Below, piece after piece: positions 1-64,000 of a DNA stretch of 64,000 bases. Position 1 is the stretch's first letter. Each line of letters begins with the position of its first letter. The translations under genes were made by a program, and so were the position numbers. The notes below the pieces were generated by a model. That model did no database searches. It was not told the DNA's origin and worked only from the letters and a program-made list of their open reading frames with translations. The stretch comes from Methanocaldococcus sp. 28A. Its GTDB lineage: Archaea > AGJL01 > Methanococci > Methanococcales > Methanocaldococcaceae. The stretch is from the NCBI GenBank assembly GCA_049852185.1, contig CP187540.1; one strand, 5' to 3'.

Positions 1-87
1 CGGCTCTATCTCCCTTCCTGTATAATCTAATTTATCTTTAACAAAAATTATTGTTATATAATCAGTATCAAAAATTTCAAAGTTCAT
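1..87 (-). CDS. Partial CDS (5' end only), probable DUF366-family protein
   Basis: ATG at 87 with GGTGA RBS; reads MNFEIFDTDYITIIFVKDKLDYTGREIEP to the window edge; the LDYTGxEIEP segment recalls archaeal DUF366. Confidence 0.55.
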   Translation of the reverse strand, partial: MNFEIFDTDYITIIFVKDKLDYTGREIEP

Positions 88-128
88 TGAATCACCATGG
101 GGTCTTTCCGATGTAGTCAAATATAGAT

Positions 129-1018
129 TATAGACATTTAAAATATTTACCGATGAGATTGACAGTATAGACTACATTGGGATTGGGCGTCATCAGTTTC
201 AGCTCCCCTCTGAGTTCATCGGGGAGCATATCATCAACCTCCGCCCCAGACACCTCCGCTTTTTAATTTTTTAATTAATTTAAGTCCTCTTTTAAAGATG
301 TTAAAAGAGCCTACTAACTGTCTATTAAAATACTTTTTACAATTAGAGCAATAAACAACCTGCCCTTCTTGAGATCCATTTTACTCCCGCATATAGGACA
401 GGTTGTTGATGTATAATGTGGATTTACATAAAAAACGATACTCTTATACTCTAACTGTCTAACTATTCTCTTCCAATCTGTTCTATCTAATTCTCTATGA
501 AATTTCGAATTTTTATCGTACATATTGAATTTATTTAGGTCTTCGAAGATAAAAATAGCATTAGGGAATAAACGAGATAATTGAGTAGTTAATTTATTGA
601 TAAAATCCTTAACTCGATTTTTTCTCCTATTTAGGTATTTTTCTAATAACTTCCCTATTCGTTTAGGAGATTTTTTATAAATAGATTTCAACTTATCAAT
701 GATAATGTCATAAACCACTTTAATTCTATGGAGTTTGGATAAATCAACTCTAATCCAACCTTCTGTTAGATGATATATATCGAGAGATTTTAGATTGCTA
801 TCAACTCCGACAATTATTTCTCTATTCGAATGGTCTATAGATTGTTTGAAAGTTAGATAAGCAGATTTCTCCTTCAAAATGATTTCGCCAATCTCCCAAT
901 CTTTAACCTTATCAAAAAACCATTTATCTTTAATGTTTAAAACTAAATATTCCTTTCTTGGTTTAATAGTAATTTTAATTTCTCCTTTTTCTTTATTATA
1001 CATATTGGACAGACACAC
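129..1018 (-). pseudogene. tnpB: TnpB (IS200/IS605/IS607 RNA-guided endonuclease) pseudogene, N-terminally truncated and frameshifted
   Basis: ORF 314..1018 has RuvC-I IVGVDSN, RuvC-II IFEDL and YTSTTCPICG; near 376 the second CxxC and RuvC-III continue in another frame (SQEGQVVYCSNCKKYFNRQLVGSFNIFKRG). Confidence 0.85.
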
Positions 1019-1146
1019 CTGTTTATACCAATTTGATTAAGAAAAACATCTTTTTCTTAAATGTAATAAAAGAAATTTTAAAGCTACAAAGCTTTTTAGT
1101 TATGGAATGCAATAAAAACAATCAAAATTATTATTAAGGTATAAAC

Positions 1147-1926
1147 ATGGAGTTTGAAAAAATTGAATATATGGTAAATAAAAAACTTAAAGAATTGCGA
1201 TTAAAAAATTCATTAGAAATTTTAGAAAGATTAGATATTAGTATAGAGCTTAAAGAAACTCTAAGATGTATGATTATGAAAAGATTGAATGGAGATAAAG
1301 AATTTTATAAGGTTTCTATTGATAAAAAGCCAAGAGCAGTTGTTGCATTTAGTGGTGGAGTTGATAGCTCAGCATCTACAATAATAGCAAAGCAAATTTT
1401 TGAAATTAAGGCAGTTTCTTGTAATTCAGAATATATAATGACAGATGAAATGAGAAAAAATGCTGAAAATGTTGCTAAAAATATAGGAGTGGACTTAGAG
1501 TTTATAGATATTGATTTAAAAGATATTTATGAAGGAGTTATTAAAGGGAGGTTTCATCCTTGTGGTAGATGCCATAAAATTATTGAAAATGCTGTTATGG
1601 ATTATGCTAAAAAAATTAACGCTGAGTTTGTTATATTTGGTGATTTATTAGCTTTTGGATATTTAGCTTTATATAAAAATAACAATTTATTTAGGTTTAA
1701 TTTGCCATCTTTTTTTGCCTTAACAAAGGATGAAGAAAGAGAAATATTAAAAAATAATGGTATTGAAATTAAAGCATCTTATGGTTGCCCATTATTAAAA
1801 TCTTATCATAAACACAATAGGGGATATAAATTTACCATTCAAAGAATTTTAAGAGAGGTTAGAGGGAGAGTTATTAGCTATGAGGAAGGTGTTAAAAATA
1901 TAAAAGATATAGTTAATTTAAAATAA
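1147..1926 (+). CDS. PP-loop superfamily ATPase (QueC/ExsB-like)
   Basis: AFSGGVDSS PP-loop, HPCGRC and GCP motifs. Confidence 0.75.
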   Translation: MEFEKIEYMVNKKLKELRLKNSLEILERLDISIELKETLRCMIMKRLNGDKEFYKVSIDKKPRAVVAFSGGVDSSASTIIAKQIFEIKAVSCNSEYIMTDEMRKNAENVAKNIGVDLEFIDIDLKDIYEGVIKGRFHPCGRCHKIIENAVMDYAKKINAEFVIFGDLLAFGYLALYKNNNLFRFNLPSFFALTKDEEREILKNNGIEIKASYGCPLLKSYHKHNRGYKFTIQRILREVRGRVISYEEGVKNIKDIVNLK

Positions 1927-1948
1927 AATTCAATATAAAATTCAATTT

Positions 1949-2920
1949 TTATAATTCAATAAATCCTAAAGACTTTTTAAGGACTTCTGCGTTAATCTTT
2001 CCAGCACTATAAACTTTGCCTCTTGTTATATCATTAATTACAACTACTGCTGGAGCAAACATTCCTTTGTCAATTTTGTAGAAATCGTAATCAGCTGCTT
2101 TGAATACTTCCATGAATGGTTTTCCATAATCTTTTGATGTACATGAAGGTAATGCTTTACATAAAGCTTCAATGTCATCGTTTTCATCGCTCTTAATGTA
2201 GTAGTAGGTTATTCCTCCATATAAAACCATATCATTTGTAGCACCCATCATAGCAAAGTCATCGCCAATTATTGGAGCAATTGGAGCTAAACCAGCTGCA
2301 TATTTAACCTTTGTAACATCAAACTCTAAAACTTCTAACATCTTGTATGTTCCATTCTCTACAACTCTACCACTAATCTGGATTGAACCAACTAATGAAG
2401 CTGTTGGAGCTATTAATAAATAAACATTCTCTACATCAACATTACATTCTTTAGCTATATAATCAGCAACTTCTTCATTTGGCAATTTTGATGCCTCTAA
2501 ACACAAAACAGCAACATCAGCATCATCTTCATATCCAATTTCTTCATAAGTCTTCTTTGGCTTTTTAGCTAAAGCTCTTGCAGGTCCTGAACCCATAGCA
2601 AAATACTTTCCAACTTTAACTGCCCATCCTGCCTTTTGAGCTCCTAATGTAGCTATTGCTGGATGTGATGTTTTTACTTTAACAAAAGGAAGGTTTATTC
2701 CATCAAAACCAGCTGGTGATAATGAGATGCCAACGTGAGCTAAACCTCCCAAACAAACTTTTGTATATAATTTCCCAGCTTCCCAGCTTCCAGGAACATT
2801 TACTCCACAGTCTAAAACAGTAGCTCCATTCTCCAATTTTATAACGTCAATATTTAACTCCTCTTTATTTTCAATCATTTTATTTACAATCTCTAAAGCT
2901 TTTTTATTTACACTCAACAT
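1949..2920 (-). CDS. mch: Methenyltetrahydromethanopterin cyclohydrolase
   Basis: MLSVN start; [41 protein letters not shown] motifs. Confidence 0.97.
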
Positions 2921-3059
2921 TCTATCACCAAATAAAACATATAGCTTTATATAGCTTTTTTATTGCTATATCTTATATAAGTTGTAGTCATATCGTTTTT
3001 ATAGTTTATGATTTGAATTTTTGTTTAAATATAGTAACTAAATAACCAAATGTGATAAT

Positions 3060-3776
3060 ATGGATATGAGAGAGTGGGAAATATATTATAACAAAATTAT
3101 AGACGATTTTGGATTTAATAAAAGTAAAGATGTTGAAAGTGCAGTTATTTTAAATGATATTTTAGAAAAAGCCAATAAAGTGTCTATTGAGAAACTTAAA
3201 GATATTATTGAAGGTAGAGAAGTTTTTATTTTTGGTGCAGGACCATCAATAAGAAGACATATTAAAATTATAAAAGACTTAAGAAAAAATTTTCCTGTAA
3301 TAGTTGCTGATGGGGCATGTAAAGCATTTTTAGAAGAAGGCATAATTCCAGATATTATAGTTTCAGATTTGGATGGTGATTTAGGGGCACTAATTGAATG
3401 TAATAAAAATGGGTCTATAATTGTAGTTCATGCACATGGAGATAACATTGAAAGAATTAAAGAGTATGTTCCAAAGCTAAAAAATATAATAGGAAGCTGT
3501 CAAATACCAAATTATAAAGAGCTAAATTTAAAAAATGTAATTAACTTTGGTGGATTTACAGATGGTGATAGATGCTGTTTTTTAGCTTATTATTTTAATG
3601 CTAAGAAGCTAATATTGGGGGGAATGGATTTTGGAATCTATATAACTAAATATTCAAGACCAAATATAAAAAATTATATAGAGAAAGGAGATGAAATAAA
3701 AATTAAAAAGTTAAAATATGCTGAAAAATTAATAAATTATTTAAAAGATAAAATAGAAATAGAGTATTTAAAATAA
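3060..3776 (+). CDS. mptE: 6-hydroxymethyl-7,8-dihydropterin pyrophosphokinase
   Basis: GAGPS, ADGA, SDLDG, HAHGDN, NFGGFTDGDR motifs. Confidence 0.9.
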   Translation: MDMREWEIYYNKIIDDFGFNKSKDVESAVILNDILEKANKVSIEKLKDIIEGREVFIFGAGPSIRRHIKIIKDLRKNFPVIVADGACKAFLEEGIIPDIIVSDLDGDLGALIECNKNGSIIVVHAHGDNIERIKEYVPKLKNIIGSCQIPNYKELNLKNVINFGGFTDGDRCCFLAYYFNAKKLILGGMDFGIYITKYSRPNIKNYIEKGDEIKIKKLKYAEKLINYLKDKIEIEYLK

Positions 3777-3866
3777 CTTTAGGCAAGGTTTATATATTAG
3801 ACTAGTGTAGTTTATATAATTACTTTGAAGCTTAGATGCTCATAATATACAATCAAATAAAATTAT

Positions 3867-5327
3867 TTGATTATTTTGATAAAAATATTTTATGTGATGA
3901 ATATGATAACCGTAATAGGTTTTGGTTCATTTGGTAGAAAAGTTGTAAATTTTATTAAAAATAAAGAACCTATCACAATTATTGACAAAAATATTGAGGA
4001 TGCTGATGATTTAGTAAAAGAAGGAATTAAGGTAGTTATTGGTGATGCCACTGAAGATGAGATATTAAAAAAAGCAGAAATTGATAAGGCAGATATTGTA
4101 TTGATATTAACAAACTCTTCAGAGATAAATAGGGCTATAGCTGAAAAGGTTTGTATGCTAAGCCCTAACTCATATAAGATAGCAAGAGCTATTCCAGGAT
4201 ATCCTGAGTTATATAGTGGATTAAATATAGACAAGATAATAAATATCTTAGAAAGTGGAGCTAAAGATATTGCAAAAGAGGTTGAGGATGCAAAATTAAA
4301 AAGAAAGTTGATGCAATTAAAATCTATATTGGTAGAAGGTAAGAAAAAATGTATTGAATTGGAAAAAATTGAAGAGAAAAAAGCTCCACTTTTAATAATA
4401 ACTCATATAAATCCAGACCCGGATGCTATAGCAAGTGCTATGGCTTTGAAAACAATAGCTGAAAAATGGGGAGTTGATGCAGATATAGCTTATGGAGGAA
4501 GTATTGGATATGATGAAAACAAAGCAATGGTTAATTTATTAGGAGTTAATCTTCTAAACGTTGAAAATATAAATTTAAATAATTACTGCGTTATTGCTGT
4601 TGTTGATACATCTACATTAAAACAACTGCCTTTAGAGATACAAGACATTGATATAATTATAGACCACCACAATAACGCTGATTTAACTGCCAAATATATG
4701 GATATTAGGCCAGAAGTTGGAGCAACTGCTTCTATTTTAACACAATATTTAATGGAATTGGAAATAGAGCCGTCAAGAAACTTAGCAACTGCTTTATTTT
4801 ATGGAATACAATCAGATACTGATTACTTTAAAAGAGAAACATCAAAATTAGATTTTGAAGCAGCTGCTTATCTTCAGAGCTATATTGACCCTACTTTGTT
4901 AAATATGATAGAAAATCCTGAAATTTCTACAGAGGTTATGGAAGTTTTAGCAAAGGCGATAATGAATAGAAGAGTTGTTAAAGGAAATATTGCTTTATCT
5001 TATGTTGGAGAAATAAGGAATAGGGATGCTTTACCAAAAGCAGCTGATTTCTTATTAAAGATGGAAGGAATTTCAACAACATTCGTATTTGGTATTGTTG
5101 GAGATGAAATCCACATATCTGCAAGAACTAAAGATTTAAGACTTAACTTAGGAGAGATATTAAATAAGGCATTTGGTGGAGGAGGGCATCAAACAGCTGC
5201 AGCTGCTAAAATTCCTTTAGGAATATTTAAGGCAGTATCTGATAAAGAGGCATTGAGAAAGTTAGTTGAAGAAGCGATTAGAGCTAAGATATTGGAAGTT
5301 ATTGGTATAAGAGAAGATGTAAAGTAA
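3867..5327 (+). CDS. DHH-family phosphoesterase with N-terminal TrkA-N (RCK) domain
   Basis: GxGxxG Rossmann, HINPDPDAIAS, IDHH, GGGH; true start probably near 3897-3903. Confidence 0.9.
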   Translation: MIILIKIFYVMNMITVIGFGSFGRKVVNFIKNKEPITIIDKNIEDADDLVKEGIKVVIGDATEDEILKKAEIDKADIVLILTNSSEINRAIAEKVCMLSPNSYKIARAIPGYPELYSGLNIDKIINILESGAKDIAKEVEDAKLKRKLMQLKSILVEGKKKCIELEKIEEKKAPLLIITHINPDPDAIASAMALKTIAEKWGVDADIAYGGSIGYDENKAMVNLLGVNLLNVENINLNNYCVIAVVDTSTLKQLPLEIQDIDIIIDHHNNADLTAKYMDIRPEVGATASILTQYLMELEIEPSRNLATALFYGIQSDTDYFKRETSKLDFEAAAYLQSYIDPTLLNMIENPEISTEVMEVLAKAIMNRRVVKGNIALSYVGEIRNRDALPKAADFLLKMEGISTTFVFGIVGDEIHISARTKDLRLNLGEILNKAFGGGGHQTAAAAKIPLGIFKAVSDKEALRKLVEEAIRAKILEVIGIREDVK

Positions 5328-5401
5328 ATATAATTAAATAATATTTAAAAATATTTTATTAAAATATTTTCTCTTTTGCTTTTATCTCAAAATTCATCAA
5401 C

Positions 5402-6961
5402 TTATTTATAGAGCTTTTCAGCATACTCCTTAGCCATTCTCTCAGCATCAAAGTATTCAACAATATGATTAACGCAATTACAAGCTTTCATCCACCATCT
5501 TTCAGAATCATACATATCTGCAACTTCTTCCAATAAATTGTAAATGCAGTTTGCAACATAGGCATCATCATCTCTAACACCATCACCTATTGTAAAGCTA
5601 TCATCTGGATACATCTTAGCCCATTCTACGTGCCATCCATCTAAAGTGCTCATATGTATGGAAGCGTTCATAGATGCTGTCATTCCAGATGTTCCAGAAG
5701 CTTCATGATTTAGTTTTGGAGTGTTAAGCCAAATATCTGAACCTGTCTTTAGTAATTTACTTAGCTTTAGTTCATAGCCCGTTAGTATGGTAGCTCCTTT
5801 CATATCCCTTGTTTTTGATACAATCCAGTTGAATGTTGCTATCATATTGCTATCATTAGGATGTGGTTTTCCCGCCCATATAACTTGTATTTTTTTCTTT
5901 TTTAATAACTCAAGTAATCTCATTTCATCATGAAGCAATATGTAAGGTCTTTTATAAGCAGTAAATCTTCTTGCCCAAACAACAGTTAATCTATCTTTTT
6001 TAAATATCTTTCCAGTCTGGTCTGCAACTTCTTCAAATAAAATCTCCTTTAACTCCATCTTTCTCTCTCTCAGCATATCGATGTCATATTTTTTTGCAGC
6101 TTCTCTAATAATTGGGTCCTGCCAATAATATTTATCTTGAGCATTTGTTATTGCCACTATCTCACATTTATCTTTAACCCAACTCCACATTCTATCGCAA
6201 ACTTCTTTATGCTTCTTAGATACAGCATTAGCTCTCTTACACGTTCTTAAAGCACATACAGTATAATTAAATGGATTACCCCCTAATTTTTCAGCTAATT
6301 TTATATCAACATTTCCAAAGAATCCCATAGATTTTAATAAATTAATATCTTGAGTTTCATTTCCTTCTGGTAATGGTGTGTGAGTAGTGAAAACAGTATG
6401 TTCCCTTGTATATTCAAGTCCATAATCTTCTATTAATTTAAAAACTAATGGAAGGGGATGAGGCTCATTCATGTGGAAGAGCTTTACATTTTCACACTCT
6501 TTTATAACTTTATATCCTCCAACACCCAAAACAATCTGTTGAGCTATATGAAGTATGTTGTTGGCATCATATAGTTTATGGGTTATAGTTCTTGAGAATT
6601 CATCATTTTCTGGAATATCAGTTGTTAAGAAATAGATAGGACATGTTCCAAAAACATCTTCTTCTAATTTATAAGCTTTAACCCAAACAGTGTTGTTGTT
6701 TATTATAACTGGAACTTTTAAATTAATGTCTTCCAAAAAATCATAGTATTTTCTTATATATTCAATTTTCATCTTTCCCTCACAATCTCTAACTTGGTCA
6801 TAATACCCATAACTCCATAATATAGACACTCCTACAAGTGGTTGATTCAATCTCTTAGCCGCTCTAAAATGTGAGCCAGCTAAGAATCCTAATCCTCCAG
6901 CATAGGTTTTTAGAGGTTGGTGAATTGCAAATTCCATACAAAAATAAGCTGTTGGTTTCAT
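5402..6961 (-). CDS. glgP: Alpha-glucan (glycogen/maltodextrin) phosphorylase
   Basis: YAGGLGFLAG, ARRFTAYKR, GKPHP, EASGTSGMT motifs. Confidence 0.93.
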   Translation of the reverse strand: MKPTAYFCMEFAIHQPLKTYAGGLGFLAGSHFRAAKRLNQPLVGVSILWSYGYYDQVRDCEGKMKIEYIRKYYDFLEDINLKVPVIINNNTVWVKAYKLEEDVFGTCPIYFLTTDIPENDEFSRTITHKLYDANNILHIAQQIVLGVGGYKVIKECENVKLFHMNEPHPLPLVFKLIEDYGLEYTREHTVFTTHTPLPEGNETQDINLLKSMGFFGNVDIKLAEKLGGNPFNYTVCALRTCKRANAVSKKHKEVCDRMWSWVKDKCEIVAITNAQDKYYWQDPIIREAAKKYDIDMLRERKMELKEILFEEVADQTGKIFKKDRLTVVWARRFTAYKRPYILLHDEMRLLELLKKKKIQVIWAGKPHPNDSNMIATFNWIVSKTRDMKGATILTGYELKLSKLLKTGSDIWLNTPKLNHEASGTSGMTASMNASIHMSTLDGWHVEWAKMYPDDSFTIGDGVRDDDAYVANCIYNLLEEVADMYDSERWWMKACNCVNHIVEYFDAERMAKEYAEKLYK

Positions 6962-7104
6962 AACTATCCCATTTTATATTATTAGTTGTTATTGTTATAC
7001 TCAATTTATTTATTATCTATTTATATCTTTTCTTTAAATGTTTGATTATACATAGTTATCACGATGTAATATTTTAATTTTTAATTTATAGGTTTTTTAT
7101 AATT

Positions 7105-7418
7105 TATTTTTTGATTTTAAAGATTTTTAGCTAATTTCTAAGGGTAGCTTATTTTTAATATTTTGCTTATTTAGATGTATTAAATTAGTAAGATTTTTAA
7201 GAGATTTTAGATAATTATTTTTATATTTTAATTTCCCCGATAGATAATTTGATTTTTTAGATTTAAGGGTTTTATTGTTTTGATTAACACAATACCGTAA
7301 AGTATTTATATTAGTTAGGGTATATAAAGAAATCAGGTAATTGGGGGGTCGTAATATAGCCGCTATAAAATAAATATTTAAAAATGCTTAATTTCGTTTA
7401 ATTCAAAAAATGCCTCCT
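7105..7418 (+). promoter_or_regulatory. CRISPR leader of array 1
   Basis: AT-rich, BRE/TATA-like ACCGTAAAGTATTTATA near 7295-7310; near-identical to 37566..37879; abuts the first repeat. Confidence 0.9.
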
Positions 7419-7871
7419 ATTAAAATAAGACCGATCCGGTATGGAAACATTTGTTAAATAAACACTTATCCTTTTTCCCATCTTACATCACCTCATTAAA
7501 ATAAGACCGATCCGGTATGGAAACGAAATTTGATAATATCGTAAATATAAAATTTTGTTCATTAAAATAAGACCGATCCGGTATGGAAACATTTTTTTAA
7601 AGCTATAAGTAAAAAACCTTATTTTAGTTAGCCAAAATAATTAAAATAAGACCGATCCGGTATGGAAACCTCATTTTTACGCTTATGAATGTCTTGGCAG
7701 GAGCATTATTAAAATAAGACCGATCCGGTATGGAAACATAAACAGCCCATTTAAGACCTCATACTGCTCTTTTATTAAAATAAGACCGATCCGGTATGGA
7801 AACCTCTTTTTTGCCATCTCCATCTCCCTGTCCTCAGACTTATTAAAATAAGACCGGTTCGGTATAAAATA
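7419..7871 (+). CRISPR. CRISPR array 1: 7 repeats (last degenerate), 6 spacers
   Basis: ATTAAAATAAGACCGATCCGGTATGGAAAC at 7419, 7495, 7561, 7640, 7708, 7774; degenerate copy at 7842; spacers 46, 36, 49, 38, 36, 38 nt. Confidence 0.98.
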
Positions 7872-8140
7872 ATTATTATTTCTTTTTCTTTTTTATTAAT
7901 TTGAAAAAATTCTTTAACAAAAAATCTTTTTATTAAAATACAGAGTATTAAAATAATTAAATTTATCTATTTTCTGTTGTATTCCAAAAATATTTCACAC
8001 CTATAAGTAATAAAAAAGATAACATAAATAATAACTTCTATATCTGCTTTACAAGATTCCAGAAGTTTCTCTTAGAGCATAATATTGAACACAATAAAAA
8101 CGTCCGTCAGACATCCTCAAACGTGGCAAGACTTTTGCAC

Positions 8141-8345
8141 TAATTATATTTAACATGGTATGACGGCTCTCCACCCTAAAGGGCGGAGTTTCGTGAGAGC
8201 GAGCCTAAGCTCACCCTCTCCGGCCCCGCCAAAGCCACTACCCCTATCCCATTAGGGATTCGGGGCTACGCTTTAACCATTTCCATGTCCCCAGCGGTGG
8301 AGTTTTCGATAACCCCACCAATTAATAACTTGGACTGGGGACATA
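8141..8345 (-). ncRNA. Putative TnpB omega/right-end guide RNA (scaffold 8345..8161 plus ~20-nt flank-derived guide)
   Basis: GC-rich multi-hairpin island; TTTTATATA box at 8375-8367 about 25 nt upstream; contains CCCCGAATCCC..GGGATAGGGGTA and ends GAAACTCCGCCCTTTAGGGTGGAGAGCCGTCA. Confidence 0.65.
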
Positions 8346-8492
8346 AGTTTAGTTTATTAATTCGGGTATATAAAAGTTATGTTTGTCCCACCCACCTCCC
8401 CTATCTCCTTGCTTCGCAAGGAGAGTAATGAAATCTGAAAGATTTCATCTGAATTCATCACCGCCCTAAAGGGCGGTGCTTTCTTAGCGACA
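8161..8492 (-). mobile_element. Non-autonomous IS200/IS605-type element (PATE-like) with both end hairpins and no ORF
   Basis: Hairpins CTCCACCCTAAAGGGCGGAG (8169-8188) and CACCGCCCTAAAGGGCGGTG (8459-8478); minus strand reads TTTAT|TGTCGCTAAGAAAGCACCGCCC...GGAGAGCCGTCA|flank. Confidence 0.78.
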
Positions 8493-8849
8493 ATAAATGG
8501 TATAAATAATGCCAAAGGTATCAAAAATTCCTTACAATATTTACTTCTATCTTACCATAGGAAAAGTTGAACGGGTAAATAATGATGTTGAATATCGATT
8601 AGATAGATTTATAGATTGATTGAAATCACTAATGTGACTTCAAAGCTCTCCGCTACGCTTCAATTGGCATAACAAAATAAAACTTCATCGTTATTTAGAT
8701 TATAGGATTCCTTATGATGTTTATTATAGAAAATACATTTAATAATATGGATGTGATTTCATGAATTATTACTTGCGAAATAATTTCAAGATACAACACC
8801 TAAAATGCTTAATTTAAATTAATAAATATATATTTTTATAAGACAATAA

Positions 8850-8924
8850 TGCTCCGGCCGGGATTTGAACCCGGGTCGCGGGCTCGAAAGGCCCGCATGA
8901 TTGGCCGGACTACACCACCGGAGC
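8850..8924 (-). tRNA. tRNA-Glu(UUC)
   Basis: Cloverleaf GCTCCGG..., anticodon TTC, GGTTCAAATCC T-loop; CCA not encoded. Confidence 0.97.
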
Positions 8925-8950
8925 AAACTACAAAAAAATAGAAAAATTAG

Positions 8951-9025
8951 CGGACCCGAGGGGATTTGAACCCCCGACCCCCGGCTTAGAAGGCCGGTGC
9001 CCTATCCAGGCTAGGCTACGGGTCC
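8951..9025 (-). tRNA. tRNA-Arg(UCU)
   Basis: Anticodon arm CCGGC-CTTCTAA-GCCGG. Confidence 0.97.
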
Positions 9026-9596
9026 TCTTTAACTCAACCTTTTTGTTGTGGCTTTCAAGCACTTTCTACAATGAATTTTCTACTATATATACTTTTCGTT
9101 TCATGATTTATAACGAATCTTAATTAATTTAAATAGGACTTTCTCAGGTATATATAATATTCAATGAACTTTTTTGGTTTCTGGATTTGTAATCATATAT
9201 TTTAATATTTCAATAATAAGGATATTTATCTTCCTTTGTCCACATGCAATGATTCCTTTAATAAAAATGGTTGCAATAGAAGGAATTCCAAAGGGATTGA
9301 TTATTTCATTTTTGATATCTTCACAATCCATTAGTTTGCCTCTATTATTAGTATTGTTGAAAGTGAAATACTCCATAATGAAAGCATTCAAATTATCCTT
9401 TTTAAAGTTTATTTTATTTTGCACACAACTATAACTAATCCCAAATTTATATGGTTAATTATAAATATAAGTTTGTGGCAAGATAATAATTACAATATTT
9501 TTATTGTTTTTTATAGTCTCAATAATATTGATGATTACTCAATATATTCTTTATTCTTTTTTTATTAAATTTAACTAATTCAGAGGTGAATACACT

Positions 9597-10160
9597 ATGT
9601 ATAAAATTTTAGAGATTGCTGATGTTGTTAGAGTACCACCAGAAGAATTTGGAAAAGATTTGAAAGAAACTGTAAAAAAAATTCTCATGGAAAAATATGA
9701 AGGAAGGTTAGATAAAGATGTTGGATTTATTTTATCCATTATAGATGTAAAAGACATTGGAGAAGGTAAGGTAGTACATGGTGATGGTTCAGCATATCAT
9801 CCAGTTGTATTTGAAACTCTTGTCTATATCCCAGAGATGTATGAACTTATTGAGGGAGAGGTTGTTGATATTGTAGAATTTGGAAGCTTTGTAAGGTTAG
9901 GGCCTTTAGATGGGTTAATTCACGTTTCACAAATTATGGATGACTATGTCTCTTACGACCCTAAGAGAGAAGCAATTATCGGAAAAGAAACTGGAAAGGT
10001 TTTAGAAATTGGTGATTATGTTAGGGCAAGAATTGTTGCTATTAGTTTAAAAGCAGATAGAAAGAGAGGTAGTAAAATAGCATTAACTATGAGACAGCCA
10101 TACTTAGGAAAATTAGAGTGGATTGAAGAAGAAAAAGCTAAAAAAGAACAGCAAGAATAA
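9597..10160 (+). CDS. rpoE1: RNA polymerase subunit Rpo7 (E')
   Basis: S1 domain [15 protein letters not shown]; [10 protein letters not shown]. Confidence 0.97.
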
Positions 10161-10169
10161 GGTGAGCTT

Positions 10170-10349
10170 ATGAAAGCATGTTTAAAATGCAAATACCTAA
10201 CAAATGATGATATATGTCCAATATGCCAATCTCCAACAAGTGAAAATTGGATAGGGCTTTTAATAGTTATAAATCCCGAAAAATCAGAGATAGCAAAAAA
10301 GGCTGGAATTGATATTAAAGGGAAGTATGCATTAAGTGTAAAGGAGTAG
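10170..10349 (+). CDS. spt4: Transcription elongation factor Spt4 (RpoE''), 59 aa, not in the ORF track
   Basis: [59 protein letters not shown]; GGTGA RBS. Confidence 0.95.
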
Positions 10350-10350
10350 A

Positions 10351-10833
10351 TTGGTTATGTTAAAGCTTCCAGAAGAGTTGAGGGAAAAATTAAAAAAGCC
10401 CTTTGGAAAAGTATATAAAACACTACCAGATATAGATGGAGATATTGTAACTGTTGGAGATATTGTAACAAAAACTGTAATTGAAAACAACATAATCCCA
10501 AAACTTTCCATTTTTGATTTAAAAACTCAAAGAGATATTCCTGTTGAGATAAACCATATATTCAAAAAAATTATTAAGGTAAAAAATCCTCCTGGATACA
10601 TATCTGATGAAGCAATAGAAAGTATTAAATATCTATCTACAATAAATGATAAAGACATTGCTCTACTGGTTGATGGTGAGGAAGACCTCCTTACTTTAAT
10701 TGTTATCAAATTCTTTCCTATTGGAACTTATGTTTTATATGGACAACCTAATGAAGGTATCGTTATTTTAAAAATAGATAAAAAACTAAAACAAGAAATT
10801 GAAGAAATATTAAAACAATTCACAAAAATTTAA
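10351..10833 (+). CDS. GTP-dependent dephospho-CoA kinase (DUF359)
   Basis: [28 protein letters not shown]; conserved rpoE-spt4-DUF359-S24e context. Confidence 0.9.
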
Positions 10834-10844
10834 GAGGGGATAAT

Positions 10845-11150
10845 ATGGAAATAAAAATATTATCAGAAAGATACAATCCATTATTGAAAAGAAAAGAATA
10901 CAGATTCATTGTAGACCACGATGGAGCAACACCGACCTTTAAAGATGTTAAGTTAAAGCTCGCAGCAATATTAAATGCAAATAAAGATTTATTGATTGTT
11001 GAAAAAATTGTTGAAGAAGCTGGAATGCAGAGAGCAAGAGGTTATGCTAAACTTTATGACAATGAGGAAATGTTGAAATTAATTGAAAGAGAACACATTT
11101 TAAGAAAAAATAAAATAGAAGAAGAAACAGCTGCTGAGGAGGGAGAATAA
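10845..11150 (+). CDS. rps24e: 30S ribosomal protein S24e
   Basis: NPLLKRKE, GATPT, GYAKLY motifs. Confidence 0.96.
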   Translation: MEIKILSERYNPLLKRKEYRFIVDHDGATPTFKDVKLKLAAILNANKDLLIVEKIVEEAGMQRARGYAKLYDNEEMLKLIEREHILRKNKIEEETAAEEGE

Positions 11151-11332
11151 TGACAAAAGGTAAAAAAACAGCAAAATACAAATATTACAAAATTGAAGGA
11201 GATAAAGTAGTAAGGTTGAAAAAGGTTTGTCCAAAATGTGGGCCTGGAGTTTTCATGGCTGAGCACTTAAACAGATACGCTTGTGGAAAATGTGGTTATA
11301 TGGAATGGAAACAGCCACAAAAGAATGAATAA
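11150..11332 (+). CDS. rps27ae: 30S ribosomal protein S27ae
   Basis: CPKCGPGVFMAEH...CGKCG zinc ribbon. Confidence 0.96.
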   Translation: MTKGKKTAKYKYYKIEGDKVVRLKKVCPKCGPGVFMAEHLNRYACGKCGYMEWKQPQKNE

Positions 11333-11340
11333 AATTTAAT

Positions 11341-12366
11341 TTAATGTTCTAATTCCTCTTTTAATTCCAATATGTTCATAGCTCTCAATATGTCTGTTTT
11401 TGATATTATTCCTTTTAATTTGCCATCTTCCACAACAAACACTCTATCAGTATAGGCCATTTTTCTTAGAATGTCGTTTATATCGGTATCTTCATCAACT
11501 ACTACAGGTTTTTGCATATAATCTCTAACAGTTCCTTCTTTTTTGTGTATGTTATTTATCCCTATACAGCCTACTAATTTTCCATTTTCAACTACTGGGT
11601 ATCCAAAATACTTATGTTTAAGCATAAAATCTAAAAACTCCTCAACACTCATATCTGGAGTTACACATACTGGATTTAATGTCATAATGTCCTTTGCTTT
11701 AATATTCTTAAATATCGTCTCAATTTCTACTATTTTACTTTCTTGTTCAGCTCCAAAATAGACAAATAAGCTAACTAAAATTAATATAATATTCATTGAT
11801 AAAAGTCCTAATATTAACATGATTAAAGCTAAGCTCTTTCCAATATTTGCTGCTATCTTTGTTGATTTTAAATAACCATACTTTTTTGATAAAATAGCTC
11901 TTAAAATTCTACCTCCATCCATTGGAAATGCTGGAATCAAATTAAAACTCCCAAGCATTAAGTTTAATAAGCTTAAGGTGTATAATAAAGGATATCCATT
12001 TATGTTTACATCAAAAAATTGAGATATAATTAATAAAGTTATCCCAATGATAAAGCTAACTAAAGGTCCTGCCAAACCAATTTTCAACTCTCCCTCTTTT
12101 GGAATTTTATCCATCATTGCAACTCCACCAATTGGCAATAGCAAGATTTTCTCTATTTTTACTCCATACTTTTTAGCAACATAACTATGCCCAAGTTCAT
12201 GCAAAACAACAGATACAAACAATAAAATAAATAGAACAGCCCAAAATATGCTGTTATTTATTATAGATAGGGCAATAACTATTACCAAAAATAAAATAAA
12301 GGTTATATGCAGCTCTATTGGAATTCCCATAATTTTGAACAATCTTATTGAATAATTCATACCCAT
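11341..12366 (-). CDS. Site-2 (M50) intramembrane zinc metalloprotease with CBS pair
   Basis: HELGH, NLIPAFPMDGG, C-terminal CBS domains. Confidence 0.95.
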   Translation of the reverse strand: MGMNYSIRLFKIMGIPIELHITFILFLVIVIALSIINNSIFWAVLFILLFVSVVLHELGHSYVAKKYGVKIEKILLLPIGGVAMMDKIPKEGELKIGLAGPLVSFIIGITLLIISQFFDVNINGYPLLYTLSLLNLMLGSFNLIPAFPMDGGRILRAILSKKYGYLKSTKIAANIGKSLALIMLILGLLSMNIILILVSLFVYFGAEQESKIVEIETIFKNIKAKDIMTLNPVCVTPDMSVEEFLDFMLKHKYFGYPVVENGKLVGCIGINNIHKKEGTVRDYMQKPVVVDEDTDINDILRKMAYTDRVFVVEDGKLKGIISKTDILRAMNILELKEELEH

Positions 12367-12449
12367 CTCCTATTTTTATTTTAATTACACTTTTAATATC
12401 TATCACTATATATTACTATTTCATAGCATATTTATGATGGTGAAAATCT

Positions 12450-12992
12450 ATGATTTCAGATGAAGAATTTATAAGAAAAGATAAAGTTCCAATAACAAAA
12501 GAAGAAATTAGGGCTGTAAGTATTGGGAAATTAAATTTAGATAAAGATGATGTTGTTGTAGATATTGGTTGTGGGAGTGGAGGAATGACAGTTGAGATAG
12601 CTAAAAGATGCAAGTTTGTATATGCAATAGATTACGTGGATGAGGCTATTGAATTAACTAAACAAAATTTAGCCAAATTTAATATTAAAAACTGCCAAGT
12701 CATAAAAGGAAGGGCGGAAGATATTCTATATAACTTAGAGTTTAACAAAGCTTTTATAGGTGGAACTAAGAATATTGAAAAAATAATTGAAATTTTAGAT
12801 AAAAAAGGTATAAATCATATTGTTGCAAATACAATTGTTTTAGAGAATGCAGTAAAAATAATGAACAAATTAGAAAATAATGGCTATAATGTTGAAGCTG
12901 TTAATGTTCTTATTTCTTACAGCAAAAAAATCTCTTCTGGACACATGTTTTTGGCAAAGAATCCAATAACCATAATAAAAGCTGTCAGGTAG
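12450..12992 (+). CDS. cbiT: Cobalt-precorrin-6B C15-methyltransferase (decarboxylating)
   Basis: PITKEEIRAVS, DIGCGSGG, FIGG, NPI motifs. Confidence 0.93.
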   Translation: MISDEEFIRKDKVPITKEEIRAVSIGKLNLDKDDVVVDIGCGSGGMTVEIAKRCKFVYAIDYVDEAIELTKQNLAKFNIKNCQVIKGRAEDILYNLEFNKAFIGGTKNIEKIIEILDKKGINHIVANTIVLENAVKIMNKLENNGYNVEAVNVLISYSKKISSGHMFLAKNPITIIKAVR

Positions 12993-12999
12993 ATTAAGT

Positions 13000-13125
13000 A
13001 TGGTAGAGAAAATAATGCTCTCAATACAAAATCCAGAAAGCATTTTAATTTCCTATGTTGATATTTATTTAGGAGATAAAAATGTTTCATTGGAAGTTTT
13101 ATCTAAAGACAATGCTAAGATCTAA
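13000..13125 (+). pseudogene. 41-codon ORF, probably a truncated hypothetical gene
   Basis: MVEKIMLSIQNPESILISYVDIYLGDKNVSLEVLSKDNAKI*, right after cbiT, stops 6 bp before a palindromic repeat. Confidence 0.5.
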
Positions 13126-13130
13126 CTTAA

Positions 13131-13224
13131 ATAGGACTTTCGTAGGTATAAACATTAAAAGGCATATTTGATGCCAAAGGCATCATATTTTCATTACTCA
13201 ATATCCAAACTGCGGAAGTCTTAT
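13131..13224. repeat. Palindromic dispersed repeat, family B (ATAGGACTTTCG...CGAAAGTCCTAT termini)
   Basis: Imperfect terminal inverted repeats plus central hairpin GATGCCAAAGGCATC. Confidence 0.8.
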
Positions 13225-14153
13225 TATAGCTTTTTTCTAATTGGCTCTAAAATCTTTATAAGCTCTTCAGCTACAGCATTTTTTAAATCCACTGGATGGA
13301 GTTCTTTATTTTTAAATAACTCCTCCAATTCTTTATAATTATTAACGGTTAAATCCCCACCAAATTTTTCTGGTCTATTTATAGTTAAAGGATATTCAAG
13401 GAAATATTTAGCAATTTCCATTATAGGATTTCCTTCAACAACTCCAGCAGGGCAGTAAGCTTTTCTAATTTTTTCTCTAATCTTTTCTGGAGAGTCATCA
13501 ACCGCTATAAAGTTTCCTTTTGAAGAACTCATCTTTCCTTCTCCATCTAAACCTGTCAATACAGGATTGTGAATGCAAACAACCTTTTTTGGTAAAAGCT
13601 CCCTTGCTAACATGTGTATCTTTCTCTGCTCCATTCCTCCAACTGCAACATCAACATCTAAGTAATAAATATCATTAACTTGCATTATTGGATAGATAAC
13701 TTCAGCAACCTTTGGGTTTTCATCCTCTCTTGCTATAAGCTCCATACTCCTTCTTGCTCTCTTTAAAGTAGTTTTTAAAGCTAATTTATAGACATTTAGT
13801 GTATAATCTTTCTCTAATTGAAACTCACTACCATAAACATATTTTGCCTTTAATCCCATTGCCTCAAAAACTCTTCTGTTATATTCACCAATCTCTCTAA
13901 TCTCATCTAACTCTCCTTTCTGGTTTAAATATGCATGCAAATCAGCTAACAATATGATTATATCAAATCCTGCATTTTGTAAATCAATCATCTTTTTTAT
14001 TTGCAAATAATGCCCTAAATGAATTTTACCACTAGGTTCAAAACCTATGTATGCTTTTTTATCTTTTTTCTTTAAAACCTCTTTTAACTCTTCTTCACTA
14101 ACTATTTCAACAGTGTTTCTCTTTATCATCTCAAATTCATCCATATCCTTCAC
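13224..14153 (-). CDS. tyrS: Tyrosine--tRNA ligase
   Basis: [27 protein letters not shown]; true start probably MDEFEMIKR at 14144. Confidence 0.98.
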
Positions 14154-14193
14154 CCTAACGTCTTATTAAAATTATAAGAATAAAGTGAATACT

Positions 14194-14293
14194 ATAAGAC
14201 TTTTGTAAAGATAAATTTTTTATTGGACAATGGACACTTTAAGGTGTCTAAATTCCAAATTAATATTAATATATGACACTGCGAAAGTCCTAT
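14194..14293. repeat. Palindromic dispersed repeat, family B
   Basis: ATAAGACTTTTG...CTGCGAAAGTCCTAT with central GACACTTTAAGGTGTC. Confidence 0.8.
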
Positions 14294-14343
14294 ATATATT
14301 CAGTCATTCATAATTTATAATTTCAGAACTTTTTGGTGGTATC

Positions 14344-14967
14344 ATGAAGAAGATTATTTCATCAAAAGTTAATTGTGATGAAGAACTTTTGGAGCTTTGC
14401 GAGAGATTGTCAAGGTTAAATATTGACTGCACAATAGTATCAAAAGGAAACCGTGTAAGAATATATGTATTTGGATATGATAAAGATTCTTTAAATGAAA
14501 ACTATAGAGCGGTAATGAACTTAATGGATAAAGTTAGGAAAAAGTATAGAAAAGATAAAGAAGGATTATACGAATATTCATTATCAGAACTTAAATATCC
14601 AGTTAATAAAAACTTGGTTATTGATGCATTAAAACATTTAGGGTATAAGATTATATACTTAGAGGATGAGAATGCTATAAAAACAGATGTAGATATTAAT
14701 AAATTTAATGAAATATTGGAAGAGCTTCATGAGCTATATCAAGAGTTAAGATTTTCAAATCTTGGTTCAAAACCTGTCAAAAATTTGGTTGTATTAGTTT
14801 CATACATTACTAAAAAACCAATTGACAATGTTATTGAAGAAGCTTTAGAAAAAGGATTCTTTAGAGAAGAGGAAGGAATAATTGTATTAAACAAAGATAT
14901 AAACTTAGCTAAAAAAGTTCTATTGGAGGGAGAAGATGGAAATAAAGATATTAGAGAGAAAGGATAA
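14344..14967 (+). CDS. Conserved archaeal hypothetical protein (DUF2067-like)
   Basis: Long ORF with RBS, overlapping rpoL in its usual position. Confidence 0.7.
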   Translation: MKKIISSKVNCDEELLELCERLSRLNIDCTIVSKGNRVRIYVFGYDKDSLNENYRAVMNLMDKVRKKYRKDKEGLYEYSLSELKYPVNKNLVIDALKHLGYKIIYLEDENAIKTDVDINKFNEILEELHELYQELRFSNLGSKPVKNLVVLVSYITKKPIDNVIEEALEKGFFREEEGIIVLNKDINLAKKVLLEGEDGNKDIREKG

Positions 14968-15235
14968 TTTGATTGAAATTGAGCTAATTAACGAAGACCA
15001 CTCACTACCTAATTTATTGAAAGATATTTTATTAACAAAAGAAGGAGTAAAGATGGCTTCTTACTCTATAGACCATCCATTATTACACCCAGAAACTGGG
15101 AGATATATATCAAACCCAAAAATAACTATAATTACTGAAGAAGGTACAGACCCTATAGAGGTTTTAAAAGAAGGATTAAAAGATATTATTGAAATGTGTA
15201 ATACTTTATTGGATGAATTAAAGAAAAACAAATAA
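14936..15235 (+). CDS. rpoL: RNA polymerase subunit Rpo11 (L)
   Basis: EDHSLPNLL, ASYSIDHPL motifs. Confidence 0.95.
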   Translation: MEIKILERKDNLIEIELINEDHSLPNLLKDILLTKEGVKMASYSIDHPLLHPETGRYISNPKITIITEEGTDPIEVLKEGLKDIIEMCNTLLDELKKNK

Positions 15236-15382
15236 AAACCAAACTTTAACTCTTTTATTATATAACTTTTGCAGGAATAAATAAATATAATAATGAACTT
15301 TGATGTCCTTTGAACATCTATACCTGTTAAAAATGCAATAATAATATTTACAACTATTGAATATATGAATCTAATGGGCTTC

Positions 15383-15460
15383 AAGACTTTCACAATACCT
15401 ACTTAAAGTGCATTCAGACAGTTAATTCCTTAAATAAATGTTAAACTGCGAAGGTCCTAT
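15383..15460. repeat. Family B repeat variant; inverted homologue at ~61719..61784
   Basis: AAGACTTTCAC...CTGCGAAGGTCCTAT; internal TTAAGGAATTAACT shared with the 61.7-kb copy. Confidence 0.7.
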
Positions 15461-15583
15461 AATCATTAACCGAAAATTTTATATATGGTGTTAGCTATCT
15501 TAGCAATATAAAAATTTTTAATATAATTTTGCATTTACTATTTAAAAAACAGAATACCTTCTCTTTTCAATATATAAAAAAAT

Positions 15584-15697
15584 TATTGTTGTGTGCAAAA
15601 TAAAATAGACTTTAAAAAGGTTAATTTGAATGCCTTCCAAAAGGAAGACATTCATTAATACCTTATTTTAATTAAGATAGTTTTGCACAAAACTATA
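15584..15697. repeat. Palindromic dispersed repeat, family A (TATAGTTGTGTGCAAAA...TTTTGCACACAACTATA)
   Basis: Terminal inverted repeats plus central GAATGCCTTCC-AAAA-GGAAGACATTC; followed by a family B right end at 15722-15738. Confidence 0.85.
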
Positions 15698-15821
15698 AAA
15701 TGAAGCCTTTAAAACATTTGTTCCTGCGAAAGTCCTATTCAATTATTTAAGTGTAAAATATTTATATTAGATGTTATATAATATGGATGCTTTTTACGCA
15801 TAATATAAAAAAGAAAGGAGG

Positions 15822-16487
15822 ATGAGTATGGACAGAGAAGCACTGTTGCAAGCGGTGAAGGAGGCTCGCGAACTCGCGAAGCCGAGAAACTTCACACAGT
15901 CATTTGAATTCATAGCAACCCTCAAAGAGATTGACATGAGGAAGCCAGAGAACAGAATAAAGACTGAAGTAGTGCTTCCTCATGGAAGAGGGAAAGAAGC
16001 TAAAATAGCTGTTATTGGAACTGGTGACTTAGCTAAACAAGCTGAAGAATTAGGTTTAACAGTTATTAGAAAAGAAGAAATTGAAGAGTTAGGTAAGAAT
16101 AAAAGAAAATTAAGAAAAATAGCTAATGCTCATGACTTCTTTATAGCTCAAGCTGATTTAATGCCATTGATTGGTAGATATATGGGGGTTATATTGGGTC
16201 CAAGAGGAAAGATGCCAAAACCAGTTCCTGCTAACGCAAACATAGCTCCATTAGTTGAAAGATTAAAGAAAACAGTTGTCATAAATACAAGAGATAAGCC
16301 ATACTTCCAAGTATTAGTTGGAAACGAAAAAATGACTGATGAGCAAATAGTCGATAACATAGAGGCAGTTTTAAACGTTGTAGCTAAGAAGTATGAAAAA
16401 GGTCTCTACCACTTAAAAGATGCTTATGTTAAGTTAACCATGGGTCCAGCTGTAAAAGTTAAAAAAGAGAAATCTAAGAAAAGATAA
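15822..16487 (+). CDS. rpl1: 50S ribosomal protein L1
   Basis: [23 protein letters not shown]. Confidence 0.98.
15855..15895 (+). promoter_or_regulatory. L1 autoregulatory binding site within the rpl1 mRNA
   Basis: GTGAAGGAGGCTCGCGAACTCGCGAAGCCGAGAAACTTCAC hairpin ~30 nt after the start; matches the Methanococcales L1-operon operator as I recall it. Confidence 0.85.
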
Positions 16488-16505
16488 AAACTCTAAATAA
16501 TAAAA

Positions 16506-17537
16506 GTGAAGGGGATAGAAATGGAAACAAAAGTGAAAGCTCATGTAGCCCCATGGAAGATTGAGGAAGTTAAAACACTAAAGGGGCTCATTAAAAGTAA
16601 GCCTGTAGTAGCTATTGTAGATATGATGGATGTTCCTGCCCCTCAATTACAAGAAATTAGAGACAAAATTAGAGATAAAGTAAAATTGAGAATGTCAAGA
16701 AACACCTTAATCATAAGAGCTTTAAAAGAAGCTGCTGAAGAATTAAACAATCCAAAATTAGCTGAGTTAGCAAATTATGTTGAGAGAGGGGCAGCAATAT
16801 TAGTTACTGACATGAACCCATTCAAGTTATACAAAATGTTGGAAGAGAATAAAAGTCCAGCTCCAGTAAGAGGAGGACAAATAGCTCCTTGTGACATTAA
16901 AGTTGAGAAAGGTTCAACTGGAATGCCTCCAGGACCTTTCTTAGGAGAGCTTAAGAGTGTAGGTATTCCAGCAGCAATAGAAAAAGGTAAGATAGCTATT
17001 AAAGAAGATAAAGTTGTTGTTAAAAAAGGAGAAGTAGTTTCACCAAAATTAGCAGCTGTCTTAGATAGATTAGGAATTAAGCCAATAAAAGTCGGTTTAA
17101 ACATTTTGGCAGTTTATGAAGATGGTATCATCTATACTCCAGATGTCTTAAAAGTTGATGAAGAGAAATTATTAGCTGATATACAAGCTGCTTACCAAAA
17201 TGCATTTAACTTGGCATTCAACACAGCATACCCAGCAAAAGAAGTATTGCCTTTCTTAATACAGAAGGCATTCTTAGATGCTAGAGCTTTATCAATAGAG
17301 ACAGCATTCGTAACAAAAGAAACTGCTGGAGATATATTAGCAAAAGCTCAAGCTCAGGCATTAGCCTTAGCTTCAAAATTGCCTGACGAAGCATTAGATG
17401 AAGACATTAAAGCTAAGTTATCCTCAGTAGAAGTTTCAGCTGCTCCAGTAGCTGAAGAGAAGAAAGAAGAAGAGAAAAAAGAGGAAGAGAAGAAAAAAGA
17501 AGACACTGGAGCTATTGGATTAGCTCTATTATTCTAA
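16506..17537 (+). CDS. rpl10: 50S ribosomal protein L10 (P0)
   Basis: [14 protein letters not shown], acidic tail; true start probably 16521. Confidence 0.97.
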
Positions 17538-17679
17538 CCGAAAAATATAAATAACTAATTATAAATAGTGAATTGCAAATCTATTTCAATTTGTTGTTTG
17601 GATATTAGCAATTATAGTAGTGTACAAAATAAAATAAACACAACATAACTACTAAAATAGAAACTTGGAGGTGTAGATT

Positions 17680-17985
17680 ATGGAATACATATACGCAGCT
17701 TTATTATTGCACAGTGCAGGAAAAGAAATCACAGAAGATGCAATTAAAGCAGTTTTATCAGCTGCAGGTGTTGAGGTAGATGAAGCAAGAGTTAAAGCAT
17801 TAGTTGCTGGATTAGAAGGAATAGATATCGAAGAAGCTATCGCAAATGCTGCAATGCCTGTCGCTGCGGCTCCTGCTACTGCAGCTCCAGCAGCAGCTGA
17901 AGAGAAGAAAGAAGAAGAGAAAAAAGAAGAGAAGAAAGAAGACGAAGGAGCAGCTATTGCGGGATTGGCTGCTTTGTTCGGATAA
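17680..17985 (+). CDS. rpl12: 50S ribosomal protein L12 (P1)
   Basis: [11 protein letters not shown], Ala-rich hinge, GLAALFG. Confidence 0.98.
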
Positions 17986-18108
17986 ATTATCTACTATTTT
18001 TTTATTTTTAAATACATCTATTTACTTAAATATATAAATTATATATAATATTTAAAATTATTTATATATAATGGGTTTTTATATAATGTTTAAAGTTATT
18101 TATAAAAT

Positions 18109-18663
18109 ATGGTGAAAATCATGGAACCAGAGATTAAAATTGTTAATGTTGTAGTTTCAACAAAAATTGGTGATAATATTGATTTAGAAGAGGTTGCTAT
18201 GATTTTAGAAAACGCTGAATACGAACCTGAACAATTTCCTGGATTGGTTTGTAGATTATCAGTTCCAAAAGTGGCTTTACTCATATTCAGAAGTGGTAAA
18301 GTAAATTGTACTGGAGCTAAAAGTAAGGAAGAGGCTGAGATAGCTATTAAAAAAATTATAAAAGAGTTAAAAGATGCAGGATTTGATGTTATTGAAAATC
18401 CAGAGATTAAAATTCAAAATATGGTTGCTACAGCTGATTTAGGAATTGAGCCTAATTTAGATGACATTGCATTAATGGTCGAAGGTACTGAGTATGAACC
18501 AGAACAATTCCCAGGTCTTGTTTATAGGTTAGATGACCCAAAGGTTGTTGTTTTAATCTTTGGAAGTGGTAAGGTTGTTATTACTGGTTTAAAAAGTGAA
18601 GAAGATGCTAAAAGAGCTTTAAAAAAGATTTTAGATACAATAAAAGAAGTTCAAGAACTTTAA
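18109..18663 (+). CDS. tbp: TATA-box binding protein
   Basis: Two YEPEQFPGLV repeats. Confidence 0.98.
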   Translation: MVKIMEPEIKIVNVVVSTKIGDNIDLEEVAMILENAEYEPEQFPGLVCRLSVPKVALLIFRSGKVNCTGAKSKEEAEIAIKKIIKELKDAGFDVIENPEIKIQNMVATADLGIEPNLDDIALMVEGTEYEPEQFPGLVYRLDDPKVVVLIFGSGKVVITGLKSEEDAKRALKKILDTIKEVQEL

Positions 18664-18678
18664 ATTTTAGGGATTGAA

Positions 18679-19269
18679 ATGATTGGCATCATAGATTACA
18701 ACGCTGGGAATTTGAGAAGTATTCAAAAAGCTGTAGAGCTTTATGATAAAGCAATAATAACAAACAACAGTGAAGAGCTATTAGCATGTGATAAGGTAAT
18801 TTTGCCAGGTGTAGGGAATTTTGGTAGTGCAATGGAAAACCTATCAAAATTAAAAGAGACAATATACAAAATCATTGATGATAAAGTTCCTTTCTTAGGG
18901 ATATGTTTAGGAATGCAAGTTTTATTTGAAGAAAGTGAAGAGAAAAAAGGAATAGAGGGATTAGGAATTATAAAAGGCAATGTAACTAAATTTAAAAATG
19001 TTGAAAAACTTCCACACATGGGATGGAATAATGTAAAGATAGTTAAAGACTGCCTATTGTTTGAGGGAATAAAAGATAACAGCTACTTTTACTTTGTCCA
19101 TTCATATCATGTAAATCCTTCTGAAGATTGTATTATTGGAGAGACAGAATATAATATATGGTTTCCAAGCGTTATAAATAAAGATAACATCTATGCTACT
19201 CAATTTCACCCAGAAAAAAGTGGAAAAATTGGATTAAAAATTATAGAAAACTTTGTTGAGTTATTATAA
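18679..19269 (+). CDS. hisH: Imidazole glycerol phosphate synthase subunit HisH
   Basis: LPGVG, GICLGMQ, PHMGWN, QFHPEKS. Confidence 0.97.
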   Translation: MIGIIDYNAGNLRSIQKAVELYDKAIITNNSEELLACDKVILPGVGNFGSAMENLSKLKETIYKIIDDKVPFLGICLGMQVLFEESEEKKGIEGLGIIKGNVTKFKNVEKLPHMGWNNVKIVKDCLLFEGIKDNSYFYFVHSYHVNPSEDCIIGETEYNIWFPSVINKDNIYATQFHPEKSGKIGLKIIENFVELL

Positions 19270-19273
19270 TAAT

Positions 19274-20023
19274 TTAATTTTTTGATGTTTCATTTAAAAA
19301 TTTATCTAAAAATTCTAAACCTCCACCATAATTTACAGCCTTTGGATGAATGGATAGAAAAAACTGTCGATTTTCTTTTATGCTTAGTTTATAATCAATT
19401 ATTGCAAGACATTCAGCTATTTTTTCTAAATACTTCGGAAGATACCATGTATATTCTCTATTTGTTATTTTAATAGAATATATTTTTCCATTCCTGTCTA
19501 TTATCATTTTGTTTTTTAGAATTATTGTCATATTTTTTTCTAAGAATAATTTTTCAGCGTCTTTTGATAATGCATATCTTGGTGGAATAAAGTATTTTAT
19601 TTCTTTAGGATTAAATCCACATTGTTCTAAAATTTTAAACGATTTATTTAGTTTTTCTTCTGCAACACTTTTATTGCAATTAAATTCATCTCCTATGTGA
19701 TTGTAAGCGTGAAACTCTATATGATAACCTTCTCTCTCCAATTTATGTAAATAAGCAGTAAATTCAGGATAATCCCTCAAATTATATTTATTTGCATGAT
19801 TAACAATTAAAAAAAGATATGTCCTATTTTGGTAATTATGCTTATTAATAATTTTTATAATTTCTTTTAATTCGTCAAAATATACTGGAGAAACATCATG
19901 GATTAATATTATAGGCTTATTTTGCTTATTTTGGCTACTGTCACTAAAAATAAAAGAAAACAAAATAATAAATAATATAAATATAGAAAATAAAAAAAGC
20001 AAAGTTTTATTCATAAGATTCAC
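19274..20023 (-). CDS. Membrane-anchored DUF2334 / polysaccharide-deacetylase-like protein
   Basis: N-terminal TM helix, IHDVSP, HAYNH, FIPP, SIHP. Confidence 0.75.
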   Translation of the reverse strand: MNLMNKTLLFLFSIFILFIILFSFIFSDSSQNKQNKPIILIHDVSPVYFDELKEIIKIINKHNYQNRTYLFLIVNHANKYNLRDYPEFTAYLHKLEREGYHIEFHAYNHIGDEFNCNKSVAEEKLNKSFKILEQCGFNPKEIKYFIPPRYALSKDAEKLFLEKNMTIILKNKMIIDRNGKIYSIKITNREYTWYLPKYLEKIAECLAIIDYKLSIKENRQFFLSIHPKAVNYGGGLEFLDKFLNETSKN

Positions 20024-20031
20024 TTAATTTA

Positions 20032-20613
20032 TTATTCTTCTTTTTTCTTTTTAATTCTTGGCATACATAAAATCTCTCTCGCCTCTATGTTAAAGAAAGT
20101 GTTCATATTAGCCGGCTTGATAACCATTGCTGTATCTGCTCCTCTACTTGTCCCTCCAATAGCTATAACTTCTTCTTTTGCCTTTATTAAACCAGCATCA
20201 CATGCCATAATTGTAATTTCATAGCAAACCTTAACCCCCTGCCCAAAAGTTCTTAAAGTTTCGGCTATAACTTGGACAGGTCCATAACCTCCCAACTTAT
20301 TTGAAATTCCTCTTTCAACTCCACTTAAAGCATGACTTCCCCTAAATACCTTAGCCCCTCTTTTCTTTAATTCTTCTTCAACCTCTTTATCCATTGAAAT
20401 TATATCCTCTCCATAGAATCCCTGATGATATGTAACAACAACAACATTTAAATCTAATTTTTCTTTCTCTAACAAGTCAAGTAATTTTTTAGCAGTCTCT
20501 CCTGTTGAAGATGCAACAACAATACTTTTTATATTCCCCTTCTTAGCTCTCTCTACAGCTATTTTTAATGTTTCATCAGTGTTCTGCTTTCCAGGATATT
20601 CAAAGAGTTTCAT
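20032..20613 (-). CDS. Pyruvate-kinase C-terminal-like domain protein
   Basis: [30 protein letters not shown]. Confidence 0.8.
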
Positions 20614-20637
20614 ATTATCACCTACAACTATCTTATT

Positions 20638-21849
20638 TTAGTTTTTATTTCTCTTCTTTAAAACCTCCTCAACAATCTCTTTAAAGACATCATCAGTTAT
20701 AAATTTACCTTCCTCTCTAACTTCTTTAACTTTTTTAACTATCTCACACAACATCTCTCTATCATAATCAATACCCATAAGCTTTAATTTATAAGCAACA
20801 GCTCTACATCCAGAATGCTTTCCTAACAAAATATTTCTCTTAAGCCCTATTTTCTCTGGAAGGAATGGCTCATAGGTTAATGGATTCTCTATGACAGCAT
20901 CAACATGAATTCCACTTTCATGGGCAAATACAAGCTCTCCAACTATTGGCTTATTCTTTGGAACTTTTATTCCAGAATACTCCTCAACCATCTTACATAA
21001 TTCTGGCAGAACTTCCAAATTTAATCCCAAATCAACATCATATAAAACACTTAAAGCCATAATTAGCTCTTCTAAAGCTGCATTTCCAGCTCTTTCTCCA
21101 ATACCATTAACTGTTGTTGAAACTGCCTTAGCTCCTCCAATTAAACCATATATTGAATTTATAACTGCAAATCCAAAGTCGTTGTGGCAGTGAACTCCTA
21201 TATGAGCCTTTTTTAAGTTTTCTTTTAATGTTCTACAGATAAATTCCATACTTTGTGGTGTAGCACATCCAACAGTATCGGCAATATGAACTCTATCAGC
21301 CCCAGCCTCTTCAGCTGCTCTATGCACTTTAATTAAATCCTCAATTGGTGTTCTTGTAGCATCTTCAGCAGAGAAAGCTACAAATAAGCCATGTTCTTTT
21401 GCATATTCAACTGCTTCAACTCCCATCTCTAAGATATCATCTAAGCTTTTGTTGTTAAATTTATATTTTAAATGTAATGGTGAGGTGGCTATAAAGGTAA
21501 TTATCCCATCTACATCACATTCAATTGCCTTATCAATATCCTTCTTTAAAGCCCTACATAAAGCTAATATATCAGCGTTTAACCCTTCATTTACAATTGT
21601 TTTAACAATATCTGCCTCTCTCTCAGAAACTATTGGGAAACCAGCTTCAATTTGCTTTAATCCAAGCTCATCTAATTTCCTTGCTATCTCTAATTTTTGT
21701 TCTTTGGTGAAGCAGACTCCTGGAGTTTGTTCTCCATCTCTTAAGGTTGTGTCATATATGTATATATCTTTTAAATCCAATTTTGGATTGTATGGACAGA
21801 TAGCTTTCCAGCTATTTTCAAACAAAAAGTCCATAAATATCACCAGCAT
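20638..21849 (-). CDS. aksA: Homocitrate synthase (coenzyme B pathway)
   Basis: DTTLRDGEQ, HCHNDFG, GIGERAGN, HESGIH; no regulatory C-terminal domain. Confidence 0.88.
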   Translation of the reverse strand: MLVIFMDFLFENSWKAICPYNPKLDLKDIYIYDTTLRDGEQTPGVCFTKEQKLEIARKLDELGLKQIEAGFPIVSEREADIVKTIVNEGLNADILALCRALKKDIDKAIECDVDGIITFIATSPLHLKYKFNNKSLDDILEMGVEAVEYAKEHGLFVAFSAEDATRTPIEDLIKVHRAAEEAGADRVHIADTVGCATPQSMEFICRTLKENLKKAHIGVHCHNDFGFAVINSIYGLIGGAKAVSTTVNGIGERAGNAALEELIMALSVLYDVDLGLNLEVLPELCKMVEEYSGIKVPKNKPIVGELVFAHESGIHVDAVIENPLTYEPFLPEKIGLKRNILLGKHSGCRAVAYKLKLMGIDYDREMLCEIVKKVKEVREEGKFITDDVFKEIVEEVLKKRNKN

Positions 21850-21894
21850 TTGCAGTAATGAATTTTTTTATTGTTTTTATATTGTATTGATAAT

Positions 21895-22008
21895 TATAGT
21901 TGTGTGCAAAATAAAATAAACTTTTATAAGGGCAATTTGAATGTCTTCCCTATGGAAGGTATTCTTTAATACCCTATTTTATTTAAGATAGTTTTGCACA
22001 CAACTATA
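21895..22008. repeat. Family A repeat, full length (114 bp)
   Basis: Perfect 17-bp inverted termini; central CTTCC-CTAT-GGAAG hairpin. Confidence 0.9.
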
Positions 22009-22083
22009 AAGGAGCTAAATATCTTATTAATATTTTAAAGATTTTTATTATTCTATTCTTATTAATTCTTAAATTCTTATTAA

Positions 22084-23367
22084 TTATTTCATCTCTATGT
22101 TAGCTCCTAAACTTTTCATAACATCAACAAAATTTGGGAAAGATATTTTAACAGCCTCTTCTCCCTCAATTACTGTTTCTCCATCTGCTTTTAAACCAGC
22201 TATGGTAAATGCCATAACTAATCTGTGGTCATTATAAGTGTTTAACTTAGCCCCTTTTAATTTTTCAACTCCTCTTATAATCAAACCATCAGGTTTTTCT
22301 TTAATATCTGCTCCCATCTTTTTTAATTCTACAGCACATGCCCTTAGCCTATCACATTCTTTCAATCTAACATGCTCTCCATTGTAAATTTCTGTTTTTC
22401 CTTCTGCAAAGCATCCAAGAACAGCAATAGTTGGCACTAAATCAGGAATATCTTTTACGTCCACATCTATTCCTTCTAAGCTGTATTCTCCTTCAACAAC
22501 AACTTTATCTTTTTTAACTTTAATCTCTGCCCCCATTTCTTTGACAATGTCAATTATTGCTCTATCCCCCTGCTTTGAATTAGCAAATAAATTTTCAATA
22601 ACTAAATTTGAATTTATTAAAACCCCCGCTGCTACTAAATATGAAGCTGATGAGTAATCTCCTTCAACTATGTAATCTATTGCTTTATATTTCTGATTTC
22701 CATAAACTAAAAATCCATTTTCTGTTTTATCAATTTTTATACCAAATCTATTTAAAATATCTAATGTTATATCAATATATGGCTTAGATTTTAATGGAGT
22801 TGTAAGAACAATTTCTGTATCTTCTTTATTAAAAGGAAGAAGCATCATCAAAGAAGTTATAAATTGAGAGCTAATATCTCCTCTAATCTTTACAACATTC
22901 CCTTCTATTTTAGAGCTTTTAACAATTATTGGTGCAGTTCCATCCATTTTTGATGAAAATGCCTCTATATTTATCTGTTTTAGAGCATCCAATAAAGGTT
23001 GCATTGGTCTCCTTCTTATTGAATCATCTCCTGTTAAAATTGTATATCCTTTTGGTATTTGAGAGGATATAGAGGTTAATATCCTTAAGGTTGTTCCACT
23101 ATTTCCAATATCTATAATGTTGTCTGGTGTTTTTAACTCTCCACCTTTAACTAACCACTCATCCTTTTCTTTATCTAAAGTTATCTCAGCTCCAAGCATT
23201 CTACAGCCATGAACTGATGATAAGCAATCAGCTCCCCAGAGAGGGTTTATTATTTTGCTTTCTCCATCAGCTAAGGAAGCCCCAATAACTGCTCTATGAG
23301 TATAGGATTTTGAAGGAGGGGCTTTAACTGTTCCTTCCAATCTATTAGTTTTTCTTACAATTAGCAA
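22084..23367 (-). CDS. aroA: 3-phosphoshikimate 1-carboxyvinyltransferase
   Basis: PPSKS, GNSGTT, ISSQF, RLKECDR, DHR. Confidence 0.97.
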   Translation of the reverse strand: MLIVRKTNRLEGTVKAPPSKSYTHRAVIGASLADGESKIINPLWGADCLSSVHGCRMLGAEITLDKEKDEWLVKGGELKTPDNIIDIGNSGTTLRILTSISSQIPKGYTILTGDDSIRRRPMQPLLDALKQINIEAFSSKMDGTAPIIVKSSKIEGNVVKIRGDISSQFITSLMMLLPFNKEDTEIVLTTPLKSKPYIDITLDILNRFGIKIDKTENGFLVYGNQKYKAIDYIVEGDYSSASYLVAAGVLINSNLVIENLFANSKQGDRAIIDIVKEMGAEIKVKKDKVVVEGEYSLEGIDVDVKDIPDLVPTIAVLGCFAEGKTEIYNGEHVRLKECDRLRACAVELKKMGADIKEKPDGLIIRGVEKLKGAKLNTYNDHRLVMAFTIAGLKADGETVIEGEEAVKISFPNFVDVMKSLGANIEMK

Positions 23368-23485
23368 ATTATCACCATTTATAAATATTTGATTAATTCA
23401 TTCAATCAAAATAATAAAATTATAATATAAACTAAAAAGTTATTAGGTATTTATTTGTTAAGGATTTAATAAATTTGGTGAAAGA

Positions 23486-24002
23486 ATGATAATAGAAAAA
23501 ATAAAGGAAAGAGCTTTGAATCTATTAAATGAAAAGGAAGATAAATTTAAAATATTGGATTTTTCTTTTGCTTTACCTTATAGTTATGTGTTAATTGAAA
23601 GCAATGGTAAAAAAGCTTTAGGAGTGGCAATGACATTATTGGAAGAATATAGAGGACATGGAAATAGGAAGGAATTAAATATAAACAAAAGTTTAGAAGA
23701 TTTTATAAACATGGTAGATAGTTTTGATATTGTTGAAAGAACATTAGGATTAGCTGCAATAAATGCAGTATCTCAATATTATTTAAACTTTGAGGTAAAT
23801 TGTAGAGATGCCGCTGAGTTAGTTTTGAATAGGAATGATATAAAAAAAATTGCTTTTATTGGAAATATGATGCCAGTTGTCAATACGCTAAGAAAATCTG
23901 GTAGTTTTGATATATATGTGTTTGAGAGAAGCTCCTAATTATTGATGGATGGAGTTTTGAGTGATAGTTTTGAATATAGGTTATTACCGGAAATGGATGC
24001 CC
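23486..24002 (+). pseudogene. DUF4213/DUF364 Rossmann-like protein, premature stop and 3' truncation
   Basis: ERTLGLAAINA motif; after TAA at 23936-23938 the same frame continues LLMDGVLSDSFEYRLLPEMDA, then is lost. Confidence 0.75.
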
Positions 24003-24344
24003 CATATTTATTTATGTTATGAAAGGTATTATATGTATTCATAGATTTATATTTTATAAACAAATATTGATTAATTTGGATTCTCGAAAATCTATTATAT
24101 GAAGAATCATATGAAGTAATTTTATATTATATACTTATATACTCAAGTAAATTTATAATTTTATATTTTGGATTTTTATGAGGAGTAGATTATTATTATA
24201 AATAATTAATAAAGAACAGCACGTATAAATCGGAAAGAGGCTTTAAAAAACTTTAATTTTACTGATGAGGAAATTTAAGTAATAATATTTAGTATGAGAA
24301 AGCTTAAGGATGTGTTATTTTATAAAGACTAATCTGTGATTTGA

Positions 24345-25037
24345 ATGACTACTGCAATAGAGATTATTGAAATGCTTAGAATTATTGATAACAGGGCAAA
24401 ATTTGTGGGTATTAAATTAACTATGATGAAAAACTTATTAGTAAAATATAAAGATAATAAAGAATTATTAAAAGAAGTTTTAAAATTAACTGAAGGAACG
24501 CGGCTCCATGAATTAATATTAGAGGCATATCCTCCTTTAGAAGAGTTAAAAAAAGAACTTAAAAAAGAATCTCAAATTACTATAGCACCTGAAGAAGACG
24601 TAGAGAACAAAGAGGATATCCACGAATTTTGTGTTTTTGAAGGTAATGTTTCTATTATAGCTTATATAAGAGAATATCTAAGGAAATTCTACTTTGGAAG
24701 TAATGTAAAAAGAATTTTTTATGATATTGGTAAAGATTATGCAATTAGATTAGGAATTAATAATTATAAAGATATGATTGAATTTATGAATGAAGAGTTT
24801 GGAGAAACAAGTATTGAAAAATCTGAACCGTTAATAGTTATTATTAAAAATAATAAAGAATGCAAAAATTGTAGAGCATCGGAGCCTGTTTGTTATTTAA
24901 CTGCAGGATTTATAGCAGGATGTTTAGAAAATATGGCAAATAAAAAATATATTGTAGATGTTGTTGAAAAAAAATGTCAAGCAGTTGGTGACCCATATTG
25001 TTTATTTATTTTAAAAAAACTAATAAGATTAAAATAA
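24345..25037 (+). CDS. V4R-domain protein
   Basis: ECKNC, PVCYLTAGFIAGCLE, EKKCQAVGDPYC. Confidence 0.85.
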   Translation: MTTAIEIIEMLRIIDNRAKFVGIKLTMMKNLLVKYKDNKELLKEVLKLTEGTRLHELILEAYPPLEELKKELKKESQITIAPEEDVENKEDIHEFCVFEGNVSIIAYIREYLRKFYFGSNVKRIFYDIGKDYAIRLGINNYKDMIEFMNEEFGETSIEKSEPLIVIIKNNKECKNCRASEPVCYLTAGFIAGCLENMANKKYIVDVVEKKCQAVGDPYCLFILKKLIRLK

Positions 25038-25047
25038 ATCTTAAACA

Positions 25048-25575
25048 TTAATCTTCTTTCCACATTATTGCAAAGTCCTTTAATGCTTTTTTTACTCTTT
25101 CAATATTTCCTTCAATAATTACTTTATCTCTTTCATCACTATATTCAAATATAACTCCATGCCACTCTCCTAAGTCACTTAATCTCTCAATTTGCATTTC
25201 TTTTTGAAGTTTCACTCTTATTGATTCAACATTTCCTCTTTTTTTAACTTCTTTATTATAGTTGCTTTTACTTAGAGGGAATTTAACATTAAGTTCTCCT
25301 CTAACTGCTTTTATCATCTTATTTAAATACTTTTCAGTCAGTTCAGCATCACACAAACTAAATAATTGAGATTGTATAAAGTTTAATTCTCTTTCAGCGT
25401 TTGATAATATATTTATAGAAGCATGAGGGTCTAAAATGTAATAAGAAAGGAGAGCGTTAGCTAATCTAAGTTTTTCAAAAACAATTTCAGGAACTTTAAT
25501 TCCTTTATTAACCAATTCAGCTGATAACTCAGATAATACAACCCACTGCTTATCTAAGTTCCTTGCATCCTTCAT
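25048..25575 (-). CDS. DUF2096-family protein
   Basis: LDKQWVVL start, EWHGVIFE; methanogen-conserved. Confidence 0.7.
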   Translation of the reverse strand: MKDARNLDKQWVVLSELSAELVNKGIKVPEIVFEKLRLANALLSYYILDPHASINILSNAERELNFIQSQLFSLCDAELTEKYLNKMIKAVRGELNVKFPLSKSNYNKEVKKRGNVESIRVKLQKEMQIERLSDLGEWHGVIFEYSDERDKVIIEGNIERVKKALKDFAIMWKED

Positions 25576-25886
25576 TCCTTTAACCTCTCAAGATATCTTT
25601 TTAAAATATTTTCACTATCATAATTTATTCTAACATTCATCTTCTTAAACTCTTCCTTCAATTTTTCTATATCTGTATCTTTATCTATAAAAAATACCTG
25701 ATAACTGGTTGTAGAATTTATATTAAAGATGGCTACCTTATCATCATCTTTTAACTCTCTTTTGTCAATAGCTGCCCTAACTCTAACAAAGTTTTCTATT
25801 TCACTATTTAAAGCTTCTTTAACGGTCAATATTGAAATTAAGGTGGCAACAAACTCCATTTTGTTATGATTCATAATATCCCTCAA
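25572..25886 (-). CDS. DUF749-family protein
   Basis: FVRVRAAID, IFNINSTTSY. Confidence 0.7.
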   Translation of the reverse strand: MRDIMNHNKMEFVATLISILTVKEALNSEIENFVRVRAAIDKRELKDDDKVAIFNINSTTSYQVFFIDKDTDIEKLKEEFKKMNVRINYDSENILKRYLERLKE

Positions 25887-25903
25887 ATTAATATAAATTA
25901 CTA

Positions 25904-26383
25904 TTACTCAAATTTAATTTCTTCTTCTGGTAATATGTAGAATACATAGTTTTCTCTCTTTGCTGGAACTTCTTTTAAGAATAATACAATTCCATTAACT
26001 GGGGCATTAACAAACCTTATATCTCCCTTTCTACTCTGCAAAGCAGCTATTCTATGTCCTTCTAAAATTCTACAACCAAAATCTACAATTGGATAAACTT
26101 TGTAACCCTCAGCAGGAATTTCTAATAATCTCATTCCCTTTCTAATATAAGTTAGTTGCTTAATACCTCCAACCTCATATTCAATGAGCATATCTCTTGT
26201 TACTTGCCCCATTAGTACATAGTTATCAAAATCATCATATATAACTTGATATAAAACCTTTCCATTCCCTTTATATTCCTCATCTTTATCTAAAAATTTT
26301 ATAACTTTACCATCATTTTCAATAACAACCTTTCTACCTTCATGTTTTTCTGCATTTTCGACATATAATTTAGGGATTCTCAT
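25904..26383 (-). CDS. DUF2118-family protein (biotin/lipoyl-like hybrid fold)
   Basis: MRIPKLYVE, IPAEG, SRKGDIR, APVNG. Confidence 0.7.
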   Translation of the reverse strand: MRIPKLYVENAEKHEGRKVVIENDGKVIKFLDKDEEYKGNGKVLYQVIYDDFDNYVLMGQVTRDMLIEYEVGGIKQLTYIRKGMRLLEIPAEGYKVYPIVDFGCRILEGHRIAALQSRKGDIRFVNAPVNGIVLFLKEVPAKRENYVFYILPEEEIKFE

Positions 26384-26387
26384 TTTC

Positions 26388-26560
26388 TCACCATTTAGCT
26401 AAATTTATTGCTACATTCAGCTCACTATCAATTTATAAACCACATTGACTAAGAATACAATACTCAACAGCTTTCTCTACAATTTTGCTTATCAAATCGA
26501 AATAATTCCATTAATATATAAGTTCCTTTGGTTTCGGTATTTTCCATTTAGTTTCTATAA
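26388..26560 (-). pseudogene. Highly decayed TnpB/Cas12f-like remnant
   Basis: Minus-strand frame reads WNYFDLISKIVEKAVEYCILSQCGL*IDSELNVAINLAKW*, matching TnpB W..F.L..KI..KA.E.GI and CG...DRD.NAA.N motifs with an internal deletion. Confidence 0.7.
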
Positions 26561-26756
26561 ATTTTATAAATCTCTATTACTATAGTTCCATCTTTTTTAT
26601 ATTATTTTCTTTTCTAATTTTTGCATTCTGTCATTATAAATATTATAAATACTAATATGTCTCTTAAAATATGTGTCTATTTTCCAACTTTGTTTATATT
26701 CTTTATTTCTTTTTCAGGTATTCTAAAGTAAAATTTAAGAATACAAATATAAAACT

Positions 26757-27587
26757 TTATAGTTGATTTAGAAATAATTTTTTATCAACTTTTCCTTCTC
26801 CCTCAAATACATTTTTGAATTTAGTAAGATAAGCTCCTATATCCAAGAGTTTATTAACCTCTATATAGAAAGGAAGTTTTCTAAAATGTTCCCGCCTATT
26901 CAGTTCCAATAAATATCTCAAAATTTCTCCCTCATTCTCTTTGGTATTGTATCTTAATAAATTCTTTTTTATTTTATCAAATTTGTTGAGATTTAGGATA
27001 TTTACATTGCTACCAAAAATTTCTTTGCATCTCTCAAACATTTCATTAAATGTTTTACTGCTGAAAATATATCTTCCAAATTCTTCTCTTTCTTCCCAAT
27101 CAATTCTAAAATTCTCAAATATTTCTGTTTTACTATTATGTTCCATTCCACGTTCTATAATCTCCTCAAATTTATCAAAATAGAGTTCCTTTATTAATTT
27201 TATAGTTTCGTCAATAACTTTTTTATTAATATTTCCTTTTTTAATTCCTTTACAGTAATGTTTTATTATTAAGAGAGGAGTTCCATCCCATTTTACCATG
27301 CAACTGAAAGGGAAAATCATGCACATTAATGGTTTAAATTCATAGCCCTTTTCTAAATGAACTTTGCATAAATTGTTCTCTAATAATATACATCCTTTTT
27401 CATTAATTTTTAATCTATACTTAAACTCCCCTTCACAAGGTTCTATGGCATATTCATAATCTTTAAGTTTTAATTTATCAAAATAATTCAAATATATTCT
27501 CCATCTCTCACATGAACAACAGTATGCACAATTAATACATTTATAAGTTATTCCTTCAAATGTTATTTCCCACTCCATGATAATCAC
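26757..27587 (-). CDS. YkgJ-family cysteine-cluster protein
   Basis: CINCAYCC, CILL..NLCKVH, KPLMCMIFPF. Confidence 0.85.
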   Translation of the reverse strand: MIIMEWEITFEGITYKCINCAYCCSCERWRIYLNYFDKLKLKDYEYAIEPCEGEFKYRLKINEKGCILLENNLCKVHLEKGYEFKPLMCMIFPFSCMVKWDGTPLLIIKHYCKGIKKGNINKKVIDETIKLIKELYFDKFEEIIERGMEHNSKTEIFENFRIDWEEREEFGRYIFSSKTFNEMFERCKEIFGSNVNILNLNKFDKIKKNLLRYNTKENEGEILRYLLELNRREHFRKLPFYIEVNKLLDIGAYLTKFKNVFEGEGKVDKKLFLNQL

Positions 27588-27618
27588 ATGAATAATTTTA
27601 TATACTATACAATAAAAT

Positions 27619-28371
27619 TTGATTATTAAAAATGTGGTGATGTTATTGATAGAACTTATCTATGCATTTATATTTGTTATTGTTGCAGTTCTTATTGCAT
27701 ATAAAGAGAGGTTGGGCATTGAGAAAAAAATACTCTATGTGTCAATTTTAGCTTTAATCCAGCTCTTTATTTTGGGATTTGTTTTATTATATATCTTTTC
27801 ATTTGGAATGATTGGAGCATTTTTAATGATTTCTGTAATGATTATTTTGGCATCATATTTAATTATGAGAGAAATTAACTTAGAAAATAAAACAAAACTC
27901 TTTATTTGCTTATTTATTACATTTTTAACTACTACCATAGTTTCATTAGCAATATTAGTAATTCCTAAAGTTATAAAATTTGAGCCAGTTTATGTAATTC
28001 CATTAATGGGAATGGTTATTGGAAATACTATGAACACTATCCATTTAGCACTAGATAAAATAATAGATTTAGTTAAATCTGAGAGAGATATTCTGTGGGG
28101 ATATTTAGCTTTAGGAGCCACTGAAATAGAAGCCTTAAAACCATTTATAAAAAATGCAGTAAAATCAGCAATAATTCCTCAAATGAATAGAACAAAATCT
28201 GTTGGAGTTATCTTTATTCCAGGAGCTATGGTTGGGATGCTATTGAGTGGGGCAAATCCTTTATACGCTGCAGAAATACAAATTATCATTATGTGGATGA
28301 TTTTAAGCTCTGCAGTGATTTCTGGGGTTTTGATTTGTTATTTAATGTATAAGGAAATTATTATGGCATAA
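27619..28371 (+). CDS. FetB/UPF0014-type ABC transporter permease
   Basis: [35 protein letters not shown]. Confidence 0.85.
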
Positions 28372-28383
28372 AAAAGAAAAAAG

Positions 28384-29721
28384 TTATAATCCTCTTAATT
28401 GTTTCATCTTCTCTATTCTCTTCTTAATTAACTCCTTCTTACCAATATCACTTCTATGATAGACCTCTCCTTTAATATACTTAGTAGCCTCTTCAGCAAT
28501 CTTTTCAGCTTCTTCTATTGTATCAGCAACTCCAACTACAGCAACAGCCCTTGAACCAGTCATATATAGAGTTCCATCTTCTTCATTAACTGATGCATAA
28601 TGCAATATAGCTCCAGTTTTTTTAATAGCTTCTTCATCAACGGTTATTGGTTCTCCCTTAACAGGGTTGTCAGGATATCCTTTTGGAACAACATACTTAC
28701 AAACAGTAGCTTTGTTTTCAAATTCAACCTCTATATTGTTAAGTTTTTTGTTAATTATACCTCTACAAATTTCAACAAAGTCATTCTTTAATATAGCCAA
28801 TAAGTTCATTGCTTCAGGGTCTCCAAATCTTGCATTGTATTCAATAATTTTAGGCCCTTCTTTTGTTAGCATGAACTGCCCATATAAGATTCCTTTATAG
28901 CCACCAACTTCTTTTTTTAATGCTTTAACTGTCTCTTCCATAATTTCTTTTGCTAACTTTACATCCTCTTCAGTCATAAAAGGCAATTTGTGATTAGGAC
29001 AGGAATATGAACCCATTCCTCCTGTTATGCTCCCTTCATCTCCTTCTAATGCATGAGGGTGGTCTTGAACAAACGGTGTGAATTTTATATTGTCAATATC
29101 AACAAATCCGTGTAATGTGAACTCAACTCCTTCTAATTTTTCTTCAATTAAAACCTTCCCTCCACCTAATCCAGTTTCAAAAATCTCTTTAGCATATTTC
29201 TTTGCCTCTTCATTATCTTTTAACTGCTCTCCAACTACTTTAACTCCTTTACCTCCAGTTAATCCAACTGGTTTAACAACTGCTTTTATACCTTTCTCTG
29301 TTAATTCATCAATAAAGCTTTCCAACTCTTCTCCATACTCTTCAAATGCTTTATACATTAAAGAACCTTTTATATTGTATTTTTTGAATAAATTCCTCAT
29401 GAATTCTTTATTTGTTTCTATTTGAGCAGCTGCTTTTTTTGGGCCAACAGCTGGGATGCCCATATCTTCCAATAAATCAACAACTCCTACATCTAAAGGA
29501 GCTTCTGGACCTATAACAGCTAAATCTGGTTTAACTTTTTCAGCAAATTCTTTAACTTTTTCTAAGTCGGTTTCTTTTGCTAACTTTATCTCTTCTGATA
29601 ATCTTGCAATTCCTGGGTTTCTGTTTTTCATCAATGTGTATAACTTTACGTCTTCATTCTTTTTTAAAGCATGAGCTATTGCACTTTCTCTTGCTCCTCC
29701 TCCAATCAATAAGATTTTCAT
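28384..29721 (-). CDS. purD: Phosphoribosylamine--glycine ligase
   Basis: [29 protein letters not shown]. Confidence 0.97.
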
Positions 29722-29797
29722 AATATCACCTTATATTTTTTAGAGATTATGGTAAATAATAAAAAATAAATGAAAAAGTAATTTAAATTTTTTACTA

Positions 29798-29876
29798 ATA
29801 GACCTTTCGCAGTTTATATACCCAATTAAGAAATTTATAAGGGTCTTTAAAACATATATTCTTTTAAGAGTCTTAT
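29798..29876. repeat. Degenerate family B repeat
   Basis: ATAGACCTTTCGCAG...GAGTCTTAT. Confidence 0.55.
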
Positions 29877-30385
29877 TCTAATACAATTTCTCTATACTCT
29901 CTCTTTTCAGTATCTAAGATACCTATTGTTGGTATATTTGTAAGATAACCACAACATTCTCCTGGGTTTATAACTAAAACATCATCAACCTCTTCAAAAA
30001 CTCTCTCATGTGTATGACCATAAACAACAACATCATACAAACCAGATTTAATAGCCATTTCTAAAATAGATTGATGATGTCCATGAGTTATAAAAAATCT
30101 TAGTCCATCAATTTCAATTGATATAAAGTCCTCGATTATATTCTCTTCATTTATATTTTTTAACCATTCTCTTAATTTGCATCTCTCCCCATCGTTATTC
30201 CCATAGGTAGCTATGATATTTGCGTTTAAGTTTTCAAATTCCTTTATAACAAATAAACTAACAAAATCCCCACAGTGTATAACTGTCTCAACTTCTTCTT
30301 CATTAAAAATCTCTATAGCTTTTCTAATATTTGGTAAATGGTCGTGAGTATCGCTCATTATTCCAATCTTCATAATCTCCCCCAA
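29873..30385 (-). CDS. Calcineurin-like metallophosphoesterase (MJ0936/YfcE type)
   Basis: SDTH, HCGD, GNND, THG, GHTH, NPGE. Confidence 0.93.
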   Translation of the reverse strand: MGEIMKIGIMSDTHDHLPNIRKAIEIFNEEEVETVIHCGDFVSLFVIKEFENLNANIIATYGNNDGERCKLREWLKNINEENIIEDFISIEIDGLRFFITHGHHQSILEMAIKSGLYDVVVYGHTHERVFEEVDDVLVINPGECCGYLTNIPTIGILDTEKREYREIVLE

Positions 30386-30415
30386 AAGAGATTTATGGAT
30401 TTATAATACTTTTTA

Positions 30416-31072
30416 TTAAATCCTTCTATAATAATTTTTTGTTGAATTATTTTTCTTTAAATATTCTATTGCTTCGGCTATTAAGTCAACAACATACTTT
30501 ACATTTTCACTTTTAATTATTACACTGTCTGATGTTGCAACAACCTCCTTATGCTTTAACTCATAATCACAATTTTTAACACAAAAAACCTCTCCTTCAA
30601 TATCAAAAGCTTTCATTTTCTCTCTAATCTTTTTAGCTAATATTCCACTTTTAGATACCTGTGAATCTAAATAAATAACAACTTTTATATTATAAGGCTT
30701 AAGGATTTTTAATAAAATCTCAATTACTTTGTCAATGTATTCATTTATCTTATAATTTCCATAAACATTTTCAAAGTCTCTATAAATGTTATCATCACAC
30801 AAAATAATGTCATTACCTTTAATCAAAGCTTCTAAACCTATAAGAACATTAAAACCATCTATATACAATGTCTCTCTTTTAATATCTTTTAACTTTTTTA
30901 ATTTACTCTTAGTTAATTTTATCTCCTCATCTGTGTGTGTTGTCCTAACAATTTTTAATCTATCTTCTCTACTCAACTTATAATGATTAGCAACAAAATT
31001 TAATGCAATATCTTTTTTATATCCTCTATTTATCAAATATCTAAAATCTTCTATAGCTTTTTCAATACTCAT
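30416..31072 (-). CDS. DUF434-domain protein
   Basis: YLINRGY, FVANHY, IDGFNVLI, ATSD. Confidence 0.85.
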   Translation of the reverse strand: MSIEKAIEDFRYLINRGYKKDIALNFVANHYKLSREDRLKIVRTTHTDEEIKLTKSKLKKLKDIKRETLYIDGFNVLIGLEALIKGNDIILCDDNIYRDFENVYGNYKINEYIDKVIEILLKILKPYNIKVVIYLDSQVSKSGILAKKIREKMKAFDIEGEVFCVKNCDYELKHKEVVATSDSVIIKSENVKYVVDLIAEAIEYLKKNNSTKNYYRRI

Positions 31073-31682
31073 ATTTTCCCCTTATGGGACAGACTTCTTC
31101 ACATTCTCTACAAAATATACAGCTGTCTATATCTACTTTAACAATTAGAGAGTTTATGTATTCATCAGGTGTTAAAATAGCTTGTAATTGGCATTTTTCA
31201 ATACATTTTAAGCAGAGCTTACATTTCTCAGGGTTTATTTCTTTATTTGTTATATCAATAGCTTCACATTCACATAAACCACAACTATTGCATCTATCTT
31301 TTAAGATAACAGGTGTTTTGGGTTTAGGAATTTCTCTTTTTATTGTAGGAATTGGACAAAATAACACGCAGATTCCACATTTTGTGCATTTATTTATATC
31401 TATAGAGAATCTATCCTTTATTATTGCATTGTTTGGGCAAACCTCTAAGCAAGTTCTACAGGTGGAGCATATAATTTCTCTGAACTTAAAAATCTTTATT
31501 GCATTTGTAGGGCATACATCTACACAAAGACCACAACCTATACATTCAATTAATTGTATGGGTTTAGTTTTTGAAGGTTTTGAAAACTTATTCTTATTTG
31601 TTAAAAAAATACTCCTTATTAGGGTTTTTATTAATCCTACCCCTTTAAAAATTTTGTAAAATTCTTCTTCCATAAACCTCAC
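31062..31682 (-). CDS. Polyferredoxin-like 4Fe-4S protein
   Basis: Multiple CxxCxxCxxxCP motifs. Confidence 0.9.
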   Translation of the reverse strand: MRFMEEEFYKIFKGVGLIKTLIRSIFLTNKNKFSKPSKTKPIQLIECIGCGLCVDVCPTNAIKIFKFREIICSTCRTCLEVCPNNAIIKDRFSIDINKCTKCGICVLFCPIPTIKREIPKPKTPVILKDRCNSCGLCECEAIDITNKEINPEKCKLCLKCIEKCQLQAILTPDEYINSLIVKVDIDSCIFCRECEEVCPIRGKYEY

Positions 31683-31736
31683 TTAAAATATTTTTAAATA
31701 TTTAAATTTATAGATTAATTGTTCTAAAATAAAAAT

Positions 31737-31814
31737 TGGCGCCCTGGCCGGGATTTGAACCCGAGTCACGGGAGTGACAGTCCCGTATGATAGGCCGGGC
31801 TACACCACCAGGGC
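31737..31814 (-). tRNA. tRNA-Asp(GUC)
   Basis: Anticodon GTC, encoded CCA. Confidence 0.97.
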
Positions 31815-31860
31815 ATTGTAATGCCAAGGAAAACCTTGAGAATTTAAAACAATAAAAAAT

Positions 31861-31979
31861 GGCCGGCGGCGTCGCCCCTTTCCCGCCAGATGGCAGTACT
31901 CGGGGCATCGCTGGGGGGCTTAACTTCCGAGTTCGGGATGGGTTCGGGTGTGGCCCCCCCCGCTATGACCGCCGTACCA
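31861..31979 (-). rRNA. rrf: 5S rRNA
   Basis: Minus strand GGTACGGCGGTCATAGCGGGGGGG..CACCCGAACCCATCCCGAACTCGGAAGTTAAG..; between tRNA-Lys and tRNA-Asp. Confidence 0.96.
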
Positions 31980-31986
31980 AGAGATA

Positions 31987-32066
<80 letters not shown>

Positions 32067-32146
32067 TCAGTCCTTAGCTCGTGTGCGTTTCAAACATATC
32101 ACATTTCTCGTATATATACTTTTCGGTTCTCCCAATAAATGGGAGA

Positions 32147-32223
32147 TGGTCCGGCGGGCCGGATTTGAACCAGCGACATGCGGATCTACAGTCCGCCGTT
32201 CTACCAGGCTGAACTACCGCCGG
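32147..32223 (-). tRNA. tRNA-Tyr(GUA)
   Basis: CCGGCGGTAGTTCAGCCTGGTAGAACGGCGGACTGTAGATCCGC...ACCA; C1:G72. Confidence 0.98.
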
Positions 32224-32230
32224 ACACAAA

Positions 32231-32308
32231 TGGTGGGCCTGCCCAGATTTGAACTGGGGTCTCAGGATCCCAAATCCCAAAGGATAGACCAGGCTACCCC
32301 ACAGGCCC
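32231..32308 (-). tRNA. tRNA-Pro(UGG)
   Basis: Anticodon TGG, CCA. Confidence 0.95.
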
Positions 32309-32323
32309 ACCCAAAGAAATGAA

Positions 32324-32400
32324 TGGAGCCCCGGGGGGGATTTGAACCCCCGACCACCTGATTACAAGTCAGGCGCTCTACCAGGCTGAGCCACCGAGGC
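32324..32400 (-). tRNA. tRNA-Thr(UGU)
   Basis: CCTGA-CTTGTAA-TCAGG arm, CCA. Confidence 0.97.
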
Positions 32401-32487
32401 ACGTTTGCAGTATTAGTAAATACGGGAAGTAGTATATAAACTTTTTGGTTATCCAACTATTTATTTATTTGGATGATGTTGATACTT

Positions 32488-33189
32488 TTATAATATATAG
32501 GAAATAAACACTCCAACAACACCTCCAACAATAGTGGCTATTAAATTAACATGCTCATTATTTAAAATTCCTCTTCTTTCAAACAAAGCTCCAACTAAAC
32601 TATCTGCTAAGTTTCCAAATATTCCTCCAATAGTACCACATATAATAATCTTAAATTTTCCAAATAATATATACCCAATTAATCCAATTAAAAACGCTCC
32701 CAAAACTCCAGCTAATGTGCCAAATATTGTTATTGCCCCATCAGTCCCTTTTTCAACAACTTCAAAGGTGGTTATTAATCTCGGCTTTTCATCTGATAAG
32801 ACTCCTAACTCTGAAGAAAAAGTATCTGATGTGGCAGCAGCTATTGATGATATATATCCAATTAATGCCCAATTAAATCCAAATATTGTTAAAATAGCAA
32901 ATAATACTGGAATTAGGCCATTGGCTAAAACATTTCTTAAACTTCTACGGGTTTCAGCTATCTTTTTAGCCTTCTTTTTTTCTAATCCTACTCTACTCAC
33001 TAAAACTCCTAATATAAAAAAAGATAAAAGTAATATCAAATATTTAAATCCACAGAAATAAAGTAATATAAAACCCATAATTGATGAACCAACAATCCCT
33101 GTATTATCTAAGCAGTTGCTTTTTTTAATTATTAATGCTAAAAGACACACTACTAAGATAGAAACAAATAATTTAATTAGAGAGTCCAT
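32488..33189 (-). CDS. DUF92 / TIGR00297 membrane protein
   Basis: NVLANG, SDTFSSELG, GTDGAIT, DSLVGA, VN motifs. Confidence 0.9.
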   Translation of the reverse strand: MDSLIKLFVSILVVCLLALIIKKSNCLDNTGIVGSSIMGFILLYFCGFKYLILLLSFFILGVLVSRVGLEKKKAKKIAETRRSLRNVLANGLIPVLFAILTIFGFNWALIGYISSIAAATSDTFSSELGVLSDEKPRLITTFEVVEKGTDGAITIFGTLAGVLGAFLIGLIGYILFGKFKIIICGTIGGIFGNLADSLVGALFERRGILNNEHVNLIATIVGGVVGVFISYIL

Positions 33190-33205
33190 AGTCTCAACTT
33201 TTAAT

Positions 33206-33290
33206 TATAGTTGTGTGCAAAATGAAATAAACTTTAAAAAGGAAATTTTGAATGCCTTATTTAATTAAAAAACTTTTACACGCAACTATA
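33206..33290. repeat. Family A repeat, internally deleted
   Basis: TATAGTTGTGTGCAAAA...TTTTACACGCAACTATA. Confidence 0.8.
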
Positions 33291-33297
33291 ATTCTGA

Positions 33298-33372
33298 CGC
33301 CCCCGAGGGGATTTGAACCCCCGACCTTTCGGTCCGAAGCCGAACGCTCTATCCTGGCTGAGCTACGGGGGC
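33298..33372 (-). tRNA. tRNA-Arg(UCG)
   Basis: TTCGG-CTTCGGA-CCGAA arm. Confidence 0.95.
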
Positions 33373-33499
33373 ACATATAGCTGTTTATAGCAGTCTCTCT
33401 AAAATAACAATAAAAACCTAAAACTAAATTAAAACCAATTTAAAATAATCTTTTTTGCATAAAATAAACAAAAGAATAAAAAATTAGAGGTTTAACAAT

Positions 33500-33703
33500 T
33501 TACTGCTTTAAAGCTAACTTTATGTCTTCAACTTTTACAGTTTTTCTTTTAGCATGTTTAGCTAACTCAACAGCTTCCTTAGCAATTTCTAATGCGATTT
33601 CTTCAACAGCTTCTGCTAAGTATTCTGCAGCTGCTCTGCTAACTCTCTCTGCTCCAGCTTTTTTCAAGATTCTTTCAAATGGTGCAACTGGAAGCTCAGC
33701 CAT
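33500..33703 (-). CDS. Archaeal histone (HMf type)
   Basis: [14 protein letters not shown]...[17 protein letters not shown]. Confidence 0.97.
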
Positions 33704-33853
33704 AATACCACCTCAGAAATTTTACAAGGATTTTTATTAAAAAATAGTATTTAAAATTTTCGGTTTAGATTTAGGATTTATGATAGTTTAACTAATAGAA
33801 TAGAACTTTATGTGAAAAATAAAATTTTTATAAAATTTAATGGGCAACTATCT

Positions 33854-34975
33854 CTATACAAGTTTAACTTTTTCCTTTATTTTTTTGATATCTTCTGGTT
33901 TAGCGATAGTTTTTGGATATTTTGGAAGGTAAGGGCATTTTATTTCTTTTTCAGTAGATATTTCATAAGTTCCAATTTCTTCAGCTATATTTACAATATC
34001 ATTTTTATCCAAACCAATTAAAGGTCTTAGGATTGGATATTTTATATCCTCATTTATAACTCTCAAGTTCTTTAATGTTTGAGAAGCTACTTGTCCTAAA
34101 TTATCTCCAGTAACAATAGCATCACAATCTAAATATTTTGCATACTTTTCAGCTATTTTTAGCATTTTTCTCTTACAGAATATGCATGTATAATTCTCTC
34201 TTTTAATGCTCTTGAGTTTTTCTACAATATCCTCTATATCTTTTGAGTAATCATAGACAACAAATTCCAACTCAATATCGTAATCACTCAAAACCTCTAC
34301 TATCTTTCTAACTTTATTTAACGCCTCTTCACTCATCTTTAAGTGTAGCAAAACAGCCCTACAACCCCTTCTAATCATCATATATGCCGCTACAGGGCTG
34401 TCTATTCCATCAGATATTAAGCAAAGAACTTTCCCTTGGCTACCTGTTGGTAGTCCTCCAATGCCCTCATATTTTTCTGTAAATATGTAGGCTCTATCAT
34501 TTAGAATCTCTATTCCTAAAACAATATCTGGATTTTCCAAATCAACCTCTAATCCAAGTTTTTCAACTATTGCCTCACCAACTTTTTTATTTACTTCAAC
34601 TGATGTGAATGGGAATTTTTTATAACTTCTTTTTGTTTTAACTGCGAAGGTTACTTTTTCTTTATTTAGAGTTTTTATCTTATTTTTTATTATTTGAACT
34701 GCAAAGCTTACAATTTCATTAATATCTAATGAGCATTCATAAACTGGACTATAAGAAACAATCCCAGCAACTTTTTTTAATAATTTTAGTGCTAATTCCT
34801 CTTTATCTTTTGTATTTACTTTAACTAACAATCTTCTATGTAAAATCTTGACATCACAGTCAATTTCATACTTTCTAAGCAATTTTATAATATTTTTTCT
34901 TAAGATTTCTTCTAAGTTTTTTCTAATTGGGTCTGATTTCAAACCAATTTCTCCATATCTAACCAATATTTCCAT
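33854..34975 (-). CDS. thiI: tRNA 4-thiouridine synthase ThiI
   Basis: RYGEIGLK, THUMP domain, GGLP, SDGIDSPVA, GQVASQTL. Confidence 0.95.
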   Translation of the reverse strand: MEILVRYGEIGLKSDPIRKNLEEILRKNIIKLLRKYEIDCDVKILHRRLLVKVNTKDKEELALKLLKKVAGIVSYSPVYECSLDINEIVSFAVQIIKNKIKTLNKEKVTFAVKTKRSYKKFPFTSVEVNKKVGEAIVEKLGLEVDLENPDIVLGIEILNDRAYIFTEKYEGIGGLPTGSQGKVLCLISDGIDSPVAAYMMIRRGCRAVLLHLKMSEEALNKVRKIVEVLSDYDIELEFVVYDYSKDIEDIVEKLKSIKRENYTCIFCKRKMLKIAEKYAKYLDCDAIVTGDNLGQVASQTLKNLRVINEDIKYPILRPLIGLDKNDIVNIAEEIGTYEISTEKEIKCPYLPKYPKTIAKPEDIKKIKEKVKLV

Positions 34976-34984
34976 AATTTCACC

Positions 34985-35635
34985 TTAAGCTCTTTCATCT
35001 TTTGCATATGCAATGATTCCATTAATTATAGCAACAGCTACTGGTGTTCCACCTTTAGGACCTATAGTCGATATATTTGGAATATTTAACTCTCTAAGAG
35101 CTTCTTTTGATTCTGATGCCTGAACAAATCCTACTGGAACACCTACCACTAATTTTGGTTTTATTCCTTCTTCTTTAACTAATCTTATAACCTCAAATAA
35201 TGCAGTTGGAGAGTTTCCAATAACTACAACTCCATCATCTATTAAATCCTTAGCTAATCTCATCGAAGCTACAGCCCTTGTTATCCCTTCTTTTTTAGCA
35301 ATTTCATAAGCATTAGGATGATTTATAAAACAATGAATTTTATCATATCTAATTCCTGCTTTAATCATATTTACATCAACAATTATAGGTTTTCCATCTT
35401 TTATTGCTTCAATCCCATTTTCTATTGGATTATTTTTAAACACCAAAAGTTTGGCATATTCTTCATCAGCAGTAGCATGAACTACTCTTTCAATAATTCC
35501 CATCTCCTTATCACTAAATTCATTTATTTTATCCCCTAAAACTTCTTTTATTTTATTTCTAACAATTTCTCTTGATTTATTTGCTATATTTAGTCCATCT
35601 TTTGATATTGCCCCCATAAAATCCATAAAAATCAC
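34985..35635 (-). CDS. cbiC: Cobalt-precorrin-8 methylmutase
   Basis: RVVHATAD, IGNSPTAL, PVGFV, KGGT. Confidence 0.93.
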   Translation of the reverse strand: MIFMDFMGAISKDGLNIANKSREIVRNKIKEVLGDKINEFSDKEMGIIERVVHATADEEYAKLLVFKNNPIENGIEAIKDGKPIIVDVNMIKAGIRYDKIHCFINHPNAYEIAKKEGITRAVASMRLAKDLIDDGVVVIGNSPTALFEVIRLVKEEGIKPKLVVGVPVGFVQASESKEALRELNIPNISTIGPKGGTPVAVAIINGIIAYAKDERA

Positions 35636-35693
35636 CTAAATTAAAAATATAGAAATTAAAAATAGAAAAATAGAATAATTCATTTTTTAGTAA

Positions 35694-35766
35694 TTATTTC
35701 TTACTTCTTAAAGTTTTTATAACATTATCTACGATTTCTGGAGCTAACCCAATATATGTTTTAGGA
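35694..35766 (-). pseudogene. Diverged second copy of the purB 3' end (~24 codons)
   Basis: Encodes PKTYIGLAPEIVDNVIKTLRSKK* versus purB PKTYIGLAPKIVDEVIKTLRNK*. Confidence 0.88.
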
Positions 35767-35848
35767 TGAACCTTTAATAAAGGTTCATCAAAGATAACAC
35801 CTCTTCGCTTATGCTCAGAGGTGTAAATTAATGTTTGCTTTGGTTTAG

Positions 35849-37195
35849 TTATTTATTTCTTAATGTTTTTATGACCTCATCTACTATTTTTGGTGCTAAA
35901 CCAATATATGTCTTTGGATTCATCAACTCATCCAACTCTTCTTTTGTTAAATACTTCATAACCTCCTTATCTTCTAATAAGACATCTTTCAAGTGCCTCT
36001 TTTCTTCATAAGCTTTCATTGCACATCTTCTTACAACTTCATGGGCTGTTTGCCTACCCATTCCCCTCTTAGCTAACTCAATCATTATTCTTTCAGCCAT
36101 TATAAGACCTTTTGTTAATTCTAAGTTTCTTTCAACATTTTCAATATTAACTCTCAATTTTTTAACTCCTTTAATTGCTAAAGTTAAAATATGGTCTGTT
36201 AAAACGCAAACTTCAGCAAATATACATCTTTCAGCAGATGAGTTTGTTAAATCTCTCTCTTCCCATAATGGGATATTATCCATCTCAGCAATGCATAGAG
36301 ATTTTATAACCCTTGATAAACCACAAATTTGCTCAAATGTTATTGGATTTCTCTTATGAGGCATTGTTGATGAACCTGTCTGCTTTGCAGGGTCGAACTC
36401 CTCCTCTAATTCCCCAATTTCTGTTCTCTGCATGTTCCTAACAGTAACTCCAATTTTATTTAATGTTTGAGCAATTAAAGCTAATAAAAATACAAATTCA
36501 GCATGTCTATCTCTTTGAATAACCTGATTTGAAATTAAAACTGGCTCTAAGCCTAAGATTTCAGCAACTCTTTTATGCACTTCTAAACCTTTTTCTCCCA
36601 TAGCAGCCATTGTTCCAACAGCTCCAGTAATCATAGAAACGCATATTCTTTTCTTAGCTTCTTTTAATCTCTCTAAGTGTCTGTCAATCTCAGCAGCCCA
36701 TAAAGCAAATCTCATACCATAAGTTGTTGGGATTGCATGCTGTCCATGAGTTCTACCAACGCAGACAGTATATTTATGTTCTTCTGCTTTATTTAATAAA
36801 ATATCTCTCAACTGCTTTAGTTTTTCCTCTATAATTTCAATTGATTCTTTTAACAGTAAAGAATTGGCTGTATCAACAATATCGTTTGATGTAGCTCCAA
36901 AGTGTATATATTCTCCAGCATTTCCTTCACAAACCTCAGCTAAAGCCTTAATCATTGCAACAATATCATGCCTTGTATGTTTTTCAATTTCTTTAACTCT
37001 TTTTAGTTTTACATATTTGGTTGATGCTTTTCTATTTATTTCTTCAGCAGCTTCTTTTGGGATTAAACCGAGTTCTGCCTGAGCTTTAGCTAATGCTGCT
37101 TCAACTTTTAACATTTTTTCTAATTTGTTTTCTTCTTCCCAAACTCTCCTCATTTCTGGAGTACCATATCTATAATCAATTGGATGTACTGCCAT
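35849..37195 (-). CDS. purB: Adenylosuccinate lyase
   Basis: HFGATSND, GRTHGQ, GSSTMPHKRNP. Confidence 0.98.
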   Translation of the reverse strand: MAVHPIDYRYGTPEMRRVWEEENKLEKMLKVEAALAKAQAELGLIPKEAAEEINRKASTKYVKLKRVKEIEKHTRHDIVAMIKALAEVCEGNAGEYIHFGATSNDIVDTANSLLLKESIEIIEEKLKQLRDILLNKAEEHKYTVCVGRTHGQHAIPTTYGMRFALWAAEIDRHLERLKEAKKRICVSMITGAVGTMAAMGEKGLEVHKRVAEILGLEPVLISNQVIQRDRHAEFVFLLALIAQTLNKIGVTVRNMQRTEIGELEEEFDPAKQTGSSTMPHKRNPITFEQICGLSRVIKSLCIAEMDNIPLWEERDLTNSSAERCIFAEVCVLTDHILTLAIKGVKKLRVNIENVERNLELTKGLIMAERIMIELAKRGMGRQTAHEVVRRCAMKAYEEKRHLKDVLLEDKEVMKYLTKEELDELMNPKTYIGLAPKIVDEVIKTLRNK

Positions 37196-37254
37196 TTTTT
37201 CACCATGATTGTTATTATAATTGTGAGCAAAAGTATATAAGTTGAATAAGGAAT

Positions 37255-37441
37255 TATAGTTGTGTGCAAAATAAAATAAACTTTTATAAGGACAATTTGA
37301 ATGCCTTCCTTATGGAAGGCATTCACTGATTCCTTATTTTATTTAAAATAGTTTTGCACACAACTATAAAGAATACCTTCCAAAAGGAAGGCACTTATAT
37401 TTTCCTTTTTGAAAGTTTATTTTATTTTGCTCACAACTATA
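37255..37441. repeat. Family A repeat (37255..37368) plus an adjacent inverted half copy (37371..37441)
   Basis: 17-bp inverted termini; central GAATGCCTTCC-TTAT-GGAAGGCATTC. Confidence 0.9.
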
Positions 37442-37565
37442 AGTTTTCAGTTTTACCATTATAATTTTTATAGTTTGATGATATTTAATTTAATAATTTA
37501 AATATTTAAGTGATATTTATCACGCTAAAAGTTTTTTATTTTTAATTTAGAAATTTTTAAAGGAA

Positions 37566-37879
37566 TATTTTTTGATTTTAAGGATTTTTAGCTAATTTCT
37601 AAGGGTAGCTTATTTTTAATATTTTACTTATTTAGATGTATTAAATTAGTAAGATTTTTAGGAGATTTTAGATAATTATTTTTATATTTATATTTCCCCG
37701 ATAGATAATTTGATTTTTTAGATTTAGGGGTTTTATTGTTCTAATTCACACAATACCGTAAAGTATTTATATTAGTTAGGATATATAAAGAAACCAAGTA
37801 ATTGGGGGGTCGTAATATAACCCCTATAAAATAAAGATTTAAAAATGCTTAATTTCGTTTAATTCAAAAAATGCCTCCT
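37566..37879 (+). promoter_or_regulatory. CRISPR leader of array 2
   Basis: Near-identical to 7105..7418; ends AAATGCCTCCT at the first repeat. Confidence 0.9.
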
Positions 37880-38753
37880 ATTAAAATAAGACCGATTCGG
37901 TATGGAAACTATTTTTCCTGAATATCCATCGTCTGTTCTATTTAATTAAAATAAGACCGATTCGGTATGGAAACTTCGTAAATCTTTCTACGCAAAAATT
38001 AATGGCTGGATTAAAATAAGACCGATTCGGTATGGAAACTTTCACCAAATCTTTACACATTAGAGAAACAATTAAAATATCATATTAAAATAAGACCGAT
38101 TCGGTATGGAAACAGTTCTCTTTTTTTAACGCGAAACTTAAGGTAAACGTCTTTATTAAAATAAGACCGATTCGGTATGGAAACATAATTGAGTCTATAT
38201 TTGTGCTATTTTCTATGATATTTTCTATGATTAAAATAAGACCGATTCGGTATGGAAACATATATATACTTTTCCATACCCAACTCACACCCACATTAAA
38301 ATAAGACCGATTCGGTATGGAAACTTTTTACTTTTTTATACAACAATGTTAAGGTAATCGTCATTAAAATAAGACCGATTCGGTATGGAAACCAGCAACC
38401 ACTTCGGAAGACACTTTTCATCGAACTTGTAATTAAAATAATTAAAATAAGACCGATTCGGTATGGAAACATATTCAAAATAATGGACTTAAAACAGTTT
38501 GAGGATGTCATTAAAATAAGACCGATTTGGTATGGAAACTTATCAGCACTACAGCAACAATAACATTGCATGCAATAAGTAATTAAAATAAGACCGATTC
38601 GGTATGGAAACATAAAAATGCTGAAATTATTAAAAACAATATAAAAGAAAACATTAAAATAAGACCGATTCGGTATGGAAACGAATTGATTGAAATGTTA
38701 GCAACAAGAATTAGTTTTTTTTCATTAAAATAAGACCGATTCGGTATGGAAAC
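37880..38753 (+). CRISPR. CRISPR array 2: 13 repeats, 12 spacers
   Basis: ATTAAAATAAGACCGATTCGGTATGGAAAC at 37880, 37945, 38010, 38084, 38155, 38230, 38295, 38363, 38441, 38510 (one SNP), 38582, 38653, 38724; spacers 35-48 nt. Confidence 0.99.
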
Positions 38754-38841
38754 TTAAAAGGCAATGCTCTTATGAGATGGAAACTTTTTTAAATAGGATT
38801 TTTACAGTTTAATATTAAAAATAATCCATAATGATGGTAGT

Positions 38842-39105
38842 ATGTATGTTATTATTGTCTATGATGTGAATGTTACAAGAGTAAATAAAGTAAAAAGCTT
38901 TTTAAGAAAACATTTAAACTGGGTTCAAAATAGTGTTTTTGAGGGAGAAATAACAAAAGCTGAGCTTGAAAGGATAAAATATGGACTTTTAAGAATTATT
39001 GATGAAAATGAAGATTCGGTAATTATTTATCAATTTCCATTAGATTTTATGCCTAAAAGAGAGATTTTTGGTGTAGAGAAAAATCCAATTGATGATATTA
39101 TTTAA
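38842..39105 (+). CDS. cas2: CRISPR-associated Cas2
   Basis: MYVIIVYDV, WVQNSVFEGE, DSVIIY. Confidence 0.97.
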   Translation: MYVIIVYDVNVTRVNKVKSFLRKHLNWVQNSVFEGEITKAELERIKYGLLRIIDENEDSVIIYQFPLDFMPKREIFGVEKNPIDDII

Positions 39106-39106
39106 T

Positions 39107-39739
39107 TTATTCATAAAGTTCTAAATAAAGCTTCCCTGAATCTGTCAAATTAAATTTTTCATCAATAAGCCCTAGTTCTTGAAGTTTTTGAACTTCTCTA
39201 CTAATTGTTGCTGGAGATAAACCAAGATTCCTCGCAGTTTCTCTAATCCCATAACCATTATAAATGGATTTTAATATCCTAATCCACCTGTCATTTTTTG
39301 GAACTAAAAATGCTTTTATTGGAATCTCTGTATAGCCCTCAAAGTTTTCAAATTCAACTTCTACTTTTACATCAAGATTTTTTAATAATAGAAGTGTAGA
39401 AACCACAAGTAAAATTAATGCTCTCATACCTCCAGAAAGATTCGCACAAATGGAATTCTCTCCAATTTCTAAAATTTTCTGTTTTATTTTTTTTACATTT
39501 TTAACTATTGGCTCTTTTAAATCAATCTCAGTAATAATAACATTTTCTTTTTTAACAAGATTATTCAAAAGAGAAATTAAATTGTTTAATGCATTTTGAA
39601 CTTTATGGTTATTATTAACATCGTTTGGTAAAATTATGAGAACTTTATCATTGCTTTTTACCCCATGCCTAAGTAAGAATCTAATGGCAAATTTTTCATC
39701 AAATCCTAAGGTTATTATGTAGAGCATAGTTATCTCCAA
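39107..39739 (-). CDS. csa3: Csa3 CARF-wHTH transcriptional regulator (type I-A)
   Basis: TLGFDEK, NLSGGMR CARF motifs; C-terminal HTH LSPATISRE. Confidence 0.92.
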   Translation of the reverse strand: MEITMLYIITLGFDEKFAIRFLLRHGVKSNDKVLIILPNDVNNNHKVQNALNNLISLLNNLVKKENVIITEIDLKEPIVKNVKKIKQKILEIGENSICANLSGGMRALILLVVSTLLLLKNLDVKVEVEFENFEGYTEIPIKAFLVPKNDRWIRILKSIYNGYGIRETARNLGLSPATISREVQKLQELGLIDEKFNLTDSGKLYLELYE

Positions 39740-40397
39740 TAAATTTTTTGTAAATATTATAAATCTCTATAACCTCCCTACCAAGAACTCCTAAATTTTC
39801 TTTATCAGTGTTTCTATTTAAAATTGCCGAGATGTTATCTGCAACCATTAATGGGACTAAGATTAAATAAATTTCTCTAAAATTATTATTTGTGAAATAT
39901 TCTGAAACACTATGTATTATATTGCCTTTAATTATCTTAGGAATATCAACATCAATTGGAGAATATTTCTCAATGATATTGATACAATCCTTACATAATT
40001 TTGAATAATTTACATTTAAATAATGTCTATTTACCATTGTATGGTGATGCAATGCAATTGCACAAGATATTATTCTTTTAATCTTCTCATCCATCTTTTC
40101 ATTTCCAGTAATTTTATTTATTGAGTTATAGGTAATATATGCAGAATAAAACTCATGCCCACGAAATGTTTTACTTTTTTGGTAATATGTTAATCCTTTA
40201 CCAATGTCATGAAATACATAAGATGTTTTTAATATAATCTCTCCTACTTTGTTGTTATTAACATGCAAACACTTAGCAAGTTTTTTATAATATTTCCTTT
40301 TAATGTAAAAATCTATAACTTCCAAACCTTTTTCAATATGCTCCTCCATAGTTTCTGATTTTTCTCCATCTTTTCCAAAGTATGCATAGCATGTCAT
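39699..40397 (-). CDS. cas3'': Cas3'' HD nuclease (type I-A)
   Basis: EHI, FHDIGK, HE, HHH, ADN. Confidence 0.93.
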   Translation of the reverse strand: MTCYAYFGKDGEKSETMEEHIEKGLEVIDFYIKRKYYKKLAKCLHVNNNKVGEIILKTSYVFHDIGKGLTYYQKSKTFRGHEFYSAYITYNSINKITGNEKMDEKIKRIISCAIALHHHTMVNRHYLNVNYSKLCKDCINIIEKYSPIDVDIPKIIKGNIIHSVSEYFTNNNFREIYLILVPLMVADNISAILNRNTDKENLGVLGREVIEIYNIYKKFIGDNYALHNNLRI

Positions 40398-41986
40398 ACT
40401 ACAAGCCCTCTCTCTTTGTCGTATCCATAAATTAATTTAACAACTATCGGTTCTCCAAGAGCAATCTTTTTTGCTATATCAAAGGCTTCCTCTTCATTTT
40501 CAACTTTTAATATTTTTTCAGAATTATTCTTTATTTCAAGAATTTTAACTTTCTCTGATTTATAGAGTTTAAATAATTCTTTTGGATTAACTAAAACTAC
40601 ATCATTTTCAACATCTACAGGTATTAAAAAATCTCTTAAAAATGCATGTCCTTTAGAAATGTGGTCAGATATAAAATTATACATATCAAAACTCCTTGTT
40701 CTAAAGTTTCTAAGTTGGTTAATTAGTTCATTCATTATATTTTTATTTAAATTTGATTCAGCGTCAATTAAAGTTATTCCATGGATTTTATCTATCCACT
40801 GTTGGTAAGTTTTTGGAATTCTTGGATGAATATCTGTATTGCTTTCAAGATATTTCCAAGTTTTTTCAATTTTATCTTTATCATAAGGTATTCCATTAGA
40901 TTTTAGAATAATTATCTTTCCTTCTTTTTCATCATACCTTGCTACTCTCCCAAACCTTTGAATTAATGAATTTGGTGGTGCAATTTCTGTTATCATAACA
41001 TCTGAAGAGATATCAACTCCTGCCTCAATAACTTGAGTTGAGATTATTAAAAACTCATCTTCATTTTTTAATTTTCTTATTTTTTCTACAATACCTTTTC
41101 TATGATTGGATGTCATCTTTCCATGAATTAATACAACATTGTTAAATCTTTCTTCTTTCAATGCCATATCATAGAGTTTTACACACTTTTTTGGAGTATT
41201 AACCACAATAATGTTTCTTTTTCCTTCTTCAGCATATTTTAAATAATCTACAAGGTCATTTTCCTTTGATATGGAAATTTGGAAATCCTTTTTTACTTCT
41301 CTCTTCAGGAATTCATCATTCTCTTCTATTTCATAAATTTTAAATTCATATCTTTCTGGCTTTGCATAACTTTTAAAAAGTTCTTCATATCCTTTTGAAA
41401 GAGTTGCAGTTAATATTAAAATTGGAACATCATTTTCAAGTAAAAAATTTAAAACACAAAGAAAAATACTTTTTAATTTCTCATCCTCTAAGATAAAATG
41501 TGCTTCATCAAAAATAAGCATTGAATTTAATATAGATGCCTGAGTGAAAAAGTCATATCCAAACTCTTTTCTTTCTTTTATTCTACTAAATTTTTTTGTG
41601 TTCAATTTTAAAACATCCCATATAAAAGTATCAATTGTTGTAAAATTTAAAGGAAATAGATGAAAAATTTCTTCGCTAACTCCCATCATCTTTGCCCTTG
41701 AAAACTCAAAAAGTTCCTTTGCAGACATTGATAAATCTTCAACTATTGAACGCATTGGTAAAATATGAAGGACCTTATCAAACTTTTCTGCATTATAAAT
41801 GGAATATAAAGCTAAAGTGTAGCTTAAAGTAGTTTTTCCATAGCCAGTTGGTGCTTTCACGATAAAGAAAGTTTTTTCAGAATTTTCAATATCTTTTAAT
41901 ATTTGTTCAATTAAAGGTCTTCTTTTTGGTTTAAACCCCTTTATTTTCCCAAGTCTTTTAAGAACTAAATCATAATATTCAATCAT
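40394..41986 (-). CDS. cas3': Cas3' helicase (type I-A)
   Basis: APTGYGKT, DEAH, TAT, TQVIEAGVD, QRFGR; start moved to the ATG with GGAGG RBS. Confidence 0.95.
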   Translation of the reverse strand: MIEYYDLVLKRLGKIKGFKPKRRPLIEQILKDIENSEKTFFIVKAPTGYGKTTLSYTLALYSIYNAEKFDKVLHILPMRSIVEDLSMSAKELFEFSRAKMMGVSEEIFHLFPLNFTTIDTFIWDVLKLNTKKFSRIKERKEFGYDFFTQASILNSMLIFDEAHFILEDEKLKSIFLCVLNFLLENDVPILILTATLSKGYEELFKSYAKPERYEFKIYEIEENDEFLKREVKKDFQISISKENDLVDYLKYAEEGKRNIIVVNTPKKCVKLYDMALKEERFNNVVLIHGKMTSNHRKGIVEKIRKLKNEDEFLIISTQVIEAGVDISSDVMITEIAPPNSLIQRFGRVARYDEKEGKIIILKSNGIPYDKDKIEKTWKYLESNTDIHPRIPKTYQQWIDKIHGITLIDAESNLNKNIMNELINQLRNFRTRSFDMYNFISDHISKGHAFLRDFLIPVDVENDVVLVNPKELFKLYKSEKVKILEIKNNSEKILKVENEEEAFDIAKKIALGEPIVVKLIYGYDKERGLVV

Positions 41987-43172
41987 AAAATCCCTCCAAT
42001 ATGGATATAATATTACTCTCTTTGGCAAAGTTTTTGAATATTCTTTCCACATTATGTTTTGATTTACTTTTTCTTTTTGATGAGATAGAATGCCCTTTTC
42101 TAAGTAACAAATAAAGAGTATTTTCTAAAACATCCAAACGTTCAGAGTTTATTGCTCTATATAAATCTTTTACCATAATATAAGCAAGATTTTCGTTATC
42201 CTCACTTATAGGATTTCTATGCTCATATAAAGCTAAATATAAAAGCTCTTCAAGTGGAATTTTATTGTCTGATGATTCAAACATTAAATAACGATTAATT
42301 CTGTTAATGTATTTTTTCATAAATTTCAAACTATTTCTTAAATTAAGTTCTAAAACATATTTTGCAAGATATATGTTATTATCACTAAGTTCAATAACAT
42401 AGAGTGTCACTGGAAATAACTCTAAAGATACTTGCCTTTTTGCAAGTTCCATTGATAATAATAACTCGTAAATTTCTTCACTTTCAAGAGAAAATTTCCT
42501 TTGAATATTAATTTGAGTTAATAACTCTAACTCTCCTAAAATTTTCCCTAACGCATATTTTTCATCTTCTATACCATATTTTACTGCTAAATAGTATCTT
42601 TCAATATCATTTTTTAGCATTAAGTAATATTTCTTCCCAAAGTATCCAGCAAAACATAACAAAAACCCAATAGATAATATACTAAACCATACTGGGTCAA
42701 GATTTATTATGGATTTTCTACCTTTTGTTGGAGTTAAGAATTCACTTGCATATTCATAAAACTCAACTTGCTTTATAATTGCAGGTAAAATTGCATAAAT
42801 TTTCTTATATGGAATTCCAAAATTAATAGAATCTTTTTCTATTTTTATAGTAGTTAAAGATGTTTTTGCATCAATTTTATTTTCTTCTAAGAGTTTTATA
42901 GTTTTTTCAACAATATTAACCATTAAAGATGTATATTCCACTGGAGGATTTGTATTAAACCAGTTTTGATATGTCTTTGTATATGATATTTTATCGTTTC
43001 TTGATAACTTACTTGAACTTATATTTTTGATTTTTTCTTTGAAACTATTTAAATAATTTCTTAAAATTTTCGCTAAAGTAGGATTATCTATTTTATCAAT
43101 ATCAACTCTGGTTATTATTTGAGACAGTCCATGCAATAAAATTTCTTTGGTAAATCCATCTATTGGAATCAT
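41979..43172 (-). CDS. cas8a2: Cas8a2 (Csa4/Csx9-like) large subunit
   Basis: Position between cas5 and cas3'; PIDGF start and LPAIIKQVEFYE segment typical of the family. Confidence 0.75.
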   Translation of the reverse strand: MIPIDGFTKEILLHGLSQIITRVDIDKIDNPTLAKILRNYLNSFKEKIKNISSSKLSRNDKISYTKTYQNWFNTNPPVEYTSLMVNIVEKTIKLLEENKIDAKTSLTTIKIEKDSINFGIPYKKIYAILPAIIKQVEFYEYASEFLTPTKGRKSIINLDPVWFSILSIGFLLCFAGYFGKKYYLMLKNDIERYYLAVKYGIEDEKYALGKILGELELLTQINIQRKFSLESEEIYELLLSMELAKRQVSLELFPVTLYVIELSDNNIYLAKYVLELNLRNSLKFMKKYINRINRYLMFESSDNKIPLEELLYLALYEHRNPISEDNENLAYIMVKDLYRAINSERLDVLENTLYLLLRKGHSISSKRKSKSKHNVERIFKNFAKESNIISILEGFYD

Positions 43173-43891
43173 ACTAAAATCACCTCTTCATCAACATCAA
43201 TAAATCTCAAATCTCCCCTAACTTTTACTTTACCAATTGGATACACAATAATCATCTTCTTTGCATTTGTATAGTTGGTTAATTCCTCTCTCCAATCAAC
43301 TACTGCCTGTAATATCCCTTTTCCATCGTAATCAGTTATATTTTTAAACTCAAAAGAATACTGTGTTTCAACTTCATTTCCTTCTTTAATTTTACCTTTT
43401 CCAACAATAACATTTTCAACTGAAACTACTGATTCCCTTGAACCAATTCTTACAATTCCCCATCCAGCCCTTTCAAAGTCCTTAATTGTATATTCTGAAT
43501 TTTCTAAAATCTCATCATTGAATACATAAGCAATTTTTATTTTGAAGTCCTTTTCTCCATACATTATACTCATTGGCAGAGATGTTATTGCACTATCTAC
43601 TTCTCCCCTATAATATCTATTAATTCTCAATATTGAACCATAGATTACTGGATTTCCTTCAACTTTAACTGCAACAGTCATGAACAAATTCCTCAACATT
43701 TCTGTAGAGCATTTATCCCCATTTATAACTTCTTTACGTAGCCCTTTTACATGAAACAAGGAATAACTTATCGCCCCAATGAGAGATGTTAATGTAGGAT
43801 ACCTAAATGCTGAACGCATCTTACTCTGTGGGGCAGAACGCAAAGCTAAAATACCGCTTGGCTTTGCTTCAATAATTAAAAAGGAAGGCAA
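43169..43891 (-). CDS. cas5a: Cas5 (type I-A)
   Basis: YPTLTSLIGAI, RIGSRESVVSV; GTG/TTG-type start. Confidence 0.9.
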   Translation of the reverse strand: MPSFLIIEAKPSGILALRSAPQSKMRSAFRYPTLTSLIGAISYSLFHVKGLRKEVINGDKCSTEMLRNLFMTVAVKVEGNPVIYGSILRINRYYRGEVDSAITSLPMSIMYGEKDFKIKIAYVFNDEILENSEYTIKDFERAGWGIVRIGSRESVVSVENVIVGKGKIKEGNEVETQYSFEFKNITDYDGKGILQAVVDWREELTNYTNAKKMIIVYPIGKVKVRGDLRFIDVDEEVILV

Positions 43892-43902
43892 AAGAAATCA
43901 CC

Positions 43903-44853
43903 TCAGATAACATTTTTTTCTCTTGCATAACTAATCATCTCTGCCAAACATTCTTCTGGAGTTTCAATACCATTTTCAATTGTTATGAATTTTGTTTCTT
44001 CGTCAAATATATTTTTGACGACTTCAAGTCTCTTTTTTGTTTTTTCTATATAGTTATCATATATTGGGGATGTTACACTAAATGGATGTTCAGTTATTGC
44101 TATTGCAATGGATGTTATGTTTCCTACAGGGAAAAACCTTGAAAGTTTTGCCCCAAATTGTTGAGATGATAGCATTCTAAATATCTCTTTTAATGAAACC
44201 TCTCTTCTTTTTTTAATGTTTTCTTTATCAACAACACGCTTATTTGTTAAACCACTTATTCCAATTGCATCTAAATCAAGGTTAAAAATAAAACCATATA
44301 ATGCTGTTCCAGTCTCTACATAGTAAATCATCTGTTCAGATGCCCCCTCTTTTTTCTCCCCTCCTGTTTGTGCATGTCTTGCATGTAGTTGTGGTTCTGT
44401 TGTTGCATAAACAGCCATAGATTTTATTGGTAATGCATAACTAAACTGGAATGCAGAGGTTCTTTTTACTGGAGGTTTCTCAGCATACATAAAACCTCCA
44501 ACATCCTCGATAACACAAGATTTTATTATACTTTCTTCTATTTTTTCTCTATTATTTGGTATTGGCTTTATTTTTTTCTCCAAATGTTTTTTATTCATTG
44601 ATTTAAAGAACTCAAATTTTTTACAATCTTCGCAGACTGGGAGATTTAATTTCTTACATTCCTTAACAAGTAATTCCTGATATGCATGTCCTAAACTCTC
44701 CCCACTTATTGCGGGAACATAAATAGTTTTTAATTTTCCATCTTTTTCTATAATATATGGAACTCTTCTATGCTTTGAGTAGTTTCCAACAGTCTCTACC
44801 ATATTCAATGCTTCAACATTAGCCTCAAATCTAACTCCGATACTAATAAACAT
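43903..44853 (-). CDS. cas7: Cas7/Csa2 backbone (type I-A)
   Basis: ALNMVETVGN, VPAISGESLGH, EDVGGF, FGAKLSRFFP. Confidence 0.95.
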   Translation of the reverse strand: MFISIGVRFEANVEALNMVETVGNYSKHRRVPYIIEKDGKLKTIYVPAISGESLGHAYQELLVKECKKLNLPVCEDCKKFEFFKSMNKKHLEKKIKPIPNNREKIEESIIKSCVIEDVGGFMYAEKPPVKRTSAFQFSYALPIKSMAVYATTEPQLHARHAQTGGEKKEGASEQMIYYVETGTALYGFIFNLDLDAIGISGLTNKRVVDKENIKKRREVSLKEIFRMLSSQQFGAKLSRFFPVGNITSIAIAITEHPFSVTSPIYDNYIEKTKKRLEVVKNIFDEETKFITIENGIETPEECLAEMISYAREKNVI

Positions 44854-45206
44854 TATTCATCACCTCCATATGTCAGTGGAATCGTTAAAGCAAATATAGC
44901 CAATTTTCTTGCATAACTCATATCTTCTTTAACTTTTTTTAAAAAATTCTCAACTTCTTCTGAATTTGGGATATTTGGTAAATAAATAGGCTTATTTGTT
45001 TGCTTATCGTAGATAACTTTTTTACCATCTTCAATTTCTGCACTATTGTGGATTGATTGAAAATCTCTTAAAGCATCTTTTATAGCTACTTCTACGGGCT
45101 CATATGTTAAAGCATTACCAATTCTGTCTATATAACTAAAATTTTTTGTTCTTACAAAGAATCTCAGCATTTTTATTAAACTACTAAAATCTTCTACGAA
45201 CTCCAT
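44853..45206 (-). CDS. csa5: Csa5/Cas11a small subunit
   Basis: YIDRIGNAL, LAIFAL; first gene of the I-A operon. Confidence 0.9.
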   Translation of the reverse strand: MEFVEDFSSLIKMLRFFVRTKNFSYIDRIGNALTYEPVEVAIKDALRDFQSIHNSAEIEDGKKVIYDKQTNKPIYLPNIPNSEEVENFLKKVKEDMSYARKLAIFALTIPLTYGGDE

Positions 45207-45288
45207 CGTATCACCTCACCATGTATTATAAATGAATGTCATAATATATAAACTTTTTGGTTAATTTGTTTTATTGGAAATTGCAAAG

Positions 45289-45308
45289 TGTTTCATAATT
45301 ATGAAACA
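45289..45308. promoter_or_regulatory. Perfect 20-bp palindrome upstream of the I-A operon promoter
   Basis: TGTTTCATAATTATGAAACA about 37 bp upstream of the minus-strand BRE/TATA CCAAAAAGTTTATATA (45260-45245). Confidence 0.7.
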
Positions 45309-45456
45309 AAAATAAATATGTGTAATATTGAGAATCAAATTTCTAATTTAACAAAAAAAACAAAAAATATCCGAATATTATGACAAAATAAAGTTTAAAT
45401 TAGAGTTAAAAATATTCATTATATGTTCTAATGAAACACTTTTAGTAATGTTTCAT

Positions 45457-46972
<1,516 letters not shown>

Positions 46973-48964
46973 TTAAAGAATGTCGTCATCCAAAGATATA
47001 TCACTGTATTTTACGAGCAAATCATAAATTTCAATTCTCTTTTTTGAGTATATTGGAGCAAGTAACTCTATCTCTTTACTCAATTCTTCAAAGAAATTTT
47101 TATTTTCAAAGTATTTTTCTTTGAATATTTTCCAACTTTCAAATTTTTGTAAAAATATGTCCCCAATATAATCAGAATACAAAAATTTAAACCATTCTCC
47201 AATATCACTTCCGCCAATAGTTGAAGGAAATTCCCTATCGAGTAAAGAAAAAGTTAAAATTCCTCTAACTATAGTTTCTCTCTTCTCTCTAAAATCTTTA
47301 ATAATAACAGTTCTATTTTTTTTATCAACTTCAACAAAGGCATTATCTAAAATCCACAATAAGTCATATTCTGTCTCTCTTCCATCTTCATAGATAACCT
47401 TCCAAATAACGCTGTCTCCTCTAAACCTTTTGAAAGAATTTTTAATGCTATTCCACCATTTTAATAATTCTTCCTTTATATTTTCTTCAACGATTTCTTC
47501 ATTCTCATCTTTTTCAATTTTCTTTATTTTTTCATTTAGATGATGTAAAACCCAATAATATGGAAACTTATCCCTTAAATTTTCAAGTATTTCTCTTCTT
47601 TGATAAGTTAATTTTTCATTATATTCTTTCATAGAGTTAAGAACACTCCAAAGAACCGCTCCACAAAATTTAGGAACTTTGTCTTTTTTAAATTCTTTAT
47701 CTTCAAAAGCCTTTTTCATCAAATTTACAAATTCATAGTAATCCAATTTTTCTTTTTTAATTCCATTGAAATGTTTCTTTAAGTTATTGTAGGTTTTTGT
47801 TATTATTGTACAGTATATTTTACATTTCTCCATTCTCCTCCCCACTCTTCCAATCCTTTGCATAAAATTCCTAAAATATAATCCTGAATCCATAAAACAT
47901 AGAGAAACTGGATAATTAACTCCAACTTCTGCCTTTGATGTAGTTATTATGACATCAGTTTTGTTTAAAATTTCATCCAAATTTTCATTGCTTTTTTCTC
48001 TTGTTTGTAAGCCAGTATTAACCCAAACCTCTGCATCAATCTCATTTTCAATAATATATTTTATTTTCATGGCATCTCTCAAAGAATTAAAAATAATCAA
48101 AATCTTCTCATTGTTAGAGATTGCTTTTTCTATAATATCCTTTATATCTTCTTTTAATTTCCCATCTTCAACTAAATAACCAAATAAACTCCTTTCAATA
48201 TGTCTTGAAATTTTTATAAACTCAATTTCCATTTCTCCTTGAATAATTCTCCCTTCATTACTCAATGGTTGTTCAATAATTTCAGGGGTAATTCCATTTT
48301 CATATAACAATTCTATTAAATTCTCTTCTGGTGTTGCTGAAACAAAAAACCATTTTATCTGCTTAAATACCTCTTTTGTCATTAGAAACCAAATTAAAAT
48401 ATTTGCTATTTGCTCCTCATCATACAAATGATATTCATCGAAAATAACATAATCTAATGCATTGAAAAACTCTAACCAATCAGAAAATCCCTTTAAATGT
48501 CTAAATTTTTCATTTTTTCTCGGCAGATGATATCCACTATTTATCATATAATTTAGAATGTCTGGATTCGTTACAGCAATTTCGCAATTTTTTAATTTTT
48601 CTATTAATTCTTCTCCTCTTTCTTTTCCCTTTTTCGTTAATGTTTTTCCAGTTATTACCTCAACCTTAATTCCTTGCTCTTTTAATGTCTTTTCAATATC
48701 TTCAGCCAATGCATTTGTCGGAACTACAATTAACCCTCTTTTAGAAGTTAAATAATTGTTGTCCTTTGCATATAAGATAGGAAAAGCAAAAGAAAATGTC
48801 TTTCCTGCACCAGTTGGGGCAACAATAAAATAAACATCGTTCTTTAATTCAGCAATATCTGAATAAAATATCTCTTGAAATTTATGTAATCTAAGATTTC
48901 CTCTAATAACCTTATCTCCAAAAGGCAAACATTTTTTTGAAATCCTTAATTTTAAAGACTCCAT
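46973..48964 (-). CDS. cas3d: Cas3' helicase of type I-D (no HD domain)
   Basis: APTGAGKT, TNPDIL, DEYH, SATP, QRIGRVGR. Confidence 0.92.
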   Translation of the reverse strand: MESLKLRISKKCLPFGDKVIRGNLRLHKFQEIFYSDIAELKNDVYFIVAPTGAGKTFSFAFPILYAKDNNYLTSKRGLIVVPTNALAEDIEKTLKEQGIKVEVITGKTLTKKGKERGEELIEKLKNCEIAVTNPDILNYMINSGYHLPRKNEKFRHLKGFSDWLEFFNALDYVIFDEYHLYDEEQIANILIWFLMTKEVFKQIKWFFVSATPEENLIELLYENGITPEIIEQPLSNEGRIIQGEMEIEFIKISRHIERSLFGYLVEDGKLKEDIKDIIEKAISNNEKILIIFNSLRDAMKIKYIIENEIDAEVWVNTGLQTREKSNENLDEILNKTDVIITTSKAEVGVNYPVSLCFMDSGLYFRNFMQRIGRVGRRMEKCKIYCTIITKTYNNLKKHFNGIKKEKLDYYEFVNLMKKAFEDKEFKKDKVPKFCGAVLWSVLNSMKEYNEKLTYQRREILENLRDKFPYYWVLHHLNEKIKKIEKDENEEIVEENIKEELLKWWNSIKNSFKRFRGDSVIWKVIYEDGRETEYDLLWILDNAFVEVDKKNRTVIIKDFREKRETIVRGILTFSLLDREFPSTIGGSDIGEWFKFLYSDYIGDIFLQKFESWKIFKEKYFENKNFFEELSKEIELLAPIYSKKRIEIYDLLVKYSDISLDDDIL

Positions 48965-48989
48965 AAATATCCCCTAAAAAAAATTAGTT

Positions 48990-49082
48990 ATAGGACTTTC
49001 GCATGAATAAATTTTTATTGAATATAGACACCTATAGGTGTCAAAGTTCCTTATTTAATAATATAAACTGCGAAAGTCCTAT
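48990..49082. repeat. Family B repeat, full length, inside the I-D operon
   Basis: ATAGGACTTTCGCA...TGCGAAAGTCCTAT (14-bp perfect TIR); central GACACCTATAGGTGTC. Confidence 0.9.
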
Positions 49083-49723
49083 TAGTTAGAAAAGATATAT
49101 TCTAAATCTTCAACTTTAAACCCAGTTCCAATAATATAGTGAGAAAGAACAAATCTTAACATCTGAGATTCTCTCAATTTTACATCTTTTCTAAATATTT
49201 TCTTAATTGTGTAGAGATTTAGCCAAATTTCTACAGGTTTTTCCTTTTTTTCTTCAAACAATAAAAGACACTCTCTACCAACCCCCACCCTTAAAGTAAA
49301 TGTTTTTGGAAGTTTAATATCTTCAAAAGTCAATAAAGATGCTTCAAAAACTGAACCTTCTTTTATTCCTTGAATGTGGAAGTAATTTTTAAACAGACCT
49401 TTTCCCATTTGTTCAATAATATCTCTTCTAACCATATAGTCAGATATTTCTGATGTTTTTCTTGCAAATATTGGCGTTTTTTCATAATATATTGGCTTTC
49501 CAATAGTCCAAACAAACCCAAATTCTTTAATCTCATTATAATCGGGTTTATCTTTTACTTGGTAAGTATATTCTCTTTTCTTTGCCATTGCAAAATTTAA
49601 TGCATAATCTAAAGCGATATCTCCAATAAATGGCTCTGTTGATGCAACCCCTCCCTCTGTCTTGTTATAACAAAATAAAGGAGAGAGAAGAGTTATTTTA
49701 TAATGTCTAAGCATATTAGACAC
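49082..49723 (-). CDS. csc1: Cas5/Csc1 (type I-D)
   Basis: FIGDIALDYAL, LRVGVGR; downstream of csc2. Confidence 0.85.
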   Translation of the reverse strand: MSNMLRHYKITLLSPLFCYNKTEGGVASTEPFIGDIALDYALNFAMAKKREYTYQVKDKPDYNEIKEFGFVWTIGKPIYYEKTPIFARKTSEISDYMVRRDIIEQMGKGLFKNYFHIQGIKEGSVFEASLLTFEDIKLPKTFTLRVGVGRECLLLFEEKKEKPVEIWLNLYTIKKIFRKDVKLRESQMLRFVLSHYIIGTGFKVEDLEYIFSN

Positions 49724-50759
49724 CCATTTCCTCTAATAACTTTTTAATACCATTTTCTTTAATGATTTTACACTCAACTAAATAATTTATACAATCGTTC
49801 AAATGTTTCAAATAAAGTTGCTTCAATTTTTCTTCATCTTTTAAATACTCATTAATTAAGTTTAAGAGCTCATCTAATTTATCATTTTCAATCAATTGAG
49901 AAGACTTTTCTCTTAATTTTTCTTTAACAAACTCTTTTACATTTTCATAAGTTACTTCTCCATTAAACTCTTTTGAGATTAGATAGGATGACACTGGTGG
50001 TTCAAAAGTATCTAATGCTATTGCTATAATCTCATTTTTCATATTTGCATCCATAACATTTGATTGAGCCCCATATCTAGTTGTTTTTAAGTGGGATATT
50101 ATAGCGTGGATAAATCCTTCTGGTGTTATGTCATAGAATGTTATAAACTGTGGGAAATAAACTTCTGGTTTGATATATTGAATCCCAAACAAACTTTGTC
50201 TTTGAGAACCCTCATTTTTATCCCACATTGTTCCCTCTTCACTTAAGGCATTGTGAGTTAGTTCTTCTGTTATTTCATCTTTATCTCTAATTGAATATGC
50301 CCACTCGTAAATAACTCTTGAAGGTAAACCTACAGCTTCATTTGATTGTGTTACGCTATCTCCAAACACTATGGAGTTTGGATTTGCTAAATATTCTGAT
50401 TTTTTTATGAAGTTGTATTCAACCTCTGGATGAACTACTTTAAATTTTCTACATAATACTAATCCTGTCAATTTTTCTTTTGATTTTAATTTTCTTGAAG
50501 GAATTACTACAACGTCTTTATTTCCTATTGTTGTGCTTATAACTTCATCTGGCTCAGTTGAACGATTAATTAAATAACCAGTTGTAGTTCTTATTGTCGC
50601 TACTTTTATTACATTTGGAGTTCTTTTCGTGTATATATCTTGGAAATACTCTTTTGGGATTATTGAATAGAGTTTTTCTCTAAACTCATTAACAACATTC
50701 TCATCATACTCAACATATTTTTTGTATCCATTTTCAACCAATTTCTTTTGCTTTGCCAT
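49716..50759 (-). CDS. csc2: Cas7/Csc2 (type I-D)
   Basis: RKLKSKE, VFGD, SRVIYE, HNAL.E.GTM, YIKPEVYFP, RYGA. Confidence 0.92.
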   Translation of the reverse strand: MAKQKKLVENGYKKYVEYDENVVNEFREKLYSIIPKEYFQDIYTKRTPNVIKVATIRTTTGYLINRSTEPDEVISTTIGNKDVVVIPSRKLKSKEKLTGLVLCRKFKVVHPEVEYNFIKKSEYLANPNSIVFGDSVTQSNEAVGLPSRVIYEWAYSIRDKDEITEELTHNALSEEGTMWDKNEGSQRQSLFGIQYIKPEVYFPQFITFYDITPEGFIHAIISHLKTTRYGAQSNVMDANMKNEIIAIALDTFEPPVSSYLISKEFNGEVTYENVKEFVKEKLREKSSQLIENDKLDELLNLINEYLKDEEKLKQLYLKHLNDCINYLVECKIIKENGIKKLLEEMGV

Positions 50760-50774
50760 TGTTATCACCCCATT

Positions 50775-51149
50775 TTATTGATTTTCTTCTTGATAAGTTC
50801 TTACATTTCTTTTTTCTTTTGATTTTGTATCATAGTGGTATGCAAATGCGTATATCCAGTATCTAAGTTCTTTTTTTGAAGGAATTTTCCCTCTCCACAA
50901 TCCTTTAAACAACTCATCATACAACACATTGCAAAATTCCTCAATTTTTTCTTTTTTGCTTGGATATGGATACTTCTTATAAAGTATTCCAGCCATCATG
51001 GATTTTATCTCTTCATCACCATATCCCCTCTTTACTCCAGTTTTTAGCACATCTAAAGTCTCTCTAATCATTGACGTCTTTGATGATGCACTACCCTTGG
51101 CCCACTCTATATCTGAAGCAATATCTGCTAATTTTTCAATAATGTTCAT
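50775..51149 (-). CDS. cas11d: Putative internally translated Cas11d small subunit (124 aa)
   Basis: In-frame Met731 of cas10d preceded by GGGGTGGAAAAA-ATG, an SD-like element at canonical spacing. Confidence 0.7.
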   Translation of the reverse strand: MNIIEKLADIASDIEWAKGSASSKTSMIRETLDVLKTGVKRGYGDEEIKSMMAGILYKKYPYPSKKEKIEEFCNVLYDELFKGLWRGKIPSKKELRYWIYAFAYHYDTKSKEKRNVRTYQEENQ

Positions 51150-53339
51150 TTTTTCCACCCCAATTCTTTTATTTATAAGATTTAAGTTGTATTTTTCAGC
51201 AAATGAAAGTGGAGATGATAATTTAAACAAATAGAAATAAAATGCCATAGGATTGTCAGCATAATTATTGAATAATGAGACAATAATATTGTCAGATTTT
51301 GAACCTCCTTTTAAGGTATATCCTAATTTCCAAAGTAATTTAAATTCATCCCTAATTTTTTCAATTTCGTCTATCCTAACTTTGTCCCACCTTAATTTTT
51401 TGAACGATTTTATAGAATAATCAAATATAATCGTCTCTCTTTTTGCCTTATCTGGATTAAATGGATATGTTAAATAAAACTTAAAGCCAGTCTCATAGAC
51501 AAAATCTAAAATTTTCTTGTAGAATCTTATAAACTCAATCTGTTTGGATATATCAACAAAAGTCATTAAAAATGGCGATAATTCCTCTTCTCTTTTTACA
51601 TTGAATCCATAAACTGCTTTTATAAACAATTTAGCATCGTTCATTAAATTTCCTAAATTCTCTTCAACATTTTCAATGTATTTTGTTAAATTTTCGTCCA
51701 TTATTGGAATAAAGTAGTCATAAACGTCAATATATACCGCTTGAACATTTTCTTTTTTTCCAAAGATTAATTTTCTAAAGGTTATTTCAGTTAAACACAA
51801 GGGGCAGATGTTCTTTTTAGTGTTATTTAAAGAAACTACTGTTCTATTAGTAAAACCTCTTGGTTTAAATCCAAAACATAAGTTTTCTGTTGCTATTATA
51901 GATGATTTTCTTCCACATAATGAGCATATATTCTTTTTTGAGCCAATATCATCAAATTTCATTTCTTTTATCTTTTTTCCATTTAAATAGGCGTATCCCA
52001 GTAACTCACTAATAATCTCTTTTAAATTTACTCTCTCAGAACCACTGTAATTTGTTTTTAACAATGTTATTAAGTCAGATAGTATCTCTTTCTCATCAAA
52101 TCCTTTTTTTGTAGCAATATAAAGTTTGAGATAATTTTTTAGCCCAGTATCAGAATTTTTAATTCTATTAACAAAATCTTCATCTAAATCAAAATATTTA
52201 TCTATTTTGAAATATTTATCTTCAAACTTGGATTTTAATTTTTTAATAGTTTTTTCATTAGTTTCCGTTGGTGTTAATTGTAACAACAATTTTAAGAGTT
52301 TAAATTTTCTAAATTCCTCTTCATCGAAATCTTCAATCTTTTTTGTAAATATCTCTCTAGCTTCTTCGTCTTTTTTGGAGATATCTTTATAGAATATAAC
52401 ATCATCTAAAGATTTGATTAATCTTAATATTCTATCTTCTGTAATCTCTATAAATCTAAAAATGTCCACTTGTGCCTTTTGTCTATCAATTTTGACCATA
52501 TTTTCAATATTTCTATAAAGAAACTCTTCAAATGATTTTACCAAATAATCTTCGTCTATTTTTAAATTCCCTTCGTAAATGAAACCCTTTGGAGATATAA
52601 TGTAACAATCTACATTTTCTCTTAACCTCTCAACGATAAACCTTGCTAAAACTTCATAAGGAATATCATCAAAGTAAAATACATTTACATCCACATAATT
52701 TCTCAATTTTTTCCAAATATTTAATATTCCACTGTAACTTTCAATTGGTATAGAGATGCTATCTGCTAAATGAATAATCTCAATTAAATCATCTTTTATT
52801 AACCTATTTAATCCTCTTCTTGTTGGTAATTTGTTATCAGGAATAACAAATCTTGTTCTTTCTTCAGTTGCTAATATAAGATATTTCACAATCTCCTTTT
52901 CTTCTTCATTTAGTTCAATTTCTAAATCTTTCAAATCATTTTCAAAATATTTTTCAACTGATGTTTTCAAGTCAATTTCATTATGCAACTTATTTATATC
53001 GTGGAACGTATATGCAATTAAAAGGCACTTTAAAAGCATTCTTATGTCTTTATCATCATTATTTTCATCTATTAATCCTTTATTCAGCCATCTATTTTCT
53101 AAAACTTTTAAAGAAGGAATTATTCCATTTAGTATGTGCATAGGATAACTCATATCTGGAAGGTCTTTTGCTTCAATCTCTCCACTTTTAACTTTTTCCT
53201 CAAAAGATTTTCCACCTTTTGCTGGCTTTAAGTGATATTTTTTAAATAGATTAATAAAAACTTTATTTAAATAGTTTTTAGTTTCTTCTTGGAATAACTT
53301 AGTTTTAAAGATTTTTTTGGTTTTTACTTTAATTTCCAT
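50775..53339 (-). CDS. cas10d: Cas10d/Csc3 large subunit with N-terminal HD nuclease
   Basis: H..NG, FHDINK, HLAD; CSLCG...CPLC zinc motif. Confidence 0.9.
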   Translation of the reverse strand: MEIKVKTKKIFKTKLFQEETKNYLNKVFINLFKKYHLKPAKGGKSFEEKVKSGEIEAKDLPDMSYPMHILNGIIPSLKVLENRWLNKGLIDENNDDKDIRMLLKCLLIAYTFHDINKLHNEIDLKTSVEKYFENDLKDLEIELNEEEKEIVKYLILATEERTRFVIPDNKLPTRRGLNRLIKDDLIEIIHLADSISIPIESYSGILNIWKKLRNYVDVNVFYFDDIPYEVLARFIVERLRENVDCYIISPKGFIYEGNLKIDEDYLVKSFEEFLYRNIENMVKIDRQKAQVDIFRFIEITEDRILRLIKSLDDVIFYKDISKKDEEAREIFTKKIEDFDEEEFRKFKLLKLLLQLTPTETNEKTIKKLKSKFEDKYFKIDKYFDLDEDFVNRIKNSDTGLKNYLKLYIATKKGFDEKEILSDLITLLKTNYSGSERVNLKEIISELLGYAYLNGKKIKEMKFDDIGSKKNICSLCGRKSSIIATENLCFGFKPRGFTNRTVVSLNNTKKNICPLCLTEITFRKLIFGKKENVQAVYIDVYDYFIPIMDENLTKYIENVEENLGNLMNDAKLFIKAVYGFNVKREEELSPFLMTFVDISKQIEFIRFYKKILDFVYETGFKFYLTYPFNPDKAKRETIIFDYSIKSFKKLRWDKVRIDEIEKIRDEFKLLWKLGYTLKGGSKSDNIIVSLFNNYADNPMAFYFYLFKLSSPLSFAEKYNLNLINKRIGVEKMNIIEKLADIASDIEWAKGSASSKTSMIRETLDVLKTGVKRGYGDEEIKSMMAGILYKKYPYPSKKEKIEEFCNVLYDELFKGLWRGKIPSKKELRYWIYAFAYHYDTKSKEKRNVRTYQEENQ

Positions 53340-53510
53340 AATTACACCTTAGGTATAACTTACCAATAATATCCGTTACTTCACTATATCCTTACATTTC
53401 TTGATATATAAATTTAACCATTAACTTTTTTGGTTAAGTTTTTTAGAAATATTTATTAACATTAACTAAATGCTAAACTTAAAAAAGGTAGTTATAAAAG
53501 AGGGAGAAAA

Positions 53511-54116
53511 ATGACAACGCATATAATAAACATAGGATTTCACGCTGAGCATATTTATAAACCAATTGCAGAGTATGGAGCAAAAAAAGTAATTCTTGTA
53601 TATTCAAAAGATAAAGAAGAATATGTAAAAGAAGAGGATTTAAAAAAAGTTGATGAGGCTCTAAAAAAAGCAAAAGAGTTATGCAATATGCTTGGGATTG
53701 AATGTGAGGAAGTAAAGATAAACGGGATAGAGTTTGAAAAAAATGTTGAAATGTTAAGAGACATCATAAAAAAAGAGGACGACAAAGTTATTGTAAATAT
53801 AACTGGTGGTAGAAAAATAACATCTCTCGCATTGCTTTATGCCTCATTATATGAATTTCAAAAAGTAGATAAAATTGTTTATGTACACAAAAAGAGGATT
53901 ATAGAACTTCCAAAAATAGCACATCCATACAATTTAACAAAATTTGAAAGGAAAATTTTAGCATCGCTAAACGAAGGAGAAAAAACGATAACTGAGTTGG
54001 CAAAAGAGTTTAATGTCTCTCTACCAGCAATTATAAAGTATGTAAATTCCTTAGAAAGTAAAGGACTCATAAAAACTAAAAAAATAGGTAGAAAAAGAAT
54101 AGTTAAATTAAATTAA
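53511..54116 (+). CDS. csa3: Second Csa3/CasR-like CARF-wHTH regulator, divergent from cas10d
   Basis: IGF, NITGGRK CARF motif; C-terminal ArsR-like HTH. Confidence 0.88.
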   Translation: MTTHIINIGFHAEHIYKPIAEYGAKKVILVYSKDKEEYVKEEDLKKVDEALKKAKELCNMLGIECEEVKINGIEFEKNVEMLRDIIKKEDDKVIVNITGGRKITSLALLYASLYEFQKVDKIVYVHKKRIIELPKIAHPYNLTKFERKILASLNEGEKTITELAKEFNVSLPAIIKYVNSLESKGLIKTKKIGRKRIVKLN

Positions 54117-54823
54117 TCAATATTCATAACCATCCCAAAACCCATACTATTTTTCTCTCCAAAGCCACACTCATAACCAAATTTTATTAGTTCATAATCT
54201 CCCCAAACCTTAAACACCATTTCAGAACATCTACAGTAAATATCCTTTATTCTCATTCTCTTAGTTTTATATTTTAAGATTTCGAATTCAAAGTTCATAT
54301 CACATTTTTCGTTATAAAATGCTTCATATTTCTTTTTTAGATTATTTTTTAAATTTTCATAAAATTTTGAATTATTTGGAAGTAAATCATAGTCTTTTAA
54401 TTTACCATCTACATTAATTTTTGTTTTTAAATATATTGGAGAAATTGTTTTTAATATATTAAATTTTTTTGGTATTGGAAGTATTTTAGCCTTATTTATA
54501 TAAAACTCAATATTTCCTACTCTTAGTTTTCCATCTTCTAAAAGCCCTTCAACAAAATTCTCTATAAATTCAGTTTTTGGAGAAGAGATATAGAGATAAG
54601 CTTTTCCATCTATTGTTTCAATCCCCTCCTTTCTAATAACTCTCTTTTTTATCTGCAATAAAGAGAAGGTAAAGAACTTAAATTTTTGATAGCTATGTAA
54701 TCTTTCAGCATATTCTGGACTTGCAGAGTGTATTTTGTTATATATGGCGGATGCCAAATAATACTGATGATTGTAAGGAATAACTGTAAAATTATCTGTT
54801 TGCAGTTCTAATTCAATTCTCAT
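54113..54823 (-). CDS. cas6: CRISPR endoribonuclease Cas6
   Basis: FKFFTFS, C-terminal GFGEKNSMGFG glycine loop. Confidence 0.96.
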   Translation of the reverse strand: MRIELELQTDNFTVIPYNHQYYLASAIYNKIHSASPEYAERLHSYQKFKFFTFSLLQIKKRVIRKEGIETIDGKAYLYISSPKTEFIENFVEGLLEDGKLRVGNIEFYINKAKILPIPKKFNILKTISPIYLKTKINVDGKLKDYDLLPNNSKFYENLKNNLKKKYEAFYNEKCDMNFEFEILKYKTKRMRIKDIYCRCSEMVFKVWGDYELIKFGYECGFGEKNSMGFGMVMNID

Positions 54824-54876
54824 ACTCCCCCTCAAAAAAGATTTAAATAGATGATAATTGTTTTATTTTATATTTA

Positions 54877-54974
54877 ATAAGACTTTCGCAGTAATAAATA
54901 TAAAAATGTAAAAAATACTTAAAATAGGACTTTCATGCTTTATATATTTGATAATATTCCTGCAAAAGTCATAT
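54877..54974. repeat. Two degenerate family B repeat fragments upstream of cas6
   Basis: ATAAGACTTTCGCAG at 54877; ATAGGACTTTC...TGCAAAAGTCATAT at 54924-54974. Confidence 0.6.
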
Positions 54975-55014
54975 TGGAAATTATATCATTAAAAAATATA
55001 AAAAAAGAAATAAT

Positions 55015-55500
55015 TTATTCTTCTTTGAAGTATTCATCATAAACTCCGGCATCAATTTCTTTTTGTACTTCTTTAGGGTCTTTTCCTTCAACTGTTACTC
55101 CCATTGAACCACATGTTCCTAAAACTTCTTTTACAGCGTTTTTTAAAGTATAGGAGAGCATTGAATCCATTTTCATCTTGGCTATTTTAATAACTTGCTC
55201 TAATGTTAAGTTTCCAACAACTTCGTGTCTTGGTTCGTGAGCGGCTGTTTCAATTCCCAACTCTTTTTTAATTAAAGCAGTTGTTGGAGGAATTCCTACT
55301 TCAATTTCAAACTTTCTTGTTTCTGTATCAACTATAACTTTAACTGGAACTTGCATTCCTTCATAGTCTTTTGTTTTTTCATTAATCTCTTTAACAACCT
55401 GCATGACGTTAACTCCTAAAGGCCCAATTGCTGGTCCTAATGGTGGTCCTGCTGTTGCTCTACCTCCAGTAACTAATACTTCAACAACCTCTTTAGCCAT
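55015..55500 (-). CDS. rpl11: 50S ribosomal protein L11
   Basis: [20 protein letters not shown]. Confidence 0.98.
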
Positions 55501-55684
55501 AATATTCACCTCAAAGTATATTGGAATGACTGTTCAGTTTAGATACTTAAATGTTTCATTTTTCCTTATAAAAAGAATTAATGTGTAGATAAAATTAATG
55601 CATTAGGTATATAAAGTTATGCCTTCCATATAAATTTAATAGAACTATAATAAGATTTTATAATAATTATGGTGATGTTTATTA

Positions 55685-55818
55685 TATAGTATTGTGCAAA
55701 ATAAAATAAACTTTAAGTAAGAAGGACAATTTAAATGCCTTCCAAAAGGAAGACATTTATTAATGCCTTATTTATTATAAACACATTTGCACAAAGCTAT
55801 AAACTGCGGAAGTCCTAT
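55685..55818. repeat. Family A repeat followed directly by a family B right end
   Basis: TATAGTATTGTGCAAA...TTTGCACAAAGCTATA then AACTGCGGAAGTCCTAT. Confidence 0.8.
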
Positions 55819-56262
55819 TTAATCTTTATGCTTTGAAACTATTTTAACACCTTCGACAGATAAGGTTATTGGTATAGGAACTGTAGCATTCTCAAGTTCT
55901 AAAGTAACCTCTTCTTTATTTTTATCTACTCTAATAACCTTTGCTCTCTCTCCTTTAAACGGACCTGCAATAATTTCAACAACATCTCCTTTCTCAATGT
56001 TTTCAATAATTTTCTTTGGAGTTAATAATGGTTCTATTTCTTCAATAGCCACTGTCCCAGGAACGATTCCTCTAACTCTTGGCATTCCTTTTATTAATTC
56101 CTCGACATCTCCTTTAGACTCCGCCTCAACTAAAACATATCCTTTCAATGATTCAGATGCTAATATTGAGTAAACATCTAATTGTTCCTTTTCAACTCTA
56201 CTTGCCATTAATCCTGCTATATTCTTTTCCTGACCAACCATAGTTCTAACTGCAAAAATCAT
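55819..56262 (-). CDS. spt5: Transcription elongation factor Spt5 (NusG)
   Basis: GQEKN, LKGYVLVEA, KOW GDVVEIIAGPFKGE. Confidence 0.97.
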   Translation of the reverse strand: MIFAVRTMVGQEKNIAGLMASRVEKEQLDVYSILASESLKGYVLVEAESKGDVEELIKGMPRVRGIVPGTVAIEEIEPLLTPKKIIENIEKGDVVEIIAGPFKGERAKVIRVDKNKEEVTLELENATVPIPITLSVEGVKIVSKHKD

Positions 56263-56358
56263 AGTCTCACCTAATAAATTTTAAAAAAATAAAATAAAAA
56301 ATACGTTAAAATACTGTATAAAAAAGTTTCTAAATTTATTTATTGTTGTTTAATTAAG

Positions 56359-56583
56359 TTATACTTTTGGAGTAGCAGGAGGTTTTAATAAACTTTTAAT
56401 ATATGTTGCTGGGACGTGGATTATATAGCCAATAATTCCTAATAAAGATATCCCTAAGGCAGTAATTTTAGCAACAGCTATATATTCATCTTTTGTGGGC
56501 TTTTTCAAAACTAACCAAACTCTCTTACATTCTTCAAGGAACTCTTTAAGCTGTTCCATTTTTTGATTAAAATTTACTTCCAT
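56359..56583 (-). CDS. secE: Protein translocase subunit SecE
   Basis: RVWLVLKKPTKDEY followed by a TM helix. Confidence 0.95.
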   Translation of the reverse strand: MEVNFNQKMEQLKEFLEECKRVWLVLKKPTKDEYIAVAKITALGISLLGIIGYIIHVPATYIKSLLKPPATPKV

Positions 56584-56592
56584 TGTATCCCC

Positions 56593-57687
56593 TTAAATTT
56601 TTGGAATATTTAGTAAATCAGTTTTTTTCCTTTTAAGTCCAGTAGCTCCAAATTCAACTCTTGATTGAACTCCAGTAACAACTAATAAAACTTTCACAGT
56701 ATTTTCTAAGTTTTCATCTATTGTTGCTCCCCAAATTATTGTAGCGTTAGGGTCCAATCTTGAGGAAACTGTAGCAACTACATCTTTAGCTTCATCTAAT
56801 GTTAAATCTTCAGGACCCATTATATGTATTAAAGCCCCAGTAGCTCCATCTATATCAACATCTAATAGTGGAGAGTTTAATGCCATGTTAACAGCTTCTT
56901 TAGCCCTTTTCTCACTATCACTCTCGCCAATACCAATCATTGCTAATCCTCCATTGCTCATAACAGCTTTAACATCGGCAAAGTCAACGTTAATTAATCC
57001 ATCTTTAGTTATTAATTCTACTAATCCTTTTACAGCGTTAATTAAAACTTCATCAGCTACTTTAAATGCCAATTTTAATGGCATATTTGGAACTATTTCA
57101 AATAATTTTTCATTAGGGATAACAACTAATGTGTCAGTATTTTGCTTTAGTTTTTCTAAACCTTCCATTGCATTTTTCATTCTAACTTTTCCTTCCATAG
57201 CAAATGGTAGAGTAACTACAGCAACAGTTAAAGCTCCTATTTTTTTGGAAATTTCAGCTACAATTGGGGCTGAACCTGTTCCTGTACCTCCACCTAATCC
57301 ACAGGTAATAAATACCATATCTGAATCCTGAATTGCTGCTTTAATCTCTTCAGCACTTTCTTTTGCTGCTTCTTCACCAATCTTTGGATTACCTCCAGCA
57401 CCAAGACCTCTTGTTAATTTTTTACCAATTAAAATCTTTTTATCTGCTTTTGTTCTTATTAATTGTTGAGCATCTGTATTAATAGCAATTGTTTTAGCTC
57501 CTTCTATACCCTCCAATGTTAATCTTGTAATGGTGTTGTTTCCTGCCCCACCACAACCTACTACTGTAATCCTTGCTTTAGTTTGTTGCAAATATTCCAT
57601 TAATTCTTGATCTTCTGGGGATAATTCTAATTCGTTGAATTCCTCTGATTTATATCCCTCTTCTAAAACATTTTTTAGAAATTTCAC
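56593..57687 (-). CDS. ftsZ: Cell division protein FtsZ1
   Basis: GGAGNN, GGGTGTG, INVDFAD. Confidence 0.98.
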
Positions 57688-57950
57688 GTTATGACCTCCA
57701 TAAAATTATTTTTGTTTTTAATATTACTATTACTATAAATTAATTACTATAAATTAATAAATATTAGTAAATAACCTAAATGGTTATATATGAATATTTT
57801 ATATACTATTCTCCTACGTGGTTCTTCATCTGGAATCATTGATGTGGCATATTATTATTACAATTTTAAAATTTGATATAAAAATCTATTGGTCATAACT
57901 TATCATAATAAAATAATTTAGGTTGAAATCATTGAGTATTAAAAAGTTAT

Positions 57951-59072
57951 TTGGTGAGTATTATGGTTAAACTTCCTGCCATATCAAAAAAACCAAGGGA
58001 AATTGCCAAACAAAAAATTATTGAACTGGCTAAAAAGATGTATGATGATTTAATGAAGGGGAAAAGACCAAGGATAACAATGCCAATTAGAAGTTTATCT
58101 AATGCCGTATTTGATAAAGAGAAGGGTTCATTTACTTTGGTAGGTAAAGAAAAGACAAGAACATTAACTGTAAATCAGGCAAAGATTTTTGCACAAACTA
58201 CTAAGATGTTGGAATTTGCTAAGCAGTTATTAGAAACTAATGATTTTTCAACATTAAGGGAAGCTTATTATGTCTCAAAAAATTGGGGAGAAGCAAGATT
58301 TGATGACCAACAGGCATCAAACAATGTTATTGAAGATTTAGAAGCAGCTTTAGGAGTTTTGAGAGAACACCTTGGATTTATTCCTGAGGAAGATGGTTCT
58401 TCTGTTGTAGGACCATTAAAAATTATAGAAGAAACTCCTGAAGGAGAGCTTGTTGTTGATTGTACAAAGTTGGGTACTGGAGCTTATAACATTCCAAATG
58501 ATGTAACAAAATTAAATCTTGAGACAGATGCTGATTTTGTATTGGCAATAGAAACATCAGGTATGTTTGCAAGATTAAATGCAGAGAGATTTTGGGATAA
58601 GCATAACTGTATATTGGTTTCATTAAAAGGGGTTCCTGCAAGAGCAACAAGGAGGTTTATAAAAAGACTTCATGAAGAACACGACCTACCTGTTTTAGTA
58701 TTTACAGATGGGGACCCTTATGGATATTTAAATATTTATAGAACTCTAAAAGTTGGTAGTGGTAAAGCAATTCATTTAGCTGATAAGTTATCAATTCCTG
58801 CCGCGAGGCTGATTGGAGTTACCCCACAGGATATTGTTGATTATGATTTACCAACTCACCCATTGAAGGAACAAGATATTAAGAGGATAAAAGATGGTTT
58901 AAAAAATGATGACTTTGTAAGAAGTTTCCCAGAATGGCAAAAAGCTTTAAAACAGATGCTTGATATGGGTGTGAGAGCAGAGCAGCAGTCTTTAGCTAAG
59001 TATGGTTTAAAGTATGTGGTTAATACTTATTTACCTGAAAAAATTAAAGATGAAAGCACATGGTTACCATAA
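57951..59072 (+). CDS. top6A: DNA topoisomerase VI subunit A
   Basis: TLREAYY, TDGDPYG TOPRIM, AEQQSL. Confidence 0.96.
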   Translation: MVSIMVKLPAISKKPREIAKQKIIELAKKMYDDLMKGKRPRITMPIRSLSNAVFDKEKGSFTLVGKEKTRTLTVNQAKIFAQTTKMLEFAKQLLETNDFSTLREAYYVSKNWGEARFDDQQASNNVIEDLEAALGVLREHLGFIPEEDGSSVVGPLKIIEETPEGELVVDCTKLGTGAYNIPNDVTKLNLETDADFVLAIETSGMFARLNAERFWDKHNCILVSLKGVPARATRRFIKRLHEEHDLPVLVFTDGDPYGYLNIYRTLKVGSGKAIHLADKLSIPAARLIGVTPQDIVDYDLPTHPLKEQDIKRIKDGLKNDDFVRSFPEWQKALKQMLDMGVRAEQQSLAKYGLKYVVNTYLPEKIKDESTWLP

Positions 59073-59181
59073 TTTTTTGAATGTGGATTAAATTAATTTA
59101 AATTTTATTTAACTATTAATTCAAAAATTATTTGGTTTTAATATCTAAAATAAAAAATAAAAACAAAAATTTTTAAAATTA

Positions 59182-59271
59182 TGGCGCAGGGGCTGGGATT
59201 TGAACCCAGGCGGGGCAAAGCCCCACTGGATCTCAAGTCCAGCGCCGTAGTCCTGGCTTGGCTACCCCTGC
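59182..59271 (-). tRNA. tRNA-Ser(UGA)
   Basis: CTGGA-CTTGAGA-TCCAG arm, long variable arm, G73 discriminator, CCA. Confidence 0.92.
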
Positions 59272-59432
59272 ACAAAACAGGCATAATGAAGAATATAATG
59301 ATTTAGTATATAAATTTTACGGTCAATGAGAAGATGTCAAGATAAGGATTAAATAAATAATTAAATAAATATGTGCAAATATACAGGAAAATATGAAACT
59401 CTCACAAATAGAAACGTTAAAGGATGGATTAT

Positions 59433-59530
59433 TTAGCTGGAATTTTGTATTATTTAGGATTATCGTTAAGAAATGTTAGTTTGTTTCTCTAACAGTTTAA
59501 GAGTATAAGTCATGAATCGGTTAGACAATT
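59433..59530 (+). pseudogene. IS6-family transposase fragment
   Basis: Reads [30 protein letters not shown], the N-terminal HTH of archaeal IS6 transposases, with a stop. Confidence 0.7.
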
Positions 59531-59536
59531 TTTATT

Positions 59537-59977
59537 TTATAAAATTTTTATATCAAATTGACAGAAATCATCGCCTAAACCTACACAGTGTGTTTCAGTT
59601 GCTCTAACCTTTTTATTTAATATCTTTTCTAAACAACCTGCAATAAATCCTCCTTCAAACCAACATAGTGGCTTACCAACTTTTGGAAGTCCAGAGCAAG
59701 AGATACACTCATAAACTCTAATTTGTAGAGGATTTTTATTTACAATCTCCATTTTCCCAAGTTTATATTCATCATAAAATTTTATCATATCATCAATAGA
59801 TGAATGATTCAAACTTTTTCCCAGTTCTTTCCCACATTCATAAATTATTCCATTTGCTTCTCTTCCTAAAAATCTTTCTAAGTCCATAAATCTTATTAAT
59901 CTAAAAACGGTAATATCTATATCTCTACCTAAGGAATTTCTATTAGATTTTGAAAGTTCATCTATTGAAAATTTCAT
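59537..59977 (-). CDS. V4R-domain protein
   Basis: ECISCSGLP, LCWFEGGFIAGCL, ETHC..LGDDFC. Confidence 0.9.
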   Translation of the reverse strand: MKFSIDELSKSNRNSLGRDIDITVFRLIRFMDLERFLGREANGIIYECGKELGKSLNHSSIDDMIKFYDEYKLGKMEIVNKNPLQIRVYECISCSGLPKVGKPLCWFEGGFIAGCLEKILNKKVRATETHCVGLGDDFCQFDIKIL

Positions 59978-60069
59978 AATATTGCCCCCTTAATAAAAAT
60001 AATAAGTAATCTAGGAATTATGATGGTTTAATTGTTCATAGATATTTAAATTTTAATAAATTTTAAATT

Positions 60070-61086
60070 CTACTTAAATAAGTTATTTGAGCTTCTTCTA
60101 ATCATTCCCTCAACAGCACACTTTCCAACTAATGATATGGCTTCTTTTATCAAAGCCTGAGGAGCTACTAAATATGTCTCATTAACTTCTTTCTCTCCAA
60201 TAGTTGATTTATCAAACTCTTCGATAATCTTCAAAGCTAACTTTAAATCTTTCTGCTTTTCATCAATTAGCATATTTTTTGCAGATGTAATTAAAGCATC
60301 TTTATCTAAAACCGTCATCAATCCTTCAAGTCCTGAAGTTTCAATAATTGAGGCAATAGTTTGAAGAGAAACCAATATTTGCTTTTCTATCATATCTTTT
60401 GGAACATTAATAATTTCTTTTCCGACTCTATAATAGTCTAAGACTCCTACTAAAGTTATTGCAGTAACTAAAACATTCATATCTGCAACTGCAGGCACTA
60501 CATCTGCAGGAGCTATATATGGTGTTTTTCCAATGCTTTTCACTAGTTCAACTAATTTGTTTATTTGTTCTTCTGTTACATACTCTTTACCTTCTAATGC
60601 TTTTCCAGCAATTGTATAATATTTCTGTCCTGGAGTTCCTGGAACTCCTGTTGGGTGCATTGATGAAATTCCAACATCTTTTCTTTTTAATCTTAAAATT
60701 CCTTCCAATGACCTATATAAAACAGGAGTAGGAATAGTACATGTGTTACAAATAACAGCATTTTCGGGGACATGTTCAATAATCTTCTTTGCAATGTTTA
60801 TTGTTATTTTACCAAACGGTGTAAATAAGATATGAACTTCTCCATGTTTTGCTGCTTCTATATCATCACTAACAACTTTAACTCCAGCTTCTTCAACTTT
60901 CTTCCATAATTCTTCACTCATTATATTTTTATTAGGTTCTGATAGGATAACATCATGTCCAGCTTTAGCAAATTCTATAGCCATTCTTGCTCCACCATAA
61001 GGTGGTTCTCCACCAAATTTTTCTGGTAGATTTAATTGGTTTATATATAAATCTTGATTTCCCGCTCCGTATATTGATATTTTCAT
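60070..61086 (-). CDS. H2-forming methylene-H4MPT dehydrogenase-related protein (HmdII/III paralog)
   Basis: YGAGNQ, PPYGG, FTPFG, NTCT, SSMHP.GVPGTP. Confidence 0.88.
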   Translation of the reverse strand: MKISIYGAGNQDLYINQLNLPEKFGGEPPYGGARMAIEFAKAGHDVILSEPNKNIMSEELWKKVEEAGVKVVSDDIEAAKHGEVHILFTPFGKITINIAKKIIEHVPENAVICNTCTIPTPVLYRSLEGILRLKRKDVGISSMHPTGVPGTPGQKYYTIAGKALEGKEYVTEEQINKLVELVKSIGKTPYIAPADVVPAVADMNVLVTAITLVGVLDYYRVGKEIINVPKDMIEKQILVSLQTIASIIETSGLEGLMTVLDKDALITSAKNMLIDEKQKDLKLALKIIEEFDKSTIGEKEVNETYLVAPQALIKEAISLVGKCAVEGMIRRSSNNLFK

Positions 61087-61126
61087 TTTAATCCCTCCAT
61101 AGTAAAATTTAGAAGACTTAATTAGT

Positions 61127-61483
61127 TTAAATCATAGCTTTTATTTTTTCTGCAGCTCTTTTCATAGTAATTCTAATTAGACCTAAGTTAACTTTTGCAT
61201 CAGTTAAAACAACTAAGATTCCCTCACCAGCATCGACCATTAAAGTTTTACCATGCTCTCCTTCAACCATTGTTTGCACTAAACTACCCATACCAATTTC
61301 TGCAGCTGTTCTCTCAGCTGCCCCAAATGCTGCTGATGCCATAGCCCCTACTAACTCGGCATCAATATTTCCTGGCAATTGAGTAGCTATAACTAATCCA
61401 TCTTTCCCTACAACCATTGAACCTTTAATCCCTTCTGTCTTATTTAGCTCTATTAATACTCTATCTATCATACAACCCCCCAA
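61127..61483 (-). CDS. Roadblock/LC7 (MglB-like) protein
   Basis: [16 protein letters not shown]. Confidence 0.9.
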
Positions 61484-61718
61484 GAAATTAATTAATATAA
61501 ACTATTTAAATTTTATTTTTTAAATTTTATTTTATCTATTATAAACTATATTTTAAAATTTTAAATTTTATTTTATTAACTTTTATTTTATAATATATAA
61601 ACCTTACCATAAATATATCATAAATCATAACTGTTAATATATATTATTTAAAAATTAATAATACCTATTAAATTTCTAAAATAAAATCATTAAAAATTTT
61701 AATAACAACTACATTTAT

Positions 61719-61784
61719 AGAGGACTTTCACAGTTTAAATATTCATTAAGGAATTAACTATCCTAATACACTTTATTTGGTATT
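61719..61784. repeat. Family B repeat fragment
   Basis: AGGACTTTCACAGTTTAA...TTAAGGAATTAACTA; inverted homologue of 15383..15460. Confidence 0.65.
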
Positions 61785-61863
61785 AAGGAAATTTTAAAGC
61801 TTTTGTTTTAATAAATTGGTATTCTATTATCCTTAAGAAAGCAATATAATTTTGGTGTCAAAA

Positions 61864-64000
61864 ATGAGAGTAAAGATTAGAGTTAACGGTATAGTTCAAG
61901 GCGTGGGTTTTAGACCATTTGTTTATAGAATAGCTAAGAAAAATAATTTAAAAGGCTATGTAAAAAACATGGGAAATTATGTGGAAATTCTTATTGAAGG
62001 AACAAAAAAGAATATTGAAGATTTTATTAATGATTTAAAAAATAAGAAACCGCCATTATCAAGAATTGATAAATTAGATATTGAAGAGATTAAAGGGATT
62101 GAAGAGTTCAATGACTTCTACATTATAAGGAGTGAAGATACAAAAGATGAAGAAGAAGGAACTATTCCGGCTGATGTAGCAATATGTGATGACTGCTTAA
62201 AAGAAATGCTTGATAAAAAGGATAGAAGATATAGATACCCTTTTATAGCATGCACAAACTGTGGGCCTAGGTTTACAATAGTTGAAAAACTTCCTTATGA
62301 TAGAGAAAACACATCTATGAGAGATTTTCCTTTATGTGAAGAATGTTTAAAAGAATATAAAAATCCATTAGATAGGAGATTTCATGCTCAAGCTACTTGC
62401 TGTCCAATTTGCGGACCTAAGGTATTTTTAACTGATGGAAAAGATATTATTGCTGAGAAAGATGATGCAATTAGAGAAGCTGTTAAGTTATTAGAAGAAG
62501 GAAAAATCTTAGCTATAAAAGGGATTGGAGGAACTCATCTATGTTGTAAGGTTAGTGAAGATGAGCCTATTTTAAATTTGAGAAATAGATTAGGAAGACC
62601 TACACAACCATTTGCTGTGATGAGTAAAAGAGAGTATATAGATTTGTTTGCTGAAGTTGATGAAGATGAAAAAGAAGCGTTATTATCCTTAAGAAGGCCA
62701 ATAGTTGTTTTAAAGAAAGGGAAGGATTATGATAAATATTTTTCAGAGTATGTTTCTAATTTAGATACTATTGGAGTTATGCTTCCATATAGTGGGCTGC
62801 ATTATCTTTTATTTGATAAAGAGATAGCTTATGTTATGACCTCTGCTAATCTACCAGGATTGCCAATGGTTAAAGATAATTATGAGATATTAAAAAAACT
62901 CAATAGCATTGCAGATTATTTCTTATTGCATAATAGAAGGATAGTGAATAGGTGTGATGATAGCGTTGTTAAAAAGGTAGCTAATAGATTGGTTTTTTTA
63001 AGAAGGTCGAGGGGCTTTTCTCCTGAACCTATAAAGGTTGATATTGAAAATAACAAAAATATTCTATGCGTTGGGCCTGAACTAAACTCAACAGCTTGTA
63101 TAGTAAAGAAAGATAAGTTTTATTTAACTCAATATATAGGAAATACTTCAAAATATGAGACATTCTGCTATTTAAAAGATGCTATAAATAACATTTTGAG
63201 ATTAACAAATACAAATAAAATTGATGCTATTGTCTGTGACTTACATCCACAATTTAATTCAACAAAATTAGCTGAAGAGTTAGCTGAAAAATTTGGTGTT
63301 GAGGTTTTTAGAGTTCAGCACCACTTTGCACATGCTTATAGCTTATTTGGAGATAATAACTATTTTGGAGATGCTGTTATTTTGGCATTGGATGGAGTGG
63401 GGTATGGATTGGATGGAAATATATGGGGAGGGGAAGTTTTGTTATTTAAAGATGGTAAGATAGAAAGAGTAGGACATTTAGAAGAGCAGTATCAGTTGGG
63501 AGGAGATTTAGCAACTAAATATCCTTTGAGGATGCTACTTTCTATATTATATAAGGCAATTGGTGAAGAGGCTTTTGATTTTATAGAAAGATACAATTTC
63601 TTCTCAGAGAAAGAACTTAGATTATTAAAATTTCAAATTGAAAAAAAAATTAATTGTCCAATAACCACATCTACAGGAAGAGTTTTAGATGCTGTTTCAT
63701 CATTATTAGGAATTTGCTTTGAAAAAACATATGATGGAGAACCAAGTATAAGATTAGAGCCAGTGGCAAATAGGTTTAAAGGAGATATTGATGTAGAGCC
63801 AAGAATAAAAAATAATGTGTTAAATACTACAGAACTTATTTATAAATCCTATGAGATGCTTTTAAATAATGAAAGTAAAGAGAGAATAGCATACTTTGCT
63901 CATATTTATATAGCAAATGGATTATTTGAGATTGCTAAAAAATTGGCTGATAGATTTGGAATAGATACTATAGGTATTACTGGTGGGGTTTCGTACAATA
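61864..64000 (+). CDS. hypF: Carbamoyltransferase HypF (runs off the window end)
   Basis: GIVQGVGFRPFVY, CTNCGPR, RFHAQ, KGIGG, DLHP, QHH.AH, DGVGYG, WGGE. Confidence 0.97.
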   Translation, partial: MRVKIRVNGIVQGVGFRPFVYRIAKKNNLKGYVKNMGNYVEILIEGTKKNIEDFINDLKNKKPPLSRIDKLDIEEIKGIEEFNDFYIIRSEDTKDEEEGTIPADVAICDDCLKEMLDKKDRRYRYPFIACTNCGPRFTIVEKLPYDRENTSMRDFPLCEECLKEYKNPLDRRFHAQATCCPICGPKVFLTDGKDIIAEKDDAIREAVKLLEEGKILAIKGIGGTHLCCKVSEDEPILNLRNRLGRPTQPFAVMSKREYIDLFAEVDEDEKEALLSLRRPIVVLKKGKDYDKYFSEYVSNLDTIGVMLPYSGLHYLLFDKEIAYVMTSANLPGLPMVKDNYEILKKLNSIADYFLLHNRRIVNRCDDSVVKKVANRLVFLRRSRGFSPEPIKVDIENNKNILCVGPELNSTACIVKKDKFYLTQYIGNTSKYETFCYLKDAINNILRLTNTNKIDAIVCDLHPQFNSTKLAEELAEKFGVEVFRVQHHFAHAYSLFGDNNYFGDAVILALDGVGYGLDGNIWGGEVLLFKDGKIERVGHLEEQYQLGGDLATKYPLRMLLSILYKAIGEEAFDFIERYNFFSEKELRLLKFQIEKKINCPITTSTGRVLDAVSSLLGICFEKTYDGEPSIRLEPVANRFKGDIDVEPRIKNNVLNTTELIYKSYEMLLNNESKERIAYFAHIYIANGLFEIAKKLADRFGIDTIGITGGVSYN

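Follow-up and report, generated by a model that had tools for sequence, protein, structure and literature searches.

The window analysed here, a 64,000-nucleotide stretch of the Methanocaldococcus sp. 28A genome (G000:C1:352001-416000), carries on its minus strand, at 8160..8499, a gene-less element of the IS200/IS605 family that is real, well delimited, mobile-looking and recently active. This mini-element is probably a PATE, that is, a gene-less IS608-like IS200/IS605 derivative, equipped with a promoter and an omega-RNA scaffold and served in trans by the TnpA and TnpB resident in the same genome. Observed directly are its homology to a full-length element, its limits, its copy number, the covariation of all its helices and the fact that the genome encodes one cognate TnpA and one cognate TnpB. 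As PATEs with omega RNAs used in trans have already been published, the finding extends a known principle; the kind of element is known, and it is the RNA family, which is absent from Rfam, and a 5' hairpin derived from tnpB that appear to be uncatalogued.

A whole-genome search recovered three full copies and one truncated copy of the mini-element, 97-98% identical and set in unrelated flanks. The other full copies, B and C (C1:741682-742023 and C1:1422318-1422659), are 98% and 97% identical to the window copy, and the element, 340 bp long, is delimited by the points at which this identity ends and the flanks begin to differ: the common block opens at CATTTATTGTCGC (8499) and closes at ...GAGAGCCGTCAT (8160). 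The original prediction, which had drawn the limits at 8492..8161, caught a conserved block that is real but not its true extent. The fourth copy breaks off after ~190 nt, and short pieces were also found. All that the flanks of copies A-D have in common is a TTAC-type motif at the left, with neither target-site duplication nor terminal inverted repeats. With its 340 bp and a longest overlapping mechanical ORF of 55 aa, the element is, like a PATE, too small to hold a transposase gene, and domain searches returned no TnpA or TnpB match within it; the earlier statement that no ORF is present holds for frames of at least 60 aa, but mechanical ORFs of 31-55 aa do span the region. GC content is 0.45-0.65 across the element, compared with 29.7% for the genome, and a search of the plasmid collection gave no match. 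The features listed at the outset (left hairpin, small hairpins, box, 10-bp stem and terminus) all lie on the minus strand where they had been placed, and the proposal of a protein-free IS200/IS605 derivative in several copies with variable flanks was borne out by searches of this genome and of its relatives.

Abutting the left end on the minus strand is a TAM-like or target tetranucleotide (8500..8503) that reads ATAC here, the family consensus being TTAC. TTAC stands directly 5' of the left end in 13 of the 14 mini-elements of the genus, the window copy (ATAC, 8503-8500) being the sole exception, and it also precedes the left end of all four full-length elements in which that end is visible, of all seven mini-elements of G036 and of the one in G039. 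TTTAT, previously taken for the target, is refuted in that role by this TTAC-type motif and by its own position (8497-8493), which falls within the element; relatives read CATTAGTTG there, most of them with TTAGT. The left end (8459..8499, minus strand) consists of CATTTATTGTCGCTAAGAAAG followed by the sub-terminal hairpin CACCGCCCTTTAGGGCGGTG (8478-8459), and 48 of 48 bases are identical to the left end of a full-length tnpA-tnpB element (G000:C1:831404-831451). The two small hairpins form a 48-nt double-hairpin module (8404..8451, minus strand), defined by comparison with the full-length element, other mini-elements and HgcC-type elements. The full-length left end lacks the module, as do 4 of 13 mini-elements (two in G007, two in G013); it is present in all six HgcC-type elements and confined within G000 to the mini-element copies, and from these sequences it looks like an optional insertion. 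Between it and the promoter lies a conserved G-rich box, TAGGGGAGGTGGGTGGGAC (8385..8403, minus strand), common to the full-length left end, the mini-elements and the HgcC-type elements. Modules of this double-hairpin type, 45-48 nt long (CAG, hairpin, TA, hairpin), were seen inserted beside or within hairpin loops at three sites: examples are window 8404-8451, the SL1 loop (see below) of L025 and L055, the 5' hairpin loop in most mini-elements of relatives, and L056, a tnpB gene of G014 that holds one such insertion in frame (15 codons). By analogy, these modules look like tiny mobile inserts aimed at hairpins, and the SMR-A repeats of Haloquadratum likewise target PATE palindromes (PMC3119063).

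The host of the window copy is a decayed copy of another multi-copy repeat, which makes up both flanks (~7970-8159 and 8500-8830), has at least 12 paralogues in G000 and in its better copies encodes an HTH/PAX-like protein of 130-140 aa; it is probably the remnant of another insertion sequence. Two paralogues are contiguous over the insertion point (...GGCATTATTTAT-TTTTCTTGC-TTAAATATAATAAG... and ...GGCATTATTTACAC-AATATTAAATAG...), and an uninterrupted paralogous site reads ...TTTACAC|AATATTAAATA. These uninterrupted paralogues support insertion between TTTATAC and ACCATGTTAAATA, at a level of identity (~80%) that cannot set the junction to the base. No orthologous empty site was found: in relatives the flanks of copy C are found at differing chromosomal locations, and the relatives hold no joined site for copy A, whose flanks beyond the tRNAs are repeat sequence. 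The notion that the flanking repeat is a 'long repeat' leader of a CRISPR array was discarded, since its paralogues encode the HTH/PAX-like remnant and do not adjoin arrays.

Profile searches of G000 returned exactly one Y1 TnpA (139.5 bits) and eight matches to the TNB domain of TnpB. On the minus strand at C1:~831452..829313, a full-length element comprises, in this order, a left end, tnpA (143 aa), tnpB (392 aa) and a right end, and the 392-aa TnpB next to TnpA contains both OrfB_IS605 and TNB domains. The mini-element has sub-terminal palindromes at both ends (8478-8459 and 8188-8169) that are related to those of the full-length element; the two thus have the left end in common and homologous right ends, and the cognate tnpA-tnpB element from which the mini-element had been proposed to borrow its enzymes exists in the same genome. 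Being protein-free, the mini-element probably relies on the enzymes of this copy. The homologies of left end, TATA box, hairpin and core identify it as the parent without tnpA, the 5' part of tnpB and the middle of tnpB, and the best explanation of these sequences is that two internal deletions in a tnpA-tnpB element gave rise to it. The junction GGTTAAAG|CGTAG (or variants of it) is common to all mini-elements, which suggests a single ancient origin.

The resident TnpB (G000:C1:829716-830888) retains the RuvC-I Asp and has the RuvC-III motif NADVN, with Gly at the position of the RuvC-II Glu of AsCas12f and its relatives; large TnpB clades with this Glu-to-Gly change have been modelled to use an alternative Glu and to stay active (PMC10691335). 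Its gene contains a 317-bp internal tandem duplication (G000:C1:829400-830000), the first copy of which stops the ORF at ...NPERDRDM*, making it 17 residues shorter, and the second of which holds the original 3' end and the omega-RNA region. Considered together, the RuvC-II Gly, the duplication and the published modelling make activity of the resident TnpB plausible. In the window copy itself, cleavage by TnpA or recognition by TnpB might suffer from the ATAC target or from a G-T wobble within the right-end hairpin. Two further traces of tnpB were noted: a fossil of a full-length element at G000:C1:523547-523710, with a degraded tnpB 3' end, an SL1 into which a double hairpin is inserted, and a right end reading ...GGGCGAAAAGTTGTCAT, and, at window 353-475 on the minus strand, a TNB-domain match (30 bits) in a 240-aa open frame of a different TnpB family.

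The predicted archaeal promoter (8367..8383, minus strand) consists of a BRE-like region and the TATA box TTTATATA (8374-8367), assigned from its conserved position and the M. jannaschii rule; the box TTTTATATA reported earlier at 8375-8367 was confirmed there. The octamer TTTATATA is exact in 7 of 13 mini-elements and has one mismatch in the remaining six, in a constant alignment column, and it sits 22-24 nt upstream of the base of the 5' hairpin. The M. jannaschii version of the box is TWTATATA; of 134 promoters mapped there, 126 have their start site at 23 +/- 2 nt from its 3' edge (PMC2699501). The mini-element is accordingly spaced like a mapped promoter of that organism: it is predicted to keep a methanogen-type TATA promoter, as originally proposed, with a transcript start at ~8344-8342. 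Because such an octamer is common in an AT-rich genome, the weight of this assignment rests on its positional conservation. The TATA region is similar to the sequence upstream of tnpA in the full-length element of G014; inspection by eye revealed no TATA box upstream of the hairpin within full-length tnpB.

The 3' 112 nt (8160..8271, minus strand) form an omega-RNA-type core with covarying helices, the homologue of which in the full-length element comprises the tnpB 3' end together with the right end, so that the predicted guide-RNA scaffold is indeed found at the omega-RNA position. Core and full-length element agree at 83 of 121 columns of their alignment, and the stems carry compensating changes. 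By analogy the core may be used by the resident TnpB, although this limited identity to the scaffold of that TnpB itself counts against such use. It consists of the covarying helices SL1 (8265-8241), SL2 (8237-8221) and SL3 (8218-8195), the right-end hairpin CTCCGCCCTTTAGGGTGGAG (8188-8169) and the tail AGCCGTCAT (8168-8160), and the previously listed CCCCGAATCCC...GGGATAGGGG and terminal GAAACTCCGCCCTTTAGGGTGGAGAGCCGTCA were confirmed in the 185-nt segment. Across 19 sequences 95.9% of cells are paired, against 36-55% in slid controls, 10 of the 31 pairs show double changes and the score is reached in 0 of 500 shuffles, a count that, because the aligned sequences are related, shows consistency with the structure and not a probability. 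The right end reads GTCAT in 13 of 13 mini-elements and 6 of 6 full-length elements, the base that follows it varying (A, T or C), and a covariance model of the core matches both mini-elements and the 3' ends of full-length tnpB genes. A candidate pseudoknot in which the SL2 loop would pair with the 3' tail, through three invariant pairs and one covarying pair (GC in 11 sequences, AU in 6), is consistent only in part, and F_G006 does not fit it. A kissing contact between the internal loop of the 5' hairpin (CCAAG) and the SL2 loop (CTTGG) was set aside, as it fits some sequences but fails in those reading CCACG, and a linker-SL2 pairing in the single-sequence MFE fold was dropped because it is not conserved among relatives.

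The 185-nt RNA from 8344 to 8160 has a folding energy of -96.1 kcal/mol (z = -6.97, with none of 200 shuffles as good), compared with -72.8 kcal/mol (z = -4.5) for the opposite strand. Numerous G-U pairs, 28 of 29 at one position for instance, are compatible only with the minus strand, and these pairs and the modelled energies favour it as the putative RNA strand. With the GC peak, the fold z-score and its recurrence in the genome and in relatives, the structure is far beyond chance. If the transcript reads through the right end, the flanking ACCATGTTAAATATAATTAG (8140..8159, minus strand) would, following the TnpB paradigm, be the candidate guide. Its first 16 nt match the genome exactly at no site but the occupied one itself, and the same is true of each guide; no second exact target exists in the genome for the guides of the four copies, the best candidate being a site for guide A with one mismatch at C1:75207, which lacks TTAC. 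Guide A also has a chance near-match at 1504, 5400 and 9296 of contig C2 of G000 (10,393 bp), at a spacing of exactly 3,896 bp, which suggests that C2 may consist of ~2.7 tandem copies of a 3.9-kb unit or be an assembly concatemer.

Ahead of the core lies a nested hairpin domain (8285..8344, minus strand) in which the outer stem ATGTCCCCAG/CTGGGGACAT (8344-8335 / 8294-8285) encloses an inner stem-loop. It begins exactly at the predicted transcript start and is homologous to an internal segment of tnpB (G000:C1:830480-830410, codons ~135-160), where the hairpin is the most stable local structure of the full-length element (-37.5 kcal/mol per 70 nt); no comparable structure occurs at that position in five other tnpB loci of G000 (three sequence types). 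An alignment of 31 sequences (21 mini-elements and 10 full-length genes from eight genomes) has 96.0% of its cells paired, against 35-53% in slid controls; both partners have changed in 14 of 20 pairs, and the covariation score is reached by 0 of 500 shuffles, which, the sequences being related, again shows consistency with the structure and not a probability. Four unrelated sequence versions of the outer stem exist, a complete replacement, and the 13-nt internal loop (AGTCCAAGT...) is almost constant even where no protein is encoded. The added 5' domain that had been suspected is thus real, conserved and marked by strong covariation. As the hairpin has been kept with full stem replacement in tnpB genes and in mini-elements of two Methanococcales families, we tentatively entertain the possibility that it is a working second domain of the guide-RNA system of this TnpB clade, our best guess being that it protects or processes the precursor RNA. 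If it controls precursor stability, processing or loading, the mini-elements would be self-expressing two-domain guide genes and, with the HgcC elements described below, would account for a set of GC-rich archaeal RNAs, long orphans, as mobile TnpB guides.

Rfam offers no credible family at the locus (the best are RNAI, GcvB and similar, at 12-20 bits). HgcC (RF00062), reportedly discovered in 2002, has no match in the window at its gathering score (50 bits), nor any across 7800-8800 when E is allowed to reach 10, and the RNA part of the mini-element differs from it as a payload even at that E value. A study of MJRE is said to have described palindromic repeats with coding potential in M. jannaschii. 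The only HgcC matches of G000 reach 22-25 bits, against the threshold of 50, and fall on the left ends of three mini-elements; the score of the window copy is 23.4 bits over 8437-8544, that is, on the left end and outside the RNA part. Among 10 loci of relatives that match only the first 113-136 nt of the mini-element, however, seven hold a full HgcC RNA (97-131 bits at six loci and 66.6 at the seventh; range 66.6-130.8 bits). Ahead of these RNAs stands a left-end module sharing 79-96% identity with the mini-element's first 113-136 nt; at six of these seven loci HgcC starts 24-25 nt past the same TATA box, the seventh (L052) having a TATA box of its own behind an inverted tnpB, and each HgcC RNA closes with a right-end-like hairpin and GGTCAG where the flanks diverge. 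Standing behind the same left-end and promoter module, the HgcC genes are therefore sister gene-less elements with another RNA payload, and the guess that the mini-element may relate to the Hgc RNAs stands for a sister family on a shared module but not for membership, the HgcC threshold not being reached.

Full-length HgcC-type elements were also seen, at L052 (G008:C67, 251-1610) and G011:C25:1450-1788; in them a 358-aa tnpB lies inverted between the left-end module and the HgcC promoter, with its last codons entering the G-rich box of the left end, so that the nuclease and its presumed guide RNA, HgcC, would be divergently transcribed. HgcC expression has been verified by northern blot, and three HgcC RNAs of T. 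kodakarensis start in transposase genes (PMC4247193); a right-end-like tetraloop in HgcC, as well as an expressed PATE RNA, was reported in 2015, in a work that lists the function of HgcC as unknown (PMC4615843). The chassis common to the mini-element and HgcC appears to be uncatalogued, a literature search for HgcC together with TnpB having found one paper, from 2015. With HgcC tied to the same transposon chassis, the proposition that HgcC is a mobile TnpB guide becomes directly testable.

The core covariance model finds matches in 14 of 40 genomes of the order and in three of five genera. G036, from another family, shows a large burst, with 39 matches, and has the hairpin-plus-core design in both gene-less and tnpB-bearing forms (seven mini-elements and five full-length elements among the 12 matches retrieved); its ends differ, reading TTAC|GATAAACCGCC... 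and ...CGTGGGAGTAGGTCAG. Relatives of the mini-element in congeners are about 67-72% identical, and a cognate TnpB (80-93% identical over nearly its full length) is present in G006, G007 (two copies), G014 and G016. In G012 (89% complete) and G013 (86%), which have mini-elements, neither TnpA nor TnpB was found.

One genome raises the question of whether the RNA works independently of TnpB: G002, which is 99% complete, keeps one mini-element with no Y1 TnpA and only a distant TnpB. Such persistence would be expected of an exapted, HgcC-like small RNA, a regulator or a decoy of the TnpA hairpin, for which the transposon ends are a vehicle only; this explanation would also accommodate the strong structural selection on a 5' hairpin that has no known place in omega RNAs, the unknown function of the HgcC RNA behind the same promoter module, and the effect of PATE RNA overexpression on growth (PMC4615843). 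We nevertheless regard it as unlikely, because mini-elements tend to be damaged where the helper is absent (G012 lacks the 3' strand of SL1, and G002 has one mismatch and two wobbles in the inner stem), because the end of the scaffold always coincides with the transposon boundary, and because the mini-elements of G007 have acquired the core of the resident element. Five mini-elements in that genome have a core 120/121 identical to that of the resident full-length element while keeping a mini-type 5' hairpin, which indicates recombination that keeps the mini-element matched to its helper.

The structure might alternatively reflect only the needs of the parent, the mini-element being an inert deletion remnant that has lost transcription and function. 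In its favour, there are plainly defective relatives (half of SL3 is missing in G016_b and G016_c, the hairpin loop in G013_c29), and G000 holds the decayed tnpB fossil with the same right end (C1:523547-523710). Against it, descendants of one junction pair have diverged to ~70% identity in two families with 96% of stem cells still paired, the 5' hairpin has had its outer stem wholly replaced, the TATA box and its spacing have been maintained where no protein is encoded, and mini-elements have recently multiplied within G000, G007 and G036; we consider inertness quite improbable. A functional part in the neighbouring CRISPR array, as leader, tracr-like RNA or guide store, was suggested by the ~290 bp between the right end and the last degenerate repeat of the array (~7866-7840) but is very improbable, and the proximity, originally given weight, appears incidental, for only one of the four copies lies near an array (for the others the nearest repeat matches are 3.6 kb and 10.6 kb away, both distances being to one lone repeat, and 55 kb away), both flanks belong to the decayed HTH-protein repeat, which is separate from the array, and the mini-element has no similarity to the CRISPR repeat.

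For a PATE served in trans, the reading we prefer, the following mechanism can be proposed. The TATA box would start an RNA at ~8344 that would run through the scaffold, past the right end and into the flank; TnpB from the full-length element would bind the scaffold and use the flank as guide, and TnpA would provide mobility in trans. After TnpA had excised the mini-element, TnpB would cut the resealed donor joint (TTAC-type motif plus flank), and repair from the sister chromosome would restore the mini-element. A model of excision-joint cutting and restoration has been published for PATEs in general, which are described as elements that 'often encode omega RNAs' acted on in trans (10.1101/2023.03.14.532601), and a PATE-derived RNA is expressed in H. 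salinarum (PMC4615843). The mini-element would then represent a natural guide-RNA gene split from its nuclease, with its own predicted promoter, in hyperthermophilic methanogens and with its parent in the same genome.

IS608 of Helicobacter pylori has TTAC 5' of its left end, a right end in a TCA-type tetranucleotide, and tnpA and tnpB in the same orientation, and its left and right hairpins are similar to those of the mini-element family; the latter differs in its archaeal host, its TCAT right end and a NADxN-type TnpB in which Gly replaces the RuvC-II Glu. As in the omega RNA (reRNA) of ISDra2 and the Geobacillus stearothermophilus elements, the scaffold overlaps the tnpB 3' end, stops at the right end and would use the flank as guide, and the target motif is the insertion motif; in the mini-element, here judged from its sequence, the scaffold is uncoupled from tnpB, has its own predicted promoter and is preceded by a 60-nt nested hairpin. 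The haloarchaeal PATEs, as described in PMC3119063 and PMC4615843, are likewise gene-less IS200/IS605 derivatives with sub-terminal palindromes, without inverted terminal repeats or target duplication, and some of them also retain an extended terminal segment with some of the C-terminal coding sequence of tnpB. Other small repeats insert in their palindromes, and one PATE RNA (VNG_R0052) is expressed (PMC3119063, PMC4615843). The mini-element has a methanogen TATA box, whereas the haloarchaeal sotRNAs are described as lacking a classical BRE-TATA upstream (PMC4615843), and it is set apart from the haloarchaeal PATEs by its origin in the Methanococcales and by a second conserved RNA domain, derived from the middle of tnpB.
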